Below the pieces are notes generated by a model that ran no database searches, was not told the origin of the DNA, and saw only the letters and a list, made by a program, of their open reading frames with translations. A program made the translations under genes and the position numbers. Below, piece by piece: positions 1-64,000 of a stretch of DNA of 64,000 bases; position 1 is the stretch's first letter, and each line of letters opens with the position of its first letter. Location: NCBI GenBank assembly GCA_965198235.1, contig OZ240248.1, forward strand, positions 3,936,001-4,000,000, read 5' to 3'. The DNA comes from Candidatus Poribacteria bacterium (GTDB taxonomy: Bacteria > Poribacteria > WGA-4E > WGA-3G).

Positions 1-1012
1 GATCATGCGTGAAGGGGAAATCAAATTCTATCGTTCGATAGCGTTGCGCTGCCCCTGGTGGTGGTGCCTTTTCGATGGGTAGCACAACCTTTAATTCGAG
101 CGCATTCAACTTTATTTGTGTGAATGGAAGGAAGCCTTCGGCACTCTCACCGGGGCGAATACCTGTCCGGCGTGTACCCACCTGTTTTTCAACGATACGC
201 ATCCGTTTTTCGATGAGAATCCGCCGTGCAGTTTCAAGCCCATTTTTCACATAAAGTCCTGTTGCGCGCGCCATGTATAAGAAACGCTCCTCCAAATCAT
301 CGTAACTCATACCGTTATAGATGTTCTCGTCTTGGTCGACGATTTGGCATTTTTTGACATGAAAGATAATGTTTTCACTCCGATTGTTAGTAATCTTCAC
401 ATAAAACACATCTGTTTTGTCGCCTTGGTGGAGTGCTTCGGTCTCATAAAAAGGCGAAAAAGCATTTCCGCGATTGTACTTCCGGTCAAGGTCTGTCCGC
501 CGCCAATACGCGATAGAAATAGTAATCCCATCCTCAGTCTTCGTTAGAATTGGCTGTCTTGCCTGCACTTGAAACAGTTTTGGATGGTCAGACATCATGA
601 TGACATCAACGACTTTCCTATCTTCACCGCTGCCCCTTTCAATCTGAATTTGAGTGTCTGTCCACGCATTGAGGAAATCACCCCACTGGTCCTCGGCGTG
701 TGAATATTCGTTGAACGCGAATATATAGGTTAACGCTTCTATGTTGGCATCACGCGCTTTTCCAATTCGGAATCCGACAGTACTCATACCGTATTTGTCC
801 AGCACCGGCTTCGCGAGTGCCTCAGAAGGGACTGCAGGAATAATTACCTCTTCAGTTGGGTTTTCACTCTGTAGTGCCAATACTGCCGCTATGTTATGCA
901 CGGGTTGAATTGGTGATAAGTTACTGAGTGCCGTACCACAACCCGCAACGCTAAAGGCGAGTGCAAATAGCAGCCCAAGATTGAGTGCTGTGAATTTATT
1001 CAACCATTTCAT
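1..1012 (-). CDS. Putative lipoprotein, running off the window edge (not in the ORF track)
   Basis: Manual translation: GGAGG RBS, ATG at 1012, MKWLNKFTALNLGLLFALAFSVAGC (lipobox VAGC); frame stays open to position 1. Confidence 0.75.
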   Translation of the reverse strand, partial: MKWLNKFTALNLGLLFALAFSVAGCGTALSNLSPIQPVHNIAAVLALQSENPTEEVIIPAVPSEALAKPVLDKYGMSTVGFRIGKARDANIEALTYIFAFNEYSHAEDQWGDFLNAWTDTQIQIERGSGEDRKVVDVIMMSDHPKLFQVQARQPILTKTEDGITISIAYWRRTDLDRKYNRGNAFSPFYETEALHQGDKTDVFYVKITNNRSENIIFHVKKCQIVDQDENIYNGMSYDDLEERFLYMARATGLYVKNGLETARRILIEKRMRIVEKQVGTRRTGIRPGESAEGFLPFTQIKLNALELKVVLPIEKAPPPGAAQRYRTIEFDFPFTHD

Positions 1013-1231
1013 TGATAATATTGCCTCCTTGGTTACCATTCTCCGAATGGCAAATTCGTTTCTCGGTTTCCACTCTGGAGATACTCAAAAGATCCATACG
1101 CAAGCGTCTACGGATGGTTTTGAGAAAGCCAGAGCGAGATAAAAGTGATGCGTCTAAAACTGATTTTATGTTTTTAGAATAACATAACTGCAATTTTTAG
1201 TCAAGAAATATATGAGAAGAATTTATTGTAA

Positions 1232-3349
1232 TCATTTTACAATGCTCAATTTCCCAATTTCTTGAACAAGCACGTCCGCCTGCATTGCAGAAATACGGTA
1301 AATATAAATGCCGGGTGCAAGGGATATACCGTTGCGTGTTACAGCGTGCCATTCAAATTTACCTTGCGCCCCTACATTTTCTCGCGTTTCACTATAGACA
1401 AGATCCCCCGTGGGGATAAAAACCTCAAGGCGAATGTTATCGGCGATCTGCGAAGCAGACAACCGATAGGCGAATGTCACTACTGTATCACCGGTAAGGA
1501 AAGGATTTGGATATACCTTTATCTCATCAAGCGCGAAATCTTCTGCCTGAAGTTGATCTACACGCAAACGGTAAGAATCAACACTGCTGAATCCACCTTC
1601 TGATTCCACGATAATATAGAATATATCTGTCCTATCGGGTTGATAGATGAGTTTCAGTCCACCGATTTCAGTCGCATTTTCCCCAGTAGCGATCATCTCA
1701 CCGGTCGCTGTGTGCAGGGATAAGCGGTAGTTTTTGCCTGGCGGGATGTCAGCCAACGTCACCAAAATCGTGATGCCACGAGTTGCTTCCAATTTGTAAA
1801 CATCGCGTGTATCAGATAAGTTAAAAAGGAAGGATTCGTAAGTTTGTCCGTATGTGATAGGGAACGCAGTCGCAAGTGTATCGTTTGGTTCGTAAGTATC
1901 ACCGAACGACACAAGAATAAGAATCGTCCGACCTTCCGCTCCGATATTCGTAATAGAAATACCGGTTACAGTGCCGTCGTTAGCGTTACTATTTGGCACG
2001 GTCCCGGGTGTAAAAGCGGTCTGTTCATCATCCGCGGAGTAAGCGGCACCATCGGTTAGCGTTTGCACATCTATAAATTCAACATCGTCCTGTTGATAGA
2101 TACCGAGATGTTCAGGATCCGCTGGGTCTTCAAGCCAAATCTGTTGAGAGGCATCAAACGTCCCAAGCGGATACGGATGTGTCTCGTCGATATGCCAGAT
2201 CAGTATACCAGATTCAGGAAGGTAGGTATCAAAAGTCGCACCTGACGTTTTGTTCCGATTTTCTATGAGGAAAAATTCTGTTGCCTCTCCATGAACGGAG
2301 GTAGCTGACGAATGAATGTCAATTTTGAAAAGCTTATTGGTTTTGGGTCCGAGTTCAAAACTGGGTACATCAATCTTTTGGTTTTGTGTTATTTGAACGG
2401 GTTGAATCCAGCCAAGGCGCCCATTTTGAGGTCGCGCATCAAAATCCCATTTGAGGTATCCCATAATATGGCTCGGCTGTAAACCGTTCCCGACCCCTAA
2501 TTCCGCCGGACCTTGGTAGGGACCAAATTGGCTCATCAATCCCCATTTGTGATCGCGTGCATCTGTGAAGTCGAATCCGTATACATCGGGAGCACCGAAA
2601 TCGTGGAAAAACTCGTGGAAATAGATTCCCAAGTGCGGATGCTCAAAATCAGGTTCCTCAGCTACAACGGCTGTGGTATTGACACGTACTCCATCATGAA
2701 CGGCATTAACGGCGGGTGTTAGGAGAGACGCAATGTCCTCAATGACTGCACTTGAAGCCTGATCATTACCTGAATGGATAAGGAAGATGTGATCGACGAT
2801 TCCGTCGTTGTCTCTGTCGTATTGCGAAAAGTCAACGATTGCGTCCGCAGCCTCGCATGCTTCGCGAACCAATTCCTGATAGCGTTCCAGGATTCTTCCG
2901 CCTTCGCCGTAATAGGTCATCGGTTTTTTGGCACGAATCCATGTATTGCCTTTTGGGATAACTCCGCCCATCGGACCGGGCTGGATATCCATCTGTCCAT
3001 AAGAATTTTCACGATAATACGTTTTGAGGGAAACGCCTTCCGTGGCGAAAAGATATTTATCGAACGCTGCCCCTTCTCTACGTCCGGGCATATCAGCAAA
3101 ATCTATTTTCAAGGCGAGGACATATTCTATGCCATCTGACTGCAAGATCCCTTGTTCTCTGGCGAAGCAGCATCCTTCAAGAGCCTCAAGAAACTCTACT
3201 CTACTTTGAGGTGTTTTAGGCACGAATTCACCACTTGCTGAATCTTTATTAAAATAGAGATATGGATTTGGCGGTGCAGCGATGCTTAGAGGAGAAAAGA
3301 GGACAAGGGTGACGATACCAATAGTCAAACTCTGCAAGGTCATTCGCAT
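1232..3349 (-). CDS. Secreted M6 (immune inhibitor A-like) zinc metalloprotease with PPC-like domain and C-terminal FlgD/T9SS-type-A-like sorting domain
   Basis: Signal peptide MRMTLQ...SIA; SLKTYYRENSYG, DFSQYDRDNDGIVD, HEFFH zinc motif, WGLM Met-turn, FLIENR, GILIWHIDE; DTYEPND; YPNPF...GIYIYRI...GKLSIVK. Start uncertain (ORF is open to 3448). Confidence 0.85.
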   Translation of the reverse strand: MRMTLQSLTIGIVTLVLFSPLSIAAPPNPYLYFNKDSASGEFVPKTPQSRVEFLEALEGCCFAREQGILQSDGIEYVLALKIDFADMPGRREGAAFDKYLFATEGVSLKTYYRENSYGQMDIQPGPMGGVIPKGNTWIRAKKPMTYYGEGGRILERYQELVREACEAADAIVDFSQYDRDNDGIVDHIFLIHSGNDQASSAVIEDIASLLTPAVNAVHDGVRVNTTAVVAEEPDFEHPHLGIYFHEFFHDFGAPDVYGFDFTDARDHKWGLMSQFGPYQGPAELGVGNGLQPSHIMGYLKWDFDARPQNGRLGWIQPVQITQNQKIDVPSFELGPKTNKLFKIDIHSSATSVHGEATEFFLIENRNKTSGATFDTYLPESGILIWHIDETHPYPLGTFDASQQIWLEDPADPEHLGIYQQDDVEFIDVQTLTDGAAYSADDEQTAFTPGTVPNSNANDGTVTGISITNIGAEGRTILILVSFGDTYEPNDTLATAFPITYGQTYESFLFNLSDTRDVYKLEATRGITILVTLADIPPGKNYRLSLHTATGEMIATGENATEIGGLKLIYQPDRTDIFYIIVESEGGFSSVDSYRLRVDQLQAEDFALDEIKVYPNPFLTGDTVVTFAYRLSASQIADNIRLEVFIPTGDLVYSETRENVGAQGKFEWHAVTRNGISLAPGIYIYRISAMQADVLVQEIGKLSIVK

Positions 3350-3383
3350 GGACGAAGAGAGGCGATGTAAAACTAAAACAGGC

Positions 3384-4679
3384 TTAATCAAACTCCCCTC
3401 CGCACTTCCTGCACAAGATATAGAACTGGATATCATCGGATTGGGCATGTTGTATCATGAGGTCAACTGCCTGTTGTGGCAGATCTGCTGCACATTTCGG
3501 GCATTTATAGAGTGAGCCTTCTATTTCTGGGAATTCGGTGATATTTCCCCATACATCCTGAAGCCAGTATTTGAATTCCCAAGGTAGTTCGGTGTTGACA
3601 GCAGTTGCGATCTGGACAGCATGGCGGATTAGCTTTTGGCATTCGTGAATGGAGGCGGGTTCGTAGGGGTGCGGTGCATGCTTAATTGGGAGCGATTTCC
3701 CTCCCGTTTCAGTTTGCGCGTTGAAATCGCGAGCACGGGTAAGCAAAATCTGGTCTAAGCGTGAACCGGCTTCTCTTCCTTTAGACCAGAGACGGTAGTA
3801 GCCTGCCCGTTTAATTTGGAAAAAAGCTGGGTTGATTCCTTGTTTGGTGTTTACAACGCTGTCCGGCCCGGTATTCCATAACCAGCGGTGCCATTTGGAA
3901 GTATCATCCGGATCGGGACAAATTCGAATAGCTCCTGGACCCCCATCCCTATCCCACGGTTTTGCGAGTGCATCATCCATACCGATCCAATATGAGTCTT
4001 TACTCCATTCAAAGAATGCGCGAGCCCAGAGGTACCACTTCCCTGTTTTAGGGATATAAATTTCGTGTATTGCCCGCGCCCCCTTCAAACTGTCGATAGC
4101 TCTTCCGCCAGAGGCTTCTTCATGCTCAACCATTCTCACACCCTTATCAAGATGGATTGCGGTGTCTGCTTCGATAACGAGTATGTCCTTCGGCAAGCGA
4201 ACGAGCTCTTGGAGTTCATCATCGCCCGGTTCTATGGGTTCCATGAGATCATAGTTTTTCGCAATCCTTTGTGAGACCTTCTCAAACTGTTTCTCAGAAA
4301 GGTTTGCGTCAAAAAAGCAATCGCGGATACCTTTCTTCCAGAGGTCCAGGAGTAGGAACATTGCCTTCAGGTTGCCATCTGGGCGTTTCCGGGTACCCAC
4401 CACGATTAACATACCGGTATCCTTAGAACGACTGATTAAGCACCGATGCAATGGGAAATTAGGTGCTTTAAGGGCTCTGCTTGAGACAATAAGTGGCGAG
4501 TAATATCGGCATTTTTCATCACATCCTGGGATCTTGGCACGTTTGGCTCTACAGCATTCCGGGCAAATTAACATGCCGTTGAGTGCCGGGCAGATCCGCT
4601 TGCCATTATCTGAGCGACACGTTCGACATCGTTGGCGTTTCGGCTTTCTTTTTGAAGTTTGGTATCGCTGATGTCGCAT
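3384..4679 (-). CDS. Cys-rich (zinc-binding) hypothetical protein with an internal carbohydrate-binding-like jelly-roll domain
   Basis: N-terminal CxxC/ICP/ICPECC/CDEKC and C-terminal CPKC...CRKC; central IEAD...ASGG...WYLWAR...DSYW...RE.GSRLDQILLT segment. Confidence 0.65.
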   Translation of the reverse strand: MRHQRYQTSKRKPKRQRCRTCRSDNGKRICPALNGMLICPECCRAKRAKIPGCDEKCRYYSPLIVSSRALKAPNFPLHRCLISRSKDTGMLIVVGTRKRPDGNLKAMFLLLDLWKKGIRDCFFDANLSEKQFEKVSQRIAKNYDLMEPIEPGDDELQELVRLPKDILVIEADTAIHLDKGVRMVEHEEASGGRAIDSLKGARAIHEIYIPKTGKWYLWARAFFEWSKDSYWIGMDDALAKPWDRDGGPGAIRICPDPDDTSKWHRWLWNTGPDSVVNTKQGINPAFFQIKRAGYYRLWSKGREAGSRLDQILLTRARDFNAQTETGGKSLPIKHAPHPYEPASIHECQKLIRHAVQIATAVNTELPWEFKYWLQDVWGNITEFPEIEGSLYKCPKCAADLPQQAVDLMIQHAQSDDIQFYILCRKCGGEFD

Positions 4680-4864
4680 GTTTCTTCCAAAAAGGGGAAT
4701 GTAGTTGGAAATCTTACCAAGAATCCTGTGAGAAATTAGAGGTTGTTGGTTAACGAATGGTGTTGCAGAAGCGTCTGAGACCCATCAACTGTGGAGCCAT
4801 CGTAACTTCAATGCGAAAATACTCCTTGATCAAGTTGTAAGGGATCTACCTGCAACGAGGGAGA

Positions 4865-7165
4865 TTAACTCGGACGGTTGACTAAATCTGCCAAATACTC
4901 AGCAATTTTATCGGTAATCTGTTGTGCGTCTACATCTGCAAAGTTAAACAGCTCCTTAAGCATAGGAGAAATGGCACCCGTATCAAGCAAGGCATTCGCG
5001 AGTCTACCCATATTGCTTCGGTTAATACCACCTTGTCCATCATTATTCCCCATATCCAGGATCTTGATGCTGTCGATTTTCTCAACAGGCCGCATGAGTT
5101 GTTCGATAATATCTGAGGATTCGTCAATTAGTTCCATGATAGCCTCTTGGACGAGGACACGTTGTTCAGCAACATTTCGAGCTTCATATTCTGCCATCTC
5201 GCCTTGTGCTTTCGCACGCGCCTCGGCAAGTACAGCATCAGCAAGACGTTCGATCGGTTGTGCCTGTGCTTCAGCACCAATAATTGCCACCTCACGCTGC
5301 CATTCGGCTTCTTTCACCTGTTCTGTTGCCATCACATTCACTTCTGCGCCCATACGTTCAGCTTCCGCAACTAACTGCTCTTTCTCTGCAAGTGCCGTTA
5401 CCTGCTGTTTATTCGCAACATCGATCTTCCGATCCTCGTCGGTTAAAACGACCTGTAATTCCTGATTGATGCGGGTTTGCTCCACCGTCAAGGTTTTAGC
5501 AATCTCGGCGAGTGAAACCTGTCGCACCTGGTCGATCTGTGCGGTTTCAACAACGAGGTGCTTCTCGATTTCGCGCTGTTGGACCTGTTGCTCTTGACTG
5601 AAGCGCTCCGTCTGGACTGCTAAATCGCGCTGGATGTCTCGTAAAGACACGCCTTCTTCTTGGGCAATACGAGCCCTTTCCACAACGAGTTGTTTTTCAA
5701 TCTCTCGTGTCTCTACCTGTTGTTCCTGTGCAATTCGTGCTATCTCTACTGCCAAGGTTTTGGCAACTTCAGCGAGTTCGACTTGGCGCATCTGGTCAAT
5801 CTGTGCGGTTTCGACGACGAGGTTTTTCTCGATTTCACGCTGCTGGACCTGTTGCTCTTGACTGAAACGTGCCGTCTGCACCGAGAGTTCACGCTCAATA
5901 TCCCGTAGCATAACCCCTTCTTCCTGGGCAATGCGGGCTTTCTCTACCGTCAATACTTTCTCTATTTCGCGAACAGCAATTGCCTGCTCCTGTGCAATTC
6001 TCTGAATTTGGACGACGAGGTGTTGCTCAATTTCGGCGAGCTGCACAACTTTGGATTGCTCAATCTGTTGTGTTTCAACAATGAGGTTCTTCTCGATTTC
6101 ACGTTCGGCGACGATCTGTTCTTGCTGGACGCGAGCGACTTCGATGTCACGGTTCATCTCAATTTCGCGTTCTTGGATGACCTGTTCTTGTCTGATACGT
6201 GCGCGTTCAACCTCCTGCTTCATCTCATATTCACGTTCTTGCACACCCTGTTCCATCTCAAATTGGAATTTGAGGGTCTCCGCTTCCCGTTCAGCGGCAT
6301 AGATAGCAATGTTCTTCTGCTGGTCGGATTCTGCCCATGCTTGTTGTTGTTCGGCTTCAAGTTTCTGTATACGGGCATCGACCTCAATTTGAACAATAGC
6401 GACCTCTTTTTCCTGTACAATCCGTTCTTTTTCTCGTTCCTGCTCAGCTGTAATTTCGATGATTTCACGGATACCGACTGCGTCGAAGCGGTTTTCGGCA
6501 TCGAGCGTTTCAACGGGGGTCTGATCTACCCGAATAATCGATACGGTTTCAAGGGTTAATCCGTTTTGGATTTCGAGATCCTCACCGCATGCCGCTTGCA
6601 CCTTGTCAGCAAACTCTTGGCGTTTCTGGAGGAGATTCTGAATCTCACTTTCGGCTGCTACACTTCGCAATGCACCCTCGAGTTTGGGTTCAATTAATTC
6701 GCGGACAGTTTCTGGGGTCATAGATTTATCGCCGAGTGCTTGTGCCGCGCGTAGGATAGCGGTTTCTTCAGGCTCGACTTTAAGGTAGAAAACAACCTCG
6801 ACATCACCCCGGTTAAAGTCGTACGTAATCAAAGCCTCCGGACCTTCTCGTATAACCTCAATTCGCATGGTGTTGAGAGAGATTTCTTTGATCTCATGGA
6901 TGATGGTGTTAACCCAGAGACCACCGGTGATACGGATTTTCTCTCTTGCACCACCTGTTCGCACGAGTGCGATATCGGCTTTCGGTATACGGTAGCGAAT
7001 GACTGTAGCGGCAAAGGTCGCCAGACTCGCAAATAATACGAAGAGAATGACTGTTAACCACCGTATGACTTGGTTCTGCCCAAAACGGTCAAGGTTTTGA
7101 TAGGCGAACCAGCCAACAGCGACTGCTACAGCTATTAAGAAAACGATAACAGCAATGAAGCGCAT
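4865..7165 (-). CDS. SPFH/flotillin family protein with a long 22-residue-repeat coiled coil
   Basis: Two N-terminal TM helices, ALVRTG, SPFH core (EGALRSVAA, NGLTLETVSI, NRFDAVG), C-terminal PVEKIDSIKI flotillin motif. Confidence 0.9.
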   Translation of the reverse strand: MRFIAVIVFLIAVAVAVGWFAYQNLDRFGQNQVIRWLTVILFVLFASLATFAATVIRYRIPKADIALVRTGGAREKIRITGGLWVNTIIHEIKEISLNTMRIEVIREGPEALITYDFNRGDVEVVFYLKVEPEETAILRAAQALGDKSMTPETVRELIEPKLEGALRSVAAESEIQNLLQKRQEFADKVQAACGEDLEIQNGLTLETVSIIRVDQTPVETLDAENRFDAVGIREIIEITAEQEREKERIVQEKEVAIVQIEVDARIQKLEAEQQQAWAESDQQKNIAIYAAEREAETLKFQFEMEQGVQEREYEMKQEVERARIRQEQVIQEREIEMNRDIEVARVQQEQIVAEREIEKNLIVETQQIEQSKVVQLAEIEQHLVVQIQRIAQEQAIAVREIEKVLTVEKARIAQEEGVMLRDIERELSVQTARFSQEQQVQQREIEKNLVVETAQIDQMRQVELAEVAKTLAVEIARIAQEQQVETREIEKQLVVERARIAQEEGVSLRDIQRDLAVQTERFSQEQQVQQREIEKHLVVETAQIDQVRQVSLAEIAKTLTVEQTRINQELQVVLTDEDRKIDVANKQQVTALAEKEQLVAEAERMGAEVNVMATEQVKEAEWQREVAIIGAEAQAQPIERLADAVLAEARAKAQGEMAEYEARNVAEQRVLVQEAIMELIDESSDIIEQLMRPVEKIDSIKILDMGNNDGQGGINRSNMGRLANALLDTGAISPMLKELFNFADVDAQQITDKIAEYLADLVNRPS

Positions 7166-7232
7166 TCAATTCTCCTATAGAATGATAGCACGAAGGCACA
7201 GGTGGTGTTTTAAACACGCCTGTAATAATTAA

Positions 7233-8648
7233 TTACCGGAAAATGGTCCCGCTGCTGAGGTGCGTTCGGTATCGCCCCTTGAGCGGTTGACGAGGAGAAG
7301 TCTGCCACGCGAGATTCGCCAAGTAACAGAGCGCATTCTCAATGAGAGGTTTCGCTATAGTCGTGCGATAGGCATCTCGTGTATCAACTGCAAAAGCAAC
7401 ATAATAACCGTCCCCCCATTGCAACTGCACACTGATCGGGTCCCCGTTATCCTCTCTAACAGCCAACCTTCGGTAACTTGCGTCGTTTGTCACCCAATGA
7501 TCGTCGGTTATGAGAGTGTCTACATTCACCTTATGGGGCCAGGTAAACATACCTGTTTTTTGACCGTCATCGGTGATCCGTACGTTTCCATCGTTGGAAT
7601 TAATCACACGAATCGGATGCCGGTTGACCGGCAACCAATCGCCACGCCAGGCGGGTTCAGTTGTATGGACACCGTCGGGTGGTGTGATATTGTTATCCAT
7701 TGCGGAAGCCCAAACAATTCCTCCCTTATGAACAAAATCCTGAATTGCCTGATCCGCGTCTTCAACGAAATATTCACCGTCATGTCCGGTAGCAAACCAT
7801 GTAAACCAGATGATGTCATACTCTGAAAGCGTAATGCTTGAGAGTTTGACGGCATTGTTGGGATCCCCACGATTGTCGGGATTATCATTAATGTGTACGG
7901 TCGTAAACTGGAATTCTAACCCTTCAACTGAGGTGAGAGACTCCAATACTGCTGGCTCCCCGGTCGAATTATCACCAACAACAATCAACACTCGGAATAC
8001 ACCTAACGGCACAATTTTTATGGAAGAAATAATATCTGAAAATGATTGCGAATGTGGAAGTGCTCTGAGATTCCGAAGTGCTAACTGAAATTCTTGTGAA
8101 CTCAGGTTTAGGGTCAACCGTCGTCCTTCAAAGTTAATGTGCTCGTAGAAAATGACATGGCATCCGCTGAATGGAAAACTGGGACCGCGCTGGATGCGAA
8201 TTGACGAAACGGTATCATTCATACCAATGTCGAACATCGAACTGACATCGCGCATGATAACACTCCGTTGACCGGTATAATCTACGTCCCGAAACACTTC
8301 GATGATGACCGGAACCGCTCCATACTCCGGTGGTGTTGGGTGTGCTGATGGACTGAAACTGATAGCTGTAATCGCGTCCCCGAAGTTATAGGGAATGTTA
8401 TGAATGTTTGAATAGAACCCTGGAGCAAGCACCAGCCGACGTCCCTTGTAGTTCTCATGCTCATGAAAGATGGCTTTGTAGTTGGGCGACGCGTTGAACC
8501 CTGGTCCCTTGTAGATTTTAATCGAAGAGATAATGTCTTGCGCCCCAATCTCTCCAGTGTTCGGGATAGAATCAACCAGCGTGACCTTGCGTCCATGAAA
8601 ATTTACATGTTCAAAGACTTCAACGACGAGCCTCGGCATGTTGGTCAT
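7233..8648 (-). CDS. Beta/gamma-crystallin domain protein (four Greek-key motifs) fused to a C-terminal GATase-like/ThuA-like alpha/beta domain
   Basis: FEHVNFHG..DIISSIKI, HEHENYKG..DAITAI, FRDVDYTG..NDTVSSIRI, YEHINFEG..DIISSIKI; LSEYDII..FVHKGGIV; AAGGAGG RBS before ATG 8648. Confidence 0.8.
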   Translation of the reverse strand: MTNMPRLVVEVFEHVNFHGRKVTLVDSIPNTGEIGAQDIISSIKIYKGPGFNASPNYKAIFHEHENYKGRRLVLAPGFYSNIHNIPYNFGDAITAISFSPSAHPTPPEYGAVPVIIEVFRDVDYTGQRSVIMRDVSSMFDIGMNDTVSSIRIQRGPSFPFSGCHVIFYEHINFEGRRLTLNLSSQEFQLALRNLRALPHSQSFSDIISSIKIVPLGVFRVLIVVGDNSTGEPAVLESLTSVEGLEFQFTTVHINDNPDNRGDPNNAVKLSSITLSEYDIIWFTWFATGHDGEYFVEDADQAIQDFVHKGGIVWASAMDNNITPPDGVHTTEPAWRGDWLPVNRHPIRVINSNDGNVRITDDGQKTGMFTWPHKVNVDTLITDDHWVTNDASYRRLAVREDNGDPISVQLQWGDGYYVAFAVDTRDAYRTTIAKPLIENALCYLANLAWQTSPRQPLKGRYRTHLSSGTIFR

Positions 8649-8835
8649 AGCGCCCTCCTTGTTTTCAGGCATAACTTACAAACGAAATTGTAAGTTTAAT
8701 TAAAATATCATTAGCAGAAGCAGTTTGTCAAGGGAAAACATCAAGAACTTTCTGCTGGTAATCTCAATGCCCAATTGAGAACTTCTCTGTCTGGCTCAAT
8801 TGGTTGCCTGAATACCTACACGATGCCTTTTCCAA

Positions 8836-8864
8836 ATTATAACGTAAATTCTTCTGGATGTCAA
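8836..8864 (-). promoter_or_regulatory. Consensus sigma70 promoter for the crystallin-flotillin genes
   Basis: Minus strand TTGACA-17 nt-TATAAT. Confidence 0.75.
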
Positions 8865-8933
8865 GATGTGGTAATATTCTTGCCGAATGCCATCTATAGA
8901 AAAATTAACATTTAACAAGTCCACTCATTTTTC

Positions 8934-8962
8934 TTGAATCTCTGAAAAGAATATGATAAAAT
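8934..8962 (+). promoter_or_regulatory. Sigma70-like promoter for the gene at 9017
   Basis: TTGAAT-17 nt-TAAAAT with TG extended -10. Confidence 0.5.
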
Positions 8963-9016
8963 ATAGATAAGAGCCTTGGAAAGAACTCTTTGAGAATGTA
9001 AGATGGAGGAAATATA

Positions 9017-9889
9017 ATGTCTTACAAAAGAGGACTTCTGATTTTTTTGATCACAATTATCAGTATCGCGTTAGTCTATTTCCTAACCCGAATGGAACAA
9101 TCAGCGACGAAGGAAACGATAGCATCACGTCCGGTCGCACTTCCCTATAATTGGATTGGGAATATAACGCAAACACAAATAGCGGAACCTTCGGGTATCA
9201 CCTACCACCCGACTCGGCGGAGCCTATTTCTTGCTGATGATTCAGGGAGTGTCCATGAGGTAAGCCTGGAGGGTAGGCTCATTCAGTCGAAAGGATTAAA
9301 CGAGCGCGACATTGAAGGGATTACTGTGGATCCGAGCACCGGATTACTATACGCTGCTGTAGAAGACGATGAAGTGATCTTGGAGCTTGACCCAGAAAAT
9401 CTCACTATTCAGAGAGAATTCAGAATCGGCAGAAATTTTAAAGGTGAACAACTCCTGAGAAAAGGAGGTATGGGCATTGAAGCGATCGCTTTCGTTCCAG
9501 ATGCTTCACACCCCGAGGGCGGTACTTTTTGGGTCGGCAACCAATCTTTCAGTCTCAAAGCGAAAGATGAACCCTCGGTCGTATGCGAAGTCGTTGTGCC
9601 ACTCCGTTCTACAGCAGCAAAATCGGCAGACGGCGCGATTATCCACGCTTACAAAATGGACTTCATCGATATTTCAGGGTTGGCTTACGATGCACAAGGC
9701 GATTTTCTGGTATTGATCAGCGATACAACCAATCTTTTGGTTGAACTCAAACGGGAAGGCACTATTCTAAGGCGATACCTCCTGCCCGGGGACGAACAGG
9801 AAGGGATTGTGTTAGATGGACTTGGCTATATGTACGTTGCGCAAGAGAACGGGGAAATTATCAAATTGGCAGATCGGCGGCTCCGTTGA
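9017..9889 (+). CDS. SdiA-regulated/YjiK-like beta-propeller protein with N-terminal anchor
   Basis: EPSGITY, DIEGIT, GIEAIAF, DISGLAY, EQEGI blade motifs; GGAGG RBS. Confidence 0.75.
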   Translation: MSYKRGLLIFLITIISIALVYFLTRMEQSATKETIASRPVALPYNWIGNITQTQIAEPSGITYHPTRRSLFLADDSGSVHEVSLEGRLIQSKGLNERDIEGITVDPSTGLLYAAVEDDEVILELDPENLTIQREFRIGRNFKGEQLLRKGGMGIEAIAFVPDASHPEGGTFWVGNQSFSLKAKDEPSVVCEVVVPLRSTAAKSADGAIIHAYKMDFIDISGLAYDAQGDFLVLISDTTNLLVELKREGTILRRYLLPGDEQEGIVLDGLGYMYVAQENGEIIKLADRRLR

Positions 9890-9930
9890 ATGAAAAGACC
9901 TCGGTTTCTTGGTATTTCTACTTCGCTTTT

Positions 9931-10152
9931 CTAATTTTTGTCGTTTTCCTCCTCATCACCTTCAAGGCGCAACACGGCAATCCCCGGGACCAAATCTAAT
10001 ACCAGATTAATGGATGCGTACTGTTCTGCTGTATGCCCACAATCGTCTCGCCACAGAACTTGTACGTTTCCTTCATCATAGAGAATCCCAGAGGCGAGTC
10101 TCTTACCCTCAGCATTTTCTAAGTGGAAATATCTGCGGCGTTTTGCATCCAT
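9931..10152 (-). CDS. Small hypothetical protein
   Basis: MDAKRRRYFHLEN... plausible composition, co-oriented downstream of mqnD; start uncertain. Confidence 0.45.
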   Translation of the reverse strand: MDAKRRRYFHLENAEGKRLASGILYDEGNVQVLWRDDCGHTAEQYASINLVLDLVPGIAVLRLEGDEEENDKN

Positions 10153-10220
10153 GATATTCGTGAGTATACAAAAGTGGTGAGGTATGGGAACCTCACCTTG
10201 ACAGAAACAACGCAAAGAGG

Positions 10221-11060
10221 CTATTCAAGCGAGACAAAGTCAGCATCTACACGATGCGGAATTATACCAGCGGAACTACCACGGTGGAGCAATTCTCGCA
10301 CCCCTGCTCTACCCTTTTCACCATAATCAAGCGTATAGTCATTGACGTACATCCCTACAAATTTATCCGCGAGCGAGGTCTCCATGTCGCGTGCGTAAGT
10401 CATTGCGTACGCTAACCCGCGTTCTCGATGTTCGAGTGAATACTGAATGCTCTGTTTGAGTAATGCTGTTATCTTGCGAATTTTTTCGGTGCCGAGGTTG
10501 CGACGAATTACATTAGCACCGAGAGGCAGCGGTAGTCCTGTTTCCTCATACCACCACTCACCTAAATCAATGACTTTGTGAAGACCTTCGCGTGCGTAGG
10601 TTAACTGCCCCTCATGAATAATGAGTCCTGCGTCTACTTCATCCTGTTGGACGGCATCTAATATTTTATCAAAGGGACGGCTCTCTGCCTCAAAATCTGG
10701 TTGGAAGAGGCTAAGGGTGAGATAGGCGGTCGTCATTTTGCCGGGAATAGCGATGCGTTTACCCGCGAGTGTGTCTATCGGTGCCTTGGAAACAACAAGG
10801 GGACCGTACTGATCGCCGATGCTCGCGCCGCAAGGCGTGAACACATAATCCTTCGCGACGTAAGCGTAGGCGTGAACAGAGATTGCCGTAACTTCAAGTT
10901 CGGCTGCAAGCGCACGTCGATTGAGGGTTTCAATATCTTCAATGACATGAACAATCTCATAAGGATCAGTTGGAATCAATCCTTTGGCAAGAGCATAGAA
11001 CATGAAAGCATCATCGGAATCTGGGCTGTGCCCAATCCGAATTTTTTCAGTCTGTGGCAT
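10221..11060 (-). CDS. mqnD: 1,4-dihydroxy-6-naphthoate synthase (futalosine menaquinone pathway)
   Basis: GHSPDSDDAFMFYAL, DIETLN, YGPLVV, IAIPGKMTTA, GLIIHEGQLTY, DLGEWW..TGLPLPLG, MYVNDY. Confidence 0.88.
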   Translation of the reverse strand: MPQTEKIRIGHSPDSDDAFMFYALAKGLIPTDPYEIVHVIEDIETLNRRALAAELEVTAISVHAYAYVAKDYVFTPCGASIGDQYGPLVVSKAPIDTLAGKRIAIPGKMTTAYLTLSLFQPDFEAESRPFDKILDAVQQDEVDAGLIIHEGQLTYAREGLHKVIDLGEWWYEETGLPLPLGANVIRRNLGTEKIRKITALLKQSIQYSLEHRERGLAYAMTYARDMETSLADKFVGMYVNDYTLDYGEKGRAGVRELLHRGSSAGIIPHRVDADFVSLE

Positions 11061-11205
11061 AATATTCCTTTTTGATATCGGATTGTAGTTTTTCTTTAGA
11101 TAGTGTTATAATGAAATTGATCGGATGCATCTTTAATTTATGAATCAAGATACAAGCTTACGAACGACACCAGCACGCGAGGACGCGGAATTCTGTTAGA
11201 AACGT

Positions 11206-12147
11206 ATGCGTTTGCAAGCAATGCCCAAATACTTTTATCTCACAGCAACTCCACATGGACTCACAGAGTTAGTGAGTGCGGAATGCGTTGCTCTGACAGG
11301 ATCTGCGCCAAACACGGATGGTATAGCAATTTCAGATAGGTGCGTTGATGTACGTCGAGGTGCGTATCTGAAAAGTTGCAGCGAAATCCTTTTTGAATCA
11401 ACCAGTCTCACTGAACTCTGCGCGAACATCAGGTCCATTGGTTTACATGCGGACGAATTTCGAGTTTCTGTCGTAAAAAAGCCCCGCAACCTGAAAACAA
11501 ACTCTATGACACTCGCGCGGGACGTTGGCAATGCCATCAGTGGTAGTGCGAATCTACGTCAACCGCGGACTACTTTTCTAACGGTTGTGACGGCTGATAA
11601 AATGTGGTTCGGACAACTCCTTTCCGAGTCTGATGGTGCATGGCTTGCACATAACCAACGCCCTTATGTGACATCAAGTTCGCTACCGGCTCGACTTGCG
11701 CGTGTGCTCGTCAATTTAGTGGCATTCCCAGGAGATCGTCTGCTTGACCCGTGCTGTGGAACCGGTACCATTGTGATATCTGCCGCACATAGCGGTATCC
11801 ACGCAGTTGGTTACGATGTCAATCCACGCATGATAGGTGCCACGACGAAAAATCTTCAACATTTCGGACTCTCAGCAGACGTAGCACTGGGTGATGCGAG
11901 ACAAATTGATGGACAATATGACGCTATTGCAACAGATCTGCCCTACGGCATTAATCTTGTCAGAGATAGTTCGCAGGAAATAGAGATTTTGTCAAACTTG
12001 CGGACATGTGCGCCGAAAGCGGCGTTCATTGATCTTCGGGATCTCAGTAAAACGCTGACCGACCTTGGTTACCAGATTGAGGCTATTCTACCAGTGCCAA
12101 AGTTGAGCATTGTACGGCGCATTTTTATTACCTCTGTAGTGGCATAA
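11206..12147 (+). CDS. THUMP-like SAM-dependent RNA methyltransferase (Trm11/RlmL-like)
   Basis: LLDPCCGTGTI motif I, TDLPYG motif IV, SSLPARLARVLVNL. Confidence 0.75.
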   Translation: MRLQAMPKYFYLTATPHGLTELVSAECVALTGSAPNTDGIAISDRCVDVRRGAYLKSCSEILFESTSLTELCANIRSIGLHADEFRVSVVKKPRNLKTNSMTLARDVGNAISGSANLRQPRTTFLTVVTADKMWFGQLLSESDGAWLAHNQRPYVTSSSLPARLARVLVNLVAFPGDRLLDPCCGTGTIVISAAHSGIHAVGYDVNPRMIGATTKNLQHFGLSADVALGDARQIDGQYDAIATDLPYGINLVRDSSQEIEILSNLRTCAPKAAFIDLRDLSKTLTDLGYQIEAILPVPKLSIVRRIFITSVVA

Positions 12148-12181
12148 TAGTGTTCCCATGGCAAATGAGACGAATCTGGAC

Positions 12182-12625
12182 TCAATAGTCCTCAATGTTA
12201 TCGTAAAAATTCGTTTCTGGCAAGTACTCATCTTCGTTGAGTTCTTCCTCTTCATGCTCCTCGTATTCTGCCCGGCTGAGGAGGGTGTCTATTTCATTTG
12301 GGTTCTCGAGCCGGAATTTACAAATCCATCCATCTCCTTCTGGAAAGCGGTTGAGGAGTTCAACATCATCGTCAAGAGCCGCGTTGATTTCGTAAACTTC
12401 TCCTGTTACAGGTGCATAAATATAGAAATTCCTCCCGTCTGATGTTTCAACGCGTCCAATAATTTCGCCCTGCTCGTATTCGTCGAGAACTGGTAACTCT
12501 ATAAAAATAACACTGCTATAGACCTCCTGAATCCGTTCAGTGATCCCAACATTACACTCCCTTGAATTGAGAAATTCAATCCATTCGTGTGTTGTTGTGT
12601 ACTTTATCTCAAGGTTCTTCATCAT
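12182..12625 (-). CDS. Glycine cleavage H-protein-like protein lacking the lipoyl-lysine
   Basis: KYTTTHEW, VGIT, IELP, IYAPVTGEV, GWI motifs; ESVK loop reads ETSDG; GGAGGAGG RBS before 12625. Confidence 0.8.
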   Translation of the reverse strand: MMKNLEIKYTTTHEWIEFLNSRECNVGITERIQEVYSSVIFIELPVLDEYEQGEIIGRVETSDGRNFYIYAPVTGEVYEINAALDDDVELLNRFPEGDGWICKFRLENPNEIDTLLSRAEYEEHEEEELNEDEYLPETNFYDNIEDY

Positions 12626-12657
12626 GAACCTCCTCCCATTAAACATGATGAACCCTA

Positions 12658-13248
12658 TCACTTCACGATTCCAAGACCTTGAAGTTGTGCTTGGAAGGGT
12701 TCAAGCGCGTTTTGCCGAATCTGAATCTGAATAATCGGGTCCGGATCATATTTTATGTCTATCACTTTCCCACCCACGCGTTTGCACAGCGTAACGACAG
12801 TACCTATATCCGGATAGTTGACCTTTAGGTACATGTTTTGGTAGAAGATACGGTTTTCAATTGCAGCATTTTGGAGGCACTCCCTTGCACATTGACCGTA
12901 AGCACGAATTAATCCACCGATACCGAGATTGATACCACCATAATATCGAGCGACAACACAGATAATATTGGACAAATCAAAAGCGCGAATCGCTGAAAGA
13001 ATAGGCGGACCGGCAGAATGAGTGGGTTCTCCCGCATCTGTAGCATACTCACGCAGCGTGGCATCGCTTCCAATAGTGTAAGCATAACAATAGTGCGAGG
13101 CACGTGGGCTTCGTTCTTGCACTTGACTCAGAAAATCTTTCACTGCTTCTTGGGTATGTACAGCAGTTGCCTCTCCGAAAAATCGAGATTTTTTTACAAC
13201 GTGATACGCGTGGGCTATTCCCACTACCGTTCTATATTGGTCAGACAT
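12658..13248 (-). CDS. yigZ: YigZ/IMPACT family protein
   Basis: VKKSRF, ASHYCYAY, DAGEPTHSAG, VVARYYGGINLGIGGLIRAY. Confidence 0.88.
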   Translation of the reverse strand: MSDQYRTVVGIAHAYHVVKKSRFFGEATAVHTQEAVKDFLSQVQERSPRASHYCYAYTIGSDATLREYATDAGEPTHSAGPPILSAIRAFDLSNIICVVARYYGGINLGIGGLIRAYGQCARECLQNAAIENRIFYQNMYLKVNYPDIGTVVTLCKRVGGKVIDIKYDPDPIIQIQIRQNALEPFQAQLQGLGIVK

Positions 13249-13272
13249 ACGTCACGATTGTAGTTCCAATTG

Positions 13273-14385
13273 CTAAAAGATTTGCCCAATTGAAAAAGCA
13301 TATACAGCCTTCCCCTGCACGATGTGGATACGTTCTTCATCTACCACAACAGGTGTAAATTGCGGTGTATATGCTGCATTGAGGATGATGTTTCCGAATC
13401 TGAAACCGATCCCGAAGCAGAAGCCTTCTGCTTTCCAGAGCCGTTCTTCCGTTTCAAACGAAGCGTCTTGAAAGAGAAACACCGATGTGTAACGCTTTTG
13501 TGTGTCTCTGAGGTACCCGATTCTAATCCCAATTCGGTAGCGATACCATGCTTCAACCCCCATATTTACTCGAATACCATCGCGGAAAGGGGGATGCGCG
13601 TCTAAACCGAATCGCAAAGCCACGTCCGATATTTCGCGCTGGTATGCGATGCCGGTTACAATCGAACGTTCCATTGTATCCGGAATAGAGGGATCAGAAA
13701 AGGAGAGTCCATTACTCAAATTTTGAACGACAGCACCAATCTGAATTGCCTCTCCAATCTGTTGAATAAAACCGACGTTATAGGCATATCCGTGACCAAG
13801 GTCTTCATTGCCATCAATATCGATTACCTTAGAGCGCAGCCATTTCGTATCAACACCGATAACGGTGCCTCCGAATATATTTAACCCGTAACTGAGACCG
13901 ATCGCAAGATTATTTTCGCGGAAATTGTTAAGTGCCTTTCCAACATGGTCTACTCGGCGAAATGCCCCTTCCTGTTCAAGAGCGAGTGCCAATCCAAGCG
14001 TGCCGAATTTTCCTACTGGAAATGCCCAATTTAAAGTTTCAACACCGGACGAGTGTTGTTCATACCGACTATAATCCTCATAATTGGCATTTAGGTTCGG
14101 TTTGGAAAGCAGGGCGATACTGCGTGGGAAACGGATGGCGTGAATAACGAATCGGTTTCCCGCCGTCTCACTGATACCAGCTGGATTACTACCTAAGGCG
14201 TTCGCACCGCGGGTTGCGCCAACAAAACTCCCTCCCATTCCATAATGTTCGGCTCCAAGCAACTGTTTGAGGAATCCATCTGCAGATGCTCTCGTGTTTG
14301 CTATTGAGGTAGGGCTACTCATAACAAAGAAGAGGATTACCATACAGGGCAGGACAGCCGCAACACAATTTTGGACGTATTTCAC
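13273..14385 (-). CDS. PorV/PorQ-like outer-membrane beta-barrel protein
   Basis: Signal peptide; GAEHYGMGGSFVG..ANALGSNPAG; amphipathic strands; GIRIGY; C-terminal Phe. Confidence 0.7.
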   Translation of the reverse strand: MKYVQNCVAAVLPCMVILFFVMSSPTSIANTRASADGFLKQLLGAEHYGMGGSFVGATRGANALGSNPAGISETAGNRFVIHAIRFPRSIALLSKPNLNANYEDYSRYEQHSSGVETLNWAFPVGKFGTLGLALALEQEGAFRRVDHVGKALNNFRENNLAIGLSYGLNIFGGTVIGVDTKWLRSKVIDIDGNEDLGHGYAYNVGFIQQIGEAIQIGAVVQNLSNGLSFSDPSIPDTMERSIVTGIAYQREISDVALRFGLDAHPPFRDGIRVNMGVEAWYRYRIGIRIGYLRDTQKRYTSVFLFQDASFETEERLWKAEGFCFGIGFRFGNIILNAAYTPQFTPVVVDEERIHIVQGKAVYAFSIGQIF

Positions 14386-14470
14386 TTCTTACCTCACGCG
14401 AAAGAGGTACGCCGTAAGGCATCACCTTTATGTTTAAGCATGCAGAAATCGAGTGCGAACGTAAACTGAA

Positions 14471-14884
14471 TCAAACGGAACAGAGTGTAACTTGAGCGAC
14501 GGCATAGTCATTTGTATGGGACATAGAAACGAATAATGAGCTAATATTGCATTCCTGTGCATAGCGTTGAACTTCGCCGTGTAGGACGAGTTCCGGTTTC
14601 CCGATAGTATTCGCCCGAATTTCGACATCTTGCCAACGCATACCTGTAGTCAAACCTGTGCCGAGAGCCTTGAGTGTAGCCTCTTTCGCAGCAAAACGAG
14701 CAGCAAGCCGCCAGTACCGAGACGGCGTATCTCCACAATAAGCGAGCTCTTGCTGTGTGTAAACCTTTTGTTCAAACCGTGAGCCCCATCGACGAGATGC
14801 GTCTCGGATCCGTTCTACTTCAATAATATCAATGCCGATTCCCTGAATTTTTTGCTGGTACATCAGATTGTCTATAGAGTACAT
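14471..14884 (-). CDS. acpS: Holo-[acyl-carrier-protein] synthase
   Basis: GIGIDIIEVERI, LAARFAAKEATLKALGTG, GKP, VSMSH; start could be the Met at 14863. Confidence 0.93.
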   Translation of the reverse strand: MYSIDNLMYQQKIQGIGIDIIEVERIRDASRRWGSRFEQKVYTQQELAYCGDTPSRYWRLAARFAAKEATLKALGTGLTTGMRWQDVEIRANTIGKPELVLHGEVQRYAQECNISSLFVSMSHTNDYAVAQVTLCSV

Positions 14885-15692
14885 CCGTCATTTGGGCAGC
14901 ACGAACGTTTGCTTTGACATCATGGACCCGCACAATGTCAGCACCGTGTGCAATAGCCCAACAGACTGTCGCAGTTGTTCCTTCAACGCGCTCGGTTACA
15001 GGGAGGTCTAAAATGTTACCGATAAATGATTTCCGTGAAGTCCCAACGAGCAGAGGTTTGTGTAACCCCCGGAATTCCGCAAGGCGTTTTAGGATTTCAA
15101 GGTTGTGTTCTATCGTCTTGCCAAATCCAATCCCTGGGTCGATAATGATGCGATCGGCGGTAATACCTTGGGATTCGGCAGTCTCAATACTCTTCTGAAG
15201 CGAATCACAGATATCGCCAACGACATCGTCATATTGAGGAGCTTGTTGCATCGTGCGCGGTGTGCCTTTCATGTGCATCAGAATCAGTCCCGCTGCCATT
15301 TCTGATACAACCGCTGCCATTGCGGTGTCTCCGTGCAACGCTGTGATGTCATTGATAAGATGTGCGCCGGCTTCAAGTGCGTGCCGAGCCACTTCAGCTT
15401 TATATGTGTCAACGGAAAGAAGAACATCAACGGTGTCAACAATAGCGCGAATGACGGGTAGGATTCGCGCCAATTCCTCACGAATGGACACCGGGGATGC
15501 CCCGGGGCGGGATGATTCACCTCCAATATCAATGAGGGTCGCACCTTCCGTCACCATCAGTGCGGCATGTGCGACCGCCCGTTTGACATCAAGGTAACAC
15601 CCTCCGTCGGAAAAAGAATCGGGTGTGACGTTCAAGATGCCCATTACATGTGTATGTAGACCTAAAGTGAGCAATTTGCCACGACAGTTCAT
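14829..15692 (-). CDS. folP: Dihydropteroate synthase
   Basis: MGILNVTPDSFSDGG, IDIGGESSRPG, DPGIGFGK, GTSRKSF, IVRVHDV. Confidence 0.96.
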   Translation of the reverse strand: MNCRGKLLTLGLHTHVMGILNVTPDSFSDGGCYLDVKRAVAHAALMVTEGATLIDIGGESSRPGASPVSIREELARILPVIRAIVDTVDVLLSVDTYKAEVARHALEAGAHLINDITALHGDTAMAAVVSEMAAGLILMHMKGTPRTMQQAPQYDDVVGDICDSLQKSIETAESQGITADRIIIDPGIGFGKTIEHNLEILKRLAEFRGLHKPLLVGTSRKSFIGNILDLPVTERVEGTTATVCWAIAHGADIVRVHDVKANVRAAQMTDVLYRQSDVPAKNSGNRH

Positions 15693-17611
15693 ACGATTGG
15701 TTTCGCTGGCAGTTGTGGCCGGGGTCCGAGAATCTCGTCAATATCTTCGGTAACAAGCGTTTCCCGTTCTAAGAGTGCGTCGGCGAGTAACTTTAAGCCT
15801 TCAAGATTCGTTTCCAAGATTTCTCGTGCCTTATTATAGCACTCTGTTACAATATCATGGACTGCCCTGTCGATTTCAATGGCAGTTTTTTCACTATAAT
15901 CCTGATGAACACTTAATTCTTTACCGAGGAAGACCTGTTCGTTGCGTTTACCGTAGGTGAGAGGTCCCATGTGGCTCATACCCCATTGAGTAACCATTCG
16001 GCGTGCGAGGCTTGTCGCTTGCTCAAAATCGTTTTGTGCGCCGGTAGTTTGTTCGCCAAATATAATTTCTTCAGCAACTCTGCCTCCCAAGGCAAAAATA
16101 ATATGCGCGAGTAGACGTTTTTTGCTCATATTATGCCGCTCTTCGAGAGGGAGTTTCGCTGTTACACCGAGAGCTCTACCGCGTGGAACAATAGTACACT
16201 TGTAGTTTGGATCACTTTCCGGTACGAAGTGTAGCATAAGTGCGTGCCCAGCTTCGTGATAAGCCGTAACTCGTCTTTCCTCAGCACTAATGACGAGGCT
16301 ACGTCGTTCGGGACCCATAAGCACGCGGTCTTTGGCTTCGTCAAAGCACATCATGTCGACATTCTCTTTGTCGCACCTTGCAGCGAGCAGAGCGGCTTCG
16401 TTCTTCATGTTTTCGAGGTCTGCGCCAGAGAAGCCCGGTGTTGCCTTCGCTAAGATTCCCAAATTGACATTCTCAGCGAGTTTATAAGGGTCTTTTGTAT
16501 GGACCGTGAGTATTGCTTCTCTACCGCGAACATCCGGTAAGTCAACAACAATCTGTCGGTCAAATCGACCCGGACGCAGGAGGGCGGGATCTAAAACATC
16601 AGGGCGGTTTGTCGCTGCGATGAGTATCACACCTTCGGATGCATCAAACCCCTGCATTTCAACGAGAAGCTGATTTAAGGTTTGTTCGCGTTCATCGTGT
16701 CCGCCGCCGATACCAGCCCCACGATGTCTGCCGACAGCATCTAACTCATCAATAAAAATGATACAAGGTGCATTCTTCTTCCCAGTTTCAAATAGGTCTC
16801 TGACACGGGACGCGCCTACGCCCACGAACATTTCAACGAAGTCGGAACCGCTAATGCTATAGAAGGGCACGTCTGCCTCACCCGCAACGGCTTGGGCAAG
16901 CATTGTTTTACCGGTGCCGGGCGGTCCCATGAGCAGAACACCTTTTGGTATTCTGCCTCCGAGTCGCTCAAATTTTTTGGGTGCCTTCAGAAATTCGATG
17001 ACTTCCTCAAGTGCTTCTTTCGCCTCATCGACACCCGCGACATCTTCAAATGTCACTTTCGTTTGGTTTTCGGAGTGGAGTTTGGCACGGCTTTTACCAA
17101 AAGATAGGGCTCGATTCCCACTTCCCTGCATCTGACGCGACAGGAAAATCATCAATCCTAAGAAAATAAGTAGCGGTACAACCGTTGTCCCGAAAATAAG
17201 CAAACCTTGCGGGAATTTAGAGGGTGGCTTGACGTTATAGTTAATGCCAAACTCGTCAAGTTTCGCTTGGATGTCATAATCGTCGATCACATCGCGGCTC
17301 GCTCTAAATTCGCCTTGCCAATTTGGCGGGAGATGGGCTTCTTGTTCTTCAATATCCACGCTCTTCAGAATTTCGTTGCGGATTTCATTGAGTAGGTTTT
17401 TATTGAACTGTCCTTCAACCCATTCTTCATCTAAAACAAGGTATCCTTCAAACAGGGATGAACCGCGCATTATGTATTGATGAAAATCAGAGGTCGCGAG
17501 TTGATAAACTGGATCTCTGCGGTTGAATAGTTGGTAAATGCCGAGGACGACGAGTCCGGCAACAACTATCCACCAAATCACCATGCTTCTTGTACTTTTA
17601 TTCACAACCAA
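15689..17611 (-). CDS. ftsH: ATP-dependent zinc metalloprotease FtsH
   Basis: Two TM helices, [41 protein letters not shown]. Confidence 0.97.
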
Positions 17612-17994
17612 TTGCCTCTCTGTTAAATTCTGAGCACTTACAAAAAATTGATTTCAAAACGTGTTTAGTTTAAAAGTATAACAAATTTTTTTCCAAATTT
17701 CAACTGAATTTAAAAAAATCGTCTATTTCCGAATCACGAATGTATTAATAGCAATTTTAATTGGATAAATAATTGTGATTAAGATATACTAATTCATATA
17801 GTGAAGAAATAAAAAATAGGTGCAACAAAATGTTTAGAACTGTGCTGCGATGTTTACGAAATGCTCCGGCGCGGTAAAAATAAAACAAAGTTCATTGAAT
17901 TAATTGGATTGTGATGCCTAAAATCCTCACATAAAAAGCGACAGGGTGTGCCATGAAATCCAATCCTACAGGCTATCCCGGAAAGGAGGAGTTT

Positions 17995-18708
17995 ATGAAT
18001 CTTAACAAACAGATGCTTGCGACAATTATCCTTCTGCTGGCTACGATGCCCCATGCATTAGGACACGTCACAGGCAGCAATCTTCAAAATTTTCAATATA
18101 ATGCAGAATTCGCACCGGTCGCGCCTATCGTAGATGGCTATCTTGACGATCCGGTTTGGAAAAGAGCCATTCCTGGGAAACTGGAACAAGATTTAATGAG
18201 TGGGGACCGCTGGCACGCATCTCCTGATTTTACGGGAACCTTCGGAGCGGTTTGGCGAAACGGTTTCCTTTATGTAGCTATTAAAATAGTAGATGATCAA
18301 CTGGAAAATCGGCAAACAAAATTGCTTCGTGAGGATCATCTTATCGTTTACGTAGACCCGCATCATTCGGGACGAATGGAAGACCTCTACAGTTTTAAGA
18401 TCCCGGTTGAAAAAGAGATGGGCACCCTAAAATCACCATTGACGCGAGTTGCATGGGGAAACGATGGACAGACCTGTGAGTTAAGTTTCCGTCTTGACAA
18501 CCTCGCGAGAAAGGGCAATAGCATCGGGTTCCTCATCGCCTATAATGATGTCGATAACGGTAACCTCCAACATAAAATCGGTTGGGTTCCAGAAGGTTAC
18601 ACTATGGAGGAAAACGGTTACCTTCCCGATCTCGTTTTCACTGCGAGGATCGAACCAACTCGGCATCAAAAATTAATCCAGTGGGGACGCATCAAAAGTC
18701 TCTATTAG
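17995..18708 (+). CDS. Secreted CBM9/DOMON-like sugar-binding protein with WGRIK tail
   Basis: GGAGGAG RBS, signal peptide, APIVDGYLDDPVW, FLYVAIKIVDD, YNDVD, tail IEP..QKLIQWGRIKSLY. Confidence 0.72.
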   Translation: MNLNKQMLATIILLLATMPHALGHVTGSNLQNFQYNAEFAPVAPIVDGYLDDPVWKRAIPGKLEQDLMSGDRWHASPDFTGTFGAVWRNGFLYVAIKIVDDQLENRQTKLLREDHLIVYVDPHHSGRMEDLYSFKIPVEKEMGTLKSPLTRVAWGNDGQTCELSFRLDNLARKGNSIGFLIAYNDVDNGNLQHKIGWVPEGYTMEENGYLPDLVFTARIEPTRHQKLIQWGRIKSLY

Positions 18709-18713
18709 TTTGC

Positions 18714-18750
18714 AACCGTAGCGGAGGCGTGAAAACCTCGCCCTACGGTT
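18714..18750. repeat. GTAG-type REP palindrome
   Basis: AACCGTAG...GAGG/CCTC...CTACGGTT inverted repeat. Confidence 0.6.
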
Positions 18751-18752
18751 AA

Positions 18753-18971
18753 ATGAAATACCCCCCATTATATAGCACTGGTGAATTCGTGTATTATATC
18801 GGAAAAACTTTGGAACTGATGGGCATAGTATGCTTAGGAGCAGGACTTTACTTAGGCTGCGTCAATCCGTATGGTTACAGTGAATCCAAAGCAATGGGCG
18901 TTGAGATGGGCTTCCTAACGCTCGGCGTTTTGGTTTTTTTTGTCGGAAGACTCATTGAGAAACGTCAATGA
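18753..18971 (+). CDS. Small two-TM membrane protein
   Basis: Two hydrophobic segments in 72 aa. Confidence 0.55.
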   Translation: MKYPPLYSTGEFVYYIGKTLELMGIVCLGAGLYLGCVNPYGYSESKAMGVEMGFLTLGVLVFFVGRLIEKRQ

Positions 18972-18988
18972 GGATTAATAATTAAAAC

Positions 18989-20068
18989 ATGCAATACATA
19001 CCTGAAAATGCCCAAAATGCTGATAAATCCGTTCCAATCGACCAAATTCTGTGCGGCGACAATCTTGAACTCATCCAGAAGTTACCGGATTGCAGTATTC
19101 ACTTGGTAATTACGTCTCCACCATATTTTCAGCAGCGCGACTATGGCGGCGGTATGGGGAATGAAAAGGATGCTAATGAATATATTGATACACTACTCTG
19201 TCTCTTCCGCGAATGCGTCCGCGTCGTCAGAAATGACGGTAGTATCGTTTTCAATATAGGTGATAAATATGAGGATAGCAACTTACTTCTTGTTCCCTAC
19301 CAGTTTGCGGTTGCTGCGACGAAGACAGGTTTAGTAAAACTCGTGAACGAAATCACGTGGATTAAACGGAATCCAACTCCGCGTCAGTTTCGCCGCCGCC
19401 TTGTCAGTAGCACAGAACCATTCTTCCACTTTGTCAAGTCAGACGGCTATTTCTACGACCTCAACGCCTTCTTGGCGGAGGAACGTATTCCGAAACAATC
19501 AAGTAAAAAAGCCAGCACTAAGGTTGGACAGCGATACTTTGAACTTATTACGGAATCTGAGCTGTCTGAGGCAGAAAAAGTTGCTGCGCGTCGCGAACTT
19601 ACAGAAGTTATCCAAGAGGTGCTCCAAGGACAGACGCATAGTTTTCGGATGAAAATTCGTGGCATTCATTCGGAACCGTTCGGTGGGCAGATAGGTGGAC
19701 GCACACTGCAATTAAAAAATAAAGGGTTCACAATCATTCGGATGCACGGCAATAAACTCAAGCGAGACGTGATTGAAACACCAGTAGCCACAGTTAAAGG
19801 AAATAAACATCCGGCGATCTATCCTGTGGGAGTCGTGGAGGAGTTCTTACACCTTCTCACGCCGACTGGTGCATTAGTTTTAGACCCGTTTATGGGTTCT
19901 GGGTCAACCGCGGTTGCATGCAAAAAACTGGGTAGACGTTATATTGGCTATGATATTAATGCTGAATACTGTGAAGATGCCCGACAGCGTATATCAGAAA
20001 CACCGGATGGCTCGCTACGTCTATTTGAGGGTAAGTTGCAGTGTAGAAAAATATATACAAATCTATAG
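18989..20068 (+). CDS. Site-specific DNA methyltransferase, beta class, probably N4-cytosine (orphan)
   Basis: Motif IV TSPPY at N-terminus; HPAIYP; motif I LDPFMGSGS at C-terminus. Confidence 0.9.
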   Translation: MQYIPENAQNADKSVPIDQILCGDNLELIQKLPDCSIHLVITSPPYFQQRDYGGGMGNEKDANEYIDTLLCLFRECVRVVRNDGSIVFNIGDKYEDSNLLLVPYQFAVAATKTGLVKLVNEITWIKRNPTPRQFRRRLVSSTEPFFHFVKSDGYFYDLNAFLAEERIPKQSSKKASTKVGQRYFELITESELSEAEKVAARRELTEVIQEVLQGQTHSFRMKIRGIHSEPFGGQIGGRTLQLKNKGFTIIRMHGNKLKRDVIETPVATVKGNKHPAIYPVGVVEEFLHLLTPTGALVLDPFMGSGSTAVACKKLGRRYIGYDINAEYCEDARQRISETPDGSLRLFEGKLQCRKIYTNL

Positions 20069-20094
20069 ATTTTTATTCAAATCTTACTTGACAT

Positions 20095-21015
20095 TCACCT
20101 GAAAATGTCGTATTCAGTTAACTCCATAATTGCAATACCTTGTTCGCCTGCAACCGAATAGAGAAGCCACGTTTTTCCATCCTCACAATAGATAGCTGGA
20201 TCGCGAAGTTCATGCACGCGTTCGCGATCTAACCCACCTGTCGACGGTCTAATCGGTAGATCCACACCCTCAAAATCGTATTTTGGCGCGATAACCTCTG
20301 TTGGTTCAGATGGATGCCAATCGTTCCAATCGTCTGTCAACTGCACGGTGCTTTTACGGATGCGCTCTGGACTATCTCCGTAAAGTGAATAATAGACAGT
20401 CAAGGTATCCCCTTCAAGGAGGTTTGCTGTGTGGCGTGGGAAACCTGTGTTGTCCTTAGCCGATTTGCGTGGAAAGAGCGGTGTATCTCGCGGAATGAAT
20501 GCTGCTGTCCATTCCGGTGTTTGTGCACGGCTTATCCAGCCATGATACGTTGCATAGGGGTGTCCATTCCACCAAAAGACGCGAAAATAGGCACCGTTTC
20601 GTTTATCCAATGTATCCGAAGCGGTGTAATTCACTCCATCAGTAGAGGTCGCCCAGCAGGTTGCCTGCCCTCCACCGTAGTTTCCGTGAAAATACATGAA
20701 GAAACGGCGATTTTCCTCATCTATGTGGACATCCGGGGAAGCGATGTGGTCGCAGCCGTGAAACACAGTATTGTCGCGATGCAACGCGCCGGGGCGATAG
20801 ATAGTGTAAGGACCTTCAATTGCATCGGCATAAGCGAATCGGATATAGGCACCGCGATGATGCGCGAAGTAGAGATAGTATTTTCCCAAAGGCCCACCTC
20901 TGGAACAGTCTACCCACTCTGGCACGCGAACGAGTGAAGGCCCATTGATATTCGAGAAACCGTGTTCCCTATCAATCTCAGGCATGTCGGGATGGATTAG
21001 CAGCGTTCGTTCCAT
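20095..21015 (-). CDS. Five-bladed beta-propeller glycosidase-like protein (GH43/32/130 fold)
   Basis: NINGPSL, YYLYFAHH, HIASPDV, FMYFHG, ELRDPAI. Confidence 0.7.
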   Translation of the reverse strand: MERTLLIHPDMPEIDREHGFSNINGPSLVRVPEWVDCSRGGPLGKYYLYFAHHRGAYIRFAYADAIEGPYTIYRPGALHRDNTVFHGCDHIASPDVHIDEENRRFFMYFHGNYGGGQATCWATSTDGVNYTASDTLDKRNGAYFRVFWWNGHPYATYHGWISRAQTPEWTAAFIPRDTPLFPRKSAKDNTGFPRHTANLLEGDTLTVYYSLYGDSPERIRKSTVQLTDDWNDWHPSEPTEVIAPKYDFEGVDLPIRPSTGGLDRERVHELRDPAIYCEDGKTWLLYSVAGEQGIAIMELTEYDIFR

Positions 21016-21036
21016 ATTTCTCCTCTCGATACTTCC

Positions 21037-21855
21037 TTAATCGTGTGTCTGAAACCGATACATCTCTTGTGCTTCTTCAGACATATCGTTCCATATATCC
21101 TCTGAAATCCGTGCCCCGAAGATTCCGGGTGCATCAGGGGAGTGGTGCAACCGTCGGAAATAGACTAAGGCGAGCATGTGGCGGATAGTTTGTGACCGGT
21201 TCGGCATTGCACGGTGCCAGCATCGCATGTCACGGACGACGACTGAGCCGGCAGGCATTTCCAACTGAAAAGAGGGGTGTTGTGCAGCGCGGTCTTCCTC
21301 GCAGACGTTGTATGGAGAGTTGCGCACCGCCGCATCATCAATGATGAGATGTGAACCGGGCCACACCTCTGTTGCCCCGTTTTCCACTGTAAAATCAACG
21401 AGCGGAATGTTAACGACGATCGTTGAAACCGGTAGTGCAAACGACAGTTCAGGGAAAAGTTGACCCGAATCTCGATGAATCCATTGCGTTTCAGAACCCG
21501 GACGGGTCGAGTTACAGCCGTAAGGCAGATACGCGAACACCTTTTCACCCATTGCCGCTTTCAGAATCGGTGTCGCGAACGGGTTATCAATGATGCGCGG
21601 ATCCATGAACGGCATCTTTAGCATTGGATTCTCACCCTTGTGACCGTTCTCCTCATTAGTAAGCACGGTTTCCATATCGACATCGAGTTCTGCTATCCAA
21701 TCGCGCGGGAGAACACTTTCAATGACTACCAAACCTGCCTCGCGTAACAGGCGCACGCCTGCATCGACGCTTTCTGGCGTGAGTTTGTTTTCAGCACGTT
21801 CCTGATCGGAGATTTCCAGTTTGGGAATATTTATTTTTCGTCCTGTGGTTTCCAT
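21037..21855 (-). CDS. Phytanoyl-CoA dioxygenase (PhyH) family protein
   Basis: QWIHRD, NGATEVWPGSH, CWHR. Confidence 0.88.
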   Translation of the reverse strand: METTGRKINIPKLEISDQERAENKLTPESVDAGVRLLREAGLVVIESVLPRDWIAELDVDMETVLTNEENGHKGENPMLKMPFMDPRIIDNPFATPILKAAMGEKVFAYLPYGCNSTRPGSETQWIHRDSGQLFPELSFALPVSTIVVNIPLVDFTVENGATEVWPGSHLIIDDAAVRNSPYNVCEEDRAAQHPSFQLEMPAGSVVVRDMRCWHRAMPNRSQTIRHMLALVYFRRLHHSPDAPGIFGARISEDIWNDMSEEAQEMYRFQTHD

Positions 21856-21858
21856 GTG

Positions 21859-22030
21859 CTAATTCTGCCTTTCTGGTTGATTTTGAGGAAGTTTCAGTTC
21901 TGATCGAATCACTTGGCGAACCCCCGTGCAGAGGTCGGCCGCCTGCTCTGCATTTTTAGGAGTCGCTGAATCACCAGGATAACGAGTGTCTACTGCATAT
22001 TGGGAAAGTTCGGACAAGTCGCTTGGATGT
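21859..22030 (-). pseudogene. C-terminal remnant of a HEPN-domain protein
   Basis: LSELSQYAVDTRYPG...AEQAADLCTGVRQVIRSEL matches the HEPN C-terminal helices; N-terminal part absent. Confidence 0.6.
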
Positions 22031-22246
22031 CCTGCCGAGTAATCATCTGCTTTGCCTCCTATTTTTTGTAAAGTATAACATAAAATGTGAAGTCGGTCAA
22101 GATTCATTGCTATAGCAAGGCAACAGCAGATCGAAATTGAGAAAAATTGTTGTTTTCTTCTGCGAATTCGTATAAAATAAAATAAACTTTCAAGCTACAT
22201 CTGATTAGAATGAGTCTCAGTACCACATTTATAGGTAAAGGAGTAT

Positions 22247-23038
22247 GTGATGACACCCGAAGTCGCTTTACAAAAACGGGAGCAAATGATCGAAGAGGGT
22301 TTCTGTGTTGTTGATGATGTTCTGACAGAGGAGTTTCTACAAGAACTCGGAGACGAGTCAGAACGACTTATCGCAGGACACGTGGAACCGGAGGATGTTA
22401 TCTATCAAGGACAGCACGTCAACGTCCGCGGTGAAGATAACGCGCATATCCAAAAACTGCTGGAGTGGCAGCCGTCACAGGAGGCACTCGAACAGATTGG
22501 GTTTGGGGATTTTACGACATCTGGCGGGATTATTATTCTGACAAAGGAATCTGGGGGACCCCCACTCTATTGGCATCAAGATTGGATGCGCTGGAACGAT
22601 CCATTGAGCTGCGCGCCGTGGCCTCAGACGATTTTTCTTAATTATTATCTTACCGATACCGACCGCGAAAATGGCTGTTTAAAGGTCATTCCGGGGACAC
22701 ACCGCAAGCGAATCGATTTACACGACATATTGGTGCCAGCACATGAGCAGGGCGCGCGGTTTGTTGATGAAGAGCATCCTATCATGTTCAGTGATCACCC
22801 GGATCAAGTGGATGTGTGCGCAAAAGCGGGTTCATTGGTAATTGCAGACGCGCGCATTTTACACTCCGCCCACAAAAACTACACTGATGTTCGACGCACG
22901 CTAATTCTCGCATGGCATAGCCGTCCGAACACCGTGCCAGACTATTGGGATAGCGAAATCCCGGAGATCATTGCGAATCGCGACGAAGACGCAAATTATC
23001 CGATGTCTCGTATTCCTGGTGATTTATTACAGTCCTAA
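22247..23038 (+). CDS. PhyH family dioxygenase
   Basis: WHQD, NGCLKVIPGTH, ILHSA. Confidence 0.88.
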   Translation: MMTPEVALQKREQMIEEGFCVVDDVLTEEFLQELGDESERLIAGHVEPEDVIYQGQHVNVRGEDNAHIQKLLEWQPSQEALEQIGFGDFTTSGGIIILTKESGGPPLYWHQDWMRWNDPLSCAPWPQTIFLNYYLTDTDRENGCLKVIPGTHRKRIDLHDILVPAHEQGARFVDEEHPIMFSDHPDQVDVCAKAGSLVIADARILHSAHKNYTDVRRTLILAWHSRPNTVPDYWDSEIPEIIANRDEDANYPMSRIPGDLLQS

Positions 23039-23065
23039 CACAGCGCGGTATCTTTAGAATATGGA

Positions 23066-23830
23066 GTGGAGATGATCCCGATTGACCTTTCCAATAAAGT
23101 AGCAGTAATTACAGGCGGTTCAGGCGCGTTAGGGCGTGTTATGGTAAGGACCTTGGCGGAAGCGGGTGCGGATATTGCAATCTGCTACTACAGGGACCAA
23201 GAAACAGCGCACCTTCTGCAAGATGAAATCACCGGAAAAGGCGTACGGGCAGCCGTAGTACAGGCAGATGTCACAAATCAGGATTCGATAAACGCTATGC
23301 GTGATGCCGTCTCAGAGCGACTCGGTGCGGCAGACATCATCGTCAATAACGCCGTAATTCAGTATACATGGACCTCTGTTTTAGAGCAGCCCGCTGAAGA
23401 CTACGAAAGCCAGTTCCAGTCATGTGTTCTGCACAATGTATACATGGCACAAGCCTTTGTCCCCGCGATGATCGAATCAGGATGGGGACGGGTCGTCAGC
23501 ATTAATACAGAATGTTCAATGCAAAACTTCGTAAGGCAGAGTGCCTACACATCGGGTAAGCGAGGTATGGACGGTGTCTTGCGGGTGCTCGCCAAAGAGG
23601 TTGGTGCGCAGGGTGTCACTGTCAACCAAGTTGCACCGGGATGGACTATCAGCGAAAAGAGTGAAGCAAGCGCGTCCGACGAACATTATTGGAGTAAAGT
23701 CCCAATGCAACGCCGTGGCACTGCCCAAGAGATCGCCAACGTCGTGCTTTTCCTTGCGTCAGATCTCGCGAGTTACATCACGGGTGCGTATATCCCGGTG
23801 TGCGGTGGGAATGTGATGCCCACAATTTGA
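23066..23830 (+). CDS. Short-chain dehydrogenase/reductase
   Basis: TGGSGALG, VNNA, YTSGK, VNQVAPG. Confidence 0.9.
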   Translation: MEMIPIDLSNKVAVITGGSGALGRVMVRTLAEAGADIAICYYRDQETAHLLQDEITGKGVRAAVVQADVTNQDSINAMRDAVSERLGAADIIVNNAVIQYTWTSVLEQPAEDYESQFQSCVLHNVYMAQAFVPAMIESGWGRVVSINTECSMQNFVRQSAYTSGKRGMDGVLRVLAKEVGAQGVTVNQVAPGWTISEKSEASASDEHYWSKVPMQRRGTAQEIANVVLFLASDLASYITGAYIPVCGGNVMPTI

Positions 23831-23855
23831 CGAATCTCTATGTTAAGGATGAACC

Positions 23856-24251
23856 GTGGAATTAAAAGTTTGTGCTCTTGGAATCTTGTTCAGGAATGGA
23901 AAAATTCTGTTGGGCAAAAGGGCTAAACACCGAACTTCCTATCCGAATGTCTGGGACATGATTGGTGGACATTGCGAAAATGCTGAAACACCGAAACAGA
24001 CACTCATCAGGGAACTGCAAGAAGAAATCGGTGTTACACCCATTCAGTTTGAACACATTTCAACCTTATTTGATTCCAATAACGATCACACCTACCATGT
24101 ATTTGTCGTAACAGATTGGAAAGGTGAACCAGCGTGTCTACAACCAGAGGAGCACTCAATGATCGGATGGTTCAGAATCAAGGATGCGTTAAAATTGGAG
24201 CTTGCCTTACCTGTGTATTGCAAATTGTTTACCAGTCTTGAAGACCGCTAA
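23856..24251 (+). CDS. NUDIX hydrolase
   Basis: GGHCENAETPKQTLIRELQEEIG Nudix box. Confidence 0.85.
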   Translation: MELKVCALGILFRNGKILLGKRAKHRTSYPNVWDMIGGHCENAETPKQTLIRELQEEIGVTPIQFEHISTLFDSNNDHTYHVFVVTDWKGEPACLQPEEHSMIGWFRIKDALKLELALPVYCKLFTSLEDR

Positions 24252-24298
24252 TTAATTGCATATTTTAAAACCCACAATTACTTGAACATTGACAGTAA

Positions 24299-24323
24299 GC
24301 GAGGTTAGAAACCTCGCCAGCGG
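24299..24323. repeat. REP-like palindrome GCGAGGTT-AGA-AACCTCGC; second copy at 33618-33642
   Basis: 24 of 25 nt identical to the reverse complement of 33618-33642. Confidence 0.75.
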
Positions 24324-24414
24324 GACCCTTGGGGTGTTTGCTTGGGTGTTTTCCGTTCGCTAAACAACTGTCTGCGTGCTTTCAGGCATTACTATAAAAT
24401 CAGTCGAGGAAAAT

Positions 24415-25251
24415 ATGGAACGACATAAACTCCAGTACGAAGTACTGAACGCCCACAATCCGAATGGGGAAACAGGGCAAAACTGGGACGTGGAAGTGCA
24501 TGCCAGTCCCGAAGAGTTGCAAACATTCGCCGAGACGGGTTGTCTCGCTCGTGAAGGACTCTTTCAAGGCGAGGCACTCCAAAAATTGAGGGATGCCCTT
24601 GATTGCTTGGAAGAACGTGAATGGAAAAAGCGGGACAGTGCGATGGCTGGGAAACGGGGTTGGGGCTTCATTCCACGTCATCTGATGGATAAAGATGAAG
24701 CATTTTTAGAACTCCTAAAATTCCAACCGACTTTATCAATTGCCCGTGCGATGATGGGACCGCTTGTGCGGTTGCGTGGTCTGAGCGCACGCATCACTTA
24801 TCCCGGGGATGATCGGGAGCATCAAACACCGTGGCACCAACATCTACGCGTAGTATCTAATCCGTTGCCCCCGTGGTTTTCACGTCCACACTGCATCGAT
24901 TGCCTTATCTATCTCGATGATTTGAACGAAGATACCGGCGCGGTCGCAGTCGTTCCTGGATCACACAACTGGTTAGACAAGGCAACACCGAATATCTACG
25001 AATCGGTAGATGGTGAAGTCGAGTTACGGGTGAAAGCGGGTGGAGGTGTTCTGATCCACGGCAATCTCTGGCATCGAGGCCTACCAACGCTCAACGCTAA
25101 ACGGAGAATGTTAATCTTAAGTTATACACCGACATGGTTACGAAAATCACCACACGGCGGCGAACAACCCGAAGATGGGTTAACCCACACCTTCCTTGAA
25201 GACGCAGATCTGGAAGAACGGATGCTGTTAGGTGTGGGTGGATATTCCTAA
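24415..25251 (+). CDS. PhyH family dioxygenase, HxH variant
   Basis: WHQH, TGAVAVVPGSH, LWHRG; GAGG RBS before 24415. Confidence 0.82.
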   Translation: MERHKLQYEVLNAHNPNGETGQNWDVEVHASPEELQTFAETGCLAREGLFQGEALQKLRDALDCLEEREWKKRDSAMAGKRGWGFIPRHLMDKDEAFLELLKFQPTLSIARAMMGPLVRLRGLSARITYPGDDREHQTPWHQHLRVVSNPLPPWFSRPHCIDCLIYLDDLNEDTGAVAVVPGSHNWLDKATPNIYESVDGEVELRVKAGGGVLIHGNLWHRGLPTLNAKRRMLILSYTPTWLRKSPHGGEQPEDGLTHTFLEDADLEERMLLGVGGYS

Positions 25252-25271
25252 ATCACAGGAGAAGTTTCTGA

Positions 25272-26021
25272 ATGAAATATTGTTTGCCTTTAATCGTTGT
25301 CCTCTCTATTTTCGCAATATACTTACCTTGTTCTGCCCAACACCCGGATGCTGTTGGCATTTGGCTCTTCGATGAAGGAGAAGGTGATGAAGCTGCCGAT
25401 AGATCCGGTCACGAACATACTGCCAGCGTTGCTGGCGGAAAACTGGAATGGGCTGATGGCAAAATTGGTAAGGCTGTCGGTTTTAAACCCGGTACTTATC
25501 TTGAGGTTGAACATACAGACGCGTTGAACTTAGAAACGTTCACAGTTGCCGCGTGGGTTAAATTCTTGAACGATACGGGTGGTGGTGAGCAGAACATCGC
25601 CTATAAACAGGTGGGAGATGATCGAGCCACGCGCAATTATACACTAAAAATGTGGGGTGGTAAAATCTACGGCATTTTTGCCAGTGACGGGAACACAGAT
25701 GCTGTCGAATTGGAAAGTGCCACCGACGTTGTTGACGAAAAATGGCATCACGTCGCACTCACCTACGACAAAAAAGCCTTGCGGTTATATGTTAATGGTA
25801 AAGAGGAAGGTTCCGGTGATTTCGCGAAAAACCCCGAAACAAACGACGCACCACTTCGTATTGGAAACGGTATCGATGGTCTGATTGACGAACTCCAGAT
25901 TTTGAGCGTAGCACTCTCGGCAGATGACATTCGACGCGATATGGATGACGGGATACAACTTCCCGTCAAACCGATAGGCAAAGTTACTACGACATGGAGC
26001 AGGCTAAAAACACAATGGTAG
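25272..26021 (+). CDS. Secreted LamG/concanavalin-like domain protein with TTW tail
   Basis: Signal peptide, WLFDEGEG, GKIGKA, WHHVALTYD, GLIDE, tail VKPIGKVTTTWSRLK. Confidence 0.85.
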   Translation: MKYCLPLIVVLSIFAIYLPCSAQHPDAVGIWLFDEGEGDEAADRSGHEHTASVAGGKLEWADGKIGKAVGFKPGTYLEVEHTDALNLETFTVAAWVKFLNDTGGGEQNIAYKQVGDDRATRNYTLKMWGGKIYGIFASDGNTDAVELESATDVVDEKWHHVALTYDKKALRLYVNGKEEGSGDFAKNPETNDAPLRIGNGIDGLIDELQILSVALSADDIRRDMDDGIQLPVKPIGKVTTTWSRLKTQW

Positions 26022-26044
26022 TCGTACATCCTGACCACGGAAAA

Positions 26045-26357
26045 ATGGAAACCATCATTAGAAAAGCAGTTCCAGATGATGCGAAACCTGTCGCATCCGT
26101 CCTTAACTCGGTTATTCTTGAGGCGCGATATACCGCACTAACGAACCCCTTCACAGAAAATGAAGAGCGTGCCTTTATCAAAGGATTATGTCCACGAGAA
26201 AATCGCTATTCAAGTGATAGCAGACAATACACGAGCACTCCGATTTTATAGTAACCTCGGTTTTGAGAAGATTGGTGTCGCCAAAAAACATGTGAAATTT
26301 GAGGATAGATTCTGTGATGTATTCTATTTGGAAAAATTTCTAACAGATGACTCCTAA
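26045..26357 (+). pseudogene. GNAT acetyltransferase pseudogene with internal deletion and frameshift
   Basis: N-terminal IIRKAVPDDA joined out of frame near 26200 to C-terminal VIADNTRALRFYSNLGFEKIG; acetyl-CoA-binding motif A missing. Confidence 0.75.
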
Positions 26358-28308
26358 ACGTGGCGTGACCTTTCGTGCCGTGCTGATAGGTGTGGTGTTT
26401 ATTCCACTTAACGCCTATCTCGTTGTGCAGTTGGAAACGGTGTGGGGCATTGGCGATCCCACAACAATGACGATATTTTTCAATGCTATCTTCTGCTTCT
26501 TTCTCGTCATTGTCCTGAATCTCATACTCGCACGATGGATACCAAAAAATGCTTTAAATCAAGGTGAATTGCTGACGATTTACAGCATTTTGATGGTGTC
26601 TGTATCGGTGAGTGGGCAAGATTTCGCGCATACCATTTTTGGCACCTTGGGCAACGCCCGATGGTTCGCTACACCTGAAAACGAATGGACGACCTTGTTC
26701 CTAAGCTACCTTCCGCAGTGGCTTGAGCCTTCCGAAAAAGCATTGGAAGGCTATTTTTCGGGCGAATCTTCATTCTATGTATCAAGGAACATCAAAGGGT
26801 GGATTCAACCGTTAGTGTGGTGGACCCTTTTCCTGACGGTCCTGTGTTTTGTGATGATTTGTATCAACAGTATCATCCGCCGGCAGTGGATAGAGCAGGA
26901 AAGATTGACATACCCATTAATCTATTTACCCTTTGAAATGACGCAGGAGTCCTTTTTCAAAAATCGGCTCTTATGGCTCGGCTTCGGAATCGCTGGAGCG
27001 ATTAATCTTCTCAACGGTCTGAACGCACTCTTCCCCGTCCTCCCTAAAATTCCACTCTCCTATAATCTCGCAACACATTTCATAGAACGCCCTTGGAATA
27101 GCATTCAAGGCTGGCCCGGTATGCCTATTCAAGCGAACCCTTTTATCATCGGGCTTACCTTTCTAATTCCTCTTGGTTTGCTCTTTTCCTGCTGGTTTTT
27201 CTATTTTATATGGAAGTTACAGTACATCGTTGGGAGTATGGTGGGTGTTAACGTTCCACACTATCCGTTTGCAAATCAGCAGGTGTTAGGCGGGTATTTA
27301 GGCATCGTTGTTGTAACGCTGTGGGTCGCGAGAAAACATCTATGGCGGGTGCTGAAAGGGGCAGTGAATCCAGAATCAGTTCCTGATGATACCACCGAAC
27401 CGATGCGATATCGGACAGCAGTTTGGGGAACACTGTTAGGAATTGCCTTCTTAATCGGTTTCTGTTATCAAGCCGGAATGTCCTTGAGTTTTGCCTTCGC
27501 ATTCTTTGGCATTTACTACCTCATCCTGTTCGGGTTTACGCGGATGCGGGCTGAACTTGGTCCGCTTATGCACGGCATCCATTACTTCGGTCCTTTCCAA
27601 CTCATTGTTGCGGCAATTGGAAGCCATCGTATTTCCCCACAAACGCTAACCGTTGCGGCACCGCATTGGACACACACGAAAGAATTCCTGAACAAACCGA
27701 TGCCTGCCTATCTGGAGAGTTTCAAATTGGCGGAGCGAGCGAACGTTACCGCGGGCAGCGTTGCCATAGACACTCGAAAACTCTGGAGAGTGTGCCTGTT
27801 GGCAACATTTCTGTCTATTGCTGTAACACTCTGGGCATTCCTTGAACTCGGCTATAAATGGGGCGGACCCGGGGCATGGCGGGGTAATCTCGCCTACAAT
27901 GCTATAGCGCGAGTGTTGAAACAACCGACAGATCCAGATTTCGCGCAGCTCGGCGCGACAGGCTTGGGTATGGTCTTCGTCCTTGTCGGGACTGCCCTAC
28001 GCTTAAGATTTCTTTGGTGGTCCCTTTATCCACTTGCTTATCCACTCGCGGGCTATTACTATTTCAACTACCTCTGGTTTCCATTTCTTGTCTGCTGGTT
28101 GGTAAAGTGGGTAATCCTGAAATACGGCGGTATTCGCGGATATCGTAGAGCGGTTCCACTGTTTCTCGGATTGGTTCTCGGAGACTTCATCTTAGGATGT
28201 ATATGGACGATCCTTGGCTTACTGACAGGCGAAGTGACGTATATGTTCCAAGAATTGGTGTTTTGCCCAGATGTTCCCAACACGTCAACAGTGCCTTTCA
28301 TATCGTGA
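26347..28308 (+). CDS. Large polytopic membrane protein (DUF6785/DUF6784-like, putative transporter)
   Basis: GVTFRAVLIG, LNQGELLTIY, FATPENEW, RRQWIEQERLTYP, RMRAELG, YGGIRGYRRAVPLFLGLVLGD. Confidence 0.75.
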   Translation: MTPKRGVTFRAVLIGVVFIPLNAYLVVQLETVWGIGDPTTMTIFFNAIFCFFLVIVLNLILARWIPKNALNQGELLTIYSILMVSVSVSGQDFAHTIFGTLGNARWFATPENEWTTLFLSYLPQWLEPSEKALEGYFSGESSFYVSRNIKGWIQPLVWWTLFLTVLCFVMICINSIIRRQWIEQERLTYPLIYLPFEMTQESFFKNRLLWLGFGIAGAINLLNGLNALFPVLPKIPLSYNLATHFIERPWNSIQGWPGMPIQANPFIIGLTFLIPLGLLFSCWFFYFIWKLQYIVGSMVGVNVPHYPFANQQVLGGYLGIVVVTLWVARKHLWRVLKGAVNPESVPDDTTEPMRYRTAVWGTLLGIAFLIGFCYQAGMSLSFAFAFFGIYYLILFGFTRMRAELGPLMHGIHYFGPFQLIVAAIGSHRISPQTLTVAAPHWTHTKEFLNKPMPAYLESFKLAERANVTAGSVAIDTRKLWRVCLLATFLSIAVTLWAFLELGYKWGGPGAWRGNLAYNAIARVLKQPTDPDFAQLGATGLGMVFVLVGTALRLRFLWWSLYPLAYPLAGYYYFNYLWFPFLVCWLVKWVILKYGGIRGYRRAVPLFLGLVLGDFILGCIWTILGLLTGEVTYMFQELVFCPDVPNTSTVPFIS

Positions 28309-28513
28309 AGACAGAGGAGGATGTATAGAGATTTTAATAGGATGTCTTAAAAACCACAATTATAATAATGCTTGCTTTTTTCTGACAATTTTTGTATACT
28401 AAAATCGAGTTTGTAAGTCATGTCCCAAAGAGGATTCTTCTGTTCTCTTGAAATATGAACGCTTTTAAAGATGCACACTGATACTACGTGCGTGTTGTAA
28501 AAGGAGATTCTTA

Positions 28514-29332
28514 ATGAAAACTGCTCTTACGTTCAGCCTGTTGATGTTAGTGCTAATTTTAAGGGGACCGGTGTTGATGACCGATGCCCAAGTGGTCAAA
28601 GAGGATGATCTCATCATCTACTACAGTTTCAACAAAGATACTCTCAAGGGTGATGATGTGCTTGATGTGTCCGGTAACAAAAATGACGGACTTATCAAAG
28701 GTAACCTTAAATCGGTGGCAGGCAAGGTCGCGGAAGGAATGGAGTTTCCCGGGGTAGCAACAGACTACATTTCAGTACGGGAACACCATTATGTCGATCC
28801 GATCAAAGAGATTAGCTTCTCGACATGGGTTAATGCGGGTCAAAGAGGTATGATTGCGTCCTGGGATCGGAGTGAATTCTTTCGTTTTGCTGTAGGCGAT
28901 GATGTGGGTGGAAACAATGGTACCACTTTTGTTGCTTTTGATACCTGTTGTCCGTGTTGTCATGATTGGTTCGGTGAAACAGATGTTGCAGATGAAAAAT
29001 GGCATCATCTTGCCGCGACATTCGATGGTAAAGTGAAGCGGATATACGTTGATGGCAAATTAGATCAAGAAGAAGATGCACCCGCTAAAGTCATCGGTGC
29101 GGGGCAATCACGGTATGGATTCATTGGGATTGGCTCAGAAGCAGCTGCATTTGATGCAGCTACAGGTCCCACATGGGCATATAGCGGAATTCTGGACGAG
29201 TTTATGTTGTTCCACCGCGCGCTTTCTGAGAAAGAGGTTAAACACCTTGCCAGCGGACCTGAGAATCCGTTTGCAGTCGATCCGAGTGGCAAATTGAGTA
29301 CAACTTGGGGCGACATCAAAGACATCGATTAG
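28514..29332 (+). CDS. Secreted LamG domain protein with TTWG tail
   Basis: Signal peptide, YYSF, DVSGNKNDG, WHHLAATFDG, GILDE, tail AVDPSGKLSTTWGDIK. Confidence 0.87.
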   Translation: MKTALTFSLLMLVLILRGPVLMTDAQVVKEDDLIIYYSFNKDTLKGDDVLDVSGNKNDGLIKGNLKSVAGKVAEGMEFPGVATDYISVREHHYVDPIKEISFSTWVNAGQRGMIASWDRSEFFRFAVGDDVGGNNGTTFVAFDTCCPCCHDWFGETDVADEKWHHLAATFDGKVKRIYVDGKLDQEEDAPAKVIGAGQSRYGFIGIGSEAAAFDAATGPTWAYSGILDEFMLFHRALSEKEVKHLASGPENPFAVDPSGKLSTTWGDIKDID

Positions 29333-29341
29333 AAAGTCAAC

Positions 29342-29371
29342 GGGCGGCATCACGGTGCCGCCCATTTTTTT
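29342..29371 (+). terminator. Intrinsic terminator
   Basis: GGGCGGCA-6 nt-TGCCGCCC followed by ATTTTTTT, just after the stop at 29332. Confidence 0.8.
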
Positions 29372-29389
29372 ACTCTCCGATCAGTGGCT

Positions 29390-30163
29390 TTAGGCATCAG
29401 ATGCTGTTATTGCTTCTTGAACCCCGGGCCACTCACCCCATATATCGGTGTAAGCATCATAACCGTTTTTCTCACAATCAACGTGACGTAGGCGAAAGAT
29501 GACAGCGTAGCGAATATCCGCCGCGGCGTTTGGTGCCGCAGTGTGGACGATCTGGTGATGGGTCAGGATTACATCGCCTGCCTTACCGACTATTTGCGTT
29601 GGTCCCTCCGGCAGTTCCGGTTTCGGCATCCCATTCGCCAATATTTCGTGCCCTTCCTTTTTGAAATAGTCGGCGAAAAAACTGTGCGATTTGGGCCAAA
29701 CAGTGAAGTTCCCGCCATACGGTTCAGGGACATCCGCGAGATAAATCACAGCGAGTGCGGTAAATCCACGCCGATAAACCCCTTTTGCCATTCCATTTTT
29801 ACCGCTCCCCAACCCGTCAAGGTGTCCGTTCGGTTCATTTGGATCCACGTGCAACGGACCCGGGAAACGCAGTGCTATCTGTCCTGAGTTCGGGATTTGA
29901 ACGTTCCCTTCACCCATCAACGACTCCGAAAGTTGGAGGATAGGCGTTTTAGTGAAGAGATCGACGATCTCAGAGGCTTCACGAATTTCGCTGCAATAGG
30001 ATTGCGCTCGGTAACGCTCTAAGTCTCCTTCGTTCATACCAACAGCACCCATAGAGTGATTAATTGCCTGCCGTGCTGCGTCTACCATTAGTGGTGGAAC
30101 AACACCGGGGACAGAGATATAGCCGTTTTCACAAAACTCTAACTTCTGTTTACGACTGAGCAT
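29390..30163 (-). CDS. PhyH family dioxygenase
   Basis: GHLDG, GNFTVWPKSH, GKAGDVIL..IVHT. Confidence 0.85.
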   Translation of the reverse strand: MLSRKQKLEFCENGYISVPGVVPPLMVDAARQAINHSMGAVGMNEGDLERYRAQSYCSEIREASEIVDLFTKTPILQLSESLMGEGNVQIPNSGQIALRFPGPLHVDPNEPNGHLDGLGSGKNGMAKGVYRRGFTALAVIYLADVPEPYGGNFTVWPKSHSFFADYFKKEGHEILANGMPKPELPEGPTQIVGKAGDVILTHHQIVHTAAPNAAADIRYAVIFRLRHVDCEKNGYDAYTDIWGEWPGVQEAITASDA

Positions 30164-30289
30164 ATATGCTTCTCCATTTTGCGAGCATTAAAGTATTTTA
30201 CCCATCAAAAGTTTATGATGGCTTAATTATAGCATATCCGACCTGGATTGCCAAAAGATTATTATCGGTTTACCTACGATGGTGAAGAG

Positions 30290-31045
30290 TTAATGCGTGA
30301 GTGCATAGACCACCGCATTGATACCCATCTGCAATGCGATATTTGAATACTCGCGTGGGTAGAAATCCTCAGCGGCATGCTCCCATGCGTCTCCAAGGTC
30401 GGTATTGAAATTGATCATCATCATAAGCCGTCCATTGTCGTCATAAACCCCGCGACAGTATGCGGGATAACCATCGTATCTTTCATACGTTCGTCCACTA
30501 AAAAGTGAGCGGAGCCCAGGAATCTGGACGAGCTTTTCGATTTTGAAGAAGCATCGAAAGATCGGATGCGATATAGGGAGGTCTACCGGCTCTCGTTCTG
30601 GGAAAATCTTCTTGAACTCCGTATGAAACCTTTTCCATTCGCGTTCACCGTGAAAATCGTCGACGAAAATAAAACCGCCGCGTAAGAGATATTCACGTAG
30701 GTTCTTTGCCTCCTTATAGCTTAACCTGAGACTTCCGACCTCCAACATGTAGGCAAACGGATATTCAAACAACTCCGTCGCACCAACTTCAATAATCTTT
30801 TCACGCAGATCGGCATCAATATTCGTTTGTTTGCGGAGTTGCCAGATAAAATTCCGGTCGGAGGCGGGCCAATCCACTCGCCAACTACTGCGTCTGGTGA
30901 GTTGACCACCATATCTTAGACGGACGAAGGTGAATCTGTCTGAATCACCCTCCGAATTCGGAAGGATAACAGATAAGGACATCACGATGAAAATAGCTAA
31001 CAACTGGATGGTTCGCATTTTTTTCGACTTAAAGGTAGGTTTCAA
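30290..31045 (-). CDS. DUF4159 domain protein (secreted)
   Basis: FTFVRLRY, DWPASD, LFEYPF, LREYLLRGGFIFVDDF, NTDLGDAWE, MGINAVVYALTH. Confidence 0.82.
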   Translation of the reverse strand: MKPTFKSKKMRTIQLLAIFIVMSLSVILPNSEGDSDRFTFVRLRYGGQLTRRSSWRVDWPASDRNFIWQLRKQTNIDADLREKIIEVGATELFEYPFAYMLEVGSLRLSYKEAKNLREYLLRGGFIFVDDFHGEREWKRFHTEFKKIFPEREPVDLPISHPIFRCFFKIEKLVQIPGLRSLFSGRTYERYDGYPAYCRGVYDDNGRLMMMINFNTDLGDAWEHAAEDFYPREYSNIALQMGINAVVYALTH

Positions 31046-31164
31046 GGTCTGGGTAAAATTTATTCCGGTTCTCTGAGCAAGAGTGTACCACAGAAGATGA
31101 ATTTAGTATACTCTTAAACCGGATTCAGATGCAAAGGGAAATTCAAATGAAAGTAAGAAATAGA

Positions 31165-33687
31165 TTAAAAACTTTTGGACCAAACTGTCGTAACGTGGAT
31201 ACCTTTGCCAGATTCAAAGGCTCTTGCGATATTGAGTCGGAAAATAGACCCATCTTCCCCAAGTTGTAAACCGATGCCGATATTTCCTTTGGGATCGAAG
31301 GTATATGCCGGACCAGATACATTCCAGACCTGCCCCTCATCAAAGAAAACAATCGCAAATGCGTTTTTGAAAAAACTCCAACTGGATAGATTGGATAAAC
31401 GATAGTGGTATTCGACATTGAGTAGGAACCCCCGATCACCGGCAAACGCGTATGGAGAAGACGTATGCCCGCTTTTGTAGGTTACTAAACCTTCAGATTC
31501 ACTTTCCGGTCTATACCAAGGATACCCTCTGAGTCCTTCTATCCCATCAATGACAAATTGGCGTTGAATTGGCAGCGTTGAGTCGGAAAACCCAAACAGA
31601 AATCGAGTTCGGATTCGGTTATTCTGTAGTCGGAAAGCATACCGAAGGTGCAACAGCAATCGTGTAAAATCGAAATCGGAGCCCACGGCGGCGTTACTGT
31701 GTTCAATAAACAGGGTATTGTGCCATCCCAAGGAATTTGTTCGAGTCCTAAAATCGTATTGGAAGGTGAGGCTTCGCATCTGACCGGGGATTATGGGTGG
31801 ATTTTCTCTGACCCGGAGGTTCGATTTCCAATTGGCGACAAACCAATCCGTGCTTTTCTGCAGACTCGCGTGGGATTCTGTAACCATCGCCAATTTGAAC
31901 GAGTAGGTCGGCATAACCGGTGACCATCGCAATGCGAGCTCAGCCCCTTGTCGCAAATAATAATTTTGAAAGTCTGGTATCCCAACAACACGCTGAGTAA
32001 TAGCACTATTATCATTGTAGTTCGGAAACATTTCAGGGGCGACAGCATCTGTCAATCGATGAATTTGTGCTGTGAGTCCGAGATTCCAGATGTAGGGTTT
32101 TCCCCAATTCGCTGTCCCACCCATCCGGTAATGGACATGTGGATTACCGAACGCATAACTCACCTTCCCAAAGAACTTTGAAGTTTGGTCGCTCGCTGAA
32201 TTTCTGAGGCTCCACGCCCAAAGGGGTCCGATATCCTTTCGTTTCCCGAGTTCAAAACCGGTGCCGATTTCCCATCCTGTCACTCGATTAAATCCGAGGC
32301 GTAGCGGTGGGTTAAGACCCAGATAAGCATTAGAAAGCGGTTTCTCATCAACAGTAATCGTCGCGATGTATTTGGAATTTTCCTCATCTACCTGTAGGTT
32401 TACCTCCTCAAAATAAGGCATCGCTTTATACAGGGTTTTCAGTGCTTGTTCAAGATCTTCAGAACCGTTTTCAAGTGTCTGTTGAATTTGTGCTTCCGAT
32501 ACCTTTTGATTCCCTTGGATGCGTATTTTGTGGATAGGGACATCCCCCGCCAAAAATCGTGTGCCTACGGCTGGAATTTGAGCGTCTAACTTTTGTGAGA
32601 CCAACTTGTCAAAAAATGATTTGTGGACTTGGTCACCGCGGGAACCAGAAATCTTCAGAGATTTCAACACTGACAGTGTTCGGGTAACGGGAATATCTTC
32701 CACAGTAATTATCGCAACGCTTTTAGCATTCTCTTCTTCGACGCGTAGAGATGCCTTTTTAGAACTATTGAGCAGGACACTTGTAAGAATAGGCATGACC
32801 TCAACGATGTCGCCAGATCCATTTTCAAGGACTTTCACAATGTTGGAACTATCAATTCCATTGACCCCTTGGATTTGAATGTCGTGAATTCGTTTACCAT
32901 CAAAAGCCCAATTCCATGACTTTACCGATTCTTGGGTTTCTTGTAACGATGGGGCTTCTTCAGCAGTATCGGTTGTAACGGGAGGTGCTGGCGTTGGCTT
33001 GGCAATTTCACGCGTTGGGGGCGGTGAAGGGGGCGCGATTTCCAGATCGCGAGGTTTGAGCGACATCAGTTCAGGAATCTCAATACCGAGTTGATGGAGA
33101 TTTAGTAGCAATTCGCCGAGTTGCTTTTTCGGGATTTCGCCAACGATATTTATTAGATACACATCATCGCCACTTTTAACAATAACGAAGACTCCTTGAA
33201 TAGTCTCATTGACTTGGAGGGTATAGAGATGCAAATTGTCTTTTTCGAGATCGCCTTGAGGGGGTTGTCCTAATGTGTTCCAGCCGCGCGCTTTCAGGTT
33301 TTCTCCGTAATATTGAACAACTTCCTTAAGATTGACAGACCGACCTCGATAACTGCGGAGATGTAAGTTGTCTATGTTGTTAAACAGCGGTGCAATATTG
33401 GAAGTAGGCTCCTCCATCACGAGTGCAATGACACGTTTGTCTAAATCAAACTGGAATTCAGATGATGGTAGATTTGGAGAATCAAAGGCGACAGTGCCGT
33501 TATTGGACTGTGATTGCACTGTAGGAGTAATGAGAAGCAGAAATGCTATCAATGCTTTTGTAATAGTATGGTTAAACCTAAAAATATGTAGATAGTTGTT
33601 CAGCGACCAACCCATCGCCGCTGGCGAGGTTTGTAACCTCGCCACTCTCAATGTCCAAATAATTGTGGGTTTTACTATATATCTCAT
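31165..33687 (-). CDS. Omp85/BamA-TamA-like outer-membrane protein with N-terminal DUF4252-like and POTRA-like domains
   Basis: IHDIQIQG and IHKIRIQGNQKVSE POTRA starts, FNRVTG, LPIQRQF..GLRGY lid motif, FFDEGQVW, terminal Phe. Confidence 0.75.
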   Translation of the reverse strand: MRYIVKPTIIWTLRVARLQTSPAAMGWSLNNYLHIFRFNHTITKALIAFLLLITPTVQSQSNNGTVAFDSPNLPSSEFQFDLDKRVIALVMEEPTSNIAPLFNNIDNLHLRSYRGRSVNLKEVVQYYGENLKARGWNTLGQPPQGDLEKDNLHLYTLQVNETIQGVFVIVKSGDDVYLINIVGEIPKKQLGELLLNLHQLGIEIPELMSLKPRDLEIAPPSPPPTREIAKPTPAPPVTTDTAEEAPSLQETQESVKSWNWAFDGKRIHDIQIQGVNGIDSSNIVKVLENGSGDIVEVMPILTSVLLNSSKKASLRVEEENAKSVAIITVEDIPVTRTLSVLKSLKISGSRGDQVHKSFFDKLVSQKLDAQIPAVGTRFLAGDVPIHKIRIQGNQKVSEAQIQQTLENGSEDLEQALKTLYKAMPYFEEVNLQVDEENSKYIATITVDEKPLSNAYLGLNPPLRLGFNRVTGWEIGTGFELGKRKDIGPLWAWSLRNSASDQTSKFFGKVSYAFGNPHVHYRMGGTANWGKPYIWNLGLTAQIHRLTDAVAPEMFPNYNDNSAITQRVVGIPDFQNYYLRQGAELALRWSPVMPTYSFKLAMVTESHASLQKSTDWFVANWKSNLRVRENPPIIPGQMRSLTFQYDFRTRTNSLGWHNTLFIEHSNAAVGSDFDFTRLLLHLRYAFRLQNNRIRTRFLFGFSDSTLPIQRQFVIDGIEGLRGYPWYRPESESEGLVTYKSGHTSSPYAFAGDRGFLLNVEYHYRLSNLSSWSFFKNAFAIVFFDEGQVWNVSGPAYTFDPKGNIGIGLQLGEDGSIFRLNIARAFESGKGIHVTTVWSKSF

Positions 33688-33699
33688 CCAATATCCTCT

Positions 33700-34887
33700 T
33701 TACTGATTACTTTCGATGTTCTTCAGGCGTTGTTGTAGTTTCTTCAATGCCTCTGGAATGCGAGGTTTGCCGGGGCGATAGATAACCTCGGGTGGCACAA
33801 TCATTCCAAGTATATATTCCTCCACGCTCCATTCCCATGTGGGGATTGTTATTGAAATGGAACGCCTCGTCTCAGAATAAGGCTCTTTCGGGGGTTGATA
33901 GTACCACTGTAGTGCGATAGAGTGTCGAGGTCCCTGGAAATAGTGAATCTCAATGGGATACATACCTGTTGAGAGTGTTATACTTCCCCGTTCCCCCTTC
34001 CCCGAGTGAATTCCATCGTTATCCACGACGAGCGTTCCATCGATATATAATTTTGCCCCGTCATCTGAGTAAAGTCCGAAGTGGTACAATCCCGGTGTGT
34101 CAATCTCTAATTCCCCTCGGAAGCGAATGGCAAAATCCTCAACAATAAATTGCATTTCTGGTGTCGGAAATCCCTCGGTGTAGTCTCGTTTAGAGACATC
34201 TAAGTTTGGTGTGACAAAGGTATAGACGGGGATCAAAAGATCGAAATCCGGCATCCGGTGGATTGGACCGCCGGGGACGTAGACTTGCCCAATTAATCCG
34301 TGTCCTGGCATCACATTTGTGTCAAAGATACCCAGTCCTGCATCTATACTATCAAGGGGTGCGAGTTCGACATCCGATGCCCCAGTCCCTTTTGCAAAGT
34401 GTTTTCCGCTCCCATACCCCCCGGTCCCACGTCCCCCGCGTCCAAGTCCACCAACACCGGTTCCCCGCTGTCCCTCAGCGACAACGGGACCTGAGAGTGT
34501 TCCATCCTCACCAAGACTGGCATTGGAGACAGGGCTTGGGGCATCTGATTGTGGAAGATCGGCATGCGTAACGATGTCGGGAATTACATCAGCGTGGACG
34601 GGTGCTTTAGGAACGCTCACCTCTGGCGCATACGTCGGCGCAGCGGGGGAAGAGGGTGATGATTCTGTCTCGTTCACTTGTGGCACCACAGGTGTACGCA
34701 CGGGTAAAACCCGCTGTCTTACTCGCTTCTCGGATTCTGGTTCCAATATCTCAATCGATATGCTCTCTTTCTCTACTGCGAAGTGATTGACGAGAAACGG
34801 TGAGATCACCAACATCAGACAGATATGCAACCCTAAAGATAGTAATAGCGCGCGATTTGTACGTCCTCGCATTTTGTTATTCCTCAT
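33700..34887 (-). CDS. Membrane-anchored PA14 domain protein with Pro/Gly-rich linker
   Basis: SLGLHI TM anchor, Pro-rich and Gly-rich stretches, FAIRFRGEL..GLYHFGLYSDDGAKLYIDG..VVDNDGIH. Confidence 0.85.
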   Translation of the reverse strand: MRNNKMRGRTNRALLLSLGLHICLMLVISPFLVNHFAVEKESISIEILEPESEKRVRQRVLPVRTPVVPQVNETESSPSSPAAPTYAPEVSVPKAPVHADVIPDIVTHADLPQSDAPSPVSNASLGEDGTLSGPVVAEGQRGTGVGGLGRGGRGTGGYGSGKHFAKGTGASDVELAPLDSIDAGLGIFDTNVMPGHGLIGQVYVPGGPIHRMPDFDLLIPVYTFVTPNLDVSKRDYTEGFPTPEMQFIVEDFAIRFRGELEIDTPGLYHFGLYSDDGAKLYIDGTLVVDNDGIHSGKGERGSITLSTGMYPIEIHYFQGPRHSIALQWYYQPPKEPYSETRRSISITIPTWEWSVEEYILGMIVPPEVIYRPGKPRIPEALKKLQQRLKNIESNQ

Positions 34888-34971
34888 GCATTTGGAGCGG
34901 GTGTGTCCACAAAAGAGGCCGGGATTCGGGGATCCCTCCTACAAAGGTCTCCTTTATACTCCTATGATTTA

Positions 34972-35009
34972 GGTGACGTAACTTAGGTGTCAAAAGGTTG
35001 CATTATTTT
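34972..35009 (-). promoter_or_regulatory. Putative ECF-sigma promoter TGCAAC-18 nt-CGTC
   Basis: 33/38 nt identical to 55285-55322, all mismatches in the spacer; about 85 nt upstream of the PA14 gene. Confidence 0.65.
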
Positions 35010-35036
35010 TCAAACTGTCTCAGGTCGTAAACATTC

Positions 35037-35534
35037 TTAGTGCGTGAGTGAATAGATAACGGCATTAATTCCCATTTTGAATGCCATATCCGAATACTTG
35101 TTCCATGCCTGTTTTCCGTGAAAATCGTCGACAAGGATAAAACCACCGCGTAGCAGGTATTCCCGTAAGTTTCTCGCCTCAGCGTCGGTAAATTTCAAAC
35201 GACTGACATCTACCATATAGCCAAACGGATAGTGAAAGAGTTCCTCAGAACCGATATCAATTATCTTTTCCTTTGAACTCACGGCGACATTTGTCTGCTC
35301 GCGGAGTTGCAGGATAAAGTTCCGGTCTGAAGCGGGCCAATCCGTATCCCATTTACCGCGATGCCCCCAGGAACCCCTATATTTCAAGCGGACAAAAGTG
35401 AATACATCAGTCTCCGACTTCTCAACGACAGCCGCCGAAGCGAAATGACCTCCAAAAATGGACAATACTATCAATACTGATACAATATGACACCCAAAAG
35501 ATAGTAAAAAAATACGATTTATGTGTCGGCACAT
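35037..35534 (-). pseudogene. DUF4159 paralogue with an in-frame deletion of about 93 aa
   Basis: VDDFHGKQAW is joined directly to NKYSDMAFKMGINAVIYSLTH; compare the intact copy at 30290. Confidence 0.75.
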
Positions 35535-35644
35535 TTCGTTGTCTCTTGTTACTGTTAGAATTAATTGGACACTTTCAAACAATTCCGAATGCTGTTATCG
35601 TCCACTGGACAGGCACAAACTAACAGTTTATGCTACAAATCTGA

Positions 35645-37597
35645 CTAAAAACTATAAAACCAGAGGACGTTGAATTGCACGCTTTGTTCTGATTCAAAGG
35701 CTTTCGCAACATTAAACCGTAGAAAGGAGTCACTTTCACCGAACTGGAAACCGATGCCGGCATCGCTCTTTGGCTCAAGTGTGGGTGTTTCGTCGGTTAC
35801 ATTCCACGCTTGACCTGCATCAAGGAAAAACACCAGAAAGAGATTAAAAAAATCAAATTGCCTGTTTCTCCAGGTGAACAGTTCCGGTAAAGGGTAGAAA
35901 TATTCGATGTTGAAGAGGTAGCCACGATCCCCTGCAAAAGCATAGAGCGGGTAGCCGTTCAATACCCCTGGTCCACCGATAGTAAATTGGCGTTGAATCG
36001 GTAGAGATGCAGTTGAGAAACTGCCGACCGCGCGAGTCCGTATCTCATATTTACCGAATGCATGTGCATAGCGGAGGTGGAGTTGATAGCGCGTAAAATC
36101 GAAATCCGAGCCGAAGGCGGTCCTGCTATGTTCAAGAAGGAAAGTGTTATGCCAACCGAGGTAACCTGTACCGAGGTGACCTTGGCGGAGGTTAAGATCG
36201 TATGTGAACATGACGCTCCGCATGCGACCGGAAGTTATTGCTGGGTTTTCCCGCGCTTTTGACGTTGAACGCCAATTGAAGAGATGCCAATCTGTGCTTT
36301 TTTCCAGGCTCTTGTGATTTTCAGCAAGAAGCGTCAGCGTAACCAAGTGCCTTGGGGGAATATACTCCATGCGTGGCAGCTTCTGCCATCGGAAGGCTAT
36401 TTCAAAGCCGCGCCTTGAATAGTAGTTGTGTAAGTCTTCGGCACCGAAAATGTGATAGAGCAAACCGAACGGGTCATTGAGAGAATTGTCAACACGATAG
36501 GGAATCACGTTGTCAGGTGTGATATCGGTTGTGCGATGGACCCTGGCATTGATTCCAAACCCATGATACCATTTGTCAGCGTCTGCCTCGGGATTATTAA
36601 GTTGTGTGTACGTTGAAAACGGCAATGTATCTATACCAATTTCGACATCCGTTACTTTATTGCCAAACCCGTAGCCTACATGCCCAAAGATATTTGAGGT
36701 TGGCATGCCATTTGAAAAACGCGCCCTTGCGAAGTCAACCTCAAGAACAGACCCCAGTTTCCAACCTGTGACTCGGTTAAATCTAATCATCGGGTTTGCT
36801 GTAAAGGAACCAGAAGATCGTGATGAAGAACGTTCCTTTACAGTAATCACGGCGGTATGCCTGCCATTCTCTTCCTTAACACTCGACTCGACTTTCTCTA
36901 ATTTAGAACCCATTTTTTTTCGCAGCACTTCCACCGCTTTATTGATGTCCTCGTCACCTGCTCTAAGCGTTTCCAGAATCTCCGCCCGATCAATTTTCTG
37001 ATTGCCTTTAATCTGAATTTCATAAATTGGGGAACCATCGGCAAGTCGGAATCCTGTCGGTGAAGATAAAGATCGTTTATCAATCTCTAACGCGAGAAGC
37101 GATTCCAATTCGGGGATCTCAATGCCGAGTTTACCGAGATCCGTTAGGAACTGACCCATCTGTTCTAAAGGGACGCTGCCAACGATGTTTAGCAGATAAA
37201 TTTCCTCATCGCCTTTTACGACTGCAAAGATGCCCGTGAAAGTGTTATCTGCCTGTGGACTTTGCAGAGCGGCTCCGTTCAGGACATAGAGTTGAACCCT
37301 ATCATCTTCCTGTATGCCGTGCCAGTTTTTCGCTTTCAAGTTCTCGCTGTAATACTGAACGAGTGTATCATAAATATCTTCTTCATCATCGTAGATTTGG
37401 ATGTAAAGAGCGTCCACCGTATTGAAGGGTGCCGACGTAACGGCGAGCGTGATTAGTTCACGGGTGAAGTGGAATTGAAACTTGGCATTTGATATATCAG
37501 GACAATCGAAAGCGATTATGCCGTCTGGCGTTTCAGCGGACGTTCGCGGGGATACTATTAGCAGTAGTAAGACTATGATAAAAATATTATATTTCAT
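35645..37597 (-). CDS. Omp85/BamA-TamA-like outer-membrane protein, paralogue of 31165-33687
   Basis: Signal peptide, same N-domain (FQFHF..YYSENLKAKNW..LGIEIPEL), one POTRA (IYEIQIKGNQKI), FNRVTG, LPIQRQF..LNGY, terminal WFYSF. Confidence 0.78.
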   Translation of the reverse strand: MKYNIFIIVLLLLIVSPRTSAETPDGIIAFDCPDISNAKFQFHFTRELITLAVTSAPFNTVDALYIQIYDDEEDIYDTLVQYYSENLKAKNWHGIQEDDRVQLYVLNGAALQSPQADNTFTGIFAVVKGDEEIYLLNIVGSVPLEQMGQFLTDLGKLGIEIPELESLLALEIDKRSLSSPTGFRLADGSPIYEIQIKGNQKIDRAEILETLRAGDEDINKAVEVLRKKMGSKLEKVESSVKEENGRHTAVITVKERSSSRSSGSFTANPMIRFNRVTGWKLGSVLEVDFARARFSNGMPTSNIFGHVGYGFGNKVTDVEIGIDTLPFSTYTQLNNPEADADKWYHGFGINARVHRTTDITPDNVIPYRVDNSLNDPFGLLYHIFGAEDLHNYYSRRGFEIAFRWQKLPRMEYIPPRHLVTLTLLAENHKSLEKSTDWHLFNWRSTSKARENPAITSGRMRSVMFTYDLNLRQGHLGTGYLGWHNTFLLEHSRTAFGSDFDFTRYQLHLRYAHAFGKYEIRTRAVGSFSTASLPIQRQFTIGGPGVLNGYPLYAFAGDRGYLFNIEYFYPLPELFTWRNRQFDFFNLFLVFFLDAGQAWNVTDETPTLEPKSDAGIGFQFGESDSFLRFNVAKAFESEQSVQFNVLWFYSF

Positions 37598-37641
37598 ATC
37601 TGTTTTCCGGGCATATATGGTTTTCGAGGGTTGTAAAGGCT

Positions 37642-37670
37642 ATTATAATAACTTAAGGTTCGATTGTCAA
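37642..37670 (-). promoter_or_regulatory. Consensus sigma70 promoter
   Basis: Minus strand TTGACA-17 nt-TATAAT, about 45 nt upstream of ATG 37597. Confidence 0.78.
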
Positions 37671-37725
37671 ATTTCGTATGAAAGATTTAACGGTGCGTTT
37701 ACAAAGTACGTTTACAGAGTAGAAA

Positions 37726-37750
37726 AGGCGTGCTTGGGAAGCACGCCTAC
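37726..37750. repeat. GTAG-type REP palindrome
   Basis: AGGCGTGCTT-GGG-AAGCACGCCT-AC (GTAGG on the minus strand). Confidence 0.65.
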
Positions 37751-37772
37751 GGTAGGTATAGTTGAATCAACA

Positions 37773-38249
37773 CTAAAACGATTTATCAAGGTTGAAACGT
37801 AGGACACCACGATTAGCAGTCCCGACATACAGTATGTTACCATCAACGGCGAAAGAGATAACAGAACCTGGAATTTCTGGCGTTGCCTGTTTCCACATAT
37901 TGGAACCCTCTTTCAATAGATACACGCGTTGGTCGGTCTGTCCATATACCGTTGTGCCTTCCACTGTTAATCGGGAGACGACGAGCGTTCTACCTTCAGC
38001 ATCGGTTGCGGCGTGCCAGTGCGTGCCGTCGCTCGAATACGTAACACCTTTAAACGAGAGCAAGGTTCAGTGTCATGTCGGCTTCCGCCCCAGGGACCCC
38101 ATCCGTTATGACAATCCTGACCGGCTGCCCTTTTGGGTGCGCCCCGATCAAAGTCCATGTCTCACCATCATCTGTAGAAGTCAACATCTCCCCAGTGGTA
38201 GCGATGTAGAGCGTCCCGTCTCGCTCTACCATTTGTTGTTCGCCGCCTA
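37773..38249 (-). pseudogene. Remnant of a beta-propeller gene paralogous to the C-terminal part of the ECF-propeller fusion
   Basis: GTLYI..STDDGETW..LALV and KGVTYSSDG..DAEG..TPEIP..AVDGNILYVGTANRGVLRF align with two distant parts of 51821-54919, joined out of frame near 38050. Confidence 0.78.
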
Positions 38250-39503
38250 TCACTCTGTTCGCAACGCCTCAATTGGCGAGATGTGTGAGGCTCTCACGGC
38301 GGGATAGAGTCCGAAGACGATACCAATGCAGGCTGAAATGCTAACAGAAACTGCCATCCATTGTGGTGAGATCACGACAGGCCACTGCGGAATCACTTTG
38401 ACGATTTTGACGGCGATGTGTGAACAGGCATAGCCGGTGCCTATACCGAGACCGAGACCGAGTAAGCCGCCGATGCCGCACATCACGATCGCTTCAATCA
38501 GAAACTGCAAGAAAATGTCTTGCCGTTTCGCCCCAATAGCTCGACGGATGCCAATCTCACGGGTGCGTTGGTTCACGGAAACGAGCATCATGTTCATAAT
38601 GCCAACGCTCCCGACAAACAGCGAAAACGCGGCAATGCTACTAAGCATAATTTTGATAATGCGACTGATTTTATCAAGTTCCTTGACAGCTGCAGTCGCA
38701 AAGCTAATATCAAAAAAATTGTCTTGGTTCCGATGTCTTTTTCTTAAAACAGTTCTGACTTCCTCAGCGGCTTTCTCAATAGCATCGGCATCGACCGCTC
38801 TGACATTGAGATAATTGACGTGGCGTTTGCCTTTGAATCTATCTTGTGCCGTGGTTAGAGGTATGAACACGATGTCGTCCCAACTGAATCCGTATTGAAG
38901 GCTTGTCCCGCGTTCAGCCATAACGCCGAGGATGCGAAATCGGTCAGGTCTTCCGCCTTGAAGCGAAAGTTTGATTTCTTTGCCAACCGGATTCTGGTTT
39001 CCGAACAGTTCTATTGCGACTTCTCTACCGAGTACGCAGACTTTTCTACGGTTGCTGAATTCATCTTCGGAGAAGAAACGTCCCTGCTGAATCTGCCACT
39101 TCATTCCGGTCGGGAAATGCGAATTAACGCCATTGTATTCCGTCCATTTTGTTGCGCCACTTTCAGCTTGCGCGAGCACTTCATTAGAAATACTCGGAAT
39201 TACACATTCAACAGAAGGGCATTCGGCTTCAATGGCTAAAACATCTGCGTACCTTAAGTGTTCACCGCTACGGTTTGGAAATACGCGGTCGCCGCGCCAG
39301 ATCCACGGATTCCGACGGACGAAAAAATGACCACCAAACTTTTCAAACTCTTGCATGACGATACGCTTCGCGCCATCGCCGATAGCGAGCATTGCGAGGA
39401 CGGCAGCGACACCGATAATGATACCCAGCATTGTGAGTGCCGAACGCATTTTTTCCTGCAAGATGGCAGTGAATCCTGTTGAAAATCCCTCGTATAGTTT
39501 CAA
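38250..39503 (-). CDS. MacB/FtsX-type ABC transporter permease
   Basis: RSALTMLGIIIGVAAV, GIMNMMLVSVNQRTREIGIRRAIGA, GLYPA..PIEALR; TTG start after GGAG. The longer ORF extension runs into the MITE. Confidence 0.9.
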   Translation of the reverse strand: MKLYEGFSTGFTAILQEKMRSALTMLGIIIGVAAVLAMLAIGDGAKRIVMQEFEKFGGHFFVRRNPWIWRGDRVFPNRSGEHLRYADVLAIEAECPSVECVIPSISNEVLAQAESGATKWTEYNGVNSHFPTGMKWQIQQGRFFSEDEFSNRRKVCVLGREVAIELFGNQNPVGKEIKLSLQGGRPDRFRILGVMAERGTSLQYGFSWDDIVFIPLTTAQDRFKGKRHVNYLNVRAVDADAIEKAAEEVRTVLRKRHRNQDNFFDISFATAAVKELDKISRIIKIMLSSIAAFSLFVGSVGIMNMMLVSVNQRTREIGIRRAIGAKRQDIFLQFLIEAIVMCGIGGLLGLGLGIGTGYACSHIAVKIVKVIPQWPVVISPQWMAVSVSISACIGIVFGLYPAVRASHISPIEALRTE

Positions 39504-39534
39504 TTCTCCACTCCTCATCACAATGCACGTTAAA

Positions 39535-39766
39535 TAGGACTTACGCGCTTCCTCTTGAAGTCCCCCTGATAAGGGGCGGGGAATGCCATACGGGGAATGC
39601 CATACGGCATTCATACCGTTGATTCGCATTCATACCCGGGGAAGCCCACATGGGCTTCATACCGTTGATTCTGATTCTTTAGGGGGTTAAATAACTGAAA
39701 TACTCTCACTGCGAGGCATTTTTGGGTGAAATCTATTGCTTCTTTACGCAATTTGCGTAAGTCCTG
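39535..39766. mobile_element. MITE with 12-bp TIRs and 5-bp TTAAA target duplication
   Basis: TAGGACTTACGC (39535-39546) / GCGTAAGTCCTG (39755-39766); TTAAA at 39530-39534 and 39767-39771. Confidence 0.75.
39577..39677. repeat. Three nested copies of a 35-bp hairpin unit (CGGGGAA...TTCATACCGTTGATTC)
   Basis: Full copies at 39591-39625 and 39637-39671; outer copy split into 39577-39590, 39626-39636 and 39672-39677. Confidence 0.85.
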
Positions 39767-39868
39767 TTAAACTTAAAATATCAAATTCGATGAATACATG
39801 CAAGTTGTTTTACTAATAAATTTGCTTTCAAGCTTTTCAGCGATAGTTTGATTTGGAACGGCACGTTT

Positions 39869-41695
39869 TCAAACATACCATTGTGCTTGTGCTTTAAAGA
39901 ACTGGGCATAAAGTCCATCTTTTGCCAATAAGGTTTCATGGTCACCGTCTTCAACGACTGCGCCGTTATCAAGGACGAGAATCCGGTCACAGGTTCGGAC
40001 AGAGGAGAGACGGTGTGAAATTAGCACGGATGTACGTCCGACACTCCGCTCAATAAATCGCTCATAGACCGCTTGTTCGGCTAAGGGGTCTAAGGCAGCA
40101 GTCGGTTCGTCAAGCACGACCAGCCAGGGGGCCTCGCGCATGAAACTCCGGGCAGTTGCGAGACGTTGCCATTCGCCACCGGAGAGATCGCGTCCGCCGA
40201 AGGTGGGACCGAGGATTGTCTCGTACCCCTCTGTGAGTCCGTCAACGACCGAGGCGGCACCACCGGCGATAGAGGCTTCTTCCATACGATCGGGGTGCTC
40301 AAGGTCGCCGAAGATAACGTTCTCACGTGCGGTAAGGTGATACTGCGTGAAGTCTTGGAAGACCGCGCTGCAACGCATCAACCACGCTCGACGGTTTTCA
40401 TCTGTGAGTGGGACATCTCCTATATGGATTATCCCCGTTTGTGGACGGTAGAGCCCTAAAAGTAGACGCGCCAGAGTGGTTTTCCCTGCGCCATTGGGCC
40501 CAACAATTGCAACCCGCTCCCCTTTTCTCAACGTCAGCGTTATGTTATTTAACGTGGGTTCTTGCGTATTTGGGTAGAAAAACGATATATTTTCTATCGC
40601 AATGTCTTGAATTGTGTTATTTCCATCTAATTCATCTGTTTTCCGATAGTGTTTCTCTACTGTGGCTGCATCGCGCCCTAAAAACTGATACAAATCTCCG
40701 GACAAACGGTGCATCTGACTGGCTATCAACTGAAAATATCCCGCCACTTCATTCCAGATGCCGTCCAGTTGGACGAGTGCGGCGGCAGCGGCGATATACG
40801 TGCCGACGGTGAGTCCACCTTGAAAGACCTCAAGTAATAGAAGAATGAGCGAACCGGCGTATAATAATCCACGGACGATGTCAATTGCAAGATGTGCGAA
40901 GAATTTACGGCGTTCAATCCTTTGTTGTCCGTGTATGAGTGTCTGCGATAACTGTTTCCAGCGGTTTATCCATAAGTCCTGAGTTTGGTATAATCGAACT
41001 TCCTTGCCCGTGCCACGATCCGTCAGTATTCCTTCTAATGCATCTCGCTCTCGGCGTTCGGATGTCTGCTCGACATCAAAGTTGTAACTATCTACAGCGA
41101 AACGCGAATCGCTCCACCAAGAGATCATGCCAGTGAATGCGGGCAGCAAAACCAATAATGGATGATAACGCCATAACACGACACCGAGGGTTACAACGCT
41201 GATGAATTGTTGAAGGCTATCAATAAGCCACCAGAGGATATTCTCAAGGTCTAATCCGGAAATCGAACGCGCTCGTTCAAGGGCATTTTGATATTCAGGG
41301 GTCTGGAATTCGATGAGTTCTGTGGTATCAGCTTTTTTAAGGATGCATTCATTCAGCCAGACTTCAATGTTTTCTCTGACACGGATATGGAGCGGTTGGC
41401 TTAACTGATTGGCAAGGGTGATAAAAATGCGTAAGCCAAGCAGCCCTATCAACCACGGAACGACTTGCTGCCACCAGTTCGTATCACCTACAGCATCAGT
41501 GATGGCATTGACGAGGTGTTCGGTTACAAAGAACTCACCGGCGGGGACAATACCGAGCGATAGCGTGAGTAGCATCATCCCCAAAAGCGCGAGTGAACCG
41601 CTTTGCCAAACGACTGCGAAAGTTCGGAGGTAGGCGAATAAAGTTTCTTTGGCAGCTGAAATCCATGTTTTCAATTTTCCTTTAGCATTTGACAT
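39869..41695 (-). CDS. ABC exporter, fused TMD + NBD
   Basis: GPNGAGKT, LSGGEWQ, LDEPT, ISHR; N-terminal multi-TM domain; KEVRLY. Confidence 0.9.
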   Translation of the reverse strand: MSNAKGKLKTWISAAKETLFAYLRTFAVVWQSGSLALLGMMLLTLSLGIVPAGEFFVTEHLVNAITDAVGDTNWWQQVVPWLIGLLGLRIFITLANQLSQPLHIRVRENIEVWLNECILKKADTTELIEFQTPEYQNALERARSISGLDLENILWWLIDSLQQFISVVTLGVVLWRYHPLLVLLPAFTGMISWWSDSRFAVDSYNFDVEQTSERRERDALEGILTDRGTGKEVRLYQTQDLWINRWKQLSQTLIHGQQRIERRKFFAHLAIDIVRGLLYAGSLILLLLEVFQGGLTVGTYIAAAAALVQLDGIWNEVAGYFQLIASQMHRLSGDLYQFLGRDAATVEKHYRKTDELDGNNTIQDIAIENISFFYPNTQEPTLNNITLTLRKGERVAIVGPNGAGKTTLARLLLGLYRPQTGIIHIGDVPLTDENRRAWLMRCSAVFQDFTQYHLTARENVIFGDLEHPDRMEEASIAGGAASVVDGLTEGYETILGPTFGGRDLSGGEWQRLATARSFMREAPWLVVLDEPTAALDPLAEQAVYERFIERSVGRTSVLISHRLSSVRTCDRILVLDNGAVVEDGDHETLLAKDGLYAQFFKAQAQWYV

Positions 41696-41710
41696 CGGAA
41701 ACCTCTCTTT

Positions 41711-43552
41711 TTACTGGTACCAATGTGCCTGTGCTCTGAAAAATTGGGCATAAAGCCCATTTCTGGCGAGCAGTGCCTCATGTGTGCCATCTTCAACAAT
41801 TTTACCGACATCTAGGACCAAGATACGGTCTGCGAGACGTGCGGACCCGATTCGGTGTGAAATCAGGAACGTCATGCGTCCAGCTGCGAGTTCAACAAAA
41901 CGTTGGTAAAGTTCGACTTCAGCCTGCGGGTCTAAGGCGGCAGTCGGTTCGTCAAGTACAAGGATTTGCGGGTTTCGGACCAAAGCCCGTGCGAGCGCGA
42001 CTTTTTGCCATTCGCCGCCGGATAACTCGGCACCTTCCCCTTCCTCACCGAGTGAAGGATCCAGAAACGTCCCTAAACCGCGCGGAAAGGTTTGAAAACG
42101 CTCCTCAAGACCGACTTCATTGATGACGCGCCGAAGTGTATCATCGTCGATGTGAAAGTCCGGGGGACCTGGAACCAATTCTTCCCGCAAAGGTCTGCGA
42201 AATCGCGCGAAATCTTGGAAAACAGCGGCACAGTTAAGTGCTATCTGTTCGGGCGCGATTGCAGCGACACTTTTGCCATCATAGCGCACTATTCCATCAT
42301 CGGGTTGATACAAACCGAGCAACAATTTCATGAGTGTTGACTTGCCCGCACCGTTGACACCGACGATGCTGACGATCTCCCCGGGGCGTACATGCAAGTT
42401 TATGTCTTGTAGCACATCTTCGGTTGCTTCTGGGTATCGGAAGCGTAGATTATGAACCTCTATACCATCTTGTAGACGTTGTGGAAATGTCTCGGTTCCT
42501 GCCTGTGTATGGGTTTTTTCTGCGCGTTCCAGGAAAGAATGTAAGTCGCGAAGCAGCGGTAAATCTTCAAATATGTCTTGAATTTGAGAAAGTATCGCCT
42601 CCAAATTGCCTTGAAAACTTGCTGCAGCACCGGTAAGAACGACATAATCTCCAAGCGTGAGGTTGCCATCAACAATACGGGATGCGAGTATGGCAATTGC
42701 GATGGCATAGGCAAGGATTTCGACGATAGTTGTGCCAATAGTACCTTTTGCCTCTGTCCAAATCTTTGCAAGCGATTCTTCCTTCCATTTCTGGTGATTC
42801 GTTCGCCAGCGTCCGAAAAGATGATCGAAAAGTCCATAGAGTCGAACTTCCTGTCCGGAGGATGAACCGAGCAGCAGACCGAGCATGTAAGCCATCATAC
42901 GACGGATAGGGGTCGCATCGTAATCGTGGATGTACCCACTTTCGGCTGTTTTAACTTTGAGCCAAGCGGAAGGGATTGCGGGTAAGACGACCACAAGCAC
43001 GAGCAGCGGATCAGCGATCCATAGGAGCGCGCCGTAACCGACGAGCGTTATGCAGAGTTGTCCAATCTCTGTTAGGAATCGCAGGAGGTTGGTTAACCGA
43101 TGTCCGAGAGCCTGTCGCGCCCGCTGTATTAAGTCGTATGTTTGTGGCTGATCAAAGACGGCAAAATCGATATGCGTTGCAGCTTCAATCAAGGCATGCT
43201 GTTGATGGAGTCCAATGCGGTTCTGCATTTTCCATCGCAAGTAACTGTCCCAAGTGCTGGCGATGTTTCTGAGTATCGCCAAAAGCACAAGAGCGATCAC
43301 CCAAGGTGCTGCGGTCTGTAGACTCGGCTCTGTTTCGTCTGCAAGAATAGCAGCGATGAGGTTCACCAATCCTCGACTCGCCCAGAGGACACCTATAGGG
43401 ATACACCCATGGACGAGTGTCAGAAACGCCTGTGCGATCGCGCCAAACGGACTAGCGTGCCATGCGACGAAGAAAAAACGGCGCAGCGTTTGTATCACCG
43501 ACGGACGCGATGCTGATTCTGTGTTGGGGGCATGAGAATTATCGGAAGCCAT
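41711..43552 (-). CDS. ABC exporter, fused TMD + NBD (likely heterodimer partner of 39869-41695)
   Basis: GVNGAGKS, LSGGEWQK, LDEPT, ISHR; QEVRLY. Confidence 0.9.
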   Translation of the reverse strand: MASDNSHAPNTESASRPSVIQTLRRFFFVAWHASPFGAIAQAFLTLVHGCIPIGVLWASRGLVNLIAAILADETEPSLQTAAPWVIALVLLAILRNIASTWDSYLRWKMQNRIGLHQQHALIEAATHIDFAVFDQPQTYDLIQRARQALGHRLTNLLRFLTEIGQLCITLVGYGALLWIADPLLVLVVVLPAIPSAWLKVKTAESGYIHDYDATPIRRMMAYMLGLLLGSSSGQEVRLYGLFDHLFGRWRTNHQKWKEESLAKIWTEAKGTIGTTIVEILAYAIAIAILASRIVDGNLTLGDYVVLTGAAASFQGNLEAILSQIQDIFEDLPLLRDLHSFLERAEKTHTQAGTETFPQRLQDGIEVHNLRFRYPEATEDVLQDINLHVRPGEIVSIVGVNGAGKSTLMKLLLGLYQPDDGIVRYDGKSVAAIAPEQIALNCAAVFQDFARFRRPLREELVPGPPDFHIDDDTLRRVINEVGLEERFQTFPRGLGTFLDPSLGEEGEGAELSGGEWQKVALARALVRNPQILVLDEPTAALDPQAEVELYQRFVELAAGRMTFLISHRIGSARLADRILVLDVGKIVEDGTHEALLARNGLYAQFFRAQAHWYQ

Positions 43553-43728
43553 TTACGTTTTTCCTCGTTTTCATCTTCAGGCATTTGTATTATCGGTTTC
43601 CTGTGTTGGAAAAAGTGAAAAATTGATCTCTGGATGTTCCAAAAACTTCTGTGGAAAACGGCTATATATGCGCTAAATGTATAGGGCAACCGAGGCACGA
43701 GACCTCGACTTCTTTCGCGACAGCGACC

Positions 43729-43929
43729 TCAAGTGTGTGCCGCGAAGTTTAAATTTGTGAATGATACCTTACGGTCACCAACCTTGCGGTAAATCAGATT
43801 ATAGATTTTTTGCTGATATTTGCGCACGAGTGGGTTAAACGCCTCCGTATCGCCATTCTGGGCGCGCGCGACAAGTTCCTGCTCATCGAAATGATTGAGT
43901 TCAGTATGTGTTGTTAAAGCACTTCTCAT
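43729..43929 (-). pseudogene. Truncated ECF sigma factor (N-terminus only)
   Basis: AAGGAG RBS; DEQELVARAQNGDTEAFNPLVRKYQQKIYNLIY then unrelated sequence and stop; rest of region 2 and region 4 missing. Confidence 0.72.
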
Positions 43930-43939
43930 ATTTTTCTCC

Positions 43940-45319
43940 TTAAAAAATTGTTTCTCGGAGTTTTTCCTTTGCCTTGGCGTAATCTCGACGTGCCTGATAA
44001 AAGACACGTTGTGCCTCTGTAAATTCTGCTTGTGTTTGAAACGCGTCGTTGTAGGTTAGACTCTGATACCCGGGTATTTCAACCGTGACTTCATCAAGCA
44101 CGCGCTCTATCGTCCGTAGCTGCTGCTCACGGATTCTGACGCGCTTTTCTTCAATTTCCATGCGTTCTTTCGCATTCGCCACGGCACGGTAGTCGCGTCG
44201 CACCTCTACGCGGATTGACTTGGTTATTTCGACGTACGCCAGCTGGAGTCGCTCCAGTTCAGCGATTTCTACGGCGCGAAGATTCTCAGTTTTTTTCCCG
44301 TCGTATAACGGGATATTGAAGTTGAAACGTACTTCCCATCCGTCTCGTGTACGCGGGTTTGTTTCAAAAATGCTTGACGTATCTCGCTCACGGTCGAGTA
44401 TCACCGGATCATAGAGTGCCGTTGCGTCCCAAGTCCGGTTCTGTTGGTGTTGTTCCAACATCAGATGGAGGTCCTTGTAGCGTGCTTCAGCAGAGATATC
44501 GGGGAACCGATTCCAGAGTGTCTCTACGGCGAGACGTTCTTGACGAACGATATCGCCTTGTAGGTCGCGTAAATCAAGATTGTTTGCGAGTGCGAGTTCT
44601 ACGGCAGTTTCCAGTGTCATGTCGTCATCAGAAAGGGGTTGTGAGAGGGCAACTTGTACCAGCGGATCGAGTCCGATGAGACTGATAAGTTCCGCAGTGT
44701 CCACATCAAGCCGTCGTTGAAGTTCGTTGAGCGCAAGCTGCTGTTCGGAGAGTTCAAGTTCCGTATTGAGGCGGCTGAGGAAAGGGATCCGTTTTTCTGC
44801 GTGCTTGATTTGCGTGCCTTTTAATTTTTTATTTAGTTCCACCTCAATCGCGCGACGTTGCTGAATCTCTTCTTGTGTGAGGATGATATTATGCCAGAGA
44901 TTCCGAACGGCGTAAACCCTTTCCTTTTTTGCGCGTTCGTATTCAATCTCTGCCTTACGGACATCCTCCTGCGCAGCATCAAGTCCTTCGGGGATTTCGC
45001 CGAATTGTACGAGAAGCATACTGGCTTGTGCGCGAGTGAGATAGTCTCTTTCATCGATATCGCCGTCTTTTTGGCGTTGATATTCGCCGGTGACACCCAC
45101 TTGTGGTAGGTAAATGGCTTTGGACACACGGAGGTGTGCCTTGGCGCGTTCCACCACTTTTTCCGCCTTTTTCACCACCTCGTTGTTCTGTAGCGCGAGT
45201 TCGATAGCGCGTGCTGGCTGCAGTATGACCAGCCGCTGCGCTGAAATGGTGCTCCCGATAGTAAAAAATAGGCAGACCGCTAATACTTTTGTTAACCTCT
45301 TGTTCACTACAATCTCCAT
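43940..45319 (-). CDS. TolC-family outer-membrane efflux protein
   Basis: Signal peptide; two repeats of the OEP pattern (AIELALQNN..YLPQV; AVELALANN..RFPDI..NIPLYDG). Confidence 0.82.
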   Translation of the reverse strand: MEIVVNKRLTKVLAVCLFFTIGSTISAQRLVILQPARAIELALQNNEVVKKAEKVVERAKAHLRVSKAIYLPQVGVTGEYQRQKDGDIDERDYLTRAQASMLLVQFGEIPEGLDAAQEDVRKAEIEYERAKKERVYAVRNLWHNIILTQEEIQQRRAIEVELNKKLKGTQIKHAEKRIPFLSRLNTELELSEQQLALNELQRRLDVDTAELISLIGLDPLVQVALSQPLSDDDMTLETAVELALANNLDLRDLQGDIVRQERLAVETLWNRFPDISAEARYKDLHLMLEQHQQNRTWDATALYDPVILDRERDTSSIFETNPRTRDGWEVRFNFNIPLYDGKKTENLRAVEIAELERLQLAYVEITKSIRVEVRRDYRAVANAKERMEIEEKRVRIREQQLRTIERVLDEVTVEIPGYQSLTYNDAFQTQAEFTEAQRVFYQARRDYAKAKEKLRETIF

Positions 45320-45326
45320 ATATTGG

Positions 45327-45425
45327 CTATCGGAAACTATCGGAAACCGTCAGCCGTCGATAAGAGATTTTTGTGGCAGGGAAAATGTTCGGAACTGCCA
45401 CAGACCCACTACTGACTACTGACTG
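45327..45425. repeat. Intergenic palindromic/short-tandem repeat element; related copy at 48711-48789
   Basis: CTATCGGAAA x2, TGTGGCAG/CTGCCACA inverted repeat, ACTACTG tandem repeats. Confidence 0.5.
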
Positions 45426-45450
45426 TTCTCACTGCGAAGCAAATCATTCC

Positions 45451-47706
45451 TCAACGTCGGCTAATGCGGATTGTAACGATAACAATCGCAATCATCAAGA
45501 GTATCAACGCACCGAACAGCAGCGTCGTCACCGACATTTGCGTCTGAGACTCAACTTGCACCGTGATGGAACGGTCGCGTGCCTCAAACTTACGGTTATC
45601 CACGGTGACTTCGGCGTTCAACTTTGCTTGATATTCCCCCACTCCGATGTCCGCAGGGGGACTCAACGTCAGTTGGATCTCCTTCTCCTCGTTCCGTGCC
45701 AATGAGCCAATGACTTCGGGGATAACCGTGTATTTCCAATCGGTGTTGACATCGACAAGCATGCGGATGTCAATGAGGTCGCGGGTGCCGATGTTCTTTA
45801 GCGTTGCTGTCATGTTGACCTCTTCACCTATCTTGATTGTCTGGAACGCGTTCGGCACGAATACCTCAATCTCCGGTACACCCTTTGGAATCAGCTCAAA
45901 CCGCTCGACCCCCCCTTGGATACTCGCAATCCTATCGGCAGGTAAATCCAACCGATTGTTGACACCACTGAGTTCATTGGCTTCCGCTTCATCAAGCACA
46001 GCGACGTAGAACTCAAGCGTGCTATCGAGATAGGAGGCATCCAATTCCTCCGGTAGATAGACAATCAACGATAGATTCCGCTTTGATTGTTCTTGTGTAA
46101 ACTTCACCTGAGACTGCCGAGATTTCGTCTCTGGGTCTTGGAATTCAAAGGAGAGGCGGTTCAGGAGGTTAATGACACGCAACTGGAATGTATTTTCTGT
46201 CTCTGCCAATCGATCGAGCGTCAAATCATAGGTGACGCTGCTTCCTAAGTTCCCTTCCTGCGAAAAGCGGAGCGAACTGACATTGACCACATCCAGCGCG
46301 GATTCTTTTTGCAGATAGATAAGTCGCGTTTCGGGTTCAGCAAGTTCGGGATAATCCAGTGATACCTTCAGGCTCTCGACATCTTTCTGGAGTTGAAACG
46401 TCAATTCCACGGTTTCATTGTAACCGAGCACCGGGATTTTCTCTTCATACGGTTTAACGATGTTCGTGTCATCAGTGACATCAAGTAAGGAGACATAGAT
46501 GGAGCGAATCTCGTTTGCTGCTGCAATCTCTTCAGGAGTTGCATCACTCGGCATTGCTTCTGTCGTGGAGGTGTTTTTCAACTGGATCGTCACCATCATT
46601 TGGTTCTCGATGCGAAACTTCTTCGCACTGAGGATAGAGATGTGGCGTGTGTCCTCCTCGAGATGGATTTTATAGGGAATTTCCTGGTCAAGGTATTTCA
46701 GACTGACAATGAGACTGTCAACATTTCGCCGTAGTTCAAAATCGAGGGTTTTCTCCTGTCCGTTTTTCAGTGTTGGAATGCGATGTTCGTAAGGAAAACC
46801 GATGATAGATTCAGTGTCGTCTTTGATAGAGACATAGACGTTGTTGATTTCTTGTGCTGTGTTGGTGTCTATTTCCTCTGTCTCACTCGTGATCGCACCA
46901 TACGTGAGAACGACTTCCAGGTGTCGGCGGTCGCCCTGTTTGTAACGCCTCGCCGATACGACGGAGATATATGGATCCTCCTGTTTGAGGTGGATGTTCT
47001 TTTCGTCCTTCTGACCCGAGTAATTTAACTCTACGACGACATCTCGCACATTCTCTTTTATCAGTTCAAACTCTAATGTGACAGCTTCACCCTCTTTGAG
47101 CGTCTCAATTTGTTGTTCGTAAGGTTCGGTGATAATCGCTCCGCTCCCACCATAACTTTCCTGTTCTTTAATCGAGACGAAGATGTCGTCAATCTGTGCA
47201 CTGATGATAATTTCTCGTCCGAGTACTTTCGAGCTTTCAACGAGTTTCACGGGCGACGAACTGTTCCGCAAGGTGATTGAGAACAACTCCCGACCATCGC
47301 CGGATTCGTAGAGTCTTGTCTTTTCAACGGTGATGTGCCACTCATCTTGTAGGGACTCAAGTTCCACCTGTTGGAGCGTCAATTTTGCCTGTTCATATTC
47401 ATCGACGGCACGTTCGTAGGCTTCCTCTGCTTTATTGACTTCTGAGACAGTGACGATGTTGTTATCTTCCATCATCATTGCCTTGAGGTTTTCGAGTTCA
47501 ACCTGCTTTTTATTCATCAATTTCTCTGCCAATTCCATCTTCAGGCGCTCGACTTCTATCAAGATTTGACGGCTCTGTTCCTCTTTAGTTTTTGGATCGT
47601 TCGCATTGCCGGACTGAGTACCTTCTGCAAAAGCCAGCGGCGTTCCTATAGACAGTAGTATTCCCACCGCGCTAATGAAAATGATTGTAAGTATATTGAT
47701 TCGCAT
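45451..47706 (-). CDS. Exported protein with coiled coil, three internal Ig-like repeats, NEW3/NPCBM-associated-like domain and C-terminal TM anchor
   Basis: Three repeats of I.V..A..Y/F...I..IYVS....PYE..I..L......L.F.L; LKNIGTRDL, PPADIGVGEY; C-terminal hydrophobic helix + RISRR. Confidence 0.72.
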   Translation of the reverse strand: MRINILTIIFISAVGILLSIGTPLAFAEGTQSGNANDPKTKEEQSRQILIEVERLKMELAEKLMNKKQVELENLKAMMMEDNNIVTVSEVNKAEEAYERAVDEYEQAKLTLQQVELESLQDEWHITVEKTRLYESGDGRELFSITLRNSSSPVKLVESSKVLGREIIISAQIDDIFVSIKEQESYGGSGAIITEPYEQQIETLKEGEAVTLEFELIKENVRDVVVELNYSGQKDEKNIHLKQEDPYISVVSARRYKQGDRRHLEVVLTYGAITSETEEIDTNTAQEINNVYVSIKDDTESIIGFPYEHRIPTLKNGQEKTLDFELRRNVDSLIVSLKYLDQEIPYKIHLEEDTRHISILSAKKFRIENQMMVTIQLKNTSTTEAMPSDATPEEIAAANEIRSIYVSLLDVTDDTNIVKPYEEKIPVLGYNETVELTFQLQKDVESLKVSLDYPELAEPETRLIYLQKESALDVVNVSSLRFSQEGNLGSSVTYDLTLDRLAETENTFQLRVINLLNRLSFEFQDPETKSRQSQVKFTQEQSKRNLSLIVYLPEELDASYLDSTLEFYVAVLDEAEANELSGVNNRLDLPADRIASIQGGVERFELIPKGVPEIEVFVPNAFQTIKIGEEVNMTATLKNIGTRDLIDIRMLVDVNTDWKYTVIPEVIGSLARNEEKEIQLTLSPPADIGVGEYQAKLNAEVTVDNRKFEARDRSITVQVESQTQMSVTTLLFGALILLMIAIVIVTIRISRR

Positions 47707-47738
47707 TTTTAATGAATCCTGTCGTCATAATTGGGTAT

Positions 47739-47770
47739 CCGATTCGCCAAACCGCGATTTGGCGAATCGG
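47739..47770. repeat. Perfect 13-bp inverted repeat within the operon
   Basis: CCGATTCGCCAAA-CCGCGA-TTTGGCGAATCGG. Confidence 0.6.
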
Positions 47771-47792
47771 TTGATATTGCGTCACGCCGGTG

Positions 47793-48527
47793 CTATCCAG
47801 TTGCATCTTCCTCGGTTTCATACCCAGCAACGTAATGCAGGTACAACGCCTCAAGGTTTTCTTTTAGAATTTCTTCGCGTGTCAGCTCCCGTTCAAGATT
47901 GCCTTGCACCAGAATCCCGATTCTGTCGGCGATCTCTTTCGCACGGAAGATGTCGTGCGTCGACATGAAGATGGCTTTCCCTTCCTCTTTTAACTCACGG
48001 AGCAGGTTCAGGAAATCGGCACCCCCCTTCGGATCCAAGCCCGAAGTCGGTTCATCGAGCAAGACGGCTTGCGCGTTCTTCATGATCGCAATAGCAATGC
48101 CCAAACGTTGGCGCATGCCTTTGGAGAATGTCTTGACGCGCCGTGTAAAGGCTTCCTGCGGTAAACCGACACGTCCAAGTGTGGCATCGAGTTCAGCGTT
48201 TGATACCTTCTTCCGCCCACCGAGTTTTGCGAAAAAGGAGAGGTTTTGCCGCGCCGTAAAGTTGCGATAGAGTTCGACGTTCTCCGAGACGTAAGCGAGG
48301 TGCTTCTTCGCCTCCAGTGGGAACTTCGGGATCTCAATATCCCCTATCAGCGCGGTGCCACTCGTCGGTTCGATGAAGTTCAGCAGCATGGAGATGGTCG
48401 TGCTTTTCCCGGCACCGTTCGCGCCGAGGACGACATAAATTTCGCCATCGTCCACTTTCATGTTCAATTTGTCAACGGCTAAAACACTTTCATTATAAAC
48501 TTTCGTGAGGTCGCGGGTTTCTAACAT
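47793..48527 (-). CDS. ABC transporter ATP-binding protein
   Basis: GANGAGKS, FSKGMRQR, LLDEPT, STHD. Confidence 0.92.
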   Translation of the reverse strand: MLETRDLTKVYNESVLAVDKLNMKVDDGEIYVVLGANGAGKSTTISMLLNFIEPTSGTALIGDIEIPKFPLEAKKHLAYVSENVELYRNFTARQNLSFFAKLGGRKKVSNAELDATLGRVGLPQEAFTRRVKTFSKGMRQRLGIAIAIMKNAQAVLLDEPTSGLDPKGGADFLNLLRELKEEGKAIFMSTHDIFRAKEIADRIGILVQGNLERELTREEILKENLEALYLHYVAGYETEEDATG

Positions 48528-48862
48528 GGGTTTCTCCTCCGGTTATTTTTTATCCGTACATAATCGTTTGTAAACGCAACTGTAGTAAAATATCCAATTA
48601 CTTGGGCATTGGGGTAGGCGAGGATACAATCCTCGCCAGCGAAGATGTCCGTGGTGTACAAACATCCCTTTATAATTAATGATACGATTTTGAGGAAGAA
48701 TAGGTGCATAATGGTTGTCGGTAGTCGGTTAAAGAGCAGTCTGTGACGGCAAACCGTTTGCAACTGCCAGGCGAGTTACCGATAACCATTTCGGACTGTA
48801 ATGGAACGCGGATCAGAGTTAATCGTTTAAAAAACGCCAGCGGGGGTGAAGCATCCTTTGCA

Positions 48863-50308
48863 TCAAATATCGGAACGGAAGAACTTCAGGAATGCCGCCG
48901 CCGTAAACGCTAAAGCAAAAAAACCGAGTAAGAGCACATCCACTGCAGACCGACGCAATGTGTCCGATAAAGCAGGTTCTGTCAGCGTTGGTGGTGGCGG
49001 AATCTTTTCTGTTTCGGATTCAGAAGAATCATCGTTCATCCGATTCATTACTTGTAGCATCTGTGCCAGTGCGTCGTCTGAAATTCCGCTGAAATACGAA
49101 TCATCGAGTTGATCGTAGTACCGCTCACCCGTTTGAAAGTAGGTGTCTCTTTTCAACGTGCCGGTTTGTGTGAGGTTCATCGCAAAATAGGTGAGTGAGG
49201 ACGTTGGTGCGATCCGGGAAAGGGTCTCGCCAACCTGCTCTTGCCGATCCCTTTCGCGTTGATAGTCCCTATCAATCTTGCCCGCTTGATTCTGGAACTC
49301 CAGTCGAAACTGTTCCTCAATCGGTCCTCTGAGTTTATCCAACCTTTTTTGCGTCTCTGGATCGTTTAGGGAAATATGGGCAGTCCCCCCGCTCTCGAAA
49401 GCTAAAGCCATTTTTTTATTCATCTTGTCTTGCTTATCTTTTGTCAGGTTATTGTGAAGTGCGTTTTTTTCCATGTAAACAGCCTGCTGTGTCCGGGTGG
49501 GTGCGACAAGTTTCGCGACGACAAACGCGCCTCGTGGTACGATCAGCACCGCAAACACCCAGAACGTAAAAGCGACAATCAGCGCGGTCTTGGCGTTGTC
49601 CAGATAGGTGGAAATGACCACACCTATCGCAAAAAACACTGCAATGTAGAGTAATGAGATAACCGTGAGACCCAACACTGGCAGAGCAACCTTGAGCTCA
49701 CCTAAAGGAAATCCCTGCCAGACGATCAGGAGTAACCCCAAGAGGAAGGATACCAAAAATGGAACAACGAACACAAGGTATCCACCGATCAGCTTGCTCC
49801 ACAAAAATACATCTCGGGGAAGGGAGTTTGATAGATTTATCCGAAGCGTGCCTGCCTCTCTTTCCCCAGCAACAGCATCAAACGTAAACAGAAGTGCGAG
49901 CAGACTGAAAACAGTCCCGACAATAAATAGGAAATCAAGGTTCCCGAGTGCATACGCCACGGATGCCTGAGCAATTCCTGCTGAACCTTGCCGAACCCCA
50001 TTACGCGTCATCCCAAGATAGGTCGGCAGTGCCTCCTCTAAACCGTTCGCGAAGACGCTTAAAGGCGTGGGCTTGAGGAAGAGCTTGGAAACCTCCACAT
50101 TTGGATCTTGCGCATTCGGTGGATTCTCCTCCGATTCTGTCCGTGCGCGTTTCACCGACTCTTGATAATCTGTCAAGTTTTGGCTATACCTGCGATAATT
50201 GATGGAAAGGGTGAGTGGGATGAGCAGGGCACACATCAGCAAGAGTGCGACAAATCGGACGCTGAGAATGTGGTGCATAATTTCTTTTTGAATCAATGTC
50301 ATTAACAT
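48863..50308 (-). CDS. ABC-2 type permease with large extracytoplasmic loops
   Basis: LIQKEI, FDAVAGEREAGTLRINLSNSL, SKLIGG, terminal FFRSDI. Confidence 0.85.
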   Translation of the reverse strand: MLMTLIQKEIMHHILSVRFVALLLMCALLIPLTLSINYRRYSQNLTDYQESVKRARTESEENPPNAQDPNVEVSKLFLKPTPLSVFANGLEEALPTYLGMTRNGVRQGSAGIAQASVAYALGNLDFLFIVGTVFSLLALLFTFDAVAGEREAGTLRINLSNSLPRDVFLWSKLIGGYLVFVVPFLVSFLLGLLLIVWQGFPLGELKVALPVLGLTVISLLYIAVFFAIGVVISTYLDNAKTALIVAFTFWVFAVLIVPRGAFVVAKLVAPTRTQQAVYMEKNALHNNLTKDKQDKMNKKMALAFESGGTAHISLNDPETQKRLDKLRGPIEEQFRLEFQNQAGKIDRDYQRERDRQEQVGETLSRIAPTSSLTYFAMNLTQTGTLKRDTYFQTGERYYDQLDDSYFSGISDDALAQMLQVMNRMNDDSSESETEKIPPPPTLTEPALSDTLRRSAVDVLLLGFFALAFTAAAFLKFFRSDI

Positions 50309-50335
50309 GGTAATTGCTCCTCTGTTTTTTAGTTC

Positions 50336-50505
50336 GGTGTTCGTAGCACAAACTAAATGAAGTTTCAGTATTTAATTCGGTAATTTCTGAACGTGCGATA
50401 AATCGCACTACTACGAACCAATCCGTTTGTAGTAGGGAAACCATTTATGGTCTCCTGTCGATTACCGAATTATTTTTTTATCTTCATACAGTTTATGCTA
50501 CAACG
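50336..50505. repeat. Mosaic of GTAG-type REPs
   Basis: GTTCGTAG..., GTGCGATAAATCGCAC-TACTAC, GTAGTAGGGAAACCATTTATGGTCTCC, and ACAGTTTATGCTACAA (also near 35623). Confidence 0.55.
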
Positions 50506-50533
50506 TCCTTTATGAAATTCACTTTATAGCACA

Positions 50534-51781
50534 TCACGGGGATAGCAGGACCGCTAATTGCTCAAGGATGTCCTGTCCCTCTTCGGTTTTCAGAAATTCC
50601 TCTCCGAGGTGTGCTTCAAGTTGGGACTGTAGTTGTTCCCTAATTTGATTTTTCACTTGTGGGATTGCTTGTTTGAGTATATCCATCCCCATTGGGGTCT
50701 TGAGGATGCCTCTTCCAAGTTGTGCTTCAAGTTGCATGTGAATCTCATTTTCCAAGGCACTCAGCAGTTTTGGCACGAATTTTTTGAAGACTAATTCTTC
50801 AATGGCTTGTTTGAGTCGCTCTCTACCTTCTTGGGTCTTGAGAAACGCGTCTCCGTGTTGTTTGTGTAAGTCACGCACAACGTCAGCGAGCGCGGAGACC
50901 CCCATTTTATTACTATTATAGATGTCTCTTTGCGGACCGTTACGATAGAGTTTTCCACTGAGACTTAGGTTGAGACGATGGTGTTCACAACGAACGATAG
51001 GTATCATACCCCCTTCCTGTGTCCACAGCATTTGTTGATCGTCTTTCTCAGAGGGTCGAATCTCATAGAGATAACTGCACGGCAGTGTTGGGTCCGACGC
51101 ATCCTCGGTGAGAACCCCGGGGGTTCCTGCTGTTGGATCCGCTGGGCAGAGGAGCACTTCCGTCTCCAAATATTGTGGGGAAAGCTCGGAAAGCCATTGT
51201 GGATCTGTATCCGCATTCAAAGCTCGATAGTCCTCACGGGCTCGTTTTATCTGCCTCAAATTTTCTCTACATATCCCAATCCCTTTGGAATCCTCAGAAT
51301 TTTGCTGCGCTGAAAGTGAGGCTAATTCATAAGGATAGACATCTGCTAAGAGGCACCGGTTTAGGCGAACCAACGCTTCCCCACCTTGTGGGTTTTCTGC
51401 GATGAGTGCTTGCGTTTGTTCACCGAGTTCAATATTGGCGAACAGTTGCGCATCATAGAGAGACTCAGCTTGAAGCAATTGATTTAGGTCTGAAAGCAAT
51501 ACTTCCTGCTGCTGAGCGGATGGTGTGCTTGCCCCATCGTATCCAACTAATATCCACTGCATATCTTCGGACAATTGCGACGCAATAAATTTGGACACCG
51601 GCGCACGCGTATCTTGGAGTTTCACGACCAGACTGCCGGGGTCTTTCACCGCATCCATGTCAAAGAGAAACTGATCTGTGCCTGCCTGCAGCGGTAGTTG
51701 CAAACCTATGACCGTCACTAAAGTTGCGATCAGAAGTGTTAGGGAATTGCGAATCTTGCCTCGTAAAATTATGCTTTTCAT
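50534..51781 (-). CDS. Secreted multidomain hypothetical protein with an internal pilin/DUF1559-like segment and C-terminal helical repeats
   Basis: AAGGAG RBS, signal peptide; CRENLRQI..WLSEL..LLCPAD..CSYLYE..VRCEHH; repeats G.(F/I)LKT..G...L.Q. Confidence 0.62.
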   Translation of the reverse strand: MKSIILRGKIRNSLTLLIATLVTVIGLQLPLQAGTDQFLFDMDAVKDPGSLVVKLQDTRAPVSKFIASQLSEDMQWILVGYDGASTPSAQQQEVLLSDLNQLLQAESLYDAQLFANIELGEQTQALIAENPQGGEALVRLNRCLLADVYPYELASLSAQQNSEDSKGIGICRENLRQIKRAREDYRALNADTDPQWLSELSPQYLETEVLLCPADPTAGTPGVLTEDASDPTLPCSYLYEIRPSEKDDQQMLWTQEGGMIPIVRCEHHRLNLSLSGKLYRNGPQRDIYNSNKMGVSALADVVRDLHKQHGDAFLKTQEGRERLKQAIEELVFKKFVPKLLSALENEIHMQLEAQLGRGILKTPMGMDILKQAIPQVKNQIREQLQSQLEAHLGEEFLKTEEGQDILEQLAVLLSP

Positions 51782-51820
51782 TTTTTGAATCTCCTTAGAA
51801 TGTTTGTACATTTCAGTTTT

Positions 51821-54800
51821 TTATTCGGATTCATCAAGCGTGAAACGTAGCACACCCCTGCCAGCAGTGCCGACATAAAGCGTGTTACCATCAACAGCAA
51901 GAGAGCTAACAAGGATTGGAATTTCCGGTGTAACCTGTTGCCACATATTAGCATTGGCTTTCAATTGGTACACCCGTTGCTGGTGTGTCCCATAGACAGT
52001 TGTGTCGTCTACCGCTAACTTTTCTATGATAAGCGGTATACCTTCTGCATCGGTTGTCGCCTGCCAATCGGTGCCATCATTTGAAGATGCGATCCCTTTA
52101 TCGGTTGCGACATAAACGGTTGATCCGGCAAAAGCGATTGCATTGAAGGATGTAACAGAGAACGGAAGTGATGTGGTGACATCGTTCCAAGTGTCTCCTT
52201 CATCGAAGGATTGGAAAAGATGTCCATCGCTTTTACCAACATAGACGGTCTTCCCTAAAACGGCGAGTTTCAAACGGAAGTCAGCAAGATCGTTAGCCTC
52301 GTCCAATGCAAGAGCGAACTCATCTGCATTGACGATCCCAGTATCAAACCACTGAGTTGTTCCGGGTTTCCATCTGAAGAGTTTATGTTCAAATTCCATA
52401 TAGTAAGCAGTATCGCTGACAGCGAAACTTCCGAAAAATCCCCCAAGAAGTTTAACTATGCTTTTCTCAACGACCTGACTATATGCCTCACTGACTCTAT
52501 CTACATCCACATTTTTAAAGTTAATCACATCTTCAAGACTCAGTTTTTTATCCGCTTCAATGTTTTCCTGATCTTCGTTTTGACCTGTTGCTAAAAGATC
52601 CCTTTCCATTTCTTCACGAACTGCTGCTAAAAGGTCCTCTTTCATCTCTTCACTCATCGACTCGTTAGAGTCTTTCCCGTCCAAAATCGGCATTCCGGGG
52701 ACAGGAATTAACCTATTGTCTTCATCAGAGAGTTGGAAAAGTTGAGGTGGTATTTCTTTGATTCCTCTGGTATAGAGCGTATTGTTGAATCCCAGAATCG
52801 CCGTAAGGTTCAGGGTGTCCCCTAAAACTGGGCTCCAGGATTCGCCACGATCAGATGAGACCACAAGTGTCTGTCCCATGTTGGCGTAGAGTTTGTTAGG
52901 TGTAGCGACTAAATCCATTACCCCCGTCTTTACCAACCCCGTGTTAAATGGGTGCCATGTTTCACCCGCATCGGTTGTCCGATAAATCCCAAACAGTCCG
53001 CTTTTGTAGAGGGTATTCGTGGTGGAAATATATCCCATATCTGAAGTGAAGATATTCATAGTGGACATATATCCTATATCTGAAATGTCTGAACCCAAGT
53101 TAACCCAAGTTTCACCTGAATCATTTGAGTAATAACTTTTTCCACCATTTAGGACCCAAAGATTTTCTTGCGCTGCGACGATTTTGGTGTCCGAGATAGG
53201 TTTTGTTCCTGAATTGCTAACTTGCCCCGAGATTGTGAAACCGAAACCATCTCCTTGCGAAGGCTCTGTCTCTACAATAAAGTCTAATGCCTGCCACGAG
53301 TCTCCTAAATCCGTTGAGCGATAGAGGGACAGAGGTGTTCCGAGTTTCATTTGCATTGAGGCGGTTGGTGAAATTTCCTGTGATATAACCTCAGTGCCTA
53401 CGGCAACATAGAGTTGGTGTTCAGCATTTTCCAATGCCCGGATATTCTCAGATTCTCCTACCGGCAGTTGTTCCCAACCTTCCGGATTGCGACGATAGAG
53501 TCCAGCATCCGTTCCGACAAACAGCGTGTTTTCAACAGCAGTGATCGCACGAATCTTTTTATCACTTATGCCATCGTTCAGAGATGTCCAGGATTTCCCA
53601 GCATCTGTAGACTGGAATACACCATCAGCGAGTGCCAGGTACATTATAATATTGGCTTGCGTCCCATCTGTTATGACGAGGTCAATCAACTGTCCTTCTG
53701 GACGTGTTCCCAACGAATTCCATGTTTCGCCTCTATCTGCGGAAGCAAGTACTTCGGTATCGGAGACGATATAGAGGGTATCTCCGTGTTCTGTGATTTG
53801 CCACGATCCCTGAATAGGAATGTTGGGCGTGATGGAGCGCCATGCGTTTCCATCGTCTGTCAACGTGTAAAGATCTGTGCCTGCGCCAGCGTAGAGATTG
53901 CCGTTCGCTGCGATGAACAGACTCTGGACGCTACCGCCTACGGGTCCCTTTGTCTGGGCCCACTGTGGTTTTGGGGTTGCAACCTGTGTGTTGTCAACGG
54001 GGAGTGTAGCAAAAAGGGATTCGTCGGATTGTTGGCCTGATCCCGGACCTTTGCCCGGGGTAACTGAACTGCCGGGTTGATACCGAACTGCGGGTTTTGC
54101 GGGTGAGTCCAAGACGAAGACCGCATCGATAATCTCGACCGTCGGTTCTGAGGTAGCGTCGAAACTGTAGGGTTTCTGAAAACGAGAGAGGTATTGCGTG
54201 CCAACACCCATCAACAGGAAGATCAGGACAGCAGAGGCAGCGGAAACCGCCAAGGGTGCCACCGGTTTACTCACTACAGGTGGGACGGGAGCCAGACGCG
54301 AAACTTCCTGCATGATGTTCTCAGCTAAGTTATCAGGGAGTTGGAAGCTACCAAGGTTCTGCTGAATTACGTCTTCCTCTTTGCGCAAACGGTTACGGGC
54401 GCGGCTGAGTCGGCTTTTGACGGTATTCTGAGAGACACCGAGAAACTCGGAAATGGCTTTGATTGTCATCTCGCCGAGGTAATGAAGCGTCATCACTGTT
54501 CTCTCACTTTCCGGTAATTTTTTGAGCAGTTCCTTGACGACTTCACGGCGCGTTTCATCGGCTTCGGCTGCCTGTTTTTCTGCTACGTATTGAGAATATG
54601 ACACTTTGTCCACCTCATTCGTATTGTCAGCATCTAAGGATTCCATTGGCAGGCGACTCTTTTTGAGCCAGTCGCGACACAGGTTTGCCGCGATAACGTA
54701 GAGCCATCCTGCAAATTGGCTATGGTTTTTCAAGGTTCTGAGTTTCCGATACGCAGTGAGAAACGCGTCTTGCGTAATTTCTTGGGCAATATGAAAATCG

Positions 54801-54919
54801 CCGATCTTCCGCCATGCTAAGGCGTGTACCCCTTTCTGATATTTTTTCACCAAGGGACTGAATGCGTCCTGATCGCCCTGTAATATACGCTGGATGAGTT
54901 CAGCATCGGTGTGTGTCAT
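51821..54919 (-). CDS. ECF sigma-70 factor fused via a TM helix to an extracytoplasmic BNR/VPS10-like beta-propeller
   Basis: DAELIQRILQGDQDAF, AQEITQDAFL, FAGWL, TVKSRLSRAR; TM AVSAASAVLIFLLMGVG; repeated S/T.D.G.(T/S)W. Confidence 0.88.
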   Translation of the reverse strand: MTHTDAELIQRILQGDQDAFSPLVKKYQKGVHALAWRKIGDFHIAQEITQDAFLTAYRKLRTLKNHSQFAGWLYVIAANLCRDWLKKSRLPMESLDADNTNEVDKVSYSQYVAEKQAAEADETRREVVKELLKKLPESERTVMTLHYLGEMTIKAISEFLGVSQNTVKSRLSRARNRLRKEEDVIQQNLGSFQLPDNLAENIMQEVSRLAPVPPVVSKPVAPLAVSAASAVLIFLLMGVGTQYLSRFQKPYSFDATSEPTVEIIDAVFVLDSPAKPAVRYQPGSSVTPGKGPGSGQQSDESLFATLPVDNTQVATPKPQWAQTKGPVGGSVQSLFIAANGNLYAGAGTDLYTLTDDGNAWRSITPNIPIQGSWQITEHGDTLYIVSDTEVLASADRGETWNSLGTRPEGQLIDLVITDGTQANIIMYLALADGVFQSTDAGKSWTSLNDGISDKKIRAITAVENTLFVGTDAGLYRRNPEGWEQLPVGESENIRALENAEHQLYVAVGTEVISQEISPTASMQMKLGTPLSLYRSTDLGDSWQALDFIVETEPSQGDGFGFTISGQVSNSGTKPISDTKIVAAQENLWVLNGGKSYYSNDSGETWVNLGSDISDIGYMSTMNIFTSDMGYISTTNTLYKSGLFGIYRTTDAGETWHPFNTGLVKTGVMDLVATPNKLYANMGQTLVVSSDRGESWSPVLGDTLNLTAILGFNNTLYTRGIKEIPPQLFQLSDEDNRLIPVPGMPILDGKDSNESMSEEMKEDLLAAVREEMERDLLATGQNEDQENIEADKKLSLEDVINFKNVDVDRVSEAYSQVVEKSIVKLLGGFFGSFAVSDTAYYMEFEHKLFRWKPGTTQWFDTGIVNADEFALALDEANDLADFRLKLAVLGKTVYVGKSDGHLFQSFDEGDTWNDVTTSLPFSVTSFNAIAFAGSTVYVATDKGIASSNDGTDWQATTDAEGIPLIIEKLAVDDTTVYGTHQQRVYQLKANANMWQQVTPEIPILVSSLAVDGNTLYVGTAGRGVLRFTLDESE

Positions 54920-54988
54920 CGAAAATCTCCTCCGGAACTATTGCCCCTTTGATAGAAGTGACGTAACCTTAAGCAATCGATTGCTGTG

Positions 54989-55207
54989 TTATTTTATCAA
55001 TAAGATAAACTTTGGACCTGTTTCCTGAATCTCACGCCTCCGTAACGAGTAAGCAGTGGAATAGGATTCTAATTCGTTTATACAGCGAATATATGCCTGA
55101 GAAGTCGGGACAGGATATGGTAGCGTCTCAACATCGCCGAACGCGAGGTAAGCGATGCCAAATAGTAGCAAACAAACAAGGAATAGGTTAATCATCATAA
55201 AGCGCAT
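54989..55207 (-). CDS. Short exported peptide or truncated secreted protein
   Basis: AAGGAG RBS, signal peptide MRFMMINLFLVCLLLFGIAYLAFG, only 72 aa. Confidence 0.4.
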   Translation of the reverse strand: MRFMMINLFLVCLLLFGIAYLAFGDVETLPYPVPTSQAYIRCINELESYSTAYSLRRREIQETGPKFILLIK

Positions 55208-55284
55208 GGTTTTCTCCTTCAAAGTGGAAGTTCCGTTAAGTTTGCCAGGGACAACATGGCTATAATTTAACATCTAATGATTAG

Positions 55285-55322
55285 GGTGACGACACTTAGG
55301 TACCGAAAGGTTGCATTATTTT
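55285..55322 (-). promoter_or_regulatory. Putative ECF-sigma promoter upstream of the sigma-propeller locus
   Basis: TGCAAC-18 nt-CGTC; matches 34972-35009. Confidence 0.65.
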
Positions 55323-55518
55323 CAAAAAGAGATTGTGATTGCAGATCTCAGAAAAAAGATGGCATAATTGCATTTTTCTTTTATACTTCTTGAAATATAT
55401 GTTATACTTTAATAATATACAGACTTTTGGCGCAACTTGCTGGTTTACATGAAGATTAAAAAAATGAATTAGGTAATTGTTTGTGTGAATCACGACATGC
55501 TCAACTGGGAGGCATAGC

Positions 55519-56337
55519 ATGGAACACCATATAACTGATGAACAGTGGGAACATTTTTCGGAAAACGGCTATGTGCGCATCGGACAAGTCGCCACGGATG
55601 CCGAACTCGCGAAACTGCAGGAGCGGATGGATGACATCATGCTCGGCAAAGCACCGCTGGATTATGACCAAATCATGATGCAACTGGATCGGGCACCCGG
55701 AAAAGACTCGCCGGGACCGCAGTCTAAGGGACACAAAGGTGCCACGTTGTTGTATCGGAAAATTCAGAACCTTGAACTCGATCCGATTTTTTTGGAGTAT
55801 CTCCAGAAACAGGTTTTCCAAGAGATTTGTACGAAAATCTATGGGGATGGGACCCCTGTTGCCTGTTTTCGGGCAATGTTTATGAATAAACCCGCACATG
55901 AGGGTACTCGACTTACATGGCATCAAGACAGATGGAGGGATCTCAACCAGGACCCACAGATTACGATTTATACCGCTCTGGATCCAGCAATGATTGAGAA
56001 CGGCTGTGTACATATCATTCCGAAGTCGCATAGCAGGCTCATCAACCCTTCAAACGGATCCGGTTTTCTCACACAGGAACACATTGACGACATCGTTGCG
56101 AACGCTACACCACTCCCGATGGAGTTGAAGGCTGGAGAAGTCGTCTTACTCCACAATTGGATGCTACACAGTTCCGGGACGAACGATACGGATATTCCGC
56201 GGCGTGCGTTCAGCGTCTGCTACATGCATGGCGAGACGAAATCGCATCACGGGCATGCCTTTACGCGGGTGTTCGGCGATGGTGCGATCAGTGTCACCGA
56301 TTTATCGAAGTTTAAGTATGAAAGCCCGATCGTTTAG
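55519..56337 (+). CDS. PhyH family dioxygenase
   Basis: MFMNKP, WHQD, NGCVHIIPKSH, LHSSG. Confidence 0.88.
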   Translation: MEHHITDEQWEHFSENGYVRIGQVATDAELAKLQERMDDIMLGKAPLDYDQIMMQLDRAPGKDSPGPQSKGHKGATLLYRKIQNLELDPIFLEYLQKQVFQEICTKIYGDGTPVACFRAMFMNKPAHEGTRLTWHQDRWRDLNQDPQITIYTALDPAMIENGCVHIIPKSHSRLINPSNGSGFLTQEHIDDIVANATPLPMELKAGEVVLLHNWMLHSSGTNDTDIPRRAFSVCYMHGETKSHHGHAFTRVFGDGAISVTDLSKFKYESPIV

Positions 56338-56379
56338 GTTTGGGAGCAGCCAAAATAGAAGAACAACAAGGAGAAAAAT

Positions 56380-57384
56380 ATGGCGAAGATTCGACTTGCC
56401 ATGATTGGGTGTGGCGGAAACTCCTCAGGTCACGCCAGACGAATGGATGCTAATCCTGACGTGCAAATCGTCGGCACCTGCGATGTGAACACTGACATCG
56501 CTAACGGTTATATCGACCGAAACCTGTCTGATCTGAGTCCGCGTCCCGGTGCTTATGACGACATCAGCAAATTGCTCGCAGAGACGACACCGGATGCCGT
56601 GGTCATCTCTACACCACACACACTCCACTTTGAGCAGGGCATGCAGGCACTTGAAGCGGGATGTCACGTCTTGATGGAAAAGCCGATGGTGACAGCATCT
56701 AAAGATGCCTATACCATCGCAGAAAAGGTGAAAGAGACCGGACTCACCCTAACCATCGGCTACAATACGCCATGCACATCCAATTTCTATTACACCCGCG
56801 AAATTGTTCGTAGTGGGGAATTCGGTAAGCTGGAATTGGTCATTGGCTATATTACGCAAGGCTGGAAAGGTGGCACAACGGGAACGTGGCGGCAGAACCC
56901 GAAACTTTCTGGTGGTGGACAAGCTTACGATAGTGGCGCACATCTCCTGAACAGTCTCTGCTGGGCGGTCGAATCGAAAGTCGCCGAAGTCTATGCCTAT
57001 ACAGATAACCAAGATCGAGACGTTGACATCAACTCCTCGATTAACGTCAAGTTTGAAAGCGGTGTTCTCGCTGCGATGGCGGTGAGCGGCAATTGCCCAA
57101 GCCCCGGCGGTACACACATGGCATTGGTTTTTGAGAACGGCAGGATTGAGGTTGACGGCTGGGGTGGCGGTTGGATTCGCGTCTGGGAAGGTGGAGAAGC
57201 GTTGGATCCACCTCCAATTACAGACGACATGTCCGCTGGCACGCCTGATGACAACTTCATTGACGCTGTTCTCGGTAGGGCGGAACCCCGTACCAATCCG
57301 ATGAATGGGATTATCCAATCTGAATTGATGGATCTCATCTACGAATCTGCGGAAACAGGAGTCCCGGCGCGTCCTGAACGCTAA
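56380..57384 (+). CDS. Gfo/Idh/MocA family oxidoreductase
   Basis: MIGCGG, DAVVISTPHTLH, HVLMEKPM, GGGQAYDSGAH. Confidence 0.9.
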   Translation: MAKIRLAMIGCGGNSSGHARRMDANPDVQIVGTCDVNTDIANGYIDRNLSDLSPRPGAYDDISKLLAETTPDAVVISTPHTLHFEQGMQALEAGCHVLMEKPMVTASKDAYTIAEKVKETGLTLTIGYNTPCTSNFYYTREIVRSGEFGKLELVIGYITQGWKGGTTGTWRQNPKLSGGGQAYDSGAHLLNSLCWAVESKVAEVYAYTDNQDRDVDINSSINVKFESGVLAAMAVSGNCPSPGGTHMALVFENGRIEVDGWGGGWIRVWEGGEALDPPPITDDMSAGTPDDNFIDAVLGRAEPRTNPMNGIIQSELMDLIYESAETGVPARPER

Positions 57385-57432
57385 GGTAACATCAGTTCGG
57401 AAAAACATTTCGCACCACTAAGATTCGCAATG

Positions 57433-57463
57433 CCCCCCTGATAAGGGGGGTTAGGGGGGTTAA
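57433..57463. repeat. CCCCCCTGATAAGGGGGG-TTAGGGGGG palindromic repeat (uninterrupted relative of the one inside the MITE at 39562)
   Basis: Direct comparison with 39562-39576 + 39678-39690. Confidence 0.7.
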
Positions 57464-57596
57464 TCTCGCACCTGATAAGCTGAATAGTGCTGTAGATAAC
57501 ATATTTCTACATTATTATAGAACTCACGTTAAGGTAGTTAATCCTTCTGAAATGGATTTGCAGGCAGGTTGTAGGCGCGGTTTTCTAACCGCGCTT

Positions 57597-58766
57597 TTAC
57601 GCTAACGTCGCACCTTCAGGACGCGGTGCTACTGGTCGGATAGGCATCTTTTGGTAGGAGCGATATGCGAGTTCTGCTAAATGCGGTGTCTCAATTCGGA
57701 CGTGCCCTTCCGCCCGCGAGTGCATGAGTGCATCGAGAACACCTGTCACGAGTAGCGTCCGTTCCACAGGATACTGCGGTTCTCCCGTTACAAACATCTC
57801 TTCAATATTAAGACTCAAATAACTAAAATGGGCATGCGGCGGTCCGTTCTGTAGGTAAAACTCCGTTGCGTAGTGGGTGTCGCCCGCCTTTGCCGCATAA
57901 GCAAAATCAGAGACGTACCCCGTCAGCATCAGCACAGCAGAACGGAACCCGTCCCGATGCTCCAGCAGAAACGCCGTTGGATTAGGGCATCCCTCTATAA
58001 AGGTGGTATCGGGACGATTATCGATCTGTGCACACGCCTTCTCCGCCAAGTCAAGAGACCACTTTCCAGTCTCACCTGCCTCCCAGACTGCATCTCCTTC
58101 CAGACATTGAATTGCCACGATTCCAGACTCGCCGCCTTGTCGACGTTCGATCATACACTGTAGCGTCTCAAGCGAATGAAAACCGTATGACTCTACGCCG
58201 GCATAGCCGATACCGATAGCGGCTTCCAGTTCTGTGTCGAGGGGATGTTCCAAAAAGGGTTTCCGCCAACTCAGGGGGAGCGAGGAGCCTGCCATAAACG
58301 GAACGTCAAGTGCATTTGCACGATTATACATCCAAATCGCGTCGTCCCAATTGTAGGAGAGATGCTTATCGCAGAAAACAGGCACCGACCTGCCACTCGA
58401 TGCAAAGACGCCACAAATCTGTTCAAACATATAGCGGCGCGGGTACATGTGTTGTTCAAATTCGTTATACGGGTAATCACCGTGTTCACCGATCAATAGT
58501 ACACCATCGACAGCCAGTTCACTACCACCGAGCGTCAATGCTTGCCGTATACTCGGGTAGATAGGGACGTTATGCTCGGCTGCTAAACCGACCCCGATGT
58601 CTCGATCATCTACCTGATCCAGATATATGGACACTAATTCCACGCGGGGCATCCGATGACCGGTATCTGTTGGGAACCCCTTCATGTATTTCGTAGCAAT
58701 TACATCTGCATGCGAATACTGAAAATATGTCGTGATGATTGCGGCAATTTTTTTAGGTGCTGGCAT
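57597..58766 (-). CDS. Conserved hypothetical oxidoreductase-like protein
   Basis: SHADVI, ALTLGG..LAVDGVLLIGEHGDYP, VPVFCDKHLS, FMAGSSLP, YPVERTLL; start at MPAPKK after GGAG. Confidence 0.75.
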   Translation of the reverse strand: MPAPKKIAAIITTYFQYSHADVIATKYMKGFPTDTGHRMPRVELVSIYLDQVDDRDIGVGLAAEHNVPIYPSIRQALTLGGSELAVDGVLLIGEHGDYPYNEFEQHMYPRRYMFEQICGVFASSGRSVPVFCDKHLSYNWDDAIWMYNRANALDVPFMAGSSLPLSWRKPFLEHPLDTELEAAIGIGYAGVESYGFHSLETLQCMIERRQGGESGIVAIQCLEGDAVWEAGETGKWSLDLAEKACAQIDNRPDTTFIEGCPNPTAFLLEHRDGFRSAVLMLTGYVSDFAYAAKAGDTHYATEFYLQNGPPHAHFSYLSLNIEEMFVTGEPQYPVERTLLVTGVLDALMHSRAEGHVRIETPHLAELAYRSYQKMPIRPVAPRPEGATLA

Positions 58767-58782
58767 CTTCTTCTCCCGTTGT

Positions 58783-59658
58783 CTATCTAACGATTTCGGT
58801 CCCGATTCCACCCTCTGTGAAAACTTCGAGCAGTAGAGAGTGCGGAATTCTCCCGTCAATAATATGTGTCTTATAAACGCCGCTCATGAGTGCTGTGGTG
58901 CATGCCTCTACCTTCGGAAGCATGCCACCTGCGATGAAACCTTCCTCGATTAATTGGTCCACTTCTCTGATACGAATGGTAGGCATCAGCGACGAAGTAT
59001 CCGATAGATCTCGAAGAATGCCGCGCGTATCCGTCAGAACAATCAACTTCTCTGCTTGGAACGCCGATGCGATTTCACCCGCCATTGTATCGGCATTAAT
59101 ATTATAGGTTTGTCCATCAACACCGACACCAATCGGTGTGATGACAGGGATATAACCTGCTCTGTCGAGTGTGGTAACCGACTCAGTGTTCACACCAATT
59201 ATTTTCCCGACAAATCCCAGGTCAACATCTATTTGTCTGCCGTTTTCGTCGGTAATCTGAGTCTCCTGCTTCTCCGCGAGTATCAGATTCGCGTCTTTTC
59301 CAGACAACCCAATGGCTTTTCCGCCGTGTTGGTTGATCCGAGCCACAATCTCCTTGTTGATTAACCCAAGCACCATCTCAGCGATTTCAACCGTTTCAGC
59401 ATCGGTTACTCGCAACCCCTGTACGAATTCCGGGACTTTCCCAATCTTATCCATCCATGTGGTGATTCTCGGTCCGCCGCCGTGAACTATAATTGGTCGG
59501 ATGCCGACATATTTCATCAGCACAACGTCCTGCATGACGGAATGGATAAGCGTCTCATCCTCCATTGCGGCACCACCATATTTGATAACAATCCGCCGGT
59601 CATAAAAGTGGCGGATATAAGGTAAGGCTTCGATAAGAACTTCAGCAGTTCTGTTCAT
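58783..59658 (-). CDS. argB: Acetylglutamate kinase
   Basis: EALPYI, VIKYGGAAM, VHGGGP, GLRVTD, YNINAD, GGMLPKV, HIIDGR. Confidence 0.96.
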   Translation of the reverse strand: MNRTAEVLIEALPYIRHFYDRRIVIKYGGAAMEDETLIHSVMQDVVLMKYVGIRPIIVHGGGPRITTWMDKIGKVPEFVQGLRVTDAETVEIAEMVLGLINKEIVARINQHGGKAIGLSGKDANLILAEKQETQITDENGRQIDVDLGFVGKIIGVNTESVTTLDRAGYIPVITPIGVGVDGQTYNINADTMAGEIASAFQAEKLIVLTDTRGILRDLSDTSSLMPTIRIREVDQLIEEGFIAGGMLPKVEACTTALMSGVYKTHIIDGRIPHSLLLEVFTEGGIGTEIVR

Positions 59659-59702
59659 GTTGTTAAGTCTCGTTCCCTGTCTTTTTATAAAATAGTGTAT
59701 AA

Positions 59703-59872
59703 TAACCCAAGTTGCTACCTAACGAGCTATAGACGTTTAAAGTAGGAGGGGTTTCCAACCCCGATACCTTTCCTCACCCCGTAGGGGTGCTATGTCTATA
59801 GAAAAACGATTTCTCAGTCCCCCTGCACCCCGTAGGGGTGCTATGTCTATAAAAAGGTGGCAACTTGCGCTA
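59703..59872. mobile_element. MITE-like element with imperfect 18-bp TIRs enclosing REPs
   Basis: TAACCCAAGTTGCTACCT / AGGTGGCAACTTGCGCTA (15/18); internal GTAGGAGGGG REP and two identical 26-mers at 59775-59800 and 59826-59851. Confidence 0.55.
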
Positions 59873-59878
59873 TAATAT

Positions 59879-59907
59879 ATGATACGCAAACCTTCTGGGT
59901 TTGTCAA
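59879..59907 (-). promoter_or_regulatory. Sigma70 promoter for argB
   Basis: Minus strand TTGACA-17 nt-TATCAT. Confidence 0.6.
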
Positions 59908-60041
59908 ATTAAATGTAGTTATAAATTATCAGTTGTCACTTGGTGGACTGTCTGAATTAGGATTTATAAAATTTTGGGATTCACAGGATTTTTGAACCAC
60001 CTTGATTGAGAATAGTCTTTTATAGAAGGAGCACGAACGCG

Positions 60042-61133
60042 ATGCAATTATCCGCACAGATTTCACAATTTCACGGTGTAGGTATACCATTTGAGGTCCG
60101 CGAGATGCCTGTGGCTGCCACCCCAGATGCCATTCTGGTCCGCGTTTCACTCGCAACGATCTGTGGCTCCGACCTTCATACGGTATCAGGTCGCCGCGGC
60201 GCAGAGATTCCATGTGTGCTTGGACATGAAGTCGTTGGTACTGTTACGGCACCGACACCTCTTCGTTCAGCAACAGGAAAAATGCTGCGTGAAGGTGATC
60301 GAATTACGTGGAGTCTCACGACTTCCTGTGGAACATGTGACTATTGTGTGAATCGGAACCTCCCACAGAAATGCGAGACGATGTTCAAATACGGTCACGC
60401 GCGAAGTGAAGGTGCCGACGCTTTTTCAGGTGGGTTCGCTACACATATCCTATTACGTCCAGGGACAACCGTCTACCACATCCCTGACGGTATGACAGAC
60501 CAGGAGGCTGTCCCTATCAACTGCGCGCTTACAACCGTAGTAAATGGCTTGACGAACATCGGCACGTATCCCGGTGAGACGGCTGTCGTCCACGGTGCCG
60601 GCATGTTAGGCATCTATGCGGCGTGCTATTTGCGTGAACAAGGATATGAGCGCATCGTCGTTGTGGATACCAATGAAAGTCGATTGAAGGTTGCCAAACG
60701 CTTCGGCGCAACGCATACTTTCAACCCAGATAAGACATCTGTTGTGGAGATTGACGCAGCATTAAAAGAACTGACGGACGGACGGGGTGCCGACCTCGGT
60801 GTAGAAGTCAGCGGTGCGACGATTGGAATCCCTAATCTGATTACATGGTTAGCAATTGGCGGGAGATGTCTGACGCTCGGTTACGTCTATCCAAACGCCC
60901 ATATCTCTGTCGATGCCCACCAACTCGTCACAAAATGTGTGACGCTGCGAGGTGTTCATAACTATCATCATATCGCTCTTGGCGATGCCATTCGCTTCGT
61001 TAAGGAAAACCGGAGCCGTTACCCATTTGCGGAGCTTATCGGAGAAACATATCAATTAACGGAAATTAACACCGCATTTGAACATGCACTACGTCAGGAG
61101 GCACTTCGCGTCGCTATTTCGCCAACTTTATAG
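60042..61133 (+). CDS. Zinc-dependent alcohol dehydrogenase (MDR family)
   Basis: ICGSDLH, LGHE, CGTCDYC..C structural zinc site, GAGMLG; AAGGAG RBS. Confidence 0.9.
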   Translation: MQLSAQISQFHGVGIPFEVREMPVAATPDAILVRVSLATICGSDLHTVSGRRGAEIPCVLGHEVVGTVTAPTPLRSATGKMLREGDRITWSLTTSCGTCDYCVNRNLPQKCETMFKYGHARSEGADAFSGGFATHILLRPGTTVYHIPDGMTDQEAVPINCALTTVVNGLTNIGTYPGETAVVHGAGMLGIYAACYLREQGYERIVVVDTNESRLKVAKRFGATHTFNPDKTSVVEIDAALKELTDGRGADLGVEVSGATIGIPNLITWLAIGGRCLTLGYVYPNAHISVDAHQLVTKCVTLRGVHNYHHIALGDAIRFVKENRSRYPFAELIGETYQLTEINTAFEHALRQEALRVAISPTL

Positions 61134-61173
61134 TGGTCAGCCGTCAGTAAGGATAGCAATCAGGAGCTCGCTC

Positions 61174-63660
61174 CTACAGACGTTCATCAATCCAGCATCT
61201 TGTTCCATCAGTGCGGAGGGTAATTGCGCCTGCTTCGTCGGTTCGCAACATCGGACATCCACGTGCACGATACCGCGCAATCACATCCGCATGTGGAAAT
61301 TGATAGCGATTTCTTTGACCGAGTGAGAAGATCGCATAAAGTGGTTGAACTGCATCTAAAAACTGAGCACTGCTCGATGTGCGACTTCCATGATGCGGCA
61401 CTTTTAGAATTTCTGAACGGAGATCTTGCCCAGACGCGATGAGTCGAAATTCGGCACTCTTGCCGATGTCGCCGGTGAACAGGATGTCTACCTCACCATA
61501 GGTAATCTTCATCACAAGTGAATCGTCGTTCTTATCCTTATCCAGTAGGTTCGTGGAACTGGCATCGATTGGATGCAAGAGATTGAGGGTGGCAGTCGAT
61601 GTGAATTCAATCTTTCCGGCGTATGGAAACGAATACGGGATGTTACGTGCTTTGACAATAGCATGTAATCGTCGATGGGTTTGAGAATCGAGCGGCATAT
61701 CCGATATACCCACTACTTGTCCTACTTTAAAGTTCTGTAAAATATATGCAAGTCCGCCACCGTGGTCAAGGTCTGGGTGCGTCAGGACTACCATATCAAG
61801 TTCCCGAATGCCGTGGAAGTCAAGGTAGGGTTCAATAATCCGTTCGCCTACATCATATTCAACTCGCCTCCGTTTCTGTTTGTCGTAATAACTCCGTTGG
61901 ATGCCACCATCAATCAGTATCGTTCGGTTATCTGGAAATCTGACGATCGCAGCATCTCCCTGACCGACATCAAGCGTAATTACTTCCAACAATCTTCCCT
62001 TCTCGTGGATTGCGGTATCCCAGACCCAGATCACTACAACGGACAGTCCGATGAGGCTTGCGACTTTCCATTGACGATAGACTGCCCGCCAATGTGTAAT
62101 ACCTAAACAGAAGGCGATGTAGAGGACGAACAGACCGAACGTTGGCGGCGTTAACTTGACGACTCCCCATATCTGCCCGAACATGCCGATCAGGATCAGG
62201 AAGATGGAGATAATCGCGTGGTTGAGAACTCCGAGCAACTTCGCGAACGGGAGCCAAATAAAACCGATGCCTACGGATGCCATGCCCACCGCAACGATGA
62301 GCGATACGAGTCCGACTGCGAACGGACCGACGATGATGCCGAGCGGATATGCCCGGAAGAAGTGGTAGCCTATAAGGGGTCCCGTTCCGATTTGCGCCGC
62401 GAACGTCACGAGATAGGAAAGTACCACCCATTTAATTGAGGCGTTCCGAAATTTTCTCAGGACTGAACCTTCGCTTTCCGACGGTGAACCCTCCGCGCTC
62501 TCCCACAGCCGGCGCAACGGCTTCTCCATTTTCGGGACGAAATAGACAATTGAAGCGACGGCGACAAAAGACAACTGAAATCCAATATCCCAAACTTGCA
62601 GTGGGTTCAAAAGGAGCAACACCAACGCCGCAAACGCTAACAGATTGAAGAGATCCGCATCCCGATCAATGAGGGTCGCAAAGAGAAACAGGATTGCCAT
62701 CAGTGAGGCACGAAAGACGGAGGGGCGGAAACCGATGAGGCAGGCGTAAATCAGCACTGCTATAATCGTCAAGAGACAAAGGATCTTCTGCGGGAACCTG
62801 AAGAGCGAGAAACCGAAATAGCAAAACATTGCGACAAGCCCGACGTGCAGACCGGAGACGGCAAGCACATGGAAGGTTCCACTGTTTCGGAAGAGATCCA
62901 ACGTTTCTGTTGGCACATCGTTTCGTTTACCGAGTAAGATACCTTTGAGGAGTTGGGCATGCAACGAGGGTTCAGGAAGCGGCGTTTCGACTTCAGTCTC
63001 CGTATAGATAACGTCAATCAGACGTTCGGTCCGGAGACGGAGTGTCTCTATCCACCGTAAAGGCGGTAATCCACCCTGTTCACCGATTCGCACAAATCCC
63101 TTCGTATCAATTATCCCGACGATCCCTTGCCGAGCAAGGTAGGCTCGGTAATCGAAACCACCGGGATTGCGCTTGGCTTGTGGTTGATGCAGGACACCGG
63201 TCAGCGTTAGATGTTTACCGTAGCGGAGCGGTAGCAATTCTTGAAATCTGATGAGAAATTTCGCCGATACCCGTTGTGCTGAATCTGACAATAACTGGAG
63301 TTCACCGACGGCATAACAGGCATCCCACTCCTCCCCGCGTTCGGGTTGATATACAGTGGTGCCTGAGAAGCTAATCGGCTCGTTGTAAAAGTGGGTTGGA
63401 ATTGGGGAATGGGAAACGGTTTCTAATCGTAGCATGCCGCCAACGAAGATAGATAGATGGAGCAGCGCGTAACAGAGGAACCGCTGACGATTTCTTGTGA
63501 CGATGCTACCGATGAGACAAAGTAGCACAAATATCCAGAGCCACAGAAAAGGAATAGATGTCCATCTGCCTGCGATGATGCCCAATAGATATGGGATAAG
63601 AAAGAAGAGTGCGGGACGCGGTTTGATTTTCATCTGAATTTTATGCAGGGTTTCCCTCAA
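61174..63660 (-). CDS. comEC: DNA internalization competence protein ComEC/Rec2
   Basis: NPGGFDYRAYL, HVLAVSGLHVG, GFQLSF, LDVGQGDA, THPDLDHGGG, LKVPHHGS. Confidence 0.93.
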   Translation of the reverse strand: MRETLHKIQMKIKPRPALFFLIPYLLGIIAGRWTSIPFLWLWIFVLLCLIGSIVTRNRQRFLCYALLHLSIFVGGMLRLETVSHSPIPTHFYNEPISFSGTTVYQPERGEEWDACYAVGELQLLSDSAQRVSAKFLIRFQELLPLRYGKHLTLTGVLHQPQAKRNPGGFDYRAYLARQGIVGIIDTKGFVRIGEQGGLPPLRWIETLRLRTERLIDVIYTETEVETPLPEPSLHAQLLKGILLGKRNDVPTETLDLFRNSGTFHVLAVSGLHVGLVAMFCYFGFSLFRFPQKILCLLTIIAVLIYACLIGFRPSVFRASLMAILFLFATLIDRDADLFNLLAFAALVLLLLNPLQVWDIGFQLSFVAVASIVYFVPKMEKPLRRLWESAEGSPSESEGSVLRKFRNASIKWVVLSYLVTFAAQIGTGPLIGYHFFRAYPLGIIVGPFAVGLVSLIVAVGMASVGIGFIWLPFAKLLGVLNHAIISIFLILIGMFGQIWGVVKLTPPTFGLFVLYIAFCLGITHWRAVYRQWKVASLIGLSVVVIWVWDTAIHEKGRLLEVITLDVGQGDAAIVRFPDNRTILIDGGIQRSYYDKQKRRRVEYDVGERIIEPYLDFHGIRELDMVVLTHPDLDHGGGLAYILQNFKVGQVVGISDMPLDSQTHRRLHAIVKARNIPYSFPYAGKIEFTSTATLNLLHPIDASSTNLLDKDKNDDSLVMKITYGEVDILFTGDIGKSAEFRLIASGQDLRSEILKVPHHGSRTSSSAQFLDAVQPLYAIFSLGQRNRYQFPHADVIARYRARGCPMLRTDEAGAITLRTDGTRCWIDERL

Positions 63661-63706
63661 TGTTCCGCTATTATACCAGTATCTCCGAAAATATTCCGCT
63701 TTTTTT

Positions 63707-63920
63707 GTCAGAATCAGGATTCACAGGATTATGAGTCGGGATTCGGAGATCCCTCCTCAGGGCTATTTAGTTTTCCATTTTTTAGGACATTTTCGGGGCC
63801 ACGGACCCGGTAGGAGCGGTGTTTTTGCTTGGGGTGTTTTTGATAGGGTATTTCTGCGTATTGCTTGGGGTTTTTGATAGGGTGTTTCTGTGGATTTCTG
63901 CGGATTTCTGCGGATTTCCT
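63707..63920. repeat. Intergenic repeat cluster (REP plus short tandem repeats)
   Basis: CGGGATTCGGAGATCCCTCCT (20/21 identical to 34920-34940); GGATTCACAGGATT also near 59977; GGATTTCTGC tandem; GCTTGGG..GTGTTT also near 24340. Confidence 0.55.
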
Positions 63921-64000
63921 CTAAGTAACCGCTCCGGGCATGGAAAAAGAGGTGTTCAAACGCCAAACAATCCGATAATTTCTTAAAACTGAATGACCCT

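What the first reader, a model, noticed from the sequence alone, without database searches (positions are those of the whole stretch)
39577..39677. Self-nesting 35-bp hairpin unit that appears to insert with a 2-nt target loss (net +33 nt, frame-preserving)
Seen: CGGGGAATGCCATACGGCATTCATACCGTTGATTC (39591-39625) and a variant CGGGGAAGCCCACATGGGCTTCATACCGTTGATTC (39637-39671) both lie inside a third copy. That copy reassembles exactly if 'CG' and 'GT' are restored at the two junctions. The host palindrome it interrupts is also 2 nt shorter than its intact relative at 57433-57463. The two full copies differ by compensatory stem changes (GAATGCC/GGCATTC vs GAAGCCC/GGGCTTC) while both ends are invariant, and there is no TSD or TIR. 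Four of six frames are stop-free (e.g. RGMPYGIHTVDS). Established: DDE elements duplicate targets and IS200/IS605 elements insert without loss, so neither explains this. Inference: a minimal non-autonomous mobile unit, mobilised in trans by an unknown structure-recognising enzyme, that could add 11 codons to proteins as Rickettsia palindromic elements do.
Basis: partly seen in the sequence, partly recalled or inferred. Interest (0 to 1): 0.9.

Follow-up and report, generated by a model that had tools for sequence, protein, structure and literature searches.

The report
Nested 35-base hairpin repeat element
A 35-base DNA hairpin found in thousands of copies in sponge-symbiont Poribacteria sits here three-deep inside itself and inside a larger mini-transposon, and its exact junctions look like insertions that swap out two bases of the target rather than duplicating it.

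Summary
Window 39577-39677 is one 35-nt unit interrupted twice by two complete units, and each junction lacks 2 nt. It lies in a 230-bp MITE-like carrier between two ABC-transporter genes.

The unit belongs to a repeat family seen in two Poribacteria genera: 97 of 176 phylum genomes, up to 362 copies. Its stem shows compensatory changes while both ends stay invariant.

In 38 target families with an empty relative, no target duplication was seen. For C-tailed units, 13 of 19 families have exactly 2 nt replaced. Insertion points are hairpin loops or hairpin feet: GTAG-type REPs, another small palindrome, and the unit's own loop and 3' foot.

The same 101-nt nest sits in three MITE subfamilies whose nearest relatives are empty, and the same architecture recurs in other species.

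The protein-coding idea has no support: 1 of 175 copies lies in a long open frame. No mobilising gene was found. Three HUH/Y1 transposase families do not track the unit, and many copies simply ride on larger repeats.

Verdict: a new REP/SDR-like family of very small, trans-mobilised hairpin elements. The junction rule is unusual and the enzyme is unknown.

The parts
39536..39765 (+). MITE-like carrier, 230 bp with the nest and 131 bp without it. Terminal inverted repeats are AGGACTTACGC (39536-39546) and GCGTAAGTCCT (39755-39765).
   Evidence: it is one of 31 such elements in the genome; its core is 99.2% identical to an empty copy at C1:3024706; orthologous intergenic regions of other species lack it; contigs of runs X23 and X24 join 39528 to 39766.
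39562..39576 (+). Left half of the host target, CCCCCTGATAAGGGG. It is a palindrome with a TGATAA loop and has lost its last G.
   Evidence: Empty sites read CCCCCTGATAAGGGGGATTTAGGGGG.
39577..39590 (+). Outer unit, 5' piece (CGGGGAATGCCATA). It is cut in its apical loop.
   Evidence: The same break after nt 14 is seen in other genomes.
39591..39625 (+). Inner unit 1, complete: CGGGGAATGCCATACGGCATTCATACCGTTGATTC.
   Evidence: 62 bits. DNA hairpin of -7 kcal/mol, z = -3.3.
39626..39636 (+). Outer unit, middle piece (GCATTCATACC). CG is missing before it and GT is missing after it.
39637..39671 (+). Inner unit 2, complete, with a compensatory stem variant: CGGGGAAGCCCACATGGGCTTCATACCGTTGATTC.
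   Evidence: 57.8 bits.: -6.9 kcal/mol.
39672..39677 (+). Outer unit, 3' piece (TGATTC).
39678..39690 (+). Right half of the host target (TTTAGGGGGTTAA).
38253..39437 (-). Downstream neighbour gene: a MacB-like/FtsX permease. The nest lies about 140 nt upstream of its start.
   Evidence: MacB_PCD at 1.6e-47, FtsX at 3.6e-20.
39872..41695 (-). Upstream neighbour gene: an ABC transporter ATPase fusion.
   Evidence: ABC_tran at 1.1e-27.
57433..57463 (+). Uninterrupted variant of the host palindrome (CCCCCCTGATAAGGGGGGTTAGGGGGGTTAAT), not in a MITE.
   Evidence: It is one of 44 empty CCCTGATAAGGG sites.

Best explanation
The 35-nt unit is a member of a Poribacteria-specific family of REP-like miniature hairpin elements.

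Anatomy: 5'-CGG(G/T)-GAA + 4 variable stem bases + a 4-6 nt loop + the complementary arm + TTC-AT-ACCG-TTGATT(C/T)-3'. That is a bulged hairpin of about 28 nt followed by an invariant 7-8 nt tail.

It codes for nothing and moves, or has moved, as DNA. A complete unit is placed with fixed ends and without target duplication, while 2 target nucleotides are removed (0-1 for T-tailed units). The placement is at single-strand/double-strand transitions of other hairpins: apical loops and stem feet of GTAG-type REPs, a second small palindrome, the CCCCCTGATAAGGGGG/TTTAGGGGG site, and its own loop (between nt 14 and 17) and own 3' foot (between nt 27 and 30).

Repeated self-insertion at those two internal points gives the 101-nt three-unit composite in the window. 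Because the composite keeps the outer unit's ends and stem, it was itself placed as one piece into the MITE's internal site. MITE transposition then carries it along.

The catalyst acts in trans and was not identified. My best guess is an enzyme that cuts and rejoins folded single-stranded DNA, such as an HUH/Y1-type or other hairpin-specific nuclease, cutting the target twice 2 nt apart.

Shown here: the anatomy, the covariation, the junction rule, the target classes, the recurrence of the nest, passive amplification, and the clade limits.

Inferred: the direction of events (insertion rather than excision), the single-strand intermediate, and the enzyme class.
For: (1) Family and structure. 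There are 16 exact tails in the genome against 0 for the control. Full units occur in 97 of 176 phylum genomes, confined to genus g1 (55/64) and genus g13 (40/40) plus 1 hit in g6. All 80 listed genome contigs titles are Poribacteria MAGs. In 56 distinct 35-nt units, 42 cells changed on both sides of 4 stem pairs, against 7.9 +/- 2.2 in shuffles (0 of 500 reached it). 21 columns are invariant. The collecting pattern did not require complementarity.

(2) Junction rule. 68 of 162 sites had an empty relative. These grouped into 38 target families. Of the 19 C-tail families, 13 show exactly 2 nt replaced (GA, AA, AG, GT). A fourteenth is the ambiguous CG case. No family shows a duplication.

(3) Targets are loops or feet of hairpins: GCACTCC|AG|CGGAGTGC, GTAGG|AG|CGATC, GGGAACTC|C|GATTCCC, and its own CCATA|CG|GCATTC and ATACC|GT|TGATTC.

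(4) Independent acquisitions. In one MITE subfamily with 100% identical cores, copies carry inserts of 0, 35, 101 and 107 nt. The window's MITE differs from an empty copy by 1 base in about 130. The same 101-nt nest sits in 3 subfamilies. Subfamily-specific bases start 19 nt to the left and 16 nt to the right of the nest.

(5) Recurrence. The same nest architecture occurs in at least 9 other species with species-specific subunit sequences. In G044, for example, all three subunits are alike. Deeper Russian-doll arrays occur at the 3' foot, with matching runs of extra tails (L071).

(6) Non-coding. 174 of 175 copies lie outside long open frames. There is no Rfam match.
Against: No mobilising gene was found.
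- There are no unit halves separated by kilobases in 119 loci.
- No transposase family is enriched within 1 kb of units.
- Y1 genes are not bounded by units. Units near them sit inside those genes' own REPs.
- Three Y1 families each occur in 10-12 of 31 genera, including unit-free genera, and were not found in several high-copy genomes.

The empty sites are paralogous repeats, not orthologous alleles. No within-species filled/empty polymorphism was seen: the contigs are too fragmentary and the scan found nothing.

In this genome all 11 unit loci use one target type. That fits little or no current activity here.

Much of the copy number elsewhere is hitch-hiking. 14 of 20 sampled G018 copies sit in one site type, and 12 of them are inside two larger carriers.

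T-tailed units do not show a clean 2-nt rule.

Orientation biases (G018 50:8, G016 15:0, and 39:15 with flanking genes) follow no consistent replichore rule. They therefore give no support for lagging-strand targeting.
Confidence: 0.6

Rival explanations
1. The unit has no mobility of its own. It arose a few times and spreads only passively, by transposition of the MITEs and other carriers that contain it and by gene conversion between dispersed copies of those carriers.
For: All 11 loci in this genome share one target site, and 8 of them are in MITEs. In G018, 12 of 20 sampled copies lie in two larger TIR-bearing carriers with an identical unit variant. The strong strand bias there probably reflects the carrier's own bias (inferred). 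No partner enzyme was found.
Against: There are 38 distinct target families with matched empty relatives and fixed unit ends. Insertions also occur in unrelated REP loops and feet and in the unit itself. A conversion that carried the nest between MITE subfamilies would need crossovers within 19 nt and 15 nt of shared flank. The nest recurs with species-specific subunits.
Confidence: 0.15
2. No dedicated enzyme is involved. Units are copied into other hairpins by replication template switching or repair synthesis at stalled forks, guided by microhomology between unit ends and targets.
For: Targets are hairpins, which stall forks (established knowledge). Some targets resemble joined unit ends: GGGGA|TT, CG|GCATTC, CCGT|TGATTC (reading). 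Chimeric units with a foreign 3' arm (the GAACC variant) exist.
Against: Unit ends are invariant across dozens of unrelated targets, many of which show no microhomology, for example GCACTCC|AG|CGGAG and CTCGCCC|AA|ATGCGA. Template switching usually gives variable junctions (general knowledge).
Confidence: 0.1
3. The unit is chiefly a host-useful motif kept by selection, such as a protein-binding site or an RNA stem that affects mRNA fate. Its spread is secondary.
For: The stem covaries while the ends are invariant over two genera. Between co-directional genes the unit is co-oriented 39 times against 15. A 138-nt stretch with the nest is 98% identical between species whose flanking genes are 82-86% identical.
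Against: Copy number ranges from 0 to 362 among close relatives. The unit sits inside other selfish repeats and inside itself. Simple scans at this locus find no terminator-like or promoter-like site overlapping the nest. Selection for mobility explains the same conservation.
Confidence: 0.1
4. The nest is an assembly or adapter artefact.
For: None found.
Against: Four loci in this genome carry the nest. The same architecture appears in assemblies of many other species from different projects. Junction-spanning short-read contigs are seen in independent runs, for example record 11 of X22 covering 39610-39688.
Confidence: 0.01

Closest known systems
REP / REPIN elements with RAYT (TnpAREP) transposases (REPtrons)
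   Same: Both are 20-40 nt extragenic imperfect palindromes in high copy, with an invariant single-stranded tag beside the stem. Both are non-coding and presumed to be mobilised in trans on single-stranded DNA. RAYTs cut 5' or 3' of REP hairpins at a dinucleotide (passages of PMC8266576 read). REPs lying inside other palindromes are on record (passages of PMC3733652 read).
   Different: The unit has no GTAG or CGTC tag; its tag is a 3' TTGATT(C/T). It does not bound any Y1 gene examined. It occurs singly or nested in direct orientation, not as inverted pairs. Here GTAG-REPs are its targets. RAYT distribution does not follow it.
Small dispersed repeats (SDR) of Nostoc and relatives (Elhai et al. 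2008, Genome Res 18:1484)
   Same: As recalled, these are very small (21-27 nt) hairpin-forming repeats with compensatory mutations. They are found inside other repeats and inside copies of themselves, and are presumed to be mobilised by a factor encoded elsewhere.
   Different: The phylum differs (Cyanobacteria against Poribacteria). The size differs (35-39 nt here) and the sequence is unrelated. A fixed 2-nt target replacement and loop/foot targeting were not, to my recollection, reported. The paper is not in the library, so this comparison rests on recall and on a citation in PMC3116915.
IS200/IS605 elements and their miniature derivatives (PATEs)
   Same: There are no TIRs and no TSD. Ends are defined by hairpins, and the single-strand cut-and-paste chemistry (HUH Y1) would suit folded targets.
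   Different: Those elements have a hairpin at each end. They insert 3' of a fixed 4-5 nt target without loss (established knowledge; introduction passage of PMC8266576). The unit has one hairpin, its left flanks are not conserved, and 1-2 nt are lost. tnpA distribution does not follow the unit.
Rickettsia palindromic elements (RPE)
   Same: Both are small palindromic repeats without coding capacity.
   Different: RPEs are often in frame inside genes (PMC3733652 passage). Here only 1 of 175 copies lies in a long open frame.
Classical MITEs (DDE-mobilised)
   Same: This applies to the carrier only. The 131-bp element around the nest has TIRs and many copies.
   Different: The 35-nt unit has neither TIR nor TSD.

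Membership tests
REP/REPIN-RAYT (REPtron) | Short extragenic imperfect palindrome in high copy number | tested here: met
   the stem covaries, 174 of 175 copies lie outside long ORFs, and there are up to 362 copies per genome.
REP/REPIN-RAYT (REPtron) | Conserved GTAG (or CGTC) tag at one end | tested here: not met
   the invariant columns are CGG.GAA and TTCATACCGTTGATT. There is no GTAG or CGTC.
REP/REPIN-RAYT (REPtron) | Copies flank a RAYT gene | tested here: not met
   Searches examined 6 Y1 genes of G000 and 22 in five high-copy genomes. Units occurred near only 2 of them, and those were inserted in the genes' own REPs.
REP/REPIN-RAYT (REPtron) | Presence of the repeat goes with presence of its RAYT across genomes | tested here: not met
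   both Y1 families occur in unit-free genera (g5, g6, g3). They were not found in some high-copy genomes (G055 for one family; G021 and G017 for the other).
IS200/IS605-derived PATE | Two end hairpins and insertion 3' of a fixed tetra- or pentanucleotide without loss | tested here: not met
   there is one hairpin, the left flanks vary, and 2 nt are replaced in 13 of 19 C-tail families.
MITE (DDE type) | Terminal inverted repeats and target-site duplication | tested here: not met
   for the unit. For the 230-bp carrier the TIRs are present, and one search shows an allele without the carrier; its duplication length was not determined.
Rickettsia-type RPE | Frequent in-frame insertion in protein genes | tested here: not met
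   1 of 175.
Cyanobacterial SDR | Sequence or structure class SDR1-8; nesting in self; confinement to a cyanobacterial subgroup | not testable with these tools
   The paper is not held. Nesting in self is shared. The host is a Poribacterium. HIP1 is not over-represented (137 against 125 for a control word).
Integron attC | Paired inverse core sites (RYYYAAC ... GTTRRRY; consensus recalled) bounding an imperfect palindrome | tested here: not met
   there is a single GTTGATT-like core at the 3' end and no inverse partner at the 5' end.
Any Rfam RNA family | Match to a curated covariance model | tested here: not met
   0 matches at E up to 1 in 39300-40000.

The most novel reading that the evidence does not exclude
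These units may be mobilised by a so-far undescribed kind of enzyme that is not an HUH/Y1 transposase. It would recognise folded DNA, excise the 2 nt at a loop or stem foot, and ligate a 35-nt hairpin in their place. That would be a 'replace-two-bases' integration chemistry, making this the smallest self-targeting mobile DNA with a defined junction rule. It would also explain how REP- and SDR-like repeats spread in genomes that lack a matching RAYT.
Probability: 0.2. Interest if true: 0.85.

Novelty: new variant of a known kind. Interest (0 to 1): 0.6.

Why it matters
How very small palindromic repeats such as REPs and SDRs spread is still unsettled. This family offers thousands of copies in about 100 related genomes and dozens of target classes with matched empty sites. 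Its junction signature is sharp: fixed ends, no duplication, 2 nt removed, and insertion at loops or feet of hairpins. That narrows the possible chemistries, and it can be tested with oligonucleotides and candidate enzymes.

It also shows that repeat-in-repeat-in-repeat structures shape intergenic DNA in a dominant, uncultivated group of sponge symbionts. Such nests are genuine sequence and should not be taken for assembly errors.

Tried and rejected
- Cyanobacterial origin or HIP1 context: rejected. GCGATCGC occurs 137 times against 125 for a control word, and the titles name Poribacteria.
- Rfam match: none.
- Terminator or promoter role at this locus: simple scans found no terminator-like or promoter-like site overlapping the nest.
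- In-frame coding use: 1 of 175.
- A long autonomous element with the same ends: no separated halves in 119 loci.
- A linked gene: clustering of 551 ORFs within 1 kb of units gave only cadherin-like, oxidoreductase and other ordinary families.
- RAYT or IS200 as the partner: Y1 genes are not bounded by units. Three Y1 families do not follow the unit's distribution.
- Lagging-strand (replichore) orientation rule. G018 is suggestive: 47 of 51 copies are on the + strand from dnaA at 0.56 Mb to 3.2 Mb. G016 is all + on both sides of dnaA. G007 and G138 are mixed. The G018 copies are mostly in one carrier. I rejected this as evidence. I also first misread the strand-sorted list for G138 as a run of one strand; one search corrected that.
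- Reads. Logan contigs of X20, X22, X23 and X24 are too short across the repeats to bridge the locus, so they neither confirm nor refute the nest at this exact place.
- Strain variants of the locus in JGI metagenomes: 0 hits.
- Literature on Poribacteria small repeats: searches listed no such paper. Searches found only papers citing the SDR work.
- Supplements were not consulted.
- A weak model hit at 27011-27037(-) (12 bits) has no hairpin and is taken as chance.

Full report
WHAT IS THERE. 39577-39590 is CGGGGAATGCCATA. 39591-39625 is a complete 35-nt unit. 39626-39636 is GCATTCATACC. 39637-39671 is a complete unit whose stem arms carry compensatory changes. 39672-39677 is TGATTC. The three outer pieces are a third unit lacking CG at the first break and GT at the second.

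The nest lies between CCCCCTGATAAGGGG and TTTAGGGGGTTAA. The whole structure lies in a 230-bp element with terminal inverted repeats AGGACTTACGC and GCGTAAGTCCT (39536-39765). That element sits in the spacer between a MacB-like permease gene and an ABC ATPase gene, both on the minus strand.

A covariance model built from relatives scores the two inner units at 62 and 57.8 bits and nothing else in the window above 17 bits. As single-stranded DNA each unit folds into a 7-bp hairpin (-7 kcal/mol, z about -3). In the composite, the outer arms still close around inner unit 1.

HOW WIDESPREAD. The 15-nt tail occurs 16 times exactly in the 5.17-Mb genome, against 0 for a reversed control. Fifteen of these belong to units at 11 loci: 4 identical or near-identical nests and 7 single units.

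All 80 listed hits of a public-genome scan are Candidatus Poribacteria MAGs.

Across 176 genomes of the phylum, full units occur in 97. Genus g1 has them in 55 of 64 genomes and genus g13 in 40 of 40. There is one hit in genus g6. The other 28 genera have none. Counts run from 0 to 362 per genome.

STRUCTURE IS SELECTED. The collecting pattern fixed only the two ends. Among 56 distinct 35-nt units collected that way, 21 columns are invariant. The four inner stem pairs change on both sides in 42 cells, against 7.9 +/- 2.2 in shuffles (0 of 500 reached it). Sliding the partners destroys the pairing.

JUNCTION RULE. The host site has many empty copies in this genome. 44 of 54 CCCTGATAAGGG sites are empty, and these read GGGG-GA-TTTAGGGGG. 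Filled sites read GGGG-[35 nt]-TTTAGGGGG, so GA is replaced.

Using all fetched loci, 68 of 162 unit sites had an empty relative. These grouped into 38 target families. For units ending in ...GTTGATTC, 13 of 19 families show exactly 2 nt replaced (GA, AA, AG, GT). The own-loop CG case is ambiguous because the unit also begins with CG. The remaining five families have inexact paralogues.

For units ending in ...GTTGATTT plus G or C, parsimony gives 0 replaced in 7 families (all at C|G, ambiguous), 1 in 6 families, and other values in 6. No family shows a duplication. Sites without an empty relative cannot be judged.

WHERE IT GOES. Insertion points fall in these places:
- Apical loops of GTAG-type REPs, such as GCACTCC|AG|CGGAGTGC and GGGAACTC|C|GATTCCC.
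- The 5' foot right after GTAGG.
- The centre of another small repeat (CTCGCCC|AA|ATGCGA).
- The host site above.
- The unit's own loop and its own 3' stem foot.

Repeated insertion at the 3' foot gives stacks of left halves followed by equal-looking runs of TGATTC (L071).

THE NEST MOVED OR FORMED MORE THAN ONCE. The genome has 31 carrier MITEs, of which 8 are filled. In the short subfamily, four copies with 100% identical cores carry inserts of 0, 35, 101 and 107 nt. The window's carrier is 99.2% identical to an empty copy at C1:3024706.

The same 101-nt nest sits in three subfamilies. Their distinguishing bases begin 19 nt to the left and 16 nt to the right of the nest. Transfer by homologous conversion would therefore need very short arms.

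Orthologous spacers in other species lack the carrier altogether. A contig in runs X23 and X24 joins 39528 to 39766.

The same architecture (14-15 nt, unit, GCATTCATACC, unit, TGATTC) is present in at least nine other species. Their subunit sequences are typical of each genome. This argues for recurrent self-insertion at two fixed internal points.

WHAT IT IS NOT.
- It is not coding. Only 1 of 175 units lies in a stop-free span with 50 codons on each side, although 4 of 6 frames of one unit are open.
- It is not an Rfam family.
- It is not a terminator-like or promoter-like site by simple scans.
- It is not a classical MITE, having neither TIR nor TSD.
- It is not a GTAG or CGTC REP.

WHO MOVES IT. 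This is unknown.
- The genome has six Y1 (HUH) genes: three IS200/IS605 copies and three IS200-like genes flanked by their own REP arrays. None is bounded by units.
- In five high-copy genomes, 22 Y1 hits were examined. Units occurred near two, and both were inside the REPs that flank those genes.
- Three Y1 families searched across the phylum each occur in 10-12 of 31 genera, including unit-free ones. They were not found in several high-copy genomes.
- No unit halves lie kilobases apart.
- No transposase-like family is enriched beside units.

RAYTs are known to cut folded REP DNA 5' or 3' of the hairpin at a dinucleotide chosen through the GTAG tag (passages of PMC8266576). REPs lying inside palindromes have been noted (passages of PMC3733652). 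An HUH-type cut-and-join on folded single strands is therefore the nearest known chemistry. My data do not tie any such gene to the unit.

PASSIVE SPREAD IS LARGE. In G018, 14 of 20 sampled copies sit in one site type. Twelve of those lie inside two larger TIR-bearing carriers and share the same unit variant. Strand biases (G018 50:8, G016 15:0) therefore probably reflect carriers. G007 and G138 are mixed, and there is no consistent switch at dnaA. Between co-directional genes, units are co-oriented 39 times against 15. This remains unexplained.

COMPARISON AND NOVELTY. In behaviour the family is closest to REPs and to the cyanobacterial small dispersed repeats. The latter also nest in themselves; this is recalled, as the paper is not held and is cited in PMC3116915.

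It fails the defining tests for REPtron membership: it lacks the tag, it does not flank a RAYT, and it does not co-occur with one. It also fails the tests for PATE, MITE, RPE and attC.

No paper on such repeats in Poribacteria appeared in the searches.

I rate it a new variant of a known kind. It is a new family of very small hairpin elements in a new phylum. Its junction rule is unusually clean, it has a marked habit of targeting hairpin loops and feet including its own, and its mobilising enzyme is unidentified.

Noticed in passing
window 39536-39765; genome C1 (31 copies): A 94-131-bp MITE family with TIRs AGGACTTACGC and GCGTAAGTCCT falls into several subfamilies that differ in the internal right half. 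Runs X23 and X24 hold an allele of this locus without it (joint 39528 to 39766). No parent IS was sought.
   Followed up: partly
genome C1, 54 sites incl. window 57433-57463: The motif CCCCC(C)TGATAAGGGGG(G) followed by (A)TT(T)AGGGGG(G)TT is itself a dispersed repeat. Only 31 copies lie in the MITEs, so about 23 of the 54 sites lie outside. The loop holds two stop codons (TGATAA). Its function is unknown.
   Followed up: no
genome C1:2081026-2081171 and loci L026, L029, L031, L041, L045, L057, L197, L204: Variant units have a 3' stem arm replaced by (A)GAA(A)CCT, which breaks the hairpin. In one nest both inner units carry it, giving a 107-nt nest. The arm matches the 3' arm of a sister family, CGGTTCATGCC...GAACCTGAATACC (L034, L082, L198), so these look like chimeras. 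How they arise is unexplained.
   Followed up: partly
genome C1: All 10 filled CCCTGATAAGGG sites, plus the eleventh unit locus at 3.02 Mb, lie between 2.05 and 4.55 Mb. Empty sites are spread over the whole chromosome: 25 of 44 lie in that span. Fisher p is about 0.01, but the window was chosen post hoc. dnaA is at 1.0 Mb, and cumulative GC skew is irregular.
   Followed up: partly
genome C1:606918-607262, 1898775-1899119, 3853757-3854101: Three IS200-like Y1 genes (159-171 aa) are flanked by arrays of their own REPs (GCACTCCAGCGGAGTGCTATGTCTATAG and GCACCCCGTAGGGGTGCTATGTCTATAG). One has four tandem repeats of about 105 nt upstream. These are REPtron-like loci in Poribacteria.
   Followed up: partly
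genome C1:615847-616113: A remnant of a GTAG-type RAYT gene, 72% identical over residues 1-89 and containing a TAA stop. Intact copies exist in other genomes of the genus, flanked by GTAGG... REPs.
   Followed up: no
genome C1, about 130 nt upstream of tnpA at 119838-120191: The left end of one IS200/IS605 copy carries ...CTAATACGTTGATTG..., which resembles the unit tail ATACCGTTGATT. This may be chance or a -35-like box.
   Followed up: no
loci L147, L067, L163, L076; genome C1 near 3853400: Another repeat ends in ...AAATTACC(C/G)AATT(T/A)ATT(T/C)TTAATCTTCAT. It is often joined to a long palindrome, GAGGTTAGGAAACCTCGCCAGCAG...CTGCTGGCGAGGTTTCCTAACCTC. In two loci it abuts the right half of a unit, as if it had inserted into the unit's loop.
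   Followed up: no
G018 loci L224-L239: A three-level nest of different families. A TIR-bearing carrier (ATGGTAAAC...GTTTACCAT) holds a GTAG-REP (GGTAGGCGAGG...CCTCGCC). The REP's loop holds a second small repeat (TTTTGTGGCGTACTCGAC...ATGCGATGTGCATTC), and that repeat's centre holds the unit.
   Followed up: partly
G105:C13:7959-7993 (genus g6): The only full unit found outside genera g1 and g13. It could be transfer, contamination of the bin, or a relic.
   Followed up: no
window 27011-27037 (-): A weak covariance-model hit (12 bits, E about 0.015) reading CGGGGAAGAGTGCGTTCAGACCGTTGAGAAG. It has no hairpin and is probably chance.
   Followed up: yes
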